DNA of 60,653 nucleotides, the filler included, from Sluysia triapertura (taxonomy: Eukaryota), in NCBI GenBank assembly GCA_046118255.1. It is 5 parts of 5 records of this genome, joined end to end, with 100 filler letters (N's around TTAATTAATTAA, not from the genome) between each part and the next. Parts side by side here need not be neighbours in the genome. Positions count along the whole stretch, not along the records: positions 48,667 to 60,653 come from JBJNIA010149719.1; 4 more parts are not named here. One strand, 5' to 3'. The stretch's first letter is position 1. Each line of letters starts with the position of its first letter. The translations under genes were made by a program, and so were the position numbers. Below the pieces are notes generated by a model. The model searched no databases and was not told where the DNA came from. It saw nothing but the letters and a program-made list of their open reading frames with translations. This document shows positions 1-60,653 of the stretch, piece by piece.

Positions 1-17
1 ATAATAATAATAATAAC

Positions 18-74
<57 letters not shown>
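1..74. repeat. (AAT)n microsatellite
   Basis: Seen directly. Confidence 0.95.
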
Positions 75-75
<1 letters not shown>

Positions 76-862
76 GTTTATAATTAGATTAGTGATTATA
101 AACCTCTATATAAAATGATAGTAACAAATAACTGTATATTTTAAAATAATCCATATGACCATTTAAAATCTTGATTCAAAAGTGCGCTGTATTTTAAGGG
201 GGTAGCGTAACTTCAATAACTTAAGATATTGAATTATGAAATTGTTAAAATTGTACACGCAGAAACAAAACGTAAATAGAACTGTAGATAAAAAAGTGGA
301 TATTCATCTTTTTATAATTTAAAGCTAAGTATCGTTAAGTATTTTTTGTGATTTTATTTATGATTTTTACTATCTATTTAAAAAGGCAGGGAAAATGGAC
401 AAAATTTAAATTGATTTTTTAAAATGAAATAGAACTAATGTCGTTTTATTCACATTTAATTGCGAGAATTTATGAATATGGAATGATTCTATACTGTTCT
501 GGAAATCATGATAAATTTGTGTTATCCGATTCATTAAGACATCCCATAAATTTTTTAAGACACAATTTATTTTCCAATAAGACATTTTAGATGATATTTT
601 TATTTTTAAAATTTGATCATTTGATGTTGAATAGTGTTGTCATTTTCTTCATAAAAATGTTTTCAACGAGAAAATCTTTAATACTGAGCTTTAAGTTGTG
701 TGATTTATTTTATTGTATATATTATTTTTGTATCGTATTATAGCACTATACGACGTATTTTATTTACAATATGGACCTTAAAGGTCTTTTTAATGATATT
801 AATGTTTCATATAATTATAAATGATCTTAAAAGGCTATATTTAATATTATTTTTTAAAATAA

Positions 863-864
<2 letters not shown>

Positions 865-919
<55 letters not shown>
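865..919. repeat. (ATT)n microsatellite
   Basis: Seen directly; it explains the poly-Ile ORF at 700-993. Confidence 0.95.
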
Positions 920-923
<4 letters not shown>

Positions 924-3900
924 TAATGTCAAAATCATTATTATGATCATTATTATTTCATTAATATTATTTACACTATTATCATCGATTTAATGCTTTA
1001 TTATTTTTTTAATCACTGTTATTATTTTGGAATATCAGATTCAAACTCACTGAGTTTAGCGCTTCTATTTCTGGCAAACATAAGTTTTAGTGATAAATTG
1101 ACCTAACTTTATAAACAAAAATCAAGTGAATAAATATAATTGAACATTAAAACTTGTTAAAATTTAAATAAAATAAACTTACATAATGATTAATACATTT
1201 TTCATTACAATTTAACAGATTTTTTTAATTGAAATTTTAATAGTAAAAATATTTTTATATGTAACAAAACACCTAACTCATCAAAAACGTTTGGCAGCCT
1301 TTTATAATAATTGAAATATTATTAGGCAACTATTCTCATAATTAATAAAACAACTGAATATGTAGAAACAAAATTTAACGGTTATTTCAGTAAAAATATG
1401 ACTACATTTACAAGACATTTTACTAATTTCATGTTTAGAGTATGTTGAATAATTATCAAATATTTAAAATTTACATTTAGTTTAAATGTTGTGGTGTAAA
1501 TGGAATCAAAGATTTCAATTATTCATATGAATGGAGAAATTACACTGCCACTCCAGCTGGATGCTGTAGATATAATTTTAAATTTAAATTTCAATGGCTA
1601 AAACAATGTATAGTTTCTGTATATTTGTATTTAAATTTTGCATTTTTTGTTTTATGATAATTATTGGTAATTTGAAGTTATAGTAAAAAATAAGCAACCA
1701 TTTTGAGTAGGTTTTTTAGATATTCTTGTGTTGCGTTGAATAAGATCATTTTGCCAAACTTTATATATCATGGTCGGTGGAGTAGATATATATGTCCGTC
1801 CTAGGCTGCTCTAATCCGGTGTTATTAATTTTTGAATAGATGTTGTTAAATTGTAATATCCACAGTTTGTATTTGTGTCATTTGGTTGTGCATAATAATT
1901 TTAAATTAATATTATAAACTAAATTACAAATTAAATTAATTACGATCCTTTAAGAATACAAAATAATTTTGAACCTCGATAAATTTTAAACAAAATAAAG
2001 CAAGCAAAAATTATAATCTATATCCATCAAAATATGTCATATTGGTGAGAAGAATCAATCTTTATTGTTTATACCAGTTATTTTGTTTCGAATATTAAGA
2101 CGTCCGTTAAATGTCTATGATATATTCATAATATTCATTTTTTAATTTGCTTTAACGAATTAATGTGTCATAGTAAACATTTGATAAATTGAATTTATTT
2201 AAAGTACCATTGAGAGATGTTACATCTTTGATGATATTGAAATGAAGATTTTCGGTATTTTGTATATTTTCATTTTGTACATTATCATCACGAAATGAAT
2301 TAAGAAAATAATCAAATTCTTTGTATAATCATTCTTTTCTTGACAATGCTATTGGAAGAGCATGATACAACACATTTGATACCGCATTTGAAAATGGTTT
2401 TGGAAAAGTTGATATAGGATAACCAATCACGTCATTAATCGTATTCTTCCGATTTTAAGTTTACGCATGCTTTTGGCATTTGCAACTTAAAAGTAACATT
2501 ATTTCGAATATCCTACTAATTGTGTGCATCTGTAACTGTCAACAAAAAATTGATTTATCATTATTATAACAGCAAATATACATTAGGAAGGATATGCTTT
2601 AAATGAGTTAAAGTTTAAACAATTGAAATCAAAACAGTTTGTATGCAAATTAAAATATTATTCATGGGTTATTTTTGCAACTATATCTCAAGAAATAAGA
2701 ATTCAAATTATGTGCTGACATATATGTTATGATCCAAACGAATTCCCTAATTACAAAAAAGAAATTAAGAACAATTAAGGACATAATCCAAAACTCAATT
2801 ACCACTAATTCAATCATGGTTCGTCATACCTTCCAATTATGATAAAACGATAAATGATGCTACAATGGTAATAAGAAGCATTCATTATCATCAAGTTTTT
2901 CTACGAATAAACAATTAATTGTATGTTGTGTTATATTTAAAAAAATATTGCGGTTCAAAACTTTTTATTTTTTTAAAGGTTTTAGGGTTTAAATATTGTA
3001 ATTAGTTCCAAAAATTCTTTAATGTAACAATAATTTTGTAGTATTGACCTTAGCATTTATAATGCAGCATTTATAACTCGGCTAAAAAATAAAATATAAA
3101 TAAGATATCAGATTAAAAAATATAAGAATTAACTTCGAATTATTTTTAAGTGATATTCCTAGAATTTAGAATATGCAAATATTACAGTAACGCATAGGTA
3201 GGACCATCAAGTATTTTAATATGAGTGCAGGTTATCATTAAAGTTAGAACAATGTAAGAGTAAGAAATAATAAACATTTAAAAAAACAAAGCTATATAAC
3301 CATAAACGTTTTAAAAGTAAATCAACAAGTTTGCATAATAATGAAACTGATGTTAATAGTTTAATTCCACGTAATTCAATCAACACCAAAAATTCACGCT
3401 AATTTGTTGTAATCGTTTCTTTACGATCATCATTGAAAAGCTAGAGTCCCACATAATAATTAAAAGTATTAAAGATATTGTAGATCCTAATAAATTTAGG
3501 AATCCAAGAAATATACATAACTACATTTTCGCCGAAACTCATTTAGGTTCATTAAGCTTCAAACTATTACCTCCGTTAATAACTTTAAATATAAAACCTA
3601 ATCAACAAAACCGTTATCATGAAAGCTATTTCGCAGGAAACCAAAGAAAAGAAAATCATTGACAAAAAAATAATTTAAAGGCAAGAAAACGAGAAAAATA
3701 TATATATTAATGAAACATGATTCCACATTTGACAAATATCAAAAAGTGAACAAATAAAATAATAAATAAATAAATAATGGCAAAATTACAAAATTCCTGC
3801 CGAACTATGCTGTAATTTTGCAATATTGATCACATGAGTTATCACGAATGTGAAAATCTTAAAGAAGATTAATAATACGAAAATTAGAATATGGATCACC

Positions 3901-6900
3901 ATATTATGTGAAATTTATACGACATTATTGTTGATTATGGTTATATGAAGTCGAGATAGCATTAAATGGTTGAATTAATCATTTCAAACTAATCATGTTT
4001 GGTATATGCTCCTGAAATTATTTAGACCAAAAAATAAGTTTATTCACAATTATTAGAAAAGGCAAAATAAAAATTGTTTATAATTAAACAAGTGTATGTA
4101 TAATAAACATTGATTTAATTGTTTTAAAATGAATTTAAATATTAACGAATCATACCAAATTGTAAACACAATTTATTCTTGTAAAACATATTTTATACGC
4201 AAAGTACTACAAAGTAATAAGTTTAATAAAACACATTGGCATTATGGTGGTGATGGGAAAATGGGATTAACTCAAACCGAATTTCTAAAATTAAAAAATA
4301 TTAATTGTTTTGAAGGAAATTGGTCAAGCATATTACAAAAACACGTAATCGTTAGTAACCAGTGTTAAGTAAATTAAGTGAAATTAAAATTTAAATAAAA
4401 ATTTAAGCTGGATTTATAGTCAAGTTTTTGAAAAGTTGAGAAACTAAAACATGTTATGTAAAACCAGCTGAACAATTGATAGTGATTTCAAACATTTTGT
4501 TATTGACTGTTAATGAAAGCATTGAAATGTATGCAGAGTTATGTAGTTAAAAGAATGGCTTGTTAAAAGTAAATTTTATTAAGACCAAATTTTCAGACTT
4601 AATATTTTAAATGGCTATTCATTTATTAAAACTTCGAAAGGTTAATTCGTGCACATAGTGTCATTAAAGTTCGAAATTATGATATTTTATTTTTTTTAAT
4701 TCAATATCGTCTTTTTTAAAATATGATAAGGTTAATAATCATAGATATCGTGCTAGTCATGAATTAAATTATGAAGATTGAACTTCTAATGATTCGTTAG
4801 CTTACAAAAATTGGAGCGAAATAATTAGTAATAATAATAACGAGGCTGGTATCTACATTAATATCGTATGAAAAATATTACGAAACACGTGTGCCGTAGA
4901 TTATAATTAGTCGAATATTTTAAAATAAGATTTAGGAAATTGTAAAAATGTAGTCAATAGCAGATTAACTTAGTCGATTTAAAATAATTTCAATTTAGCA
5001 AAGCAAAAATTTGTTACTTGCGTATAAAGTAATCAATTTATCTTCTAGAGATCTTGGTAGATATTTATGTGCGGCATGATATAAGTACTATTTAAGTAGA
5101 AATTTTAATCGGATTTGTCAATCATTTAATTTAAATTATGTTTTGTTTGTCATAGAAACCACAATTTATAAAATAAATCATGATCTTCAATTATTTTTAG
5201 ATACAAAAGATGAACTTTATGCCAATCTTATAGACTCCAAGTGTTACAAAGTACCATACAGTTGGTCATCAATGAACATGATGGGATGTAAAAGTAGCTT
5301 GCTTCATAATATCGATAATGGATATTGGATTATATTTTTTTTACTTTCTGCTTCAATTGTATTAATGGTTAGTTTCTTTTGAATTAAACCTAAATGCAGC
5401 ATGTAAACAATGAAATTTCATGTGCATAATTAGTTTTTGTAGAGGAATCTAGTTATAAAAAATCGTTATTTTTAATTTAGTAAAAAATTCTAATATTAAA
5501 TGATTTATTATGCGTGGATGTCAATTTTTCTTCAATTTTAAAATCAACCTCGACATGGAATTGATTTGTGTTTTATTGTGAATCTTTTACCTAGACTAAA
5601 TTTGGTTATATGATCAGTATTCAATAAAACTACAATGTTTAAATATTAACAATTTTTATTTAATGTGCGTTTTTTATGATGATAATAAAATCAAATTATG
5701 ACTCTTATTTTTCAGTGCAGATTTTTATATAAAAAGCAATGACTACATTTTCTTGAATCAAAAATTGCTAAAATTTTGGACTATAAAGAATCTCTCATTA
5801 ATAAATCAGACAAAAGATTGAAGAATCAGAAATTCTTCTGATGCAGTTATAAATAAATCTTTCTTAGCACATTACATTTAGATTTTTATTTAAATTATGT
5901 GTTCACAAAGTTTATTGACAAAAATGTACAGATTAAATTATTTAAGTTCATGTATCCGATCGATTAGAGAGACATTTGATATAGAGTATACTCTCAGATA
6001 TATTCGTCTTTGACAACTTACATTTACATTAACGATAAAAGAATCTTGTGGGGCACCTACCAATTAGGTCACTGTAGTAAACTCTATAAGTGCTTACTAT
6101 ATTTAACTTCTTTTTAGATGCAGTAAAAGTTATTTTCAATTAGTACATTAATTTGATAAGAGAGATTTTATCAATGAAGAAATGTCAGAATTCATAATTT
6201 TTAGTTTTATAAACAACCAAAATGATAAAATAAGTAAAGCAAAATTAGATTTAGGTGGTGATATACTGGAACAAAAATCAATTAAGTGGAATATCTAATT
6301 TTAGAAAAATTGTACAAAACTGATAACTAATAATGTAGATTATTAGTTAAATTCTTACGTATTTAATCATAAATAATCAAATATTATTATAACAGAAATG
6401 ATGATGAACCTAATCTGTTCTTATAAAAGTTTATCTACAATTTAATTTATTATATCTAACTTAGCTGTATATTAGATTTGGCTAAGACGCAGTTTACTAT
6501 AGGTTTATTATATTAACTTTTGAAATGACAAATATATAACCAAATTTACATAGCAAAGATACCATGGAAAAATAGCATATAAAAACAGCAATTAGAAACA
6601 AAGTCACAAGTAATTGAAGTTTCAATATTCGAACTAGCAAAAATTTAAAAATTCGAGTCTGTATTAGTAAAATTATTAAAATAAAAAATACGAATATTTA
6701 AATTATAAAATACTAAACAAAATATATGATCAATTTTGTTTTAAAATCTTGAAGATATACAGCATAACTCCTTATTTGTCTGTTAATCTATATATATTTA
6801 TAAGTGTATAGCCTAATTTTGTTTATTATTGTGGTAAATAAAACTTACTCAAATTTAGATATATTTGTAGTACAGTTCAATTTCACTTTTGTCCTCCCAT

Positions 6901-7018
6901 TAGAACGATAGAATCTCATATTTAATTGGTTAAGAGATATATTTAACATTACGTATTTGTTCAATTATAAACTTATTTGAGGAAAAATATGTCTAACGTG
7001 ACTTAATAACAAGCATTA

Positions 7019-7426
7019 GGAAAACACGAACTTTTTTTAAAAATTTGGAAAACACATTAACTTTTTCTTCAAAATTGGACAATACTAATTTTTCTTTGAA
7101 TTCACCTGATGTCATAATATTTTCAGACAGAGACAAGGGTATTCTAAATGCTTTGCAATCAATGGCTCCAAACTGCTCAAGCTCATACTGTATAAGGCAC
7201 ATTGCTAAAAATTTAAGATTGAAATTTAGAGATGCGAATGCTATGAATCATTTTTGGAGAGCTGCGAATACATTTTCAGAAGCAGAATTTGACCAGATAA
7301 TGTCAAATTTAAGGACAATTAATGAAAAATTTTACAGTAACTTTGTCAAAGAAAAGTTAGTATTGTCCAATTTTGAAGAAAAAGTTAATGTGTTCTCCAA
7401 AGTTTATAAAAAAGTTCGTGTTTTCC
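7019..7426 (+). mobile_element. Mutator/MULE transposase catalytic-core fragment enclosed by 81-bp inverted repeats
   Basis: ORF 7045-7488 contains IIFSDRDKGILNALQSMAP..YCIRHIAKNL..FWRAANTFSEAEF, matching the MULE SDRxKG motif and CxxH motif. Arms 7019-7099 and 7346-7426 are near-exact reverse complements. Confidence 0.85.
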
Positions 7427-8744
7427 AATTTCGTATCTTCCAATTTTCCCATAAAATTATTAATTTTCGGCATAACTTTTTAAATTAATCTAATTTTTTA
7501 ATATATCAGTTTATTAACTATTCATAACGATATTTGTCTTACTTAAATAAAATTTATTGTGCATTCAATTTTTATCTTTCATTTGTAACTTTAACAAATT
7601 AGAAAAAAAGGATTGAGAGAGAAATGTACAGGACATCATGAAGTAAGCTTCGAATACAATTGTGACTAAAGCGTAAATAACGTGACTAAATAAAATAGGG
7701 GTTGGATAAATAAAATTTGAACCCAAGCTAATGGAATTTTAATAGTAGAGTGTGGGCGAATAAAATATAAAATTATAATAGCCATTTGATAAAGCACTTC
7801 CATCTCGAACAACCGAGACGAGTATAAGACTCACGTTATCATTCGTACATATTTGATAAACATATTATCATTAAGTAAAGTTCTTCGTTAATTAGAGCCT
7901 GATATCGAGAAAATAAATTAAGGAATAATAGAGATCAAAATAATACATTATAATATTAATTAGAAATCTTTGTAGTGAACAAGTGATAGATAATAGACGT
8001 ACATTAATTAAAAACCCAACACAATAATTTGATCATGTTGAGCAACTCTAAATTAAAGCGCCACTGACCAGATTAAATACCGTTTTAGTAAAGACAACTA
8101 AAAGATATATACTTTACAAAAAATAACAAAATATTTTATTAGTTACATGAAGAAATATAATATTAAAAAATGTTATTTTCAAGTGATGTATGTTCGTTGA
8201 AACATAGGAAAGAATGTGATGTAAAGGTAATTTTTTATTTTAAGTAGATCAATAATAAAATTTAAGACTGTGACAAAATATTCCTTATCAATGTTTATTT
8301 AAATTAAAAATTTACTTTAACTAGGTCAGTAATTAAAAAATTTACAATATTATAGCAAATTATTCCTTATTAAATTAATAGTTAAAAATATATTTTAAGT
8401 AGGTTAATAAAATATTCTTGATTAAAATTAATATTTATTTTAAAAAAAATTAAAAAACGTTACCAAAAGCATGGATCTTCTTTTCACGATCACCTGTGCA
8501 TGTTGTCTCCAATTTTTTATGTGTGAGTAAAAATGCCTAAGTGTTTTAATTTATACTTTTATGCCATCCAATCATTTCTACATTCGTAATAAAGAATTAT
8601 TCTTACACAAATCATCAAAACCTCTTTTAAAGATTAAACCGACTAAAACGACCTGTCATGTAAAATATAACAATTCGATTAACAATAAACTTTTATTTTT
8701 TCTTCTACCCTACTTGATCTACGCTACTCACTTCTTACATTACA

Positions 8745-8745
<1 letters not shown>

Positions 8746-8780
<35 letters not shown>
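8746..8780. repeat. (ATT)n microsatellite
   Basis: Seen directly. Confidence 0.9.
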
Positions 8781-8781
<1 letters not shown>

Positions 8782-8789
8782 TTGACATA

Positions 8790-9680
8790 CTTAAAAATAA
8801 TGAATTTAACTTTAGTTTTTGCATTCTAATTAATTTTCAATTCTTCATGCTCAATTTTTAATGGAAAATGTTTAAGGTTCTCATTCCCTAACAAACGCTT
8901 TCACAAACACTTCAACCTCATTTTCTGATTCTACTCTTTCATAGCAATCATTTTATATTCAATTCATTATCTTTTCATCATTCTAAATATAAAAATTACA
9001 GCATTTTTTAATTAAAAATTAATTAAAATTCCAGTTTGTTCATTATGGAAGCTTTCCTATTATGAACTCGGTCAAACCTTATCTTCAAAGGAAGGTCTCT
9101 TTAAAACACACTTACAGTTTGAACATAGCTTTCCTCATTCAAAAGTTATTCACACAAACGTAATCTTTCTTAACTAAGTTAATTAAGATTTTAATTAATT
9201 AATTATTTATTTTAATTTATTTTATTCTAAGTTTAAAGGTTTTATTATGGTTATGAAGTTTATAGATACTTTATAAGGTATTCAGGAGGCTCTAGACGTT
9301 TTCACCTTCACCACTCTAATTCCTTTTTCTACTTTTTTATTTCATTTATTAATGTATTAAATTTATCTTTGATATTATGAACCCTGATTTTAATTCTTGA
9401 ACATTTCAAAGGTTACAAACATTTTACAAGGTTATTCGAATATCTCAAAAGTTTAATAAGGTCTTAAATATCCTCAAAGATTCCGAAAGATCAACAAGGT
9501 TCAAATGATCCCATGGTTCAGAAATTCAAAGTTATCTTTACACTTCAAGACATCTTTTTAACATTACTTAAGTCTTCATAAGGGTCTCAATATCCTACAA
9601 AGGTCTTTAGAACTCCAAGGTGTTCCTCGGTTTCAAAACGATTATAAACATTCCACTGTTCATTATCCTTGCTCTAGGAA
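8790..9680 (-). repeat. Dispersed repeat family A (about 0.8-0.9 kb, non-coding), copy
   Basis: Shares blocks such as aaagataa(g/a)tttaa..aagtagaaaaa and gagtt(c/t)(c/t)aaagacc with copies near 30.2, 35.9, 45.3 and 48.2 kb. Boundaries approximate. Confidence 0.75.
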
Positions 9681-11242
9681 TATTTAATTATATTTATAAT
9701 ATCATATTTCAGACATTTTATATCACTTTTCATTATAAATTATACTCCAAAATAAGTCCACTATCCTTGGTTAGTGACTTCACTAGAGATGACAATGGAG
9801 ATTATATTTATGATAATTGATAAATTGAATAATAAATTTTTTTTGAGTTAATTTTTTTATTTTGGTTGGAAGAAAATGAAAACTGGATCGGGGCCCACAA
9901 TTTAAACAATATGATAAGTATTTTCATTAATTAATTTATAGTAATATTATATTGTCGAATTTTATTTCAGAGTCGCAACATCCTGATTAGTAATTTTTAT
10001 ATTTCATATTCCCAATTTTACATTCCACCATGCTCATTCAATAACCAAATCTAAATTGCATTTATATTTTATTTCTTGTCTTTGAAAGCAGAACATTCAC
10101 CCACAAAAGATTAGAAATAATGATCTGTTTAAAATGTGCCATTGATCACAATAAATAATAATTTAAATAAATGGACTCTATTCAGATATAGTTCATATTT
10201 ATTTACTTTTGTAACTATTTATTTGCTCAATGTCTTTATAATTTTATACATTTATTTAATTTTAGATCCAGATCCAAGAGGTAATTTCTTCTGCAAGTCT
10301 TTCTGATTCAACAAAATATTTTAGCAAAACATTTAATGTTTCTTAACTATTAAGAACACTGGCACAAACTTTTACTATGTATGAAATATAAGATGAGAAA
10401 ATTAATTAAAACTAACTATTTTTACGTTTTGTGCTTCGCAGTATTTCATAATATTTGAAGGTTCAAAACACTGATAAATTTCGGCATTCTATTTCCTTAT
10501 TTAAACGATTTTTACAAATGCTTTTATTTGTAAATAAATGTTTATAAAAATAAATGTTTTTATTTTCATTTACGTAAAATAGTTAAACATGAGTTAGGAT
10601 ACGAGTTCAAACGTCAAATAGGCGTGTTTGTCTGTGTAATTACGAAAATCTGGCTCTATTTTGTATGCTCCAAATCTGCAGTGAATAATGATTTAATAAT
10701 TTGATGGAGAATGACTGATTTAAAACGTATTTGAATTTATTAGATGCTTTTAATAATCTAATTACATCAGTTGGTCTAGGTTTAAATGTAACTAAATTGT
10801 TCGAATAATCTTGTGTAACCAATCATTTGAGAGCTCTGGAAGCTGAAATGGAAGTTACGCGTTAATGTGATCTTATATTCTGTTAATGATATGACAAACC
10901 CAATCTGAAGTGTGGTGACTCAATTCATAACACATAATTTTACATCTAATCACTTTACAACTCGTAAAATGTTCAACACAAATTTCAATCGAAGTCATAT
11001 TTTTAGATCATCAAATAATCCTTTCAACATTTAGCGTTATTCGTCAAAGAATTTTGTGTTTTAAACTCTACACAACCATTTAATTTACGTTATTCATTAA
11101 AGCAATTTGACTTTAAAACATTCAATTATAACGTTGATATTAAACAATATTGTGCTAGAAATCCTCATCGGGCACAAACATTACATATTTCATATAAACT
11201 TTTACTTGATACTATACATAATTATTCTGCAAATCTCACAAT

Positions 11243-11342
11243 NNNNNNNNNNNNNNNNNNNNNNNNNNNNNNNNNNNNNNNNNNNNTTAATTAATTAANN
11301 NNNNNNNNNNNNNNNNNNNNNNNNNNNNNNNNNNNNNNNNNN
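11243..11342. other. Artificial contig spacer (44 N + TTAATTAATTAA + 44 N)
   Basis: The same 100-nt structure occurs four times; TTAATTAATTAA puts a stop codon in all six frames. Confidence 0.97.
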
Positions 11343-12800
11343 TTTAGTGAAGGCTTAAAAACTTAAATATAAACTTATAACTTATCAAAATAAAGGTAAA
11401 CTTATTCAAATATCAAAACTTAATAACAAATGTTAATTCAATGGGATAAAAATTCAAATCAAAATCAAATATCTTAAAATTAAATCAAGAAAACTTAATA
11501 AAATTCAAGTAAACTTGGAAAATATCGACGATTGCAAATCAAAATCTTATAACACTTAATGGGGAAAGTTTTATCAATAAACTTAAACTTAATACAATAA
11601 AATAAACTTTTAATCAAACTTAAAACTTGTGTAACTTATCAAATAAACTGTATATCTTAAACATATTATCAAAATTAATGTTAAAAATCACGCAAATATC
11701 TTATAAAACTTAAAATATAAAAAACTTATAAACTTTACTTATCAAATCCAAAATGATACTTAATTCAATAAAATTGCAGGAAAATCGTAATTATAAACTT
11801 ATCTTTTATCCAAATTAGGGGTATAACTTACTTAAAACTTATGTAAAATTCAAATAATCAAATGAAACTTAACAAATACTATGAAAACTCAATAAAATCC
11901 TTGTAAAACAACTTAAATCGACTGTTAAACTTATATAACTTACTGTCAAATTTATAAAAATCGTAAGAAACTTAGGAAAAACTTAAGAAACTTATAAATG
12001 TTTATTTATACTTAAACGAAAACTTATAAAAGCCAAATACGTAAGGGGTAATCAAAATATTCACTTATTACAACTTAAACATAATAGAAACTTAACTTAA
12101 TTATCAAAATATTCGATAAAACTTGGATTCATAACTTAAAATAATCAAAAAATAACACTTAAACTTGTCAAAATTCACAATTCAAAAGATTAAACTATAG
12201 GGAAACTTGACTTAATCACAAAATATGCAATATAACTTACTCATATAGCTTAAAAACAAAAAAATTAAACAACATAAACTTAATTTTAGCTTACTTAAAA
12301 ATCAAAATAACAATAAAATTCAAACTTATATTTTTAAACTTATCACAGTCTTAAAAACGACTTATAAAATGCATAAAATTATACAAAATTAAACTTAAAA
12401 CCCAAATTCCAACTTTACTCTTAAAAGTGTTAAAACTTAAAATTACCAAAAGTTCAATGCTTAATCTTAATTTCAACTTGCTTAAATATCTTATAATCAA
12501 TGAAACTCAAACTTATAAACTTAAATCTTATAAATTACTAGTCATAATTACTTAAAAATAACTTATAAAATACAAATCAATGCAAAAACTTATAGAAATT
12601 CAAACATAATACTTAAATAATGAATTAAAACTGTAAAAAATTCAATATATAATATCGGATTATAACACAAATCGTCAAAAACTTAAAATTCAATGTTTAA
12701 TTTTACATACTTCTCTGTAAATACAATCAATCTTATAAAGTTCAATGCAAAAATGTTAATATGTCTCAAATTATCTCAAAAATTTAACGTATATCTTAAC
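11343..12800 (-). repeat. Long low-complexity AAACTT-rich tract, the putative 5' leader of the LTR element, cut by the contig end
   Basis: Dozens of AAACTT(A)/AAAATC variants; the + strand is G-poor; no credible ORF; lies directly downstream of the PBS. Confidence 0.6.
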
Positions 12801-12803
12801 TTA

Positions 12804-12821
12804 CTCCCATTTCGGGCGCCA
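12804..12821 (-). promoter_or_regulatory. Primer-binding site complementary to the 3' end of tRNA-Lys
   Basis: Minus strand TGGCGCCCGAAATGGGAG versus the canonical tRNA-Lys PBS TGGCGCCCGAACAGGGAC; it lies 5 nt after the terminal CA of the LTR. Confidence 0.8.
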
Positions 12822-12826
12822 CATTT

Positions 12827-13508
12827 TGCTGTGGTTTTCTTAAACTTAATACTTAAAATAAAAATTGAGCAGGGTCCGGTTATAGTAAATGACTTATATC
12901 ATACGGAAGACTTATATCATACTAATTACATGTAAATCTTAAAAATCTTACTTATCAGGGTCAACCTATTCCGATAAGAATTAACAACAATGATAATTAA
13001 CAAAAACAAAGACTAATTTTAAGCAACAATAAAGAATAATATGAAAACTGATAAATATAATTTAAAATTAAAATCCTAACGAATCTTTAATTAAGTTACT
13101 GAGTTTATAAGTTATAAAAATTCCCATCATTATATCGGGGCGATTGAAAAATAATTTAAAAAATTTAATTTAAATTTTAATAGTTTAATGTCTCTACCTC
13201 CTCTACGAAGGTAGAAACGCCTTAACAAAATCAACTTATTGTTGACAGGGATTTGAAATCGTAGAAAAGTATCCCAAAAGTAGCTAAGAAAACTAAAATC
13301 CGATGACCAAAATTTGCTTAACAAATCTTAAATGGAGCCTTACAAAATTAAATTTGCCCTTGTAAAAATTAAGTAACTAGTTTATATACTATTCATCAAC
13401 CAATAGAAATCGACAGAATTTTTTTTAGAAATTAAGTTTTCCTTTTAAGAAAATAAGTTTAAATTAATATTGTAAGCTGTTTTTCGTGTGGTGGCCAACT
13501 TCTCTACA
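12827..13508 (-). mobile_element. 5' LTR of an LTR retrotransposon (probably Ty3/gypsy)
   Basis: On the minus strand it runs TGTAGAG...CACAGCA. It has CCAAT and TATATAAA motifs near 13380-13405 and is followed by a PBS. Homologous to 48667-48743 and 49004-49805. Confidence 0.8.
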
Positions 13509-16500
13509 TAAAATTTTAGTACATCAACTACACTAAAAATCATATTTTTACATCACCCAAAACATTCTTACATCAAAAATCATTAAATTTGTATTTTAAA
13601 ATTAAAAAAGATAACGATAAACTAAATGGAATTTCTTTTAACACCTTTAACTTTGTTAATAATCTCTCACGACACCCTTTCATAATTTTTATCTTTTATT
13701 TTTACCCTTTCTCCTCTTCCTTCCCTAACAACGAATTAGAAGATCGTCTTCCACATATTACTCATTCACTAGCCATGTTTCTACTCGCTCCAATATCAAA
13801 CAAACTCATGTGATTCAACCATTATCGAATATTTCATTAACAGGTGATTTACTATGCTGTTCTTATTCAGAATCCAGAACTCCTTTAATATCAAGAGATA
13901 GAATATCTAAAAGTAACCAATAATCATTCCCAGAATAATTTTACTCAAATTCAGGATAATTGAAAAGAAAACAATAAAATAGTGGAAACTAAATTGAATA
14001 AGATAGAAAAGATTATAATGAAATTATCGAAATGAAAGATTATGGCAAATTGAACGCAATTTCAGAACTAAAAAATAAATTTAAAAACGGAAATCAACTG
14101 CATTAATAAAGAACAAAGTGATATGAATAAGAAAGAAGTTTCTGATACTATGATAAATACAAATGAGTTGACTGACCATAAGGAAGACAATGACATTGAA
14201 AATGCTGGAAAATCACAAATGAACAATCTAAAGATAGTATTAAAGTAATATATTAATTTACAACAGAAAAATAATTGCGACACTGCAACAAAAAGTGTAA
14301 CTAGTTTAGAAGAAACTATACCAAATGAAGATGTGAAAACGAAGACAAACAATGAAATAGAAAATAAATATTGTAATATTTCTAATCACATAGCGCCCAC
14401 GAAGAATCATGATCCAGAAATAACAAAAACTTGCACTTCTCGTTTAATTCTACGTCAAAAGTAACACCTCGTTGAACAGGAAAAACGTAAAAGAAATGAG
14501 AAATAAACTGATATGTTTATGCATTATTATTATTATTACATATTATTACCATTATTATAATTATTACTATTCCTATTAAATATTTTATCTGCCGATTCTG
14601 ACAGTTTTTAATATCTGGGTAATTATTTAGTGTCATCATTTGGCAGCCTTGATTTTAGTGAAAACTCACCTTGAGATTTTCTTGTAATAATAAGACGGTT
14701 GCCTTTATTAGTTACCAAAAATTATTTTTCATGAATGTGAGATTTTATTGGCCGTTTAAAAATTCATGCATAATTTTTAACTCAAAATTTCTTCATAATT
14801 AAAATTTAGAAAACTCAATAACACTCATTAGATTTTCTTTAATTGTAAAATGTTATGGCAAACAAAAAAATGTCCACAGCAAACAATGAATTTATACTTA
14901 TGAAGAATCACTTCAATAATGATTTAAAATTTTATTAATTTTGGTCATTCGTATTTGTTAATTTTTATGAACGTTTGAAAACCTTTCATGAGTATCATTT
15001 AATGTTAGAAATCAAAAATTTAGGAGTTATAAAACTAGAATCCATTGTTATTATGAATGTTAGTGATGAAATTCATTATTTTGTTAATGTGCATGAAAAA
15101 ATTAAACGTCATTCATCAAACGCAACCCTGAAACTGCTGATAAAAATTAAAGTCACCAATTCACAAGAATTAATTAAAGAATTATTTAACTTCATCTATT
15201 AATATGATACAGATTAAAATTTCATCTAAATCATTAACGAAAATTATTGATTTTGACGTACTTATTAAAAGTAACGAGACTCTTGTTAAGGTTATTTATT
15301 TTATAATTGATGATACATTCTTATTACAAATTTTTCAATTACTTATAAATAGTGATGCTTATGTAACAATTTATTTATCGGTAAACCGTGTGAATATCAT
15401 TCGAAATATCCTGACGATATGCAAATATATAAATTAAGAATATCAATAAGATATAAGTTCCTCTGTCATTATCTTGACACGACGCAAGTACATTTGGCGA
15501 GCCATGTTCCAGCTCAATAAGTGAATAACTATGTTATATATTAATCAAAGTACGACATTTTAAATTTTATTATGATCTTTTTAGTTAAATTTTATTCTTA
15601 TATTAAATTAATTAAATTCGTCTATTCAGTAAGTTCGGGAATTATCAATATTTTATGTTCAATAAACAAATACTATTTAATTGTCTCGTGCATAATTTCA
15701 ATAAAACATTTCATGTTATTTTTACTTAATCCTTAATGAAATTAATTTGAATTTATGAAGTTATAAAAGAAATTTTAATAAGAGTACAGTAATAATCAGT
15801 ATTAATAATATATATTATAATAACATAACACCAAACAAATTTAATAAACTCAATAATTATTATTATCTTTATAATAACTCAACTCCAAACTTGCTATTGA
15901 TTTTCAATTCTAAAATGGTTGTGATAAATACAATTCGTGATTGTAAATTTGTAAAATTTTATTTTCAACTTTTAAAATCTTTTGCTTTTAGTAAATAATT
16001 AATTTTTAATTCTCTTAAATTCTGTAAATAATTTTAAGAATTTCTTTTCATATTTTAATTTCATATTTTAATTCAATATAATTCTTTTCATGTTTTAATT
16101 TTATGAACACAATTTTAAAAAGAATTTTATTCGATTTTTATGTTTTAAAACAAACGTTATCTGAATTTTATGATATTTTAAGTAATAAACTAATTATAAA
16201 AATCTCATCAAAAAATCATATATAAAGTGAGAATGTAGTGTCCAATTCACTCACTCATCTCTAACATAGGCAATCTCAAACATCCAATACACATTACACA
16301 AATATATCATAACTCAATTAAAATATAATATTTTTTAACTTGAATAATATATAATATACTGTAGTTTAAACAGATCATAATATACTTAAATTACAATAAT
16401 TTATTATATAACTATTACTTTCAATCCGTTGAGGTCACCTTTCCCAATGTATTATCAGTGCATGAATTTTCACACCCTTTCTTTTTGTTATTATTATTTT

Positions 16501-17711
16501 TGAATTTCAAAAGTATACTCTCAAGTTGTGTTGCAACATTTACGTTTAAACATTTATGTTTTAACATCATTACTCCTAATTGACGCATTATCATCTGAAA
16601 TTGTTTCGCGTATTTCAAAATGTTTTCAGTAAAGTTTTGTGTTTAGTTTTCAGCTATTGTAACATTCTCGTTTTAATATTGCTCTTTACTCAGAGTTTTA
16701 AACTTTAATGGTTATAAAATATTTCCAAGAAATGGTCGACAATTTATAGCTTTTATTTAGATTTTAAAGTTTTCAAACCGTTTGTTCTTACAGAATATTT
16801 TCAAATACGTTCATTGATGTACTTTCTTGTTGTAATTGTATTTTTGAAATAAATAAATTAGTAATATTTATAATGTACACTCATCTTATATATAAACCGT
16901 CAACGCTACGTCTATGCTACCATAAAAGCAACGGAGCAAACTTAAGTAAGAGATTTTATTAATCAAAGATCCATTATCCATACAAAATTATCAAACGTAT
17001 TCGGGAAACAGATCATGTTCATGGTGCTTGCTTTAAATACTTAAACAATGTGCGATCGTTGGAGATATTTTGAATCATAAGATATTTGAAATAATCGGAA
17101 ATGCAACAAATATCTTCATCTTACCCTTAAACAGATTATATTTAGTTTATGACTTAAGTTGAATGAATTCATATTTCATCATGGGAATTTATTTAATTTA
17201 TCATTAACAATAATACATATGCACATTCTACATATTGCTTTTGCAAAATTTAATTAAATTTTAACCTTGTTTGATCATCCTCAATCAGTTATGTACTTTT
17301 CAAGATTTTCAGCTTAAGAACACCTTATCATTTATTGTATTTATAAGTGTTCAATTTGTAATATATACTGATGCTAAAGTATCTACTTCACAGACAAACA
17401 CTCAGCAGTAAAATTTGACAATATTAATAGTGAAATCTATAAAATAATTCAATCATGTCATATTTGTTCGTTTTCTATAATGTTTTTATCAAGAGCGATA
17501 TTACTTTAACCTTATTTGAAATAAAAGAATGAGAGTTATTTTCATACATTTATTGAGGCTAACTTATTACTTCTTTAGTATTTTTGATCTAATGACTAAA
17601 CTAACTACAAATTTCGCTCTTGGAACATGTTAATAAAATGAATATCAAAAATCTAAACTTGACTTATTATTTAAAATGATTAAATTAATGGAGTATTATT
17701 GTTTTTTTTAG

Positions 17712-17995
17712 AAATCAGATCCAGAATCTTTGTATCCGCTAGCAACTTTATTGGTAAATGTTACTAACAGTTATGATAAACCAGATATTTTACCAGAAAT
17801 GCTCGAGTTAGCTAAATATGCTAAACAACATGTACCAGAAATACATGAAAAAGACACTGATTTATATGTTAAATCACGCGTTCAAAAACTAGTAGACGCT
17901 GGTTTGGCACGTTCATTGTATCAATTAACGGTGTGTTCCGATGATACAGGACTTAGTGGAATAACTCACGATGCTTCTCGGGAAATGTTGGCTAG
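17712..17995 (+). CDS. unc-45: UNC-45 myosin chaperone, UCS-domain internal exon
   Basis: tttag|AAA...GCT AG|gtcag. Translation LYPLATLLVNVTNSYDKPDILPEMLELAKYAKQHVPEIHEKD...REMLAR matches the UCS motif NLTNSYD..PEMxELAKFAKQH(I/V)PE. Confidence 0.93.
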
Positions 17996-19218
17996 GTCAG
18001 GTTTTATATATATTTCAAATTTGGACTATAACCTACAATCTTTGATGAAATTAATTTTCAAATACCAATTATCTATAATAGTAGAAACGCAAAAAAGCAA
18101 AAATATTTACTTTTTCAAAATAGAAATCTGTTAGCTTCCTATAATGGAAGAAAAAGTTGACACTCTCGTGTTATCTTGTAGGTAGAAGTTTGTGTTTGTT
18201 TCAGTCGGCAGCAAGCGTGTTAAAATGTTTTTAAGTTTTAAGAAATAGATTGTTTAAACATTCAAAGGTTTTAAAATAGGACGTGAATATTATTGATGAA
18301 AATAACATTGAAGTTAACGATGACTTTGAATTTGTTACACTATCAGAAAATATTTAAATTTTAAATAACTTTTCAATAAATGATGTTTAAAAATTTTTAA
18401 TAAATTTTATATACATGCATATTGCAGCGTAGTGCTGAAATTTGTAAAATTCATTTTCAAGTAATTGAAGCGCAGTTAGAAAATATTCTTAACAATCGAT
18501 TAATCTACATAATTTATGACAAAAAGCATGCTAGTGTTGTTTCAAGAGGCTTCTGTGAGCATCTATCTTTATTTATATTAAAGTAGTGTTAGGTTTCTTT
18601 TTATGGACTATTATCATATAACGACGCATAGCCTACTCTGTAGTAATTAGTATTCCACTATTCATATATTATCAAAATTAGTAACGTATAAATACGTCTT
18701 ATTTCTTATCTGCCTCTTTTATAATATAATTTTTATTTATTTTTAAGGAATGAAAATTTTCATTTATATCATATATTTCAGTTACAAATAAATTATAAAT
18801 TTTTGTTCAATATACACACTTTCTTTAACTATGTGGCTCTTACTTAGATTATGCTCAATTACAAAAATTAGTTTAGAAGTTCAACTTCATTGAATATTTC
18901 AAAAATATCTCTATATTAATGGAGTATTTCGTATTGTAGTATCATTACTTAAAAGTTCAAATGTTGTGCTTAAAATGCTTTTAAATTGTTGACTTATTTA
19001 CTCATAAATCATCCGTAGAAAAATATTTAAATAGAACATTGCAATACAAATAATATTAATAATTCTATCATAACTTTTTATTATATCTTAAATGTATAAA
19101 TATTTCAGATTCTTCAACATTGAAACTATATAAAATTTAAATTTGTAAATATTTATTAAAATATCTAGTTTCAGTTAAATATTAATGGAAACTATTTAAT
19201 ACGAAATCTTTGTTTTAG

Positions 19219-19399
19219 AATTTATCTTGCTACAGCAAGTGAACAAGAACATCGAGGTAATATCGTACAATCAGGTGGTGCTAAATCTCTTATTTCATTA
19301 GCTACTAAAAACACTGAAACTGGTAAAGTAAAGGCCGCACAAGCATTGGCCAAAATAACTATAACAATGAATCCTACTGTTGCATTTGGAGGACAACGG
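19219..19399 (+). CDS. unc-45: UNC-45, next UCS-domain exon (missing from the ORF track)
   Basis: ttttag|A ATT...CGG|gtaata, phase-compatible with the previous exon. Translation IYLATASEQEHRGNIVQSGGAKSLISLATKNTETGKVKAAQALAKITITMNPTVAFGGQR matches RGxxVQxGG..AAQALAKI.IT.NP..AFxGQR. Confidence 0.93.
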
Positions 19400-19491
19400 G
19401 TAATACATTTTTCTTAAAACATAATCTATTAATAATTAAAAAATTCCTTATGATTCCTTATTTTTTATGGATTTTAATATTTTTGACTCAA

Positions 19492-19510
19492 AATAATAAT
19501 AATAATAATA

Positions 19511-19557
<47 letters not shown>
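19492..19557. repeat. (AAT)n followed by (ATT)n microsatellite in an unc-45 intron
   Basis: Seen directly; the two halves are self-complementary. Confidence 0.9.
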
Positions 19558-19558
<1 letters not shown>

Positions 19559-19984
19559 TTATGAAAACTATTTATTGCTATATTGTTCCCAGTTTAAATT
19601 AAAATTGTAACTTTCACGCTTATTCTTTTCATTATGTGGTTTTATAATAGAAAAACACCTTATATAGTGTTTTTCATTGGTACTATACTATAGCAAAAAA
19701 TTTGCCTGCCTTCAAAATTAATTTCTTTCTGTAATTAATTCTGTTATATAGCCAAATTTTCTCTCTTATAAAAATACTATTATTAATATATATATTTCCT
19801 CTTCTATGTCGCTAAATTTCTTCATGTAATGTTAATCACATTCTATAATATAGTTCTGGCCATTTAATGACTTTATGATTTAATATGATTTATTTGTGTA
19901 TTTATATTACTATAGTAGATTAGAATTCATTTGCTACTGTATAAATTCGTATAAATTCATTTGTACTTTTGTTTGCGTACTATA

Positions 19985-20114
19985 NNNNNNNNNNNNNNNN
20001 NNNNNNNNNNNNNNNNNNNNNNNNNNNNNNNNNNNNNNNNNNNNNNNNNNNNNNNNNNNNNNNNNNNNNNNNNNNNNNNNNNNNNNNNNNNNNNNNNNNN
20101 NNNNNNNNNNNNNN
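19985..20114. other. Ordinary assembly gap (130 N)
   Basis: N run with no linker; the ORFs called across it are artefacts. Confidence 0.95.
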
Positions 20115-20739
20115 ATGCACCCCAAAAATACTCTTTTTGAAAGTAATAAATCCAACATAAAATAAACAAAGTTTAGAAATAAAATTTTATATTATAAACA
20201 TAAAATTTTTATGAACATAAAAATTCATTTATTAATTTATTATAATTTACAATTATGTACAATTTAAATTCTTTTTATTAATTTATTTTTTAACAGTTTT
20301 AAAAAGAAAATTTTATTTTTTTTAAGTATTTTTTTATATTTTATAATTTAATTAATTTACTTTTTAACAATGAAAATTTCATATTTACTGTTTATTATTT
20401 CTCCTTATAATCTACAATTATAATTATTTATCCTTATAATCTACAATTATAATTATTTAATTTATTTCCAGTGTAATGAATTTATACTTAATTATTTCAA
20501 ATTCAAAAAATGTGAAATTTTTTAAAAATTAATCGAATTTATACAAAAAATAATATTTAAAATAAAAGTAGTAAATGTGAATATTAAAAAATAGCAGTTT
20601 AATTTTTTACAAAATCTCGATTATATTTTAACCCTCCAAAGGTTTTATATAATTTTTTATGAACTATATTAAATTTCACATTTACTTTTTAAATTCAATG
20701 AATGTCACATATTATCAAAATGATATTATAAAAACTACT

Positions 20740-21380
20740 TTTTTTACGTCCCGGGTAGTGTAAGAATTCGAGTGAGTTTGCATTGCGAGATTTTGAGTTT
20801 AATCCCCATTTGGCGCGATGATTCGTGTCTTGCAACATTTCATTTGTAACATATATTCTACATGCGGTAGTGACAAAAAATGTTATTTTGCAACGAAGCA
20901 CGATGATGTGATAACACAGTCAAAATGTCTTATTGAAGACATTGACTCGGGTTTTCTGTTTCAGACATTTAAGGTGACTACGTTTGTCATCCTCGCAATA
21001 TTAATATAGTTAGTAATTTAGAGCTTCTGGAGGTTCGAGGCGCTTTTTAGTGACTACATTTGCAATCCTCACTGATTATGCCACCGATAAAGTTGTTCTT
21101 GACTGCCTAATGCACGATGAAGACACTTCATTCACGTTGGAGGCATGTTTCTACCTTCTACCAACACAAGCGACAACAACCGCTGCTTTCGATACAAGCA
21201 CCTCTCGGTATATATAAGATATAAAATATCAATGCCGAGAAGTAGAATTATTGTACAAGTATGTGGAGCATATACCGAAATATGCGATAACTAATGCTTC
21301 TGAAATCTTGGAGTAGGTGTTGATAAATCCCCAATAGATGGCTACTTCTGCAATCGGCGTTTAGTATTTTCGGCAGAGAA
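20740..21380 (+). pseudogene. Decayed coding remnant, possibly retrotransposon gag
   Basis: GC-richer island with broken frames (DKKCYFATKHDDVITQSKCLIEDIDSGFLFQTFK); only a loose resemblance to gag. Confidence 0.3.
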
Positions 21381-22214
21381 CATATCACAAAAATCTTACT
21401 ATCTTACATACAATTTATCCAAAAATATCAAAGTATATCACTGGCGACAAATTTAATGTGGAGCACATACTTTTCTTGCAGAGAAAAGTACAAAAATCTT
21501 ATTTTTCATCAAAATTTTCCAAAAAGTATACCATTTCACCAAAATTATACAATTTATCCAAAAAATCAGTAATAAAAAATCTTACTATTTTTGATGAAAA
21601 ATATCAAAAAAATTCTAAGTCTAAACAGTGCCGAAATTTAGTTTTTCCAGAGATATGTGAAATAGTATATAATATAGGTAATTATTTATTCGGTATGAAT
21701 AATGTTTTTATAACATTAATATAATAAAAATAATAAATTAAAAACGAATAAATCAAAACAAAAAAACTAAATTTTCTACATACATAAAAAAATTAATACT
21801 TAACAATATAAACAACAATACTGATTTCAAATTTGCTATAGCAATTTTCGTGATTTCGATTTGGCTAGGAAGAAAAGTTTTTAAACTCATCAATTTCAAT
21901 TCTATGAGAAGGAGAAACGTAAGGATCGTGGCTCATGATAACAAAATAAAATATCACTAAAGAATTAAAATAAGACATTATGATGAATCGTAGGAACAAA
22001 ATAAGTATATAAAACACTTAAATCAAAACATAAGAATGAGAAATATGAAGAAATAATCCTTTATAAGGTTTAATTTATTAAAATATTGAAGGACATTTGT
22101 TAATTAATTTCATTACAATTTGTTTAATTTAATAATTTTGTTGGGATTGCCCAACTTTGGATTAGGAGACGAGTAGAAGACATATAGAATTATAAATGAA
22201 GGAAAAATTGATGA

Positions 22215-22314
22215 NNNNNNNNNNNNNNNNNNNNNNNNNNNNNNNNNNNNNNNNNNNNTTAATTAATTAANNNNNNNNNNNNNNNNNNNNNNNNNNNNNN
22301 NNNNNNNNNNNNNN
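22215..22314. other. Artificial contig spacer
   Basis: 44 N + TTAATTAATTAA + 44 N. Confidence 0.97.
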
Positions 22315-24869
22315 TTACAAAAAGATTATTTTATTTACAGATTACAAATAAAAGATGACTTTATTTACAAATACTTTACAAATATTTTACAATTAAAATA
22401 ATTATTGTAACAATATAATATTAAGAATATTTTAATAAATTTAATAATTTCGTGTTTTGCATATAAATTATAAACTCCAACTGATCTTAATTATACAAAT
22501 CTACAAATCCAGTGAATGTTTTTAATATTAGTCAAATCAAGGATTAATAATACAACGAAAGATTTATCCACAAACTTGTGATTTAGTTATGTTATATTTT
22601 CTATACAGAAATTACAATATTTTATCGTTTTTCTACTAATATTATACTATGTCAAATTTTTTTCCATAATTAATTAATTTCTGGATATAGCAAACTTTGT
22701 ACATATATTACTTGCTTCTTCTATAATATTTGTTTGGAGATAGTATGACTTATACATTAATATTAATTTACTTGTTGAGTTGGGTTTTTGTGTTTGATGA
22801 TATTTATTTTTTCATTTCCATTATAATAAAACCATAGGTTTTTTCTTCTAACGTTCTGAATTTGTTGTGTTCCGTATTTTTATAATTTTATTTTAATATT
22901 ATTGAGATTCTATTTAAAAATAAAAAGTTAAAAATTACTTTATGATTTCCTAAGCATACGAATTTGATTATTGAATGATTATTAAAAGGAATGTAATTCT
23001 GTATTACAGATAGAACCTTCACTCAGACGGTTGGTAAACATAACATCAGTTAATCAAATAATTGATAATCAGTCACAGTTTTAACAGTTCGATCATGGGT
23101 GGGGAACCCTTTAATGACAGGATACGGCTTGTTTCTTTGCATTATAATAAGACCGCTTAATAATTAAACATTTCTACTATTCATATATAAAACGATTTCC
23201 TCACAATATTTGAGATTAGTATACTACAATTTTATAGAGGTACTATTATGCTGTACAATTTATTAAAAAAATTAAATAATTTATAGATGAAAATTGTCAT
23301 AATATCACAATATATAAAATGAAATTAGCTAACTGTAGAAAGAAAGTGGTCGCATAAGATACAACTATATCGGAAAAAATTAATCATAGAATAGTTTTTA
23401 AGAATAGTTATTAATAAAAATATAGTGAGTATAAATTAAAAACAGTATTAAACACCATTGAAAAATAAATTAGACATAAATACTAGAGATAAAGAAAATA
23501 AATTTTGACTAACTTACAAGTATAATTTGTGAAGATGATACACACTCTTATGAATAATGTTATTAGATGTTTATTATTAAATAAAGATTAAAATTAATAA
23601 ACAAAAATCAAACAAAATTCAACCGTACCTATAATGTGAAATATCACAAACCAAACAAAATTAATTAATTAATAAAATATTTAGATAAAATCAAACAATC
23701 AAAATAACAATTATAATTGTTAAAATTTAAGCTTATTAACACCAATAAATTAGGGGACAAATATACAGCATTATTTAGTAATAAACTTCTTAAATTAAAA
23801 AAACAATAAATGCTTACATTAATGTATGTCGTCATTGTATCACCCAGTGAAAACATTGTCCGCTACTGACATCATTATCTTCACCTTCCTATTTATAATT
23901 TTATAATTTGTAACTCCTTTTAATTTTTGTCTAATTCTCTTACTTAATTATTTAAATAATTAAGTTAATTCTCAATCAAAAGGATGCAAATGTCTATTAA
24001 GTAAAATATTCTCCATCTAGAAATCAATGTACATTGGTATTTAACATGGACCATAGTTCCAAAAATAACAAACAGCAAGTACAAATTTGAAATATTATAT
24101 CAAAATTCAATTCTACAAAATAACAATTTTAAATATACTTGTGATTTTAAGTTCGCTTCCGGATTTTGTTTGGATATAAAACCCTCAAAAAACCTGTAAA
24201 AGTTTATAGATACTCCATGAAGTAAATTTTATCTTGTTCAGTTTCGTCAGACTCATAAGGATTATTATCATATGTTAGTAAAAATTCATTTTCTGGTTCG
24301 ATCCTTGTACAACAGCATTTTACTTTCTGAATAATCTCAAAGCATATCATTTCTCTCGTTTAGCAATAATCAAAAGATACCCAAGCATTACTTTAACCAT
24401 ACTAAGTTGCCGATAAGGAGCTAAACATCCTAAAGTTATTATAGAAATTCTTTTAGTACTAAATGAATCTTCATTTTAAGTAATATTGATTCTAAATCAT
24501 GCAGCATCTTCCACAGTATCATTAAAATAAGCTAGCTTTACTAAATTTTTGGTAAAGTTCATTAAATTTTACCAAAACAATGCAGCGTCTAAACTAGTAT
24601 AACTAGAATAATTTTGTAAATTGAATTGTGTACACGGTTGAAATCTCGCTGGTTTATATACCAGTTACAAGTCAGTGTTGTTCAACCATGTGAAAAATAA
24701 AAATTTTTGTTTTTAATACTTACTTTTGTAAGTAAGTAATTATTTGAAATTATTATTAATTGTATTTTTAATATTTTACACATTTAATTTTTATTATTAT
24801 CATTAATTATTATTATTACCTATTATTATTCCTCAAATGAGGTTGTGATTGTAAGTGTTATAACCCGTC

Positions 24870-25720
24870 AGTTGAATAGCATCACAGAATCTGGTTCAGA
24901 CTATCAACCACAGCTTTCGTGCAATGTAGTACATGATTATTTCCGGATTTCCGGTTTCTTCGCTCATTTCTACATAGCGATTTATAGAACTCAATAATAA
25001 TGTTTACTTAATTTTATTTTAATTGAATTTCACATTTATAAATTTACCCTGAGATTGGAGTTTGGTTTCCTTCTCAGTTCCTATTTAAGATTGAAACAAA
25101 TTTTTTGAATCAAAACCAATTATTTGAAACACAATTATCCTGCTATGAGTAACGTAGTAAAGAAGATATCAGCCGTTACATTTTCCCTTGTTTTATTTCA
25201 ACTATATCTTCTTTGTCAATGTTTATCTTTGCGTTTCTTCAGTGCTAAATTTTTCTTTTGTATCTTTAGGTTTAGATGAAATTAACATTTGTATAAGCAT
25301 CTTCGACTGAATTGTTCATCTATAGTTGAGTTATATTTCATTGTGAATTATTCAACGACATATCTAATTGGCGCTAATTTATCAATGCAATCTCTAGTGC
25401 TATTGGATATCAAAGATAAATTCTTAGAAATTATTTCGTGATATATTTTCGCAATTGATGATAATACACGAATGCTTTCATTCTTAATATCAATTAGTAT
25501 CAGTTATCCCAGGAAAAAATATAATTCTCCTAAATCTTTCATCAGAATTCCAGGTTTTTCAATTATTTGTTAATTGAATAATCAAGTCCATCATCTCAGG
25601 AGTCAAAAACTTGCTGAATTATCTTATTGGAGTTTGTCCTGAATTCATAGCTTTCCTTGTAAACCCTTTTTAACTACGGAGTTCGTCTTTCTGTCCTTGA
25701 AATACTATTTATCACCATCT
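24870..25720 (-). mobile_element. piggyBac transposase remnant (frameshifted)
   Basis: Minus-strand motifs in piggyBac order: FLTPEMMDLII, LGELYFFLG, TIDEQ, SSKPKD, NVTADIFFT, NPEIIMYY, VVDSLNQ. Compare the consensus TIDEQL, PxKPxKYG, NxTxDNxFTS, KPxxIxxYNxTKGGVDxxDQ. Confidence 0.8.
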
Positions 25721-25939
25721 TTTGATGGAGCACATGGCATTTCAAATTATCATCAACACTTACTTCATTATTGCAGTTTTCCTAGTATTCTTTAATGATC
25801 ATGGGCTCATCGATTATTTTGTCCTTACGAAGAATTTCGAAGACTGTTTGATTAATTCAATTGCTTCATTGTTCATGGTACCTCTTTACCATTATCATGG
25901 AAATTTTTGTATTTTAAAAAGTTTAACTGCAATACATCT

Positions 25940-26032
25940 ACTGGTAAAAAGACCTAAAGTGCCACGAAAGTATTATTGATTATGAACAAATAAAATTGTT
26001 AAATGGGGCTGATAGCTCAGTGGGTAGAGAAT
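25940..26032 (+). repeat. 3'-truncated copy of the leader plus pseudo-tRNA element
   Basis: taaaaagacctaaagtgcca...aaattgttaaatggggctgatagctcagtgggtagag aligns with 47597-47740. Confidence 0.75.
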
Positions 26033-26039
26033 GCCAATG

Positions 26040-27345
26040 AATATGTCGTATTTTTGGAGGCACTTTGTCAGTCTGAGAAAGTTTTTCCGAAGTGCACAAT
26101 ACCTATATGCCGAATATTGTCAGATCGTTGGTTGATCATCCCGAGTTACCTTCCAGGGAGTATGGATGGATGGTACTTACAACAATGCCATTTTAAAAGA
26201 AAATAATGCGAGTTGCTTCTCACTTGTACTAGGTACCAGATTCATTTCTGTGCCTAATCCTTGTTTGATTAATCCTAATCCTTGTGCCTAAAATGTTTGA
26301 TAATGAAAACCAAGAAGATGATGACGAAAAAGATAATTACCAAGCTGTTAATGAAGATCCAAACCAAGAAAAACATGATGATTATAGTGATTCTGAAGAT
26401 GCTGCAGATGCTGTTCCTAGAGATCCCGAAGAAGGTTTTGCCCCTGTAGCAGATGCGGATCCAGATCCAGATGAATTAGATGATGATACATACGGCGATT
26501 ATGATACTTATGCTAATAGCGATCCTGCTACTAAAACCTAACCGTGGGCGGAACAACATACTGGTGATGCCCAAGATGCCGATGGAGATGATGATGAAGG
26601 TAAAGACACGGTTTATGATTCTTATGAAGAATATGATGATACCGATCATGATGTTGAAACCCCATCTCGGAAGGAAAAACGTATTCGTGATACTAGAGAT
26701 GCAGCTCCTCGTGAAGAAGCTGTTGCTGGAGATGAATTAAAAGAATAAGATGATGATAAAGATGAAAATCCAGTTTATAAAGAACATAACAAAAACGAAG
26801 AAGACGATGGAGATTTCGCTGCACGTGGTTGCCAGACAGTAGTTGTTCCTGATTGGAATGAAGATGGTACTGTGGATGGCAGTGTTGCTGCATTTTTGGA
26901 ACACAGATGGATCTTCAACTGTGGAGACAAGGGCCGATTGATAGCAGAAAAATTGGTGACCGAAGAGTACTCTGTTCCAGGGTTCTTGGCCTTATTATTT
27001 TTAATCTGCTTGATCCGACCTTTTTTCTATGTATGTCTGAGCTGTAAATGTTTGCATGATGTAAATTTCTTTCATGTAGTCCAAATATTTTAATCATTTT
27101 TATCATCTGTACTTTGTTGTCGCAAAATACATTTAGGGAGTGGTCCTAGTAATAAGGACCTTTGGATCTATGAAGATGAAATAGAGTAATTCTTCACTTG
27201 TCTTCGTTGCACAGATATCGCTCCAGTTACTTCCTTGTGCGACCCATGCTATAAGAACCCCATTCTTTTCAAACGTTCCATTGTTGGATACCTCCCGGGC
27301 TGCCCTACGATTTGTGCAGTAATCTGCATTAAATCTCATTTTTCC
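26040..27345. pseudogene. Decayed coding block: Asp/Glu-rich on the + strand, Ser-rich with a possible zinc-finger remnant on the - strand (possible retroelement N-terminal region)
   Basis: The + frame 26284-27093 has no frameshift and only two internal stops. The codon-aligned - frame reads C..WTT.KKFTSCKHLQLRH and then a Ser/Pro/Ala-rich tract with more stops. Confidence 0.45.
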
Positions 27346-27399
27346 TTACTTGTCATTGACGTCAATGATGTATCTACGTCTCAACAACAAGCACTCTAT

Positions 27400-29381
27400 T
27401 AAACTTCCGTCTGACACGAAAGCTACATGCTAGAAACCTTATTAGTGCTGTATGTTCTGATTGTTGCACGGAGCATAACTACAGGAAATTATTACATGTT
27501 ATATTCCCTGACTTAACCAATTCTTTTGGTTCTATCCCCCACCAACTGATCTGGCATACTCTCTCACTTATGGGTCTGAACCAACACACCTTTAATCTTT
27601 TTAGGGACCTAATATGAGGTAAGTAGCAAATGTTACAAATTCAATAACCTAACTACTAGTCCTGTTCCAATTAAATTTGGTGTTAAACAAGATTTCCCTA
27701 TTTCAACGACTCTCTTCCATATGTTCACCTCCAAGGAAGATTATATCCCAATTAGTGGAAAATCATATCTTCTCTACCTCCCCTATGCAGTTGATGTTGC
27801 ACTTATTGCTACTTCACAGCAGATGCTCAACTACATCGTAGGAAATGCTAAATATGCTAATATAATGAAACAAATTTTTCTGCCTTCATCGATGGTGAAA
27901 ATGCGATCTATCTCGGGGTCCCATTTAAAAAACAAAATCTGAATAACCTTTTTGGGGAGAACCTAACAATGGCACAAAAATTAAAGACTCCAGTTTCAGT
28001 TTCAGAAACAAGTTTCTTATGTTTCGTAACTTTATTCACTTGCCCAATCTAAATATTGTTAGCTTCATAAATTGACTGACCGGGAATCGAACCCGGGACC
28101 ATCGCTACGCAGTTAGATGTTCTACCATTGAGCTATCAGCCCCGTCTAACAGTTTTATTTTATTATTGTCAATATACCACCATGGCAATTTAGACCTTTT
28201 ATCCCAACAATGTTAATACCCAAACCCTTAGTAGTCCTCACGCTTGACAATCCAAAAACCTCCACCAATCTGTTGGATATGAAAAAATAAACCATCTATT
28301 CAAGGGCTTCCTAGGATTGAAAAACTTCCTTTTAAACAATTATTTCTTTTATGCCCACAAAAAATCACTGCGGTTTAAGCCTGATGACTACATATAATTT
28401 GCGCCTTCCACCTATTAAACAGTCGAACAAACCTTATTCGTACCATTGTCTTGCATTAAATTCTTCGCGTCGCCAATGATAGATTAAATAAAGTCGAGAA
28501 TATTTCTGATGCTCTATCTTGGCTGAATGACGGTAAACCCGATAAGCGTTCACGACTTCTGACATGGTGGACCAAAATTCGACAATCTATCCTCAATTTA
28601 CTCCGAAAATACCGAATTTCTGCTAGCTTCTTTTATTGCGAGAACAAAATACAACGAAGTCATATTAAGTCGGTTTCAAAAAGAGAAAGTAGGAAATATA
28701 TGAACTGATTAATATTTCCAATACCATCCAAGGTCGTTTTGTCGAATGCTTCATGAAATGTCCTCTATCTGGTCGCCCGTTTTCTTTACAATTAAACAAC
28801 CAGAGTTGGATTTTTATGATTAAGGCTAGGAATAGTATTCTTAAGCTTAATTTCTCTCCACAAAACATTCGACTGCATCTTCCCATTACGTGTCGTTTGT
28901 GTGGCTTTGAACGGGAGACAATTGCCCACGTATTACATCTTTACCCTCGAATTATCATTGGCCGTACAGTCAGACATAATAGGATTCTCGAATGTTTACA
29001 TAGTAAACTTAAACAAATGCGCTTCTCAGTCAAAATGGATAGGTAAACCACCCTGATATACAAGCGCAAGGTAACAGTTCCTCCCATCTTTTTCTCATTT
29101 ACGTCAAGTTGCCGATTGAGGATTATGAGAAATTTAAGGCGGCCCGAACTTTCAATATTACGAAATATTCCGACCTGAGAAATAAGCTCCAAATACAACT
29201 TAAATGTCAAGTTTCCCTTGACGCGTTTGTCGTTGGAGAACTTGGTTCTTGGGATCCTGAAAATGATATCCTTCTGAAAAAACTAGGCTTCCGTAGGGCC
29301 AATATAACTTGTTTAGCATGCCAATGTATCAAACTTTCCAGTGAATCCTCCTTTAATATCTACAAGGACCATTTCCTCTAA
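27400..29381 (+). mobile_element. Decayed non-LTR retrotransposon with RT and restriction-like endonuclease (NeSL/Utopia/R2-like)
   Basis: RT remnants PIKFGVKQDFPISTTLF (GVKQGxPLSP) and LPYAVDVALIA (YADD). Then WWTKIRQ, QGRFVEC, CRLCGFERETIAHVL, RHNRI, PDI, ITKYSDL and AFVVGELGSW. Multiple frameshifts. Confidence 0.88.
28057..28209 (-). repeat. Leader plus pseudo-tRNA element inserted in the non-LTR remnant
   Basis: Minus strand TGTTGGGATAAAAGGTCTAAATTGCCA...TGTTAGACGGGGCTGATAGCTCAATGGTAGAAC...GGTTCGATTCCCGGTCAGTC, with A and B boxes. Confidence 0.8.
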
Positions 29382-29887
29382 TATCCCAAATAAATATTAT
29401 TGTTGTTATGTGACTTAATCTTGGTACTTTAATGAATTTATTTATCCACTATCTTTGGAGTTTTAATCTTCAATCTTTAATCAATATATTAAATGACAAC
29501 TGATATTTTATTTCACATTTTCATTTTGCATTCAATGGTTTTTTATTTTTATTTATTTATTTTTGCTCTTATTTATTTTCCTATATTCTCATTTCTTTAT
29601 TTCACCCACTTAATTGTACGCCTGTGATTTATCATTGGTGTGACTGTGATTTAATATCTTTCTTTGTTCTTTCTGACTTAGCAATGGTATGCTTGTGGTT
29701 CCATAGTTCAACAACAATTGTTAATATGTTCTTTATCACCAGCAGCACGAATATCCATTTCTTAAATGGACAATTAGTATCAGCATTATTACATTAACTA
29801 CTTTTTATATAAATATGATCCATTTATTTATATTTATTGTACCATATTATTTGATTATGTACGTACTTGTTTTTGTTTTAAATTAAA

Positions 29888-29932
29888 AGCTGTGAAGCAC
29901 GAGGTCCCGGGTTCGATTCCGGATCAGTACCT
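29888..29932 (+). pseudogene. 3' half of a tRNA-like sequence (T-arm/B box), probably a SINE or tRNA relic
   Basis: gaggtcccgggttcgattccggatcag; no D-arm or A box upstream. Confidence 0.55.
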
Positions 29933-30225
29933 AGTTTATTCCTGGTTTACATTTTATACGTACAGTTCCACTAACTACATCTGATTTTATAACCGCAAGT
30001 GGAGCTAATGAGCATGACCGCAACGGCTTTAACAATTACATAGTACGGCCTGTCCGATTTAATTAGGTACAGAACATAAAAAAATTGATTTACGATCATC
30101 TATATTATTTTCTCATTATCGATCTACTTTTTCTATATTATTTTCTCATTATCGATCTACTTTTTCGTAAATTACTTGCCAAATGTTGTCACTATACACA
30201 AAAGTAATTAATTTTACTTTAATTT

Positions 30226-30735
30226 TGTTTCAGTTAAGTTCATTTTCAGTTTTTCACAAATGTTTCATTCTCAAATAGATAATTCCACATTATTTTTTCA
30301 TCATTCTAAATATTAAAATTCAACATTTTAGAAGAATTTAATTAAAATTTGACTTTTCTCATCGAAAGATCTTTTTAGAACAAACAAATACACACAGTTG
30401 ACATAGAGCTTTGACAAATCATTCATGAAAACGTACTTTTTTCTTATTTGAGTAGACCATTTTGATTAATTTTTCTACTTCTTTATTCATGTATCAAATT
30501 TATCTGCAATATTTTTAACAATGCTTTTACTTCTTAAATATTTTGAAGTTTTCAACAAGGCTACACAAAGGTCTCAAAAACTCTTTAAGGTTCATAAGGT
30601 TCCAAATGATCCAAAGGTCCTACAAATGCTTCAAAATGCTTCCAAGCCATTCTCAAGGTCTTTGGAACTCCAAATTATTCTTCAATTCCTAAATGACTAT
30701 AGTTGTCTTCATCTTCATCATTCTCACTCAAACAA
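30226..30735 (-). repeat. Dispersed repeat family A, internally deleted copy
   Basis: ttttctacttctttattc, aaggtctttggaactcc and ttcatcattctaaatat are shared with the 8790-9680 copy. Confidence 0.7.
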
Positions 30736-31177
30736 TTTGTTATGTTTGTTCATCTTTTGCATGAATTCCACATGTTTCTTACTCAAATAGTTGCACAATT
30801 GCAACAATTTGTTAATGTCCTTGAATTATTGAATAAATTATTGTTATTTCTTTATAATTTCATTAAAAATTAAAACCACAATTTATTCTGTCATTATTTA
30901 TGAAATTCTCACTATTAATAATTGATTTCAAAACAAATAAATCATGAAAGTGCTTATAAAATTTTAAGCAATGAAAATACTTGATATTAATTTTTTAATT
31001 CATAGTTATATTTAGTAACACAGTAGTTGTATTATAAAATTATTAATTATATCAGTCATTTTGAAATACCAAGCCGAATGGTTTTATAATGATATTTGTA
31101 CTTTTTAAAATTCCAGTTGTAATTTGATATTGTTCATTTTACTTACATTAATAATTGATTTGTTAATTTATTTTTAG

Positions 31178-31293
31178 CTGTCCAATGTTTCCATTATAAC
31201 AGTTATTATTATCTGTTTACTTGTCATTGTGTGTATCTCGGTTATTGTACTATTGATTGTATTTAAAAATCAGGGAAAAAAATATAATTTGAC
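31178..31293 (+). CDS. Transmembrane-helix exon of a single-pass membrane protein
   Basis: tttttag|CTG...AC|gttagt. Translation LSNVSIITVIIICLLVIVCISVIVLLIVFKNQGKKY: a hydrophobic helix followed by a basic stop-transfer sequence. Confidence 0.7.
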
Positions 31294-31399
31294 GTTAGTT
31301 TATTTAAAATTGTGTTGTATAAAATTTTAATTATTTAATTTAGAATTTAAAATATTATAAAAAAATCAATGAAGTGTTATCAAAATGTTAATTTTATAG

Positions 31400-31745
31400 A
31401 TACAACTATCCACCTTCAGTTGCATTCCGAAACAATTGTGTAACTAGTCAATGCAATACTTCGGCAGTTCGATCACATTCTCAGTTACTTTACTCGCGGG
31501 TTACTCCAAATAATTCAGTCATGTTTCACAAAACATTATCATTACCTTTACCACCAAAGAATGAAACTTTTTTAATGACTAACAAAAATTGCAATAATTA
31601 TTTAACTGATGATGGGCACATATATGAAATTCCAGATGAATGTGCAACATATACTATTCAGGAAACAATAGAAGATACTATTTCAATGAATGAATCGAAA
31701 TCTGAAATAGAAAACGATTATATTTTACCTATTGTGAAGGAGTAA
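31400..31745 (+). CDS. Terminal exon (cytoplasmic tail) of the single-pass membrane protein
   Basis: ttttatag|A TAC, phase-compatible with the previous exon. Open for about 114 codons to TAA; contains LPLPP, HIYEIP and NDYILP. Confidence 0.7.
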
Positions 31746-32599
31746 CAATCTTGTTGATTTTTATGCATTTTACATTGATTATATTGAACTTAAACTGTAT
31801 CATTTATTTATTGAGTGCATTGGATAAATCAATTAAATTACAATTTAGTAAAGAAATTAAGTAACAATGATAATAATGATGATAATACTCTAACAATATT
31901 ATTAATAACAAAATAATAGTAATGCATTTTAATGTGGTTTGATTACTAGGTCTCTTCCGGCCACTTTAAAAATAATAAATTTTATGATTAATATATTTAG
32001 TTATCTGAGAGAACATTCCACTAATAATAACAATAAATATGTATAACTCGGAAGAATTCATGATTGTCAAACAAAGTAATTAGAATAAATGTGTTCTGAG
32101 TTGAAAATTAATTTATATATTAATATTTGATTGAAAACTCAACATTTATTATTTTCGAGTGTGAACACATCCTTTTTATCAAGGCACCAGAGATAGTCTT
32201 GTTTCAGAACTTAATTTGATCATAAAGGCTAAATCATTATTCACTTTTAGATCAAAAAAAGAGTTAAACCGATTATCACGCGTATCGTATATCTTATTTT
32301 AAATATAATGCTACTTATGTCTTAGTCTTACTATTATCCCATTTGATCATGGATAATTTAAACATATTTAATTGTTTGAATTTATTCATAAAAATCTCTA
32401 CTTTGCAATACATGAAATGATGGGATGGTTTAATAAAATCCATTGAAATTCTATCTCAATTTGGTGTATGATTATTTTGGTTTTGAGTTTATGTTAATTT
32501 ATGTAATTTATGATATATTATTTTGTTTATATTCAATGGTTTTAAATTAAAATATGTAAAATTAGGTTATAAATTATCTTATTAACTAAGGTTCAAAGG

Positions 32600-33480
32600 C
32601 CGGCATTTGAATTTGTCGAAAGATTGATTAAAAAAGATCATGATGAAGTAGTTATGTAAATGCGATAATACCAAAATCATTATTTTTATTCTATATAGGC
32701 GAAACAATAAATGAAAAGCGTACTTTTTACTACCTTGCAAAGTGATGAAAAAATAATTGTACGTTGTGTTGTAAGCGAAAATGTGAAACATGTTTGAAGC
32801 AACTATGTAAGTAGGACTTTTGGATTCAAGTATGAAATAATACAATTCGTTGTTGAAATACGTACTGGATGTAATTTTAAACGAAAACCTTGATGTTGGC
32901 AGGGTTTTCTATTGGTATATAAAGAAATAAGCATTATTTAGTGTAACTCTAATGCTTACTTATCGATACAGCTATAGAATTACTTGAAGTATTACCTACC
33001 AATAAGTAATACAAAAGGAGTTCGCCTACGAATAACGGCTAGTCCGTAGGTTTTGAGAAAGATTATCAATATTAAATATATAATGGAAGTTAAGTATGTT
33101 TGTCGATTATTTTGAGCTGAATCTTAAAATTTATTTCAAATCTACATAAATTAATTAAAATTAATAATAAATTTTGATTCTAGGTATGCACTGAGGCGCG
33201 ATTAATAGAATTTAGACTATAGTTCATAATAGCAAGATTGGTATGGTGTAGAATTTTACACATGTTCTATCATTAGTAATTGTTGAGTTATTGTGAAGCA
33301 AAATTTTGAAGTATTTCTTTTTATATTTTCTCATCATCCAATGCAACATTCTTTGAGAATTGATAGTTACTTGCTACAGACTATCCAACTTTTTAGATGA
33401 GGGGATTGTTTACCACATATCTCATTAATTTTAGGTAATTAAAAAGATTTAAAAAATGACTAAATTCAATCATTAAAATT
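32600..33480 (+). mobile_element. Probable Polinton/Maverick protein-primed DNA polymerase B remnant (heavily decayed)
   Basis: Across frames, in the expected order: CKRKCETC, TKGV, VDYF, QDWYG, LLSYCE, HPMQHSLRI and TCYRLSNFLDEG. These resemble the pPolB pattern CxxC..KGxFP..YY..WY..YCxxDV..PF..TIASxC..FL. Confidence 0.45.
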
Positions 33481-34469
33481 AGTCGGTTTATCACCGACTA
33501 AAAAGAATAGATAGTTTCAATTTCCGTCCTGTTCAATTTCCCAAATGATCATAAAACTGCTACATAAGCAGAAAATTAAAAACAAAATAACAAGACAAAA
33601 CCAATAAAGAAACCGAAAACTTTTCATCTTTAGGGACGCTGCTTCAATTCTTCTGCGGAAAACGATGAAATAGAAGCTTATTCTTGAGCAGAAAATTAAA
33701 ATACATTAGGGGGATTTTAAAAAGAAAAATGGGTTAGTAGTATGTTTGTTTTATTTGTTATTTCTTTTTTGTATTCATACGGGCGTCGAAGTTTATTGAT
33801 TTCATTTAAGTTGTGTCATCCCTGGTAGTGATTTTAAAGTTGATAGTAATATTATATATTGAAGGCATTTTATTAAAAGAATTTGATTAGTTTTATTTAT
33901 ATAATAGAACTGTATTAATATGAAAGAATTTTCATTGTATAAATGTGATATTTTATTAAAAACTATATCGATATTCCAAATTTGTTTAATTATTGGGTTA
34001 TAATTTGGTAAAGTTAAAGTAAAAGTAAAAAAGGCACAATAATTTTGTGCTCTTACGTTATTCTGAATTAAGAATAATTTCTTTATTTGTGTACACTTTT
34101 CAACACCGAATATATAAACACTACTTGCTTAATATCCTCTTTAAATTTGTAAAATAATTCATACATACGTCATATTAAATACTTATTTGTTGTATGGTTT
34201 ATTAGTTTAATGTATTTCATTTAATTAGAAAAGTGGTTTCACAAATTTAACTATGAAAACAATGATTTGTAGAATAGACCTTGATATGAATGAAAAATGA
34301 ATACTAAAAAATATTCGCTGAATACAATTCAAAAGTTTTAAGTAGATAAGTAACTAGATATACTGGAAAATAATTGTATTATAGTATATTCTAGACTTCA
34401 TAAATTGGACTCTCGCTGCGCAGTTCGAAGATTAAAAAACATGTATTAATATGTAATAGTTTAGTCTCT

Positions 34470-35330
34470 TCTTTCTTTTTTTAGAGAAGGAAGGTTATCT
34501 ACTTTCTTCTATTCAGGGACCTTGTGGAACATGGTCGCGGTATGCGTTATTCGTACAGCTAGTCGTACACACTGTCGTACCATGGTCTTGATTTAGGTCT
34601 TTTGGAAGCCTGCCATTCTCGGGATCCCATGACACCAAGGCTCCAACGATGAATGTATCCAGAGACACCTTACACTTCAGTCGTTCCTGCAGTTAGGCCT
34701 GCAGATCACCATACTTCGCAATATTGATGGTTCCGGCTATTTCGAAATTTTTCTTTAGGTCCATGGAGGTATTGACATCAATCAAGAAAGCATGTGATGA
34801 GGAAGTACTGCGGGCCTGTATGTCAGGTCGTCGAGTCTCACCGAATCCTTGATGAGCGAGAATCCCATCAGGGTCATTTTATCCACTAGGTAGTTAAGGA
34901 TTTTGTTGTGCCGGTCTGTTTGGTTGTGCTTGTGTGAGGACATAGATAGAGCACGTGTAGAATGGATTCACATCATCGGCATGATACTGGGAGATGGAGA
35001 CGTATGTTTTGTGGACTAAAATTAAGACTAATGATGTTAATCATAAACATCCATGCATTATTTTCCAGTTCAAGTGACATGGATTTGTTGGAGAGTGGGT
35101 ACTGCATGACATACGACACTTGAGAGATGTTGGTATTATAAATGCTGATCATTTCGTCTAGGTATTTGCTGACTTTGTTCTTGTGGTAGTGGCTAATGAA
35201 GATTGGGTTGGAGCCAAATATGTCCGACTTCAGTGATAGTTGTGTTGGGATTAGTGAAGAATAAGGGTTGATAGAAGGGTCAAAACTTAGGATAGCAGTA
35301 TCAGTGGAACTTTATTAAAAAACCAAGTCG
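34470..35330 (-). mobile_element. Second RLE-type non-LTR (NeSL/Utopia-like) 3' fragment
   Basis: Minus strand ESILHVL, RHNKIL, RRPDIQAR..FLIDV, AKYGDLQ and TFIVGALVSWDPEN; A-rich 3' end near 34470-34482. Confidence 0.85.
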
Positions 35331-35388
35331 AGGCATTATGATGAATTGAAATAGCAAGATAACTATAGAGAATATTTTAATCAAAGTA

Positions 35389-35488
35389 NNNNNNNNNNNN
35401 NNNNNNNNNNNNNNNNNNNNNNNNNNNNNNNNTTAATTAATTAANNNNNNNNNNNNNNNNNNNNNNNNNNNNNNNNNNNNNNNNNNNN
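35389..35488. other. Artificial contig spacer
   Basis: 44 N + TTAATTAATTAA + 44 N. Confidence 0.97.
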
Positions 35489-35560
35489 CTAACTGTTTCA
35501 TTAAAAATCTATTTAGCATAATACTTCGAAAACAATTAAACAGTTATTATTAATCAGTTA

Positions 35561-35626
35561 TTAAAAGAATACAAAATTAATTCTTTTGAAATTATTTTCA
35601 AAAGAATTAATTTTGAATTCTTTTAA
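35561..35626. repeat. Near-perfect palindrome (31-bp arms, 4-nt loop)
   Basis: ttaaaagaatacaaaattaattcttttgaaa-ttat-tttcaaaagaattaattttgaattcttttaa, one mismatch. Confidence 0.9.
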
Positions 35627-35859
35627 TTATTTTCAAAATCCAATAATTTAATGGATATATCTTTGTATATTTATGTACATACCTCTCACAATATGAATCA
35701 AAATTCACAAAATGAATGAATTTTAGTTTTCCGATTTCCATCAATTTTTAAGGGAGCATGTTAAGGTTCTTATCCTCAAATGTTTCATTCCATAAGCATT
35801 TTAAATTCAGTTCTAAATACTCTTTTACAGTGATTACCCTATATTCAATTAATTATCAT

Positions 35860-36636
35860 TTTGAGAATTGAGTAATATTTTGAACTTTGAAAGACCTTTG
35901 TAGAGTTTTGAGACCCTTGAGGTAGCTAGAGTTGGGCTTGGAAAAGCTTTTGAAGCATTGAAGTGTCTTGAATTTGCAAACATTGAAACCATTTCAGATT
36001 TATTAAACCATTGAAACTTTATTAATTGTGTAAGATCCTTGAGTAACCTTGTAAATCATTGGAAGTCGTTAAAATATTTTTTAGATAAAAATCATTGTTA
36101 GTAATATTAAAGATAAGTTTAATATCCTAATAATTAATATAAAGAAGTAGAAAAAGAATTCAGAGTAGTGAATGTAAAGGCATCTTGAGTGCATTATAAA
36201 GTAACAAACAAATTTAGAACTTTAATAAGACCTTTAAGCATAAAATAAAATTAAGTCTAGATATAGATTAATTTATTAAAATCTTAATTAAGGAAAAAGT
36301 ATGTTTTGATGAATACATTTTGAGTGTGGAATGCTATGTAAAATTGTAACTGTGTATGCGTTTGTTTTAAAAAGATCTTTCCATGAAGATATATTTGTCT
36401 GAGTTTATGCCATGAAAGCCTTAATATTGAGTAGTCAAATTTTAATTAATTCTCAATTCTGAAATGTTGAATTTTCCATACTTAGAATGATGAAAAGATA
36501 TGTGATTGGTATAGAAGAGGAAAATTTAGAACTGAATTTACAATGTTTATAGAATGATATATTTGAGAATAAGAACCTTAACATTTTCTATTTGAAAACT
36601 AAAAATTATGTGTTCAATTTTTCTTTAATTTAACAA
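35860..36636 (+). repeat. Dispersed repeat family A copy
   Basis: aaagataagtttaat..gaagtagaaaaagaattcagagtagtgaa is shared with other copies; ends ...ttaaca. Confidence 0.75.
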
Positions 36637-36644
36637 TTATGAAT

Positions 36645-37801
36645 TTGTTATTCTTAACGGGTTCGCCAATAACTCAAGGTTTAAATCGTAAAGAAGACTT
36701 GGTTATTGGTTAAAACTTAATTCTGCGAAAGATAACTCCTAGTCTTTAAATGGAGGGTCTTTATGAATTATCAACGAAACTTTTCTCTGTTTTATTTATA
36801 AAATGTTTCCCTTTTTTCTTTTAATAAATAAGTAACAAATGTTAACACGTATTGTGTTCTATGAAGATTTATTTTAAATAGTAAAAAATTTAAATACAAA
36901 TGTAAATCAACAACTAATCACAATAATATAAAAGGTATAAGCAGATAATAAATAATAATAATTAAATCAAATTTAGGATTTCTCCTAATATTTCAATATT
37001 GATATTTTAGAAATAGATTTTGACTCAAATATAATATTTGAGTGTAAGTTTATGTAAGTTTACGTGTATTTTAACACAATTATTCTTGTGAATCACTTAA
37101 AATAAATAGCTTACGAAAATCTCTGAAATTGTGCTCAAATATTTTCCAAAAGTAATCAGGAGTCCTTTCCACGACAATCCAATTAACTAATTTCCAAAAA
37201 TAATCAGGAAGCTTTTCCACAACAATCCAATTAACTAATTTCCAAAAATAATCAGGAATCAGGAATCTCCAATCGTAATAGTATAGTATTCTCCACGAAT
37301 AGATTTTAAACTTGACAAGAAGGTTCTCCACAAATAACTTTTATAAAAACTTTTAAGTAAACTGTTATATGTTGTTTAGATTTTCGCAGGTCTATTTATA
37401 TATATGTTGCTTATGATTAATTTAGTAAAATAGTTAAGTATTTTGATTAAATTAGTAAAATAGTTAAAAGAAAAATTCTTTAATTGAATTTTAATTTTGA
37501 AAGATTTAATTTTATCTTTAAAAAATTTTTATCTATTATTAAGCGATTATAATTTGTATTAAAAAATTTTATCTATTATTAAGCGATTATAATTTGTACT
37601 TTTTAATAATTAATTAAAATTATCTATTTTCTTTTACTTATAATTAATTAAAATTGTTTAATTTCTTTTAAATCTTTTAATATTTACTTTATTCTTTTAA
37701 TATTTACATTATGTCTAATTTCTTTTAACTCTTTTAATATTTACATATGAAAACTAAAATTTAATTGATTCAAAAAACTAAAGTTAAATTCGCTGCCAAC
37801 A
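36645..37801 (-). mobile_element. Probable solo LTR containing short tandem duplications
   Basis: The minus strand starts TGTTGGCAG and has TATATAAATAG near 37400. Internal repeats: 48 bp (37143-37258), 30 bp (37414-37468) and 40 bp (37521-37600). The 3' boundary is uncertain. Confidence 0.45.
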
Positions 37802-38449
37802 TTAATGATTGTTATTTTAATGTGAGAAATATTTTAAGTAAAAGTAGATAGAGTAGATTAAAAGAAAATAATGGTTGATCATTAATAAAATTTTTATGTT
37901 TTGTAAAGCCTGAGAGGCTTTACCATGTAATTTTCAAAATTGTTGTCATTTTAATCTTCAAAGGAGGTTCAGATGATTTGTGTAAGATAATGTTTGATTG
38001 TAAGACTCAATAGTGATTTGATAATAAGAAATGATCGAAAAATTTTACAACACCATTTTAGAAGTACCAGCTGCCCGATGGTTATCTGATCATTAATTGT
38101 TTTTTATTATTTTGTTCATCATAATTCTAGTCTATTAAGGTTTGATTGTTGTGAAGTTCCCTGCCTAAATTATTTTTAGAATAAAATTTAATTTAATTTT
38201 TGAGGAAATATCCTGATATTTATTATTAAGATTTAAACTGATTTTTTAAAGGAAAATATAAGTTTTTTGAGAAAACTTTGCCCAATTTATTTAATGATTC
38301 ATATTTAAATTGATTTTTTGGAGTCTTTAACTTTATTATTTTCTAATTCTTTATCTTTTAAATTGCGCAATAAATTATTAATCAATTTTAGCTGACAGAT
38401 AACTGATAGAAAAGTTCACTAGCCAGTTTTCATTTTACTTTTTTGTGAA

Positions 38450-39420
38450 CTTCATTGCGGGTAAAAGAATTCCCGATATTTGATTTTCAGTGCTATTAAT
38501 ATCTTTGAGTTATTTTATTTTGTAGTCCATTATTAGTTAATAAATAAATTTTTGTTATTTAGTCGTTATTATTTTATTTTGGATCAACAAAGATATAGGG
38601 ACACATATACTTATTTCTAAGTGATTAAGATTTTCACATTTATTGAATGTAATAAAAGTCCCACAATAAGATTCTCGTCTTTTCAAAATAAAAGGTATTA
38701 AGTATTATTAATTTAATATTATAAGATTAGTTTATAGATAGGTAATTATTATAATTATAACATATTAATCTTCCTATTATCAATATCATTTGCAAAATTT
38801 ATTATTTCTTTAAATTTATCTGATAAGTGGTACTCAATTTTCCAATGTCAATTTGAGGTAAGTTTCTACAATCAATCTTATAGGTTCAATCACTTTTATA
38901 TCAGTAATAATCATACTATTAAGGTAGTTTATTATTAAATCTATTATATTTCCAAATTTAGGAGTTTTAAATTTTACGTGGTTCAATAGACTACATATAT
39001 TTAGTAACTTCACAAATTTTCATTTTTTCTTTTTTTAATATTAAAACAATATCTAAATAAGCATAAATTTCATCTAAAAATTCTTTAATTGAAATATTTG
39101 GTGGCCTATGTATAAATACTAATAATAAAGATTTACTTATAACAGTAATGTTTAATTCCAAATAGTAAAACGAATGATTTTTAACTGAAATTTTGTCAAC
39201 TAATTTAGCCCCTATTTTATTATTTATTGTAATACCATGTTATCCTTTTCGATATTTAAGAATGAATATCAATTTAAAGGAATTTATGAATTAAATAATT
39301 TATCAGTCACAATACATATTTCAGTTAAACAGTTAAACAAAAGTTTCAATACTATTTTCACACACAGTATCAATAATTTCCATAATTTTATTTTTGATTC
39401 CCAAATTTAATGTAACCATT
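38450..39420 (-). mobile_element. Decayed LINE apurinic-endonuclease region (CR1/L2-like)
   Basis: Minus strand CLTEI (LTETWL-like) followed by LLLVFIHRPPNISIKEFLDEI (YRPP motif). Confidence 0.45.
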
Positions 39421-39926
39421 TTTAAGATTTTACCAAATTAGAGCTTTTTTATTTAGAGTCAGAATTTTTTTACTTTTCAAAATTTCCAATTATTTTGGAC
39501 ATTTATGTGAAGTAGCAGCACAATTACAAGCATTAAAACTTTGACATAATTTAAGTTTATGTAAAATAAGTTTTTCTGTGATTTATGAAATGTATAAACA
39601 TTAGTTGATTGTATTTATATCTGTAATTATGAGCTTTGTGATCAAAATATTAGTAGTGATGACATTGTATAATATGATAATGATTATTTACATCTCTCGA
39701 AATAGACATAAATGTAGAAGAATTTTAAGATTTGTAAATTGCAAATATTTGCCAGTTTTATGAATAAAAATAACCTTATGTGTCATGAATTAACTAGATG
39801 CAAGTATAGACATTTATTTCATTATGTAAAAATTGTTACCAAAACGTTAACTTTTGTACAAAATATCAATTGCACTAAATATTTTATAATTTTAAAATTT
39901 TGTTTTTTTGATTTATTATATTCCAG

Positions 39927-40451
39927 ATTTATTGCTGTATTTTGTATGCAGCTATTGGCGGAAGCTTGTTTGTTTTTATAACGGATACTGTGGAAAGTGA
40001 TTCTTTCAGAACAAATTTTACTGACCAGGACCTGAAAGCCACTTATGGAATGAGTAGAAATCAATTAATGAATTCATTGAATTCAACAAATACTACTATT
40101 TCTATTGCTTCAAAAGATATACTTCAACAAAAGAAAAGAACTAATCCTCTAAATGTGATATTTTTAATAACAAATGCATTTTTAGTTTTGGATATAGTTT
40201 TACGAGTTATATTTTGTCCAAATTTGATCGAATTTATTCGGAATCCTTATAATATAATCGATATATTTTCAATAGTACCGTTTGCGTATAGTATAATTTA
40301 TACTATTACACATAGTAAAAGGTATCTCTATGGACTTATATTTACACAATCAAATGACATAATTCGAATATTAAGTTTAACGATTGGATTGAGGTGTTTT
40401 AGAATCGTAAGGCATTATAGTGGTCTGCAAGTTCTTATATATACTTTTAAA
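39927..40451 (+). CDS. Voltage-gated K+ channel (Shaw/Kv3-like), exon encoding S1-S4
   Basis: ttccag|ATT...AAA|gtaagt, 175 codons. Contains LDIVLRVIFCP (S2), NIIDIFSIVPF (S3) and RCFRIVRHYSGLQVLIYTFK (S4 and S4-S5 linker). Confidence 0.93.
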
Positions 40452-41662
40452 GTAAGTTTTACATTAAAATTTATTATAAAACAAGTAAAATGCATTGTTT
40501 TTGATAAATATTTTATAAAAAGCATTGAAATTATAATACAAAGATAATCCTAGAAGATTTATCGTAAACCTTCAAAATAATATTAAGGGTTTGCGTTTTT
40601 TCGAATGACATACGTACATGATTTTTTCTAGTTAAAAAGTTTAATTTATGTCAGAATGTCTAACTTTAATTTATATTTATTATTTATAGATTATTTAATT
40701 TTTTATAGATCCCCAACTGCTCGAGAAATATGGAAATTTAATTTGTTCTCAGATAAGTTTAATTAGGGATGCCGTTATTCCACAAAATATTCAATAATCA
40801 TATTATTTCGATTTCTTTCAATAATAAAACTAGATTAGTAGCACACTAATAAAAATTCCATGCAACTGTAAAGTTAATTCTGTGATTCAGCAATAGATCT
40901 TTAATTTAGTTTTAAATTGCCGAAAACAACACTTATCTCGAACTAAGTTTCGAATTAATGAAATCTCGGACTAATGATGCCTCGAATTAATACAAACCTG
41001 AACTAATGAAGAAAATATATTCTTGAAGTATTATAAAATTTTTCTTGAGTCCTTCTTACACTTATGACTACTAATTTACTATTTTATCAATCCTTATATA
41101 GTCATGGCAAATCATAAAATTTTATTATATCCAGAAAATTTTATTCTATTTTTATCGTTGATATTATTATTATATCTAGTATGATTTTTTTATAATAATA
41201 TATTATTATTTTGGTAATTGACATATAGAAAAAGAGACCAAACGAAGTTACTGCAAATGAATAAAGAATTGATAAAATGTTATTGACTTTGCACTTAAAA
41301 GTACACTAATGATTTTAATAATTTAACACTTAATTAAAATAATTAGGTTATTTCTAAATAATATCGTAATACATAATACAATAAACTGACAAATTATTTT
41401 TAGGATATGCCCAAATAATATAGCAATGCATCAAATCGATAAATCTTGTTCCGTTTAGGTCCAAATAATAAAGCATTATAACAGATTGATAATTTACCTC
41501 TATATTACACTTAAGTAATATTGTAATGATTTTTTAAATAATTACTTTGTCAAATTATTAAAGAAAAAAATAAAAATTTCATATTGAAAATCTAATAAAA
41601 ATTATTTATTTTATAATACTATTTATTTATAATAATTAACTTCGTTATTTGTAATATTTCAG

Positions 41663-42164
41663 GTTAGTATCTGTGATTTACTTTTAATGTTGGTCTTCGT
41701 GACATTGGCTGTATTGATATTTTCTAGTTTAGTATTTATTGCAGATTTTCATTCAAATAAAAACATCAAAAACATACCAGAATGTATCTGGTGGTGCTTC
41801 ATAACCATAACAACAGTAGGCTACGGTGATTTAGTTCCTGTCACACCTGCTGGTAAAGTTATAGGAATATTATGTGCATTAACAGGTGTTTTATCGATTG
41901 CAATGCTAGTGCCAGTATTAGTTAACAATTTTGTATTATACTATACTTTTGCAACATCTCAAAATGAGGATAGTCATAGATCAGTTTATGAATATGCACG
42001 TAAACAATTACAGGAAGGTATTAAAGATGCTATGTCTCACGTAAAGAAATTAAAAGAAAAACATTTTTTGCTATCTGGAAATCCACAAAGTAATGCTAGT
42101 GGTAGCTCGGATACTTCGAAGGTTCCCTCTCCATTAGGTCAAGTACATCATCATAATGTTACAG
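41663..42164 (+). CDS. Voltage-gated K+ channel, exon encoding S5-pore-S6 and the proximal C-terminus
   Basis: tttcag|GTT in frame with the previous exon. Contains WWCFITITTVGYGDLVP and CALTGVLSIAMLVPVLVNNFVLYY. There is a strong CAG|GTAAGT donor after 42164; if unspliced, the stop ends at 42175. Confidence 0.95.
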
Positions 42165-43200
42165 GTAAGTGCTAAATTTCATAAAACTTTAATAATTTCA
42201 AATAATACTTGGTTTGTGAACTACTATTGAACATTATGCATTAACTTCATTTTACTGTTTAAATAAAATAAAAATGTGAAATCACTTAAACATTTATATG
42301 TTACTCAGTTGTTAATGAGTAACACGAATTTAGTTGAGGTATTCTACTTTTTACTGAGTAAAAAATTTTGATTGAATGATAAACAATCTAAAGTCAAATA
42401 TTTTTCAAAAATAGAAAGTATTGAGACACATATAACTTAAATAAAAATATTATTCATTTTATTTATTGTTGGAAACCTTTTCAAAATTTATTTAAAGTAA
42501 AATTTAATAAATAAATTTATGCAGTTTTATATTTTATATCATGCATTGCTGGAAAGATTTTATAAAAAGATCTGAAAATTCATATTTTCTAATGATAATA
42601 TGTATCACAAATCAAACATTCAGGATGATATTGATTATTGATTATTTTACATCTTAATCCAAAATTTATAAATTCATTGAATTTCTTTTTTCTTTAGATA
42701 TATATGTTAGTGTTTTATTTTAATTCAATACTTAGCAATTATATATATGCTACGTTTACTTACTAAATATGAACCAGCAAATATAGTTACAAAAATTCTT
42801 TGGGGTTCGCCTGAAGAAAGTGACTTATACACGAAGAAGACATGTTTCAGGAATTTCAATGGCACCTCTACGAAAATGAATTCTTCTTCTTAGTGGACTA
42901 CACTTATAAGTGGGTGTGTAATTATAAATTTTTTTAGAAAAACCTCGAGTATTCTTTCAACTTAAAAAATTCTTTTATTATGAGTGTTTTAATCTAAAAT
43001 AAATAAACTAGTTTGATAAAAAGAATCACGTAACAAAATGTCTAAGTATTATTAAAAAATATTTTAAGAAAAATTACAAAATAAGACACAAATAATAATA
43101 ATAATAATAATGAATAAAAAATTAAGATTGTTCTTAATTTAAACAATAATTTTTAAAATTCAATTCTGATCAAGAAGGAATTCTTGGCGTTAAAAAATCA

Positions 43201-44420
43201 TTATAGATTATGTCTGAAATTGATCCTGCGAAAATCGCACGATAAAATCTTAATACAAACAATATTGCGGCTGCATAAACTGATAAATGTTTGAAGATTT
43301 TTGAGCAGGAATTCTCCACCGAAATAAATGCTAATGATGTCTTTGAAAATCGCTTGGTAGGTCCGTATTAATGTGTTCTCTGTCAAGATTAACGACGTGT
43401 TTATCCAATCTCTTTCGAACCAAAATATTGATGAAATTTTTTCACAATTAATGTATAATCGATCCAATTAAGTCCCCATGATTAGTGAGTATTTCGATAG
43501 GTCTGTGTTTAGAGCTCTGTCCGACTAGATTCACAATGTACTTATTCAATTTCTAAAATCGATTTATGTCCATTAGTGTATACGTATATATTTTTTGTTT
43601 TGTGTGTATGGGCGTAAGTTGGTTCTTATGTTTATTACATTTAAGTTTAAAAATTTTAATGAATAATTCAATTACGTTTAATACAAATTTCTCTTCAATA
43701 TGTGACGATCTATCATTACGAAATACGTGCTTAAGGCACTTGAAATATTTTAAATTAGCAGTTCGGAGACGACATTTGAAATAAAAAGATACGAACATTT
43801 TATTGATGTAAAATTTAAGTGAATCCACCATCAATTTATTAAAATATAAACTTTCATATAAATAAACACCCTTAAGTAAACAATTCATAGCTAGATTATA
43901 ATAACCGAATGATAAAAAAGTCGTTGCATATTTGTCAAATATAAAACCCGTGGGATCACCAGGTTTTACTACAGTTCTTCTTTTGAATCCATCTTCCTGA
44001 AGACTTGGTTGGGCCAATAATGCGCCAGCTGTCCGCTCGATTCTGCCACTAGCTAGATCTCGACACGCCATCGGAGTTTTCATTATATCTTGTAGAACAA
44101 CATGATTAACATAGGCTTTTTTGCGGATCATCGTTTCGTTTTTATAATTTAAATTATTAGCGTACTTCAATTTTCTATTAGGTCTCATTTCATCATCTTC
44201 GTTAATGCGTAATTTGAAACAGATTGTAAATTCAACGTAACCTTTGATTATATCTTCTAGAACAACATGATTAACATAAACTTCTTCGCGGATCATCATT
44301 TCGTTTTTATAATTTAAATTATTAGCGTACTTCAATTTTCTATTAGGTCTCATTTCATCATTAGTAACTCCTTCTGATCTTTAATTTTTAATCTAATATA
44401 CATGTTTTTCATAGAGCATA
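43201..44420 (-). pseudogene. Intronless ORF of unknown origin (266 aa plus flanking broken frames) with an in-frame 165-nt-period duplication
   Basis: ORF 43553-44353. Segment 44082-44196 is repeated at 44247-44361. No recognised domain. Confidence 0.45.
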
Positions 44421-44550
44421 ATTTTTTAAGTTAAATTTTTTAAAACTGTGTTATAAAGCGTATCATTTAAACACGTTTGTAATTAAGAAAAAATAAAATA
44501 ATGATGAAATAATAAAGTAATAATAAAAATAATAATAAAAATTATAACAT

Positions 44551-44551
44551 G

Positions 44552-44599
<48 letters not shown>
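44551..44599. repeat. (AAT)n microsatellite
   Basis: Seen directly. Confidence 0.9.
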
Positions 44600-44602
<3 letters not shown>

Positions 44603-45316
44603 CGAATTATTCTTTGCTTAAAAACACAAATTAGCAAACCCTTACTAATTTTAGATAGATAAATTAAAGTGAACAACAAGAAAGTGATTCTGGAGTTGAT
44701 TCAAGAATTATTACATCTTGATTATAGTTTTGTTTGAATATTATTTTAAAAATAATTTATAAGTTTTGATTGATAAATAATGAAAAATAATGAAAATTTA
44801 ACTTTGAAATCTTTATAATAAAAATATCAAGAAATAGAAAAAAACACTGTTTTTAAATTTATTAGTTTAAATTATTTAGTGATATTTTAATTGAAAAAAG
44901 TTTTATTAGTTCAAAATGAATTACAAGAAAAATACAAAAAATGTTAAAAATCATTATTAATAAAATATTAAAATAAAAATTATTAGCGCAATATAATTTC
45001 CTTTTATTTTCATGCATTGTATTTTGTATAATGTAGTAATAATAATAATAATAAAAATAATAATATATACAAATAAAAGGGTAGTGCAGTAGTGCTGATG
45101 AGATGGCAATAGGCGTTATATGTTAAAATGCTAATAAAAGGTTTTGATAAAAATATTTAATAAAAGGATTTTATTAGGCGTTTGTGGTTTGTCGGGTGTA
45201 AAGTTAGATACTGTAAATGTTGATGTGATTAGTGTTCGTGATGTAGTTGGTGTAATTGATGGTGATGATGGATGAGATGTATGTTGTGTGTTGAAGTGTG
45301 ACACCACACAAACATT

Positions 45317-45620
45317 GTTAGAATAATAACCATAAAAGTCAAAACATCTCTATTAAATGTTAAAAGCTAAAGAAGACCTATATGAGGGTTTTAGACCTAA
45401 TGAAGGTTTGAGATGAAATTGGAAAACCTTTAAAGGCATTGGAATACTACTGAATTTGTGAAATTTTTGTTATCTGATGCTTCAGTAACCTTTAAGTACT
45501 CTTGAAACATCGATAGGTATCTAAGATCTTCTATTTAATATCTTTGAAATATTTCAGAAATAAAATCATTGTTATAGGTATTAAGAATAAATTAAAATAG
45601 TAATAATTAACATTACTAGA
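45317..45620 (+). repeat. Dispersed repeat family A, partial copy
   Basis: gacctatatgagggttttagac, agtaacctttaa and aaataaaatcattgtt..atagtaataattaacat match 48340-48555. Confidence 0.7.
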
Positions 45621-47668
45621 GTTTCTCTTAAAAATGTTTTACACTTAATAGCAAATTATCTGAGGGATCGGTCCACCTAATAGATACGCTTTATACCACT
45701 ATCGGAAATGTATTATAAGGATTTTATGACTAAAATTAACTTGGATTGCTGGCAAATGCAACCGAATAAGCTCGATCTGACTTTTTTGGTTTAAGATTTT
45801 ATTAAATTGCACAATCCTTTGTTAAGGTGTTGTTGAGAAAAGTGAATTGCACAACCTTTTATTAAGGTGTTGTTGCAAAATGAGATTTTAATTAGCGACT
45901 TTAATTAACACAGCTCTTTAAATCAACTTTTTTTTTAGAATCATAGTATTTTAGAGTCAAAGTAACTAATAAAACAAAATTCGATACTTTATATTACTTA
46001 TAAAACTAAAAGTTGTTATGCAAGGTGCTATAAAATATTAATAACAAAAACTATAATAGTAATATTACGTTAAATAATTCAATACTCGATTGATTATTAA
46101 GATTTTAATTCCAAATTACCCAACCCTATTTAAGGTGTTGGTACGAAAAATGAATAATGATTTTAAGTGTGATTTTGATATTCCCGCTTAGGGTGAATGC
46201 GTGTAAAACCTATAAATAAAAATTACTTTGCAACTTTTGAAGACATCATGGAACTGAAATTTGACTTGAAATCTTAAACTGGTGTTCTAAAATGTTGTGA
46301 ATTTTATTCGGATTCTTAGTCTATTTATACTTACCTATCTTCTTCAATAATTATTGTTTTGTTTTCTAAATTATTATATTTAATATGTTTCCTTTGTTTT
46401 AAAATTTTTCTTTATTTCTTAAAATTAATTAATTAATTTAAACAAAAACTTACTTTTAATTTTAAACAAAATTAATTTATATTTTTATTTTTTTAATTTG
46501 TTTTATGTTTACTTTTAATTTATATTTTTATTTTAAGTATAATAATAATAATATTTATAATTTTTCTACATAAAATTTTAACAAAACACAAAATCATAAG
46601 AATTATAAAAATGTTCTTTACTTTGTTAAGCAAAGTGTCATAGCTGATGATGGCGGTAACTCAGTTGATATTGAGCTCCTTAAATGATTTAAATTAAATT
46701 TAGCTAAATTATGTTAAAAATGATGATGATGATAATAATAATAATAATGAAGAGTTATTATTATTATTAATCGAAAAATGCATAAATTTCTTGTTTTTCG
46801 ACTTTAAAGTAAGTGATGATGATGTTTGGTTATTAAGACTAAATAGTACCAAATATAGATTTATGGTGTTTAATTTATTTTGGAAGTATTTGTTGTTTGA
46901 TTATGAATATGGATGTGATTAAATTGTTGGAGATGAAAGGATGTAAAAATAAAAATATTTTGAATGAATGTTTAGTGTTCTTTGATGTTTTAAGACGTTA
47001 TTTTGATTTGGATGTTGTGAGGTGTTGAATAAATATTCTTAATGGTTTTCTTAATGTGAATCTGATGGTATTGTTTGTCATGAATTTATGAACTTGAGGT
47101 TTGAAAAGTGAAAGTTTGTTTTGTAGATTTGAAAGGAAATAAGATATAAAAAATAATTGTGATGAATTTTACAAGGTTGCGGTATATTGTTAAAGGTTAT
47201 AATTTTACTCGACTCAGAAAATAAATTTGAAATAATTAGTTTGAAACACAAACACAATTTGACAGATAATATTTTAATATTTTAATTCTTATCATAATTT
47301 GATAAATAGAATTTAAAATGCAAAATTTAGATAATATTTCAACAATAATTTTGTTGCAAATTATTAAAATATTCTATAACTTTGGTGTTGATCGAATAAA
47401 TTTTTAAACAATACAATTATAGGAATATTAATTTACAATTTACCATTATAAAGCATTTTAAAGAGCGCCATTAAATATAAATAAATTTATCACAAACTTT
47501 TAAACATGTCGGTAAAATATTACCAGAGTACTAAATATATCTGTTTGAAGCAACAATCTTTAAATCATTTAAATAGTTTAAATCGCAAACTATTACTGTT
47601 GGGGTAAAAGGCCTAAAAAAAGTGCCAAGTAGTATAATTGAATATATTGAAAATGAAATTGTTAGACG

Positions 47669-47740
47669 GGGCTGATAGCTCAGTGGTAGAGCATTCGAAC
47701 TCCGCAGCGATGGTCCCGGGTTCGATCCCCGGTCAGTCCA
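47669..47740 (+). pseudogene. Pseudo-tRNA within a repeat element (element starts at about 47597)
   Basis: Acceptor stem GGGCTGA/TCAGTCC, D-arm GCTC-AGTGGTA-GAGC and T-arm CCGGG-TTCGATC-CCCGG are intact, followed by TTTT. The anticodon stem (TTCGA/AGCGA) does not pair. Confidence 0.8.
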
Positions 47741-48128
47741 TTTTACTGCTTATTATATATTCTTTACACCTGCATATTGCATGCACGTATTTGTTGAAAA
47801 TATTGATTTGAATATTTGGTATTTTCATTATCAAGAATTACTTATTTAAAATATGACACCTTTGCAACTCTAAGGAATTGTAAAATACTAATTAAATATT
47901 ATAAATTTTTATTACCTTTTATATTGAAATTCTACATGAATTATTTGAGTTTTATTTAACTTAATATAGTCATAAATTTCGAACATTATTAATTAAGCTC
48001 AAGTTACATTTATCTGCCTCCATTCTCTTTGTAAGAATATAAGTTTATAATCTTTGGATCACAAACGAATTCATTACGTTAAATTCTACTTATGATCTTA
48101 AGTCGTCTTCTTTAAGAAGAATCACGTC

Positions 48129-48129
<1 letters not shown>

Positions 48130-48170
<41 letters not shown>
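48130..48170. repeat. (AAT)n microsatellite
   Basis: Seen directly. Confidence 0.9.
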
Positions 48171-48171
48171 T

Positions 48172-48566
48172 TTTGGGATTGTCCAACTGTGGATAAGGGA
48201 ATGAGTAAGAAACATAGAATCATGCAATCAAGGAAGAACTGATACAAATTGATGGATTGAACATTATAAACATTGTTAAAATAAGAATCATGAAAAATAA
48301 AACATTTATGATGATCTTAACAGCTAAAGAATATCTTAGAGTTCCAAAGACCTATATACGGGTTTGAGACTTGAAAAAACTTGAAGCATTAAGGTACCTT
48401 TGAACTTTAGGACCTTTGGATCACTGAAGACTTTAGTAACCTTTAACTATTCTTGAAATATCGATAAAGTGTATAAAATCTTTAAAATGATTGAAAAATA
48501 AAATCTTTGTTCAAAATAATAAAGATAAGTTTAACATAGTAATAATTAACATGAAGAAGTAGAAAA
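48172..48566 (+). repeat. Dispersed repeat family A, 5' part cut by the contig end
   Basis: Starts ttgggattgtccaact, like 22139 tgttgggattgcccaact; internal blocks are shared with the other copies. Confidence 0.75.
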
Positions 48567-48666
48567 NNNNNNNNNNNNNNNNNNNNNNNNNNNNNNNNNN
48601 NNNNNNNNNNTTAATTAATTAANNNNNNNNNNNNNNNNNNNNNNNNNNNNNNNNNNNNNNNNNNNN
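48567..48666. other. Artificial contig spacer
   Basis: 44 N + TTAATTAATTAA + 44 N. Confidence 0.97.
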
Positions 48667-48743
48667 GTAAGACGCTTACTATAGCTGGACCCTGCTCAAT
48701 TTTATTTTGCCGTAGGTTTACAATTCATAAGAAAACCACAGCA
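48667..48743 (+). mobile_element. 3' end of an LTR (same family as 12827-13508)
   Basis: ...ggaccctgctcaatttt...aagaaaaccacagCA is the reverse complement of 12827-12895. Confidence 0.75.
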
Positions 48744-49003
48744 ATATTATTTTGTTTGTACTATCAAATATTTCTTGATTTTATTATAACCAATTACACT
48801 ATCAATTTATTGTCAGATCTTTTAACACTTTTTGATTTTATTGTTGACAATGTACTATCAATCATTAACATTTACTTTATAATTTTAACTATGTGTATCG
48901 TCAACATTTTTCTTTTGTGTGGTTAAATTATTTTAAAAGAGTTTTGTTTTCATTCTAATACTAATAATTGTAATACCTAATTAGGAAATTTTTTCTTAAT
49001 GCC

Positions 49004-49805
49004 AAACCTACGGCAAAATAAAATTGAGCAGGATCCGGCTACAGTAAGCGTCATACCACTAATAGTTAGCACCTCTGTAGCTTATAAGTGAAAATTCTTA
49101 CTTAACTTGCTTAAAAATATAACTCTTAACACGTTTAGAGGGTCTTAAAATATCACAATAAATAAAAAATCAATTAAATCCGTGAAATTTATTAAATTAA
49201 TTATACAAATTCTATGATTACAAATGAAGTAGAATAAAAAGTGAAACGTAATGAAAAGTATATGTTACGATCTAAATCCTCTTGGGATATTCGATCAAAT
49301 GGTAGATATAATTTGAGTATAAAATTTCCCCTCACAATATCGGGGTCCCTGCAAAATTTAATAACAAAATTGATTTTACGTGTATTTTATGATTTTGATT
49401 TTAATAAACCAAAATCGCCTTAATAATAAAATATTTTACCCTTGCATGGATCTGATGATAAAAGCCTTGACGAATCTGTTTGACTTTGATTCCACGTAAT
49501 CGCAGATTTTCCAAAAACGATTGAATAATTGTATCGAAGATAACTAAATTAAATGGCTGATTATTTAATATGGCGATTTTCATTAAACTGATGCTAGTTT
49601 ATATACTAGTCATCAGTCAATGAAAATCGATGGAATGTTCTAGAACTTTCTAGAAGCTTCTATTCTATTTATAGAAGCAAATTTTCTTTTTTAGAACTTC
49701 TATTTTCTTTTTTGGAAAATTAATATTTTTTGGTGTTTTTGTCATTTATAAATAATTTTAAAATATTTTGTGAGATTTTAAATGGTCGTGATGGCAGACC
49801 TAACA
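49004..49805 (-). mobile_element. LTR copy (same family), missing its last ~25 nt
   Basis: The minus strand starts TGTTAGGTCTGCCATC. ctagtttatatacta..catca..caat..aaatcga matches 13377-13415, and aaaattgagcaggatccgg matches 12860-12880. Confidence 0.75.
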
Positions 49806-51594
49806 GACATATAAGTAAGCACTAACATCCGATTTTCTTCATATTCTTTTTCTTAACGCTGAAAATCTATGTACTGGCCCTTTAGTGAGTAAGTCCAGTA
49901 TCATCGAGAACTCACTAAAAATTGAATAACTTAACAAAAATAAAGAAGATAAAATTAATTAAAGTTCACATACAACGACTTAGAGTTTAAAATTTATTTC
50001 CTAATATATAAATACTACAAGTTAAGAACAGATTAAACTTTCTTACGTATCGTCTATTCTTTGCATTCTCCACAATATATTGCCTTTTTGTATATGTTTT
50101 ATCCAATTTATTCATTTTATTTAATAAAATTTATTAGTTGTTTATTATTAATTTATTTCGAGTGTTAAGTTAATTAATTGTTAATTTACTCTAAATATCA
50201 AGTTTATTAAAGTTTAGGGAATTAAGCTTTTAAGCTATCGCTATTAAGAACTAACTTTTAGTACACGATTGTCTTAAGCATAATTTAGTAAAAATCGAAG
50301 TTTGTCAATTTAACAATAAGAATATTTTCTTCACGTAGAATTTTTCTAGAAAACCCTGAAGCTACCTCTTCTACGTATATAAATCGTTGACTTCAGGCGG
50401 ACCCAAAAGATTACTTAAAACATATTTGCTGAAACATAAGCAGTTAAGAAAAAATACCAGCAAATGTTAACCCGAATCTGATTATTAACAAATTTGTTTG
50501 TTTTATACTGATGTTTTTCTATATAATCTGTTGTTTGTTCAATCTATATTTTTTTGTCCTGTCACTTTGGATTAACCGGATTCTACCACATATTTAAATA
50601 TATTAATCTCAAATAATCTTAGGCTATCAATTTTTAAATGAATCAAATATTAAATATTTCGCAGTATAAAAATAAAAATTATACTCAAACGTCATGTCAG
50701 AAAGAAAAACAAGTCTAAAATTGTAAATAAAATTCTAAAGTTATTAAAAATTTAAATTATTTTAAATATTACCTTAAAAAAGAAATAAAATTATAAATCC
50801 ATTACTAACACTTTAATAAATTAAATAATTAAATTAATCTTAAATAATCTTAACATACAATATTAGTAACCATATTCGATTTAATCTAATATAATTATGC
50901 AATTTTATTAACAAAGACAACCAATCTATTTTGGCTAAGTCCCAAACATAAAACTAACATAATAATCAACACTTATATTATAACAGCCAAAAATTAACAA
51001 TTATAATTACTTGTATCAAAATTATATTGAATTTGATGCTGTAAGTAATGAAAGCAAAATTGTAAACATGACATATTTTATTCTAAGTATAAATATGCTT
51101 ATTTGCCGTTTGCGCAGCAAATTAGATCATTGTCCTTGATCTCAGAAAATAACCATGCATCAGGACAAAATTAAGAAAGTTATTCATATTACTCATTATT
51201 TAAAAATCAATAAATATTATATTTAAATGGTAAATAAATCTGTTTATAGATTGTTGATTGATGCTGCTTATAATAAACAAAAAATATAATTAAAGTTCGA
51301 CAAAAGCATTTCTGATAAGTTTAATTAAACACGTGTATTCTAAATTAATTAGTGAATTTATAAAATCGAAATAGTCAAAATAGGTTTAGTAATGTAGTCA
51401 GATAACTTTGATTTTTACAAATGTGTGCATCACAAATTCATTATTATTTATTAGTGGCACACAAACATCTCAAATCATTCTCGTGAATAAGTTTATAAAT
51501 TTGTGTGCTTATGATAACTCATCGAATTTGAGTTTATTTATATTGAAACCTATATATAGACTCAATTTAACATCAGGCTTCTATTATTAGTAAA

Positions 51595-51609
51595 ATGTCA
51601 CAATTTCTG
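51595..51609 (+). CDS. p53: p53-family gene, putative first coding exon (MSQFL)
   Basis: aaaATG TCA CAA TTT CTG|gtaagt; phase 0 matches the next exon. Confidence 0.6.
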
Positions 51610-52110
51610 GTAAGTTTATTTTGCTGTAATAGGTAAAGATTTTTAAATTGTAAAAATTTAATATATTATAATTTTATTGAAGTTTATTTTTAAATGCATA
51701 ATTATTGGTATTAAAATATTTGCACCTATTAAATGTCTACTACTCCTTATATTAACGAACGATAAATAAACATCGTGACGAATACTTTAAATGCTTAGCG
51801 AAACAACTTTGTTGCCCAAATTTAAGCAGTCGTCATCTTATTCGACTTAAGTAAAAGTAATAAAATTGTAATTTGTACTACCGACTCAACCAATACTTTA
51901 ATAATAAAATTGAGTAATAATAGTTATTACCAAAATTAACAAATAAAATCAAAATTGTGAATGGTTTGTGGATTATTCATTATGTAATAGATTATGATCA
52001 ATGACTATTATAAAGACTCGCCATTAATATTAGTTGCCATATATTTACTAAATATTGTGCGTAAGTTTTAAATATTTTTTATTAAAGTTTATAATTATTT
52101 TAATATTAAG

Positions 52111-52382
52111 AATACGGTTTACGAACAATCTCAATTTAGTTTGCCGATGTCTACCAGTACTCATGTTGTTTTACCTCTTAAATCATACAACACATCTACG
52201 AGTAATTCTACGAATATTGTTAGTTCTATAAATAATGGTAGTTGCCCTCATAATCGAACATCTGCACAAATTTACCCAGTTCTCCAAACAAATTCAGTAG
52301 AATCACCCATGACTAAAATAGAACCATTAGTTTCATCAAATTCTTTATCACCGTCATTCTTATCAGATGATATGCCATCACT
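52111..52382 (+). CDS. p53: p53-family gene, N-terminal Ser/Thr/Pro-rich exon
   Basis: taag|AAT ACG...TCA CT|gtaggc; an open frame ending DDMPS(L), spliced over a 38-nt intron into TPYPGAYNF. Confidence 0.8.
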
Positions 52383-52420
52383 GTAGGCCTTATTATTCAT
52401 AAATTATTATTTTTTTACAG

Positions 52421-53053
52421 TACTCCGTATCCAGGTGCTTATAATTTTAACATATTTGTACCAAACGGTGAATATGACGAATCCAAACGAAAAGGTCAGA
52501 CATGTATTTATCAAGCAACTGAAGATGGAAATCATGAAATGTATACAAAACCAAGTCCACATTATTGGCGTCTTAATTATTCTGTTAATCCCAAATATAT
52601 TAATGAATTAAATTTAATGTCAAGTAACAGTACAAGTCGTGTATTTGTCCGGCTTGTTCCAGTATATGGCGATCCTGAAAAAGCACAAAATATATTAGAA
52701 CGTTGCCCCATACACAAAGAACGTGGGATTAAAGCAATTCAGGAATCAGGAACGGCTGGTGAATTGAGTTCACCCAACGTTGGCAGTTCAACTCCTGTAA
52801 ATAATAGCGAGTTAATTTGGCGTCAAAGAAGTATGGTGTTAGTTGAAAAATCGTCTGCTTGTTACATTCAAGACCCAGTTACAAAAAGAGTTTGTGTTCT
52901 ACTACCATGGGAAACTCCTTCTGAAGGACAAGAGCACGCTAGTGTCAATTGTCAATTTGCTTGCTTCAATAGTTGTTTTAATCAAGACAGTAGAGGTAGA
53001 AAAACATTATTTTTAATTGTTACTTTGGAAAAAAATGATGAAACTGGAATAAA
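52421..53053 (+). CDS. p53: p53-family gene, main DNA-binding-domain exon
   Basis: tttacag|T ACT...AA|gtaagt. Contains YPGAYNF, KGQTCIY, VRLVPVY, ERCPIH, VLLPWETP, FACFNSC and LIVTLE; all four zinc ligands are present. Confidence 0.93.
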
Positions 53054-53125
53054 GTAAGTACATTATTGATTAATAATTTAAATATCAATTATTAAATGAA
53101 TTTTTAAATGAATTTTTATTTTTAG

Positions 53126-53524
53126 AGGTCGACCTGAAGTTCTAGGTCGTCAATGTCTTCAATTCCGAAGTTGTGCATGCCCCAGTCGAGATTGGCGTGA
53201 TAAGAAAGGTTGCGGGAATAATAATACTCATCAACCACGTAAGAAATCACGAGATGATTTTATTAATGGTGGATCGTTACTTAATGTTTCAACATCTGGA
53301 AATAGTGGCGGCATTCATTCTGGTAGTGTAACAATCAATATGGGTGGTAAAGATGCGATTATTCGAGTCTTGCCATCATTGCCAGGCTTAGATGAAGCTG
53401 TGACTGCATTATTATGGGGTTATCTGTGTAGAAAAACATTGGATATTAATGAAACAAGTTTAGAGCCTATTATGGAAGTAGTACGGCAATGTAAAGGAAT
53501 TGAAAATCGAATAATTGATAAAAT
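53126..53524 (+). CDS. p53: p53-family gene, exon with the end of the DBD and a putative oligomerisation region
   Basis: ttttag|A GGT. VLGRQCLQFRSCACPSRDWRDK compares with human [22 protein letters not shown]. The frame continues into ORF 53340; donor AT|gttagt. Confidence 0.9.
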
Positions 53525-53761
53525 GTTAGTTGATTTTAGTGATTAAACTAAATATTACCGATTTCATTGCAAAAGATGCATCAGTTATAAAAACATGTTA
53601 TTAATCTAAGTGATATAATTTTATATATTACACTAATGCTAAATTGTTTATTTTTATTATCTTAAATAGACTTTCATATCAATTATTAATTATTTTTTCT
53701 GTAAACTAACAGTGATAAATCAAGTTAACATTTGTCAAAACATAGATGATTTTATTTTTAG

Positions 53762-53800
53762 TTCATCTCTAACAAAAAGAAGAAAGCTAGTTAAGGTTTA
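53762..53800 (+). CDS. p53: p53-family gene, small basic exon (SSLTKRRKLVK, NLS-like); 3' boundary uncertain
   Basis: tttttag|T TCA, phase-compatible with the upstream exon. A donor at 53801 (gtaact) keeps the frame; the donor at 53796 does not. Confidence 0.5.
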
Positions 53801-53873
53801 GTAACTGTAATAATGGCTAAATCAATATTTTTTATTAATTAATATTATTTAATGACGCTAAATTTTCATCTAG

Positions 53874-54375
53874 TACATCAGATGTAATACCTGCTATTGA
53901 TCAACAAGCAACTCAACATCATTGTAGTCCATCAATCACTCCTACAGACTCTCAAATATCTCCAAATCAAACTAATCAAGTTCATTCGTTAAGTTCCATA
54001 CCTTCTAATTTATCATGTATTACTACTAACACACCCGGATCTTATGTTTACACTACTTCACCTTTAACAACATCCCCTGTTAATACCAGTACTCAAAATA
54101 ATTCTGTTACGTCTAATAATGATTATGCAGTACATTCGTTTTTTTCAGCTACAAATCCTACTGGAACTACATCTCGTACTCCAAATTCAACAACTGAAAC
54201 ACATCAATCCAGTTATCATAACAACGGATCCACACCTTATCATCAGCAACAAAATCATGCCACATTACGAAATACACAGTTCAGTCATATGATTCCTAAT
54301 TACATCGCAATACAGCCTCAATTTCATTTGAAACCTTATGAAGATTTCTACACAGAAGTTAAAGTTCGATTTTAA
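53874..54375 (+). CDS. p53: p53-family gene, terminal Ser/Thr/Pro/Asn-rich exon (missing from the ORF track)
   Basis: ctag|T ACA, open for 166 codons to ...YEDFYTEVKVRF-TAA; no SAM domain is visible. Confidence 0.78.
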
Positions 54376-57300
54376 TTTTCTAAATTTAAAATTATAATCA
54401 GATAAATATCCAAAGTACTTAATATAATTAAAAAATTACAAACATTTTGAAGTACAGTCCTAAATTGTATCTAAATATTTACAAAGTTAATATTAAAATA
54501 CATTATGTAGTAATGTATTCGTCATTGTCTACAAATAATAAACAAATGAACTTTTAGATATCAGAAATTTAAAATAGTAGTACAAATCACAATGACGTTA
54601 AGTTAAATATTTTAAATAAATGTCATAATTTTTAAATTTATAACTTTAAAATGTTTTTTTGCAATTTAAAGTTTATCTTTGTTAGATTTCAATCAAATTG
54701 GTTTTTAAGTCGTGCTGGGTTAAACTTTAAACTTAAACTTTACAGGAAAACAGATTTAACTTAAGGAATCCGAACTACAGTCCACTATTCATCGTGTAAA
54801 GTAGGCATATATGTAGCTTCTTTGAATATCAAATATTTATATTAACTGGAAGGTCAATATTTTATACTTGCGAATATCATTGTGAAGCATGTGATTCTTA
54901 ATAAATTTTAAATTTAAAACGAATAAACAATGAATAAATTTTATTATCAAAAAATCTAAGTCAACAAGCAATAAATGTTGCTTATTAAGTGTTTTCATTT
55001 AATTATTACATTTTAGCTGCGATTTTAAGGCACTGAATTAAAATTATTGATATGACCGAAATAGATTTTACTTGGATTTAGTAAATCTTGGATTAAAAAA
55101 GAAAAACTTATTACTTTTAAGTAAAGCGTCGTTTGATTATCCAAATATTCTGGTCCAGATTGCTGTGTGATTTCAATTTTGAATATTCCAATAGTTTTAT
55201 ACGTTTACCCATATAAATTTATGTGAAAATTTGTAAACGCTCTATTGATGCCAATTATGTTCTATTTTTAAAATATTTTTTAACTTCTGACTTACTGACT
55301 CTCAAACCAGTATTTATAACACAAGTTAAGGTGGGATATTTAAAGTTTCTATTATTAGCGTATAAGTTGTTATCATTTACTTTATAATATTATTTATTAT
55401 CATTATTACATGTTATTATTTTTATTGATTGGTTGCTTATTTTTATTTACTATTATTTTATTTTATAATTATTTTTCACTAATGAATATTATAATTTTTA
55501 TATTACCAATATTGTATAGTTATCCTATTTGTAGAGGTTGTGATTGGATCAACCATAATATTAGGTTTTATATTATGGAGATTTCTACTGAGAAATACAT
55601 AAAAGACAAAACAATTATTATAAAGATAAAACTATTATAATTAAAAGACGATTTTGTCAAAGGTATACTTAAATGCTAAAAATTTATTTAACTGTAAACT
55701 TAATTTAAATTATTTAGTTATAGTAATTGTAGGTTATGTTTATGTAGTTTCCACCCAACAATGTTAATACATCAATTCTATATATTTTTCATTGATATTA
55801 CGACCCATTAATTTTTGAGTTCCATTCTACAATAAGTTTTGTATTTATTTTCTCTTTGTAGTTATGGAATTATTCCAACATTGTTAGCTCACAGGTACTC
55901 ATAATTTATTAAAAGTACTGTACTACACATTTCATTACAATAAATTAGGCAAGCCAAAACTATGACAGTAACCTAAAAATAAAAAATTAAATGCATCTAC
56001 AACTTCCTTAATAAGCAAAGAAAAAGGATTATGAATCATACTGATGTGGTTTTGCTTAAAAATAAATACCTACAATCATAAAATGAGTATTTCAAAGCTG
56101 TAAGTTCGTCAGTCTTACAAACTTAAGGGCTAGTCTATAGAGTTTGAAAGAATTTATGAAGGTCAAATCAAAAACGTAACAATTAAATCCGGCAGTAGTA
56201 TAAAACAGTTTTCTTGTCGTATTAATAAAAGTTAAGTTTTTTGCAATAAATATTTAATTTAATATTAGATTAATCAATTGAATTTAGTAATGGAATTATA
56301 AATTAGAAATATATTAGGATTCCGCTTTTTTATGTGAGGTTATTATGGTTGTGATTTTATACAACATTCCAATTGAATAGTATCTAAAAATTAATTATTT
56401 TGCTACCGATTTTAGAACTGGTGTGTGAAAACAAATAAAATCAACTTTAATATTTTACAACTATAAATTTATTAATTAAGTTTGATAGTTCTTTTCAATT
56501 AAGTCAAATTATGTTAAAATATAATTGTTTTAAAAGAAAATGCAATAGTAATAAAATTGTACCAAATTTACTAGATTATCAATAATTTAAGTACAATAGT
56601 TTCAAATACGAATTTTGTTAAGGAATATTTTAAAAAATTCTTAAAATATAATTAACATAAATGAAGTATATTTTATTAAACTTAACTAAATAGTGTTAAT
56701 ACTTAAGATAAATTAACTAACGGTTAATAATAAATTTAGTATGGTTGCTACAAAAATTTAGAAACTGTTGTCGAAGTATCCGTTATTATTAATTATTAAG
56801 AACTAATATGGACTGAATCTGTTTGATGTTAAATAACTCAGTGATGAAGTGTTCATCGATCTCAGATTTTAAAATGTTTGGTGTTATGTTTGATATAAGA
56901 AATACAAAAGGAGTATTGTTTTTACCACAAGAACGATGGATGCCATTGACATTTTACTAGAAAGATCAAAGAATGTAAAATATTTAGTTTTGATTTATCT
57001 GTTAATTCTATGGATATTCTTACGTGATATTCAAAAATTCAAATAATTCATTGCAACTTATTGTGTCTTGTTGGTGTATATAAAAATAACACAATTTTTT
57101 CAAACAACACTGTAATGCTATATCATCAGGTATTTTATCCAATATCTTAATGATAACATTATCTCTTTCTTTGTTGATATTTTGGAAATTTGTACATCAT
57201 TGTATAGTAAATAATGTGCATCGGAAATCCTTTATAGATAAATGCCTGTGTAAATTAGACTTTTGTCACCCACTACAGTGCGTTGTTATTCATAAATCAG

Positions 57301-57849
57301 TATTATATTCGTATATTAATGACGGTCCCAGATGAGCAAAGAATTTATGGTTCCGTAGTACTGAATAATGGTTATCATCCTTTGATGATGAACCTACATA
57401 TTTGCATCTATTCATTATGAACACAGTAAATATTAATAAGATCATAATTAATGCAATAAATAATTCTTCTGCTATTATTAGAATAATCTTTTCAAAATGC
57501 TTCCAAAATTGTAGACCTTTCCTATCGCTTTATATTGCATAATGTAGTCATTTAATGACTAACTTTTTTACATTTATTATTGTGTCTACCTTCCGAGAGT
57601 AGGAACTCGGAATTGATTGTTATGTCGTCATTAAATAAAATCGAATAGCCTAAGGAGTTATCATGCTCTTAATAATCAACTATTGTAGTTGTAAAAAAAT
57701 TAGATTACATACGTAAACTATAGGTTTCTTCATTTTTATTTATATTTTGGAAAATAAGGGTAAATAAGTCTTTGTTTGAATTAATTGTATTTTTTTGGAA
57801 GCGATGCAATAATTTTTATCTAAAGTTTTAAATTTTGAATACTTTAATT

Positions 57850-57867
57850 TTATTATTATTATTATTA

Positions 57868-57915
<48 letters not shown>
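57850..57915. repeat. (ATT)n microsatellite
   Basis: Seen directly. Confidence 0.9.
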
Positions 57916-57916
<1 letters not shown>

Positions 57917-59308
57917 GTCCGCCTAGATTAATACTCTGGATACTGAAAAGATTAAACAACCTTTGTTTAATAAATTATTAAATTATATCTTACCCAAATA
58001 ATATTTTGGTTTAATTTGTTTAATCCAAAATATTTCAAACCAAACAATCGAGATAGTTTACGATTTAAATAGTATTTATTTTTAAATTTAAGTCTGGCTA
58101 CGTTGTAATTTCAATAATTTCATCTAGATTTTGTAATTTAATTATTTAAATGTATTATTATTTAAATGTATTCGAAGAAAAATCATATCATATTCAATGA
58201 AATATCTTCAATGCAGTTTAGAGGCCTACTAATTTTTTAAAACAAGCTTTTCTTTTTTAATATGTGTTTTAAAAATTATATTATTAAGTGTCCGTTAAGT
58301 AATGTAATGGTTCTTGTTTAAAGCTGGCAACTATAAAAATATTGTTGGCCTTATACTGGGCCCTGATTGCCTAAATATTCGAGGAATTTTTTCAAGTTAT
58401 CTTATGCCTACTACTTTTTCTGCTTTTAAAAATATTGTATTCGTTTATTGTTCGTTTTTGCTATTCAAATTCATTCAACCATTTCAATATGATTTTTTGC
58501 ACCTAATTTTAGTATAATAAGCACTAATGTACATATGTATATGTCCAAACAGTATTTTTATTGGGATAAATGTGTCACTATATGCGAAAGACATACACTT
58601 CATGCGACGTTCTGATCACTAGAATATTACCAACATGTACAAACCTACAAACTCATCAAAAATATCTCGGTATTATAACTACGGAAATGTCCCTGGACAG
58701 TATAAATTAAATGCTTTTTCTTTGCAGGGTTTATTAGAAATTTATTGAGACATATGTCCTAATAGGATTGAAATGGTTAAAATAATACATTACATCTTCA
58801 ACAAATTCACTAATTCAATATCGAATTGCAATATGTTAAAATTACAATTTAGATCATTAGTTTCTTAAATAATATTTATCATGTAAATTTTTTAATTATA
58901 ATTTATAAATTATAGTTTTTTAATTATAATTTTGTAATTATATATTTCATTATTTCAGATGCCAATTGATATTACAATGAATTATGATCAAAATTGATAA
59001 TGTTTTGACACTGCAAAAGAAATATATTACGAGATATTATTATTATCAGTATCATCATTGTTATTATCATTATTATTATCACTACAAATATTAATATATT
59101 TATATTTATTGTGCTTGTCCTTTGAACTTGAAACTGGATATAAAGATACAGACTAAGGTCAAGTACTGCTGTTATGATACAATGTATTATATTTTTATCG
59201 TATTAAACCTAAAAATACATACATTTTACCGGTGATAAAAATTTGACTATTAGACCTTGGCCTAATTTTATTTGTAATCTAAATTTTTTTTAAATTATAT
59301 TTAGTAAA

Positions 59309-59360
<52 letters not shown>
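59309..59360. repeat. (ATT)n microsatellite
   Basis: Seen directly. Confidence 0.9.
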
Positions 59361-59361
<1 letters not shown>

Positions 59362-60653
59362 AATAATATAAATACTAAAATGAAAACATTAATAAATTTA
59401 GTTCTTACAAAGTATTAGTTATATTTATAAAATAATAGTTTATATTTTATGTAATATACACATTTCTATATTGTTTCTACAATAATTTTTTTCTAGACTA
59501 AAATCAAATATCTAATTAAATATATAAAATTGTTCACCAATATTTTATTTATATTATCTTAATAAAGTTTACTATTGAAGAATTATTTTATTTTTAGAAT
59601 TATTCTGTAAACTCATTCAAGCAGAAATTATTAACGTTTTCTTTGTTATCCACGAAATATTTATTTTAAAATTTCGCAAACATTTTCACTTGAATTTAAA
59701 ATTAAATGAGTAATACGTAAAGTTTGATTCTTTGAATCCTAAGTAGCTTTGTTTTTATAAAAAAATTAAATTTTCATCCAATTCAAACATTTCAATCTAG
59801 TGGTTTATAAATCTATTTTGCATTGTTTATGAAGCTCTTGAATTTGTTGCATCCTTTTTTGTGTTGAGATGATTTCTCTGTTGACTTGTCAGACAAAAAC
59901 ACAAATTAATTAGTTAGAATTAGAACAATTTAAAAATTTTAAAATAATTTGAAAATAATGTTTTTTTCACAAATATTTAATATGTTTAACTACTTCATCA
60001 GTATTGCTAAATAATGAGTGGCATTTCGTTAAGTCATTGTGCAGTTTTCAAAGCTTAACGATATTTTATCTATATAAGATAATCCACATTTTAAAAGCCC
60101 ACTTGAGTCTTTGTTTTACTTTTGATATAGAAGGCAGTGATTTCCTGAAAAAAATTCTGTTTAATAATATTGGATGTAAAATATTCTTTAACACCAATTA
60201 ATTGATTTATTTTTAGAAAAATATAGACATATTTCTATCTTCTAAAGTCCTTCGAAGGTTCTGTAACAATTTAAGCATTATTATAATTCGATGTGTGTTT
60301 GAAATCGATTGTTCTATATTTGGTATATTAGTCATAGTGTTAAAATCAAATATAGATCACAGAAAAGGACATTGTCCGGTACGGGTTAAAAAACGTATTA
60401 TAAACAATGTTGTAATCAAAAAATTAATTATATCCAAGAATATGAAGACACATCTGGCAGAAATAAAATAAAAACAAAGTAAACTCTATGCTTCGGGTAT
60501 CTTCTATCATTTTGTAGTTCAAAATATTCTATTCAATTTTATAAAACAAAGAATTATAAGATACATTAAAACGATATATTAATATTACACATAAGTTATG
60601 GAATGCATTGTTTGACTAATTGTAAATCAGTCATCCGACTCAGTGTGTCAAAT

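Follow-up and report, generated by a model that had tools for sequence, protein, structure and literature searches.

A planarian p53 orthologue in Sluysia triapertura with tryptophan at the position of the human hot-spot residue R282

Structure of the gene

The window, by which we mean the whole stretch of 60,653 nucleotides of Sluysia triapertura DNA that was analysed (assembly GCA_046118255.1), is made up of five joined parts, and its last part (positions 48,667 to 60,653) comes from record JBJNIA010149719.1. On the plus strand of this part, at 52421-53205, lies a P53 DNA-binding-domain gene; these coordinates take in exon 3, a 72-nt intron and the start of exon 4. The model for the whole gene has five exons:

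51595 to 51609, plus strand: putative exon 1 (MSQFL), placed by a donor GTAAGT at 51610 and a phase-0 fit to the acceptor AG at 52109-10
52111 to 52382, plus strand: exon 2, an S/T/N-rich N-terminal region with SDDMPS at its end; open frame 52072-52383, donor GTAGGC at 52383
52421 to 53053, plus strand: exon 3, most of the p53 DNA-binding domain (L1 to S9), by PF00870 and phmmer
53054 to 53125, plus strand: intron 3, 72 nt, phase 2, GTAAGT..TTTTAG
53126 to 53524, plus strand: exon 4, coding for S10 and helix H2, an NLS-like basic stretch and a C-terminal block that is conserved, by Pfam P53 and phmmer
53525 to 53873, plus strand: intron 4, 349 nt, GTTAGT..TCTAG, acceptor at 53872-73
53874 to 54375, plus strand: exon 5, an S/T/P/Q-rich C-terminal tail of 502 nt with the stop TAA at 54373-75, in a 178-codon open stretch

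Putative exon 1 has a weak likeness to the N-terminus of the Schmidtea mediterranea protein SMED-P53 (MAQQY), and exon 2 matches residues about 5-90 of SMED-P53 and of Dugesia japonica P53 (Dj P53), including a VSSN..SP.F.SDDMP motif. The intron before exon 3 is 38 nt long, with the acceptor TTTTTTTACAG, and intron 3 presumably agrees in position and phase with intron 7 of human TP53 (codon 261). At the other end of the gene, the predicted exon 4-5 junction (IIDK-I-TSDV) agrees with IIDQFTSNL of SMED-P53, and exon 5 carries an SPSxTPxDSQISPN motif common to the Smed and Dj p53 C-termini. Retention of intron 4 would bring in an in-frame stop at 53544-46, which splicing at the predicted junction would bypass. 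An earlier note on this DNA had described an intact and well-spliced gene, and the model bears this out: a script frame check on the joined exons gave 1821 nt, or 606 codons, with a single terminal stop; each of the four introns has GT-AG borders, and GC is 35% in exons versus 21% in introns. The sole public DNA run with the locus is concordant at every base at a depth of about 17, so that the TGG codon considered below is not contradicted by reads; the run is probably that from which the assembly was made, and the agreement is thus not independent.

The two insertions peculiar to this species, the shorter of which is very AT-rich, and the in-frame stop that follows from retention of intron 4 might suggest a p53 duplicate that is decaying or evolving neutrally. 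We consider such a pseudogene very improbable, given an open frame of 1821 nt over five exons, all bounded by canonical splice sites and closed by one stop at the end, a GC content clearly higher in exons than in introns, retention of all zinc ligands and DNA-contact residues, and two blocks of 18-21 residues that are 100% identical to expressed orthologues. Read from its sequence, the gene is an intact, canonically spliced member of the p53 family, previously unannotated, and the predicted protein of about 606 amino acids is a sequence-specific, zinc-dependent transcription factor. Pfam, Rfam and tRNA scans of the remainder of this piece (GC about 25%) gave zero matches, and it also carries two microsatellites, (TTA)22 at 57850-57916 and (ATT)17 at 59309-59360.

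The DNA-binding domain and loop L3

The p53 domain that had been recognized by eye is recovered by profile at a level well outside what chance would give, exon 3 matching Pfam P53 (PF00870) with an E value of 2.9e-15 and 57.1 bits, above the cut-off of 27, and exon 4 continuing the same profile (positions 167-188) with an E value of 0.0036. The following features were located in these two exons:

52593 to 52622, plus strand: 10-residue insertion KYINELNLMS between S3 and S4, very AT-rich; by alignment not in Smed or Dj p53
52701 to 52724, plus strand: RCPIHKER, with R175 and the zinc ligands C176 and H179, by the alignments
52722 to 52796, plus strand: 25-residue insertion in loop L2, RGIKAIQESGTAGELSSPNVGSSTP, species-specific by alignment
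52962 to 53003, plus strand: loop L3, CFNSCFNQDSRGRK, with C238, S241, C242, a 2-residue insertion QD, R248 and K249, by phmmer, MAFFT and AlphaFold
53166 to 53198, plus strand: R273 and helix H2, RSCACPSRDWR, with the Trp codon TGG at 53193-53195, by gap-free alignment
53334 to 53387, plus strand: 18-residue block INMGGKDAIIRVLPSLPG, identical in three planarian p53s

By phmmer and MAFFT the zinc ligands C176, H179, C238 and C242 are all aligned and conserved (RCPIHKER and CFNSC), as are R175 and the DNA contacts K120, S241, R248, R273, A276, C277 and R280, with the second R of RGRK as the counterpart of R248. The earlier note had listed the same zinc ligands, R175 and all of these contacts except A276 as kept, and the alignments agree; the strings that it gave for L3 and helix H2 are exact on translation. 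The immunoglobulin-like beta-sandwich with its loop-sheet-helix fold is seen in the AlphaFold model of the core of SMED-P53, the orthologue and not the window protein itself, which has a pLDDT of 87.8 and TM scores of 0.75-0.87 to the crystal structures of the DNA-binding domains of p53, p63, p73 and the Alvinella homologue.

The L2 insertion is in frame and has a GC content of about 45% (counted by eye) against 21% in introns, and it therefore reads as coding. A missed intron was considered in its place and was rejected on this GC content and because no in-frame GT-AG pair fits. The C-terminal block INMGGKDAIIRVLPSLPG, which has a weaker form (G..P.LPG) in the p53s of Schistosoma, Hymenolepis and Calicophoron, is possibly an oligomerization element. 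Comparison of the block with 15 canonical tetramerization domains gave an hhalign probability of 0.35%, a C-terminal tetramerization domain had no Pfam match, and the AlphaFold prediction for exon 4 alone was of low confidence (pLDDT 42).

Three structural hot-spots of human p53 had been reported in the earlier note as non-canonical in this gene, with G245 replaced by Q, R249 by G and R282 by W; the R282W equivalent stands and the other two do not. Loop L3 exceeds that of human p53 by two residues, and a count without gaps from C238 consequently cannot fit both ends of the loop. The insertion QD falls after position 244 both in a 44-row MAFFT alignment and in phmmer comparisons with p63 and the Alvinella p53 homologue, which were run with exon 3 of the window as well as with SMED-P53. 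The resulting pairing is G245 with S, M246 with R, N247 with G, R248 with R, R249 with K and P250 with T. The reading of Q at 245 comes from the gap-free count; for G245 no clear-cut counterpart can be named, the alignments placing Ser there. R249 corresponds to lysine, a conservative change, whether judged by phmmer, by MAFFT or by the predicted strand S9; in the AlphaFold model of SMED-P53, S9 begins one residue past RK-T, as human S9 does past RR-P. Of RGRK, the GRK is invariant among the planarian proteins and the leading R is replaced by G in those of Schmidtea and Dugesia; neodermatan proteins have N-K-K-P at 247-250. The lesson is that comparison of hot-spots in L3 requires an alignment that allows for insertions and deletions.

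Orthology of the gene among flatworm p53 proteins

With exon 3 as the query, the best phmmer match was Dj P53 (UEC50122.1; E value 1e-63, 65% identity), and a search with this protein led in turn to SMED-P53 (B9ZV22). Over the DNA-binding domain the window protein is 64-65% identical to each planarian protein, and the Smed and Dj proteins are 80% identical to each other. This exhaustive protein search covered 1.84 billion representatives and returned 63 matches at E<=0.001, with Dj P53 the best by a wide margin; in the minority of these that were named or inspected, no likely second neodermatan paralogue was seen. Two multi-copy proteins were observed as well: P0002, from the representative search (769 aa), has 13 tandem copies of a p53 L2/zinc-site fragment of about 57 residues, and the P0006 cluster (855 aa, assembled from public runs) has a tandem pair of complete p53 core domains.

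A maximum-likelihood tree was built from 38 core domains, with no p53-2 sequence among them. In this tree the window protein, D. japonica and S. mediterranea form a clade (SH-aLRT 98), and the planarian trio is joined to its sister clade, the p53s of Schistosoma, Hymenolepis and Calicophoron, with an SH-aLRT of 100. The stem branch to the flatworm clade has a length of 2.48, and flatworm p53 cores deviate at further near-invariant sites (V173, H193, R196, S215 and H168); for these reasons the tryptophan at 282 is to be seen as one feature of a fast-evolving domain.

The two planarian proteins (SMED-P53, 479 aa; Dj P53, 473 aa) share with the window protein the blocks GRQCLQFRSCACPSRDWRDKK and INMGGKDAIIRVLPSLPG and the SPSxTPxDSQISPN motif, the same 2-residue insertion in L3 followed by ..GRKT, and the same changes in the S2-S2' hairpin. 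The window protein differs from them in its greater length (about 606 aa versus 473-479 aa) with a longer S/T/Q-rich tail, in the S3-S4 and L2 insertions, which it alone has, and in single residues, with F not Y at 239, I not V at 125 and R not G opposite M246. Three neodermatan proteins labelled 'tumor protein p63' (Schistosoma haematobium XP_051074305.1, Hymenolepis microstoma CDS28156.1 and Calicophoron daubneyi CAL8071949.1) are taken to be p53-1 from their grouping with Smed-p53. They have in common with the planarian proteins K132G, H193S, S215C, K249, K168, RSCACP and the C-terminal G..P.LPG block, and are unlike the window protein in having K282, a retained E286, an L3 that is three residues longer and a length of 685-1060 aa; they also have Asp at the site of the zinc ligand H179 and Lys at that of the minor-groove contact R248.

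The suggestion had been made that the gene might belong to the parasite-specific p53-2 group, as a member in which three structural hot-spots depart from the canonical residue (G245Q, R249G and R282W). The RDWR string is real, flatworm p53s are highly divergent and a gap-free count from C238 does yield Q and G, all of which would fit. However, in the tree described, which holds no p53-2 sequences, the closest relatives are p53s of free-living planarians with a clade support of 98, and Dj P53 is the best match; L3 is two residues longer and three methods give R248 as R and R249 as K; and the other two planarians have Gly in place of the residue that would be 'R248' on such a count. Wendt et al. 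(2022; PMC9478680) found p53-2 (the Smp_136160 orthologues) in trematodes and cestodes only, with no copy in 19 free-living flatworms, and placed the planarian Smed-p53 and Dugesia p53 with p53-1, the lineage orthologous to Smed-p53; S. mediterranea has a single p53 (PMC9478680; PMC11732142). We consequently give almost no weight to membership of p53-2 with three altered hot-spots. Since the gene falls in the planarian clade (SH-aLRT 98) and p53-2 is absent from the 19 free-living flatworms of that study, we assign it on sequence as an orthologue of Smed-p53 and Dugesia p53 and not as p53-2. The animal is a triclad-like free-living flatworm outside the Schmidtea/Dugesia pair, and its p53 is of the single-copy type.

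Tryptophan at position 282

Human R282 is one of the six classic p53 hot-spots. The segment LGRQCLQFRSCACPSRDWR aligns to human p53 without gaps, so that the substitution of R282 by W, as claimed in the earlier note, is unambiguous, and the accompanying change of G279 to S is likewise present. A block of 21 residues that includes W282, GRQCLQFRSCACPSRDWRDKK, is identical in the window protein, SMED-P53 and Dj P53, and W282 is for this reason a fixed planarian character; it is selectively maintained, and is neither an error nor a private allele. The novelty of the observation is reduced in part, as RDWR was already public in SMED-P53 (UniProt B9ZV22) and Dj P53 (UEC50122.1). The planarian W282 nevertheless seems to be undiscussed, with zero papers in the searchable literature that join R282, planarian and p53; the original Smed-p53 paper lies outside that search.

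Position 282 was surveyed in the matches with a readable H2 motif and in the rows of the MAFFT alignment. Arginine is found in most matches and in 31 of the 37 non-flatworm alignment rows, lysine in neodermatan flatworms, spiders, a locust and a nematode, isoleucine in two unnamed proteins, and tryptophan in planarians and in the leech Helobdella robusta. The presence of W, I or K in these proteins indicates that the position is not absolutely constrained. The leech protein (XP_009011341.1) has W282 in RLCACPGRDWD, with A286 in place of E286, as an independent origin of the residue, and is unlike the window protein in its canonical L3 (HGGYNRRP) and its G279; its gene model is without L1 to S2', so the hairpin is not comparable and the leech provides no independent test of how Trp is accommodated. 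The human R282W mutant (PDB 2J21, 7B4E-G, 7EEU) agrees with the window protein both in this residue and in its place on the helix. When exon 4 was compared by phmmer with human p53 chains, the R282W entries 7B4E-G were best (E value about 0.009, the others 0.2-0.8), and exon 4 also matched p63 by phmmer.

In human p53, E286 is the salt-bridge partner of R282. From K120 to P142 the planarian and human lengths are equal, and the alignment of the S2-S2' hairpin is thus free of gaps. Among 37 other proteins of the p53 family, positions 124, 125, 127, 132, 133 and 286 show a conservation of at least 82%, and at each of them all three planarian proteins deviate: T125 is replaced by I or V, S127 by Q, K132 by G, M/L133 by N and E286 by K, and C124, where most others have W, also belongs to this set. 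F134 is H in the planarian proteins. The covariation of 286 with 282 is not strict, as two I282 proteins retain E286. Y/F239 and N240 are present here and are also common in R282-bearing invertebrates, so that they are not specific to W282.

Structural work on the human protein has shown that helix H2 is packed onto the S2-S2' hairpin through R282 and that R282W loosens L1, with partial DNA binding retained at 20 C (PMC8268744). The mutant, a somatic destabilizing allele, costs 3.3 kcal/mol in an otherwise wild-type context of hairpin and E286, against a gain of 1.49 kcal/mol from N239Y, and a single strong suppressor of R282W is not known (PMC3197647); in the human protein, Y/F239 and N240 count among the suppressor states (PMC6393305). 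The window protein, by contrast, has W282 as its wild-type state, together with a rebuilt hairpin and K286. One explanation for the data, and on covariation in effectively one lineage the most likely mechanism by which Trp282 is accommodated, is that planarian p53s no longer have the polar network that joins Arg282 to the S2-S2' hairpin and to Glu286, another arrangement having taken its place. The rebuilt hairpin (T125 to I/V, S127 to Q, K132 to G, M133 to N and F134 to H) and Lys286 would then allow the indole to pack on a more hydrophobic surface. A low body temperature would reduce the stability that is required, and a cold habitat probably helps; Y/F239 and N240 may contribute extra stability that is not specific to W282.

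Natural compensation of W282 is plausible from these sequence changes. We propose, tentatively and with the odds somewhat against it, that planarian p53s are functional wild-type 'R282W' cores in which residue 286 and the S2-S2' hairpin have changed together in evolution so as to pack the tryptophan. If this is so, they would offer a natural multi-residue answer to a hot-spot mutant for which no single strong suppressor is known, and grafts of the hairpin could show how helix H2 may be re-anchored in human R282W. Another possibility is that Trp282 is uncompensated, and has been tolerated since a cold-living animal needs only marginal stability of the core, with later epistasis locking the W in. 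The partial DNA binding that remains to human R282W at 20 C (PMC8268744) would be in keeping with this, as would the W of the ectothermic leech and the I or K of other invertebrates at 282. However, the perfect conservation of 21 surrounding residues in three species and the coordinated change of the hairpin and E286 look like integrated packing, and most other cold-living invertebrates in the set have retained R282; we regard tolerance without compensation as possible but less likely than not. Taken together, it is highly probable that the gene is an orthologue of Smed-p53 and Dj p53 with a fixed Trp282, for which a rebuilt hairpin and a cold body are the likeliest means of accommodation. In planarians, W282 would be a compensated pathogenic deviation.

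The gene itself is ordinary, being the orthologue, so far without annotation, of a much-studied regulator of planarian stem cells. Both Smed-p53 and Djp53 have roles in the proliferation of neoblasts and in the epidermal lineage; for Smed-p53, a part in the response to genotoxic stress seems to be lacking (Wendt et al., 2022; PMC9478680; PMC3552358; PMC9768645). By transfer from Smed-p53, control of neoblast proliferation and differentiation of the epidermal lineage are the predicted roles of the Sluysia protein. At the level of residues the interest of W282 is modest but real, the state being shared by all known planarian p53s and found independently in a leech. The mutant state of a classic cancer hot-spot is the conserved wild type across a whole flatworm lineage with demonstrated p53 function, and planarian W282 may provide a system for the study of how a loop-sheet-helix motif is stabilized without Arg282.
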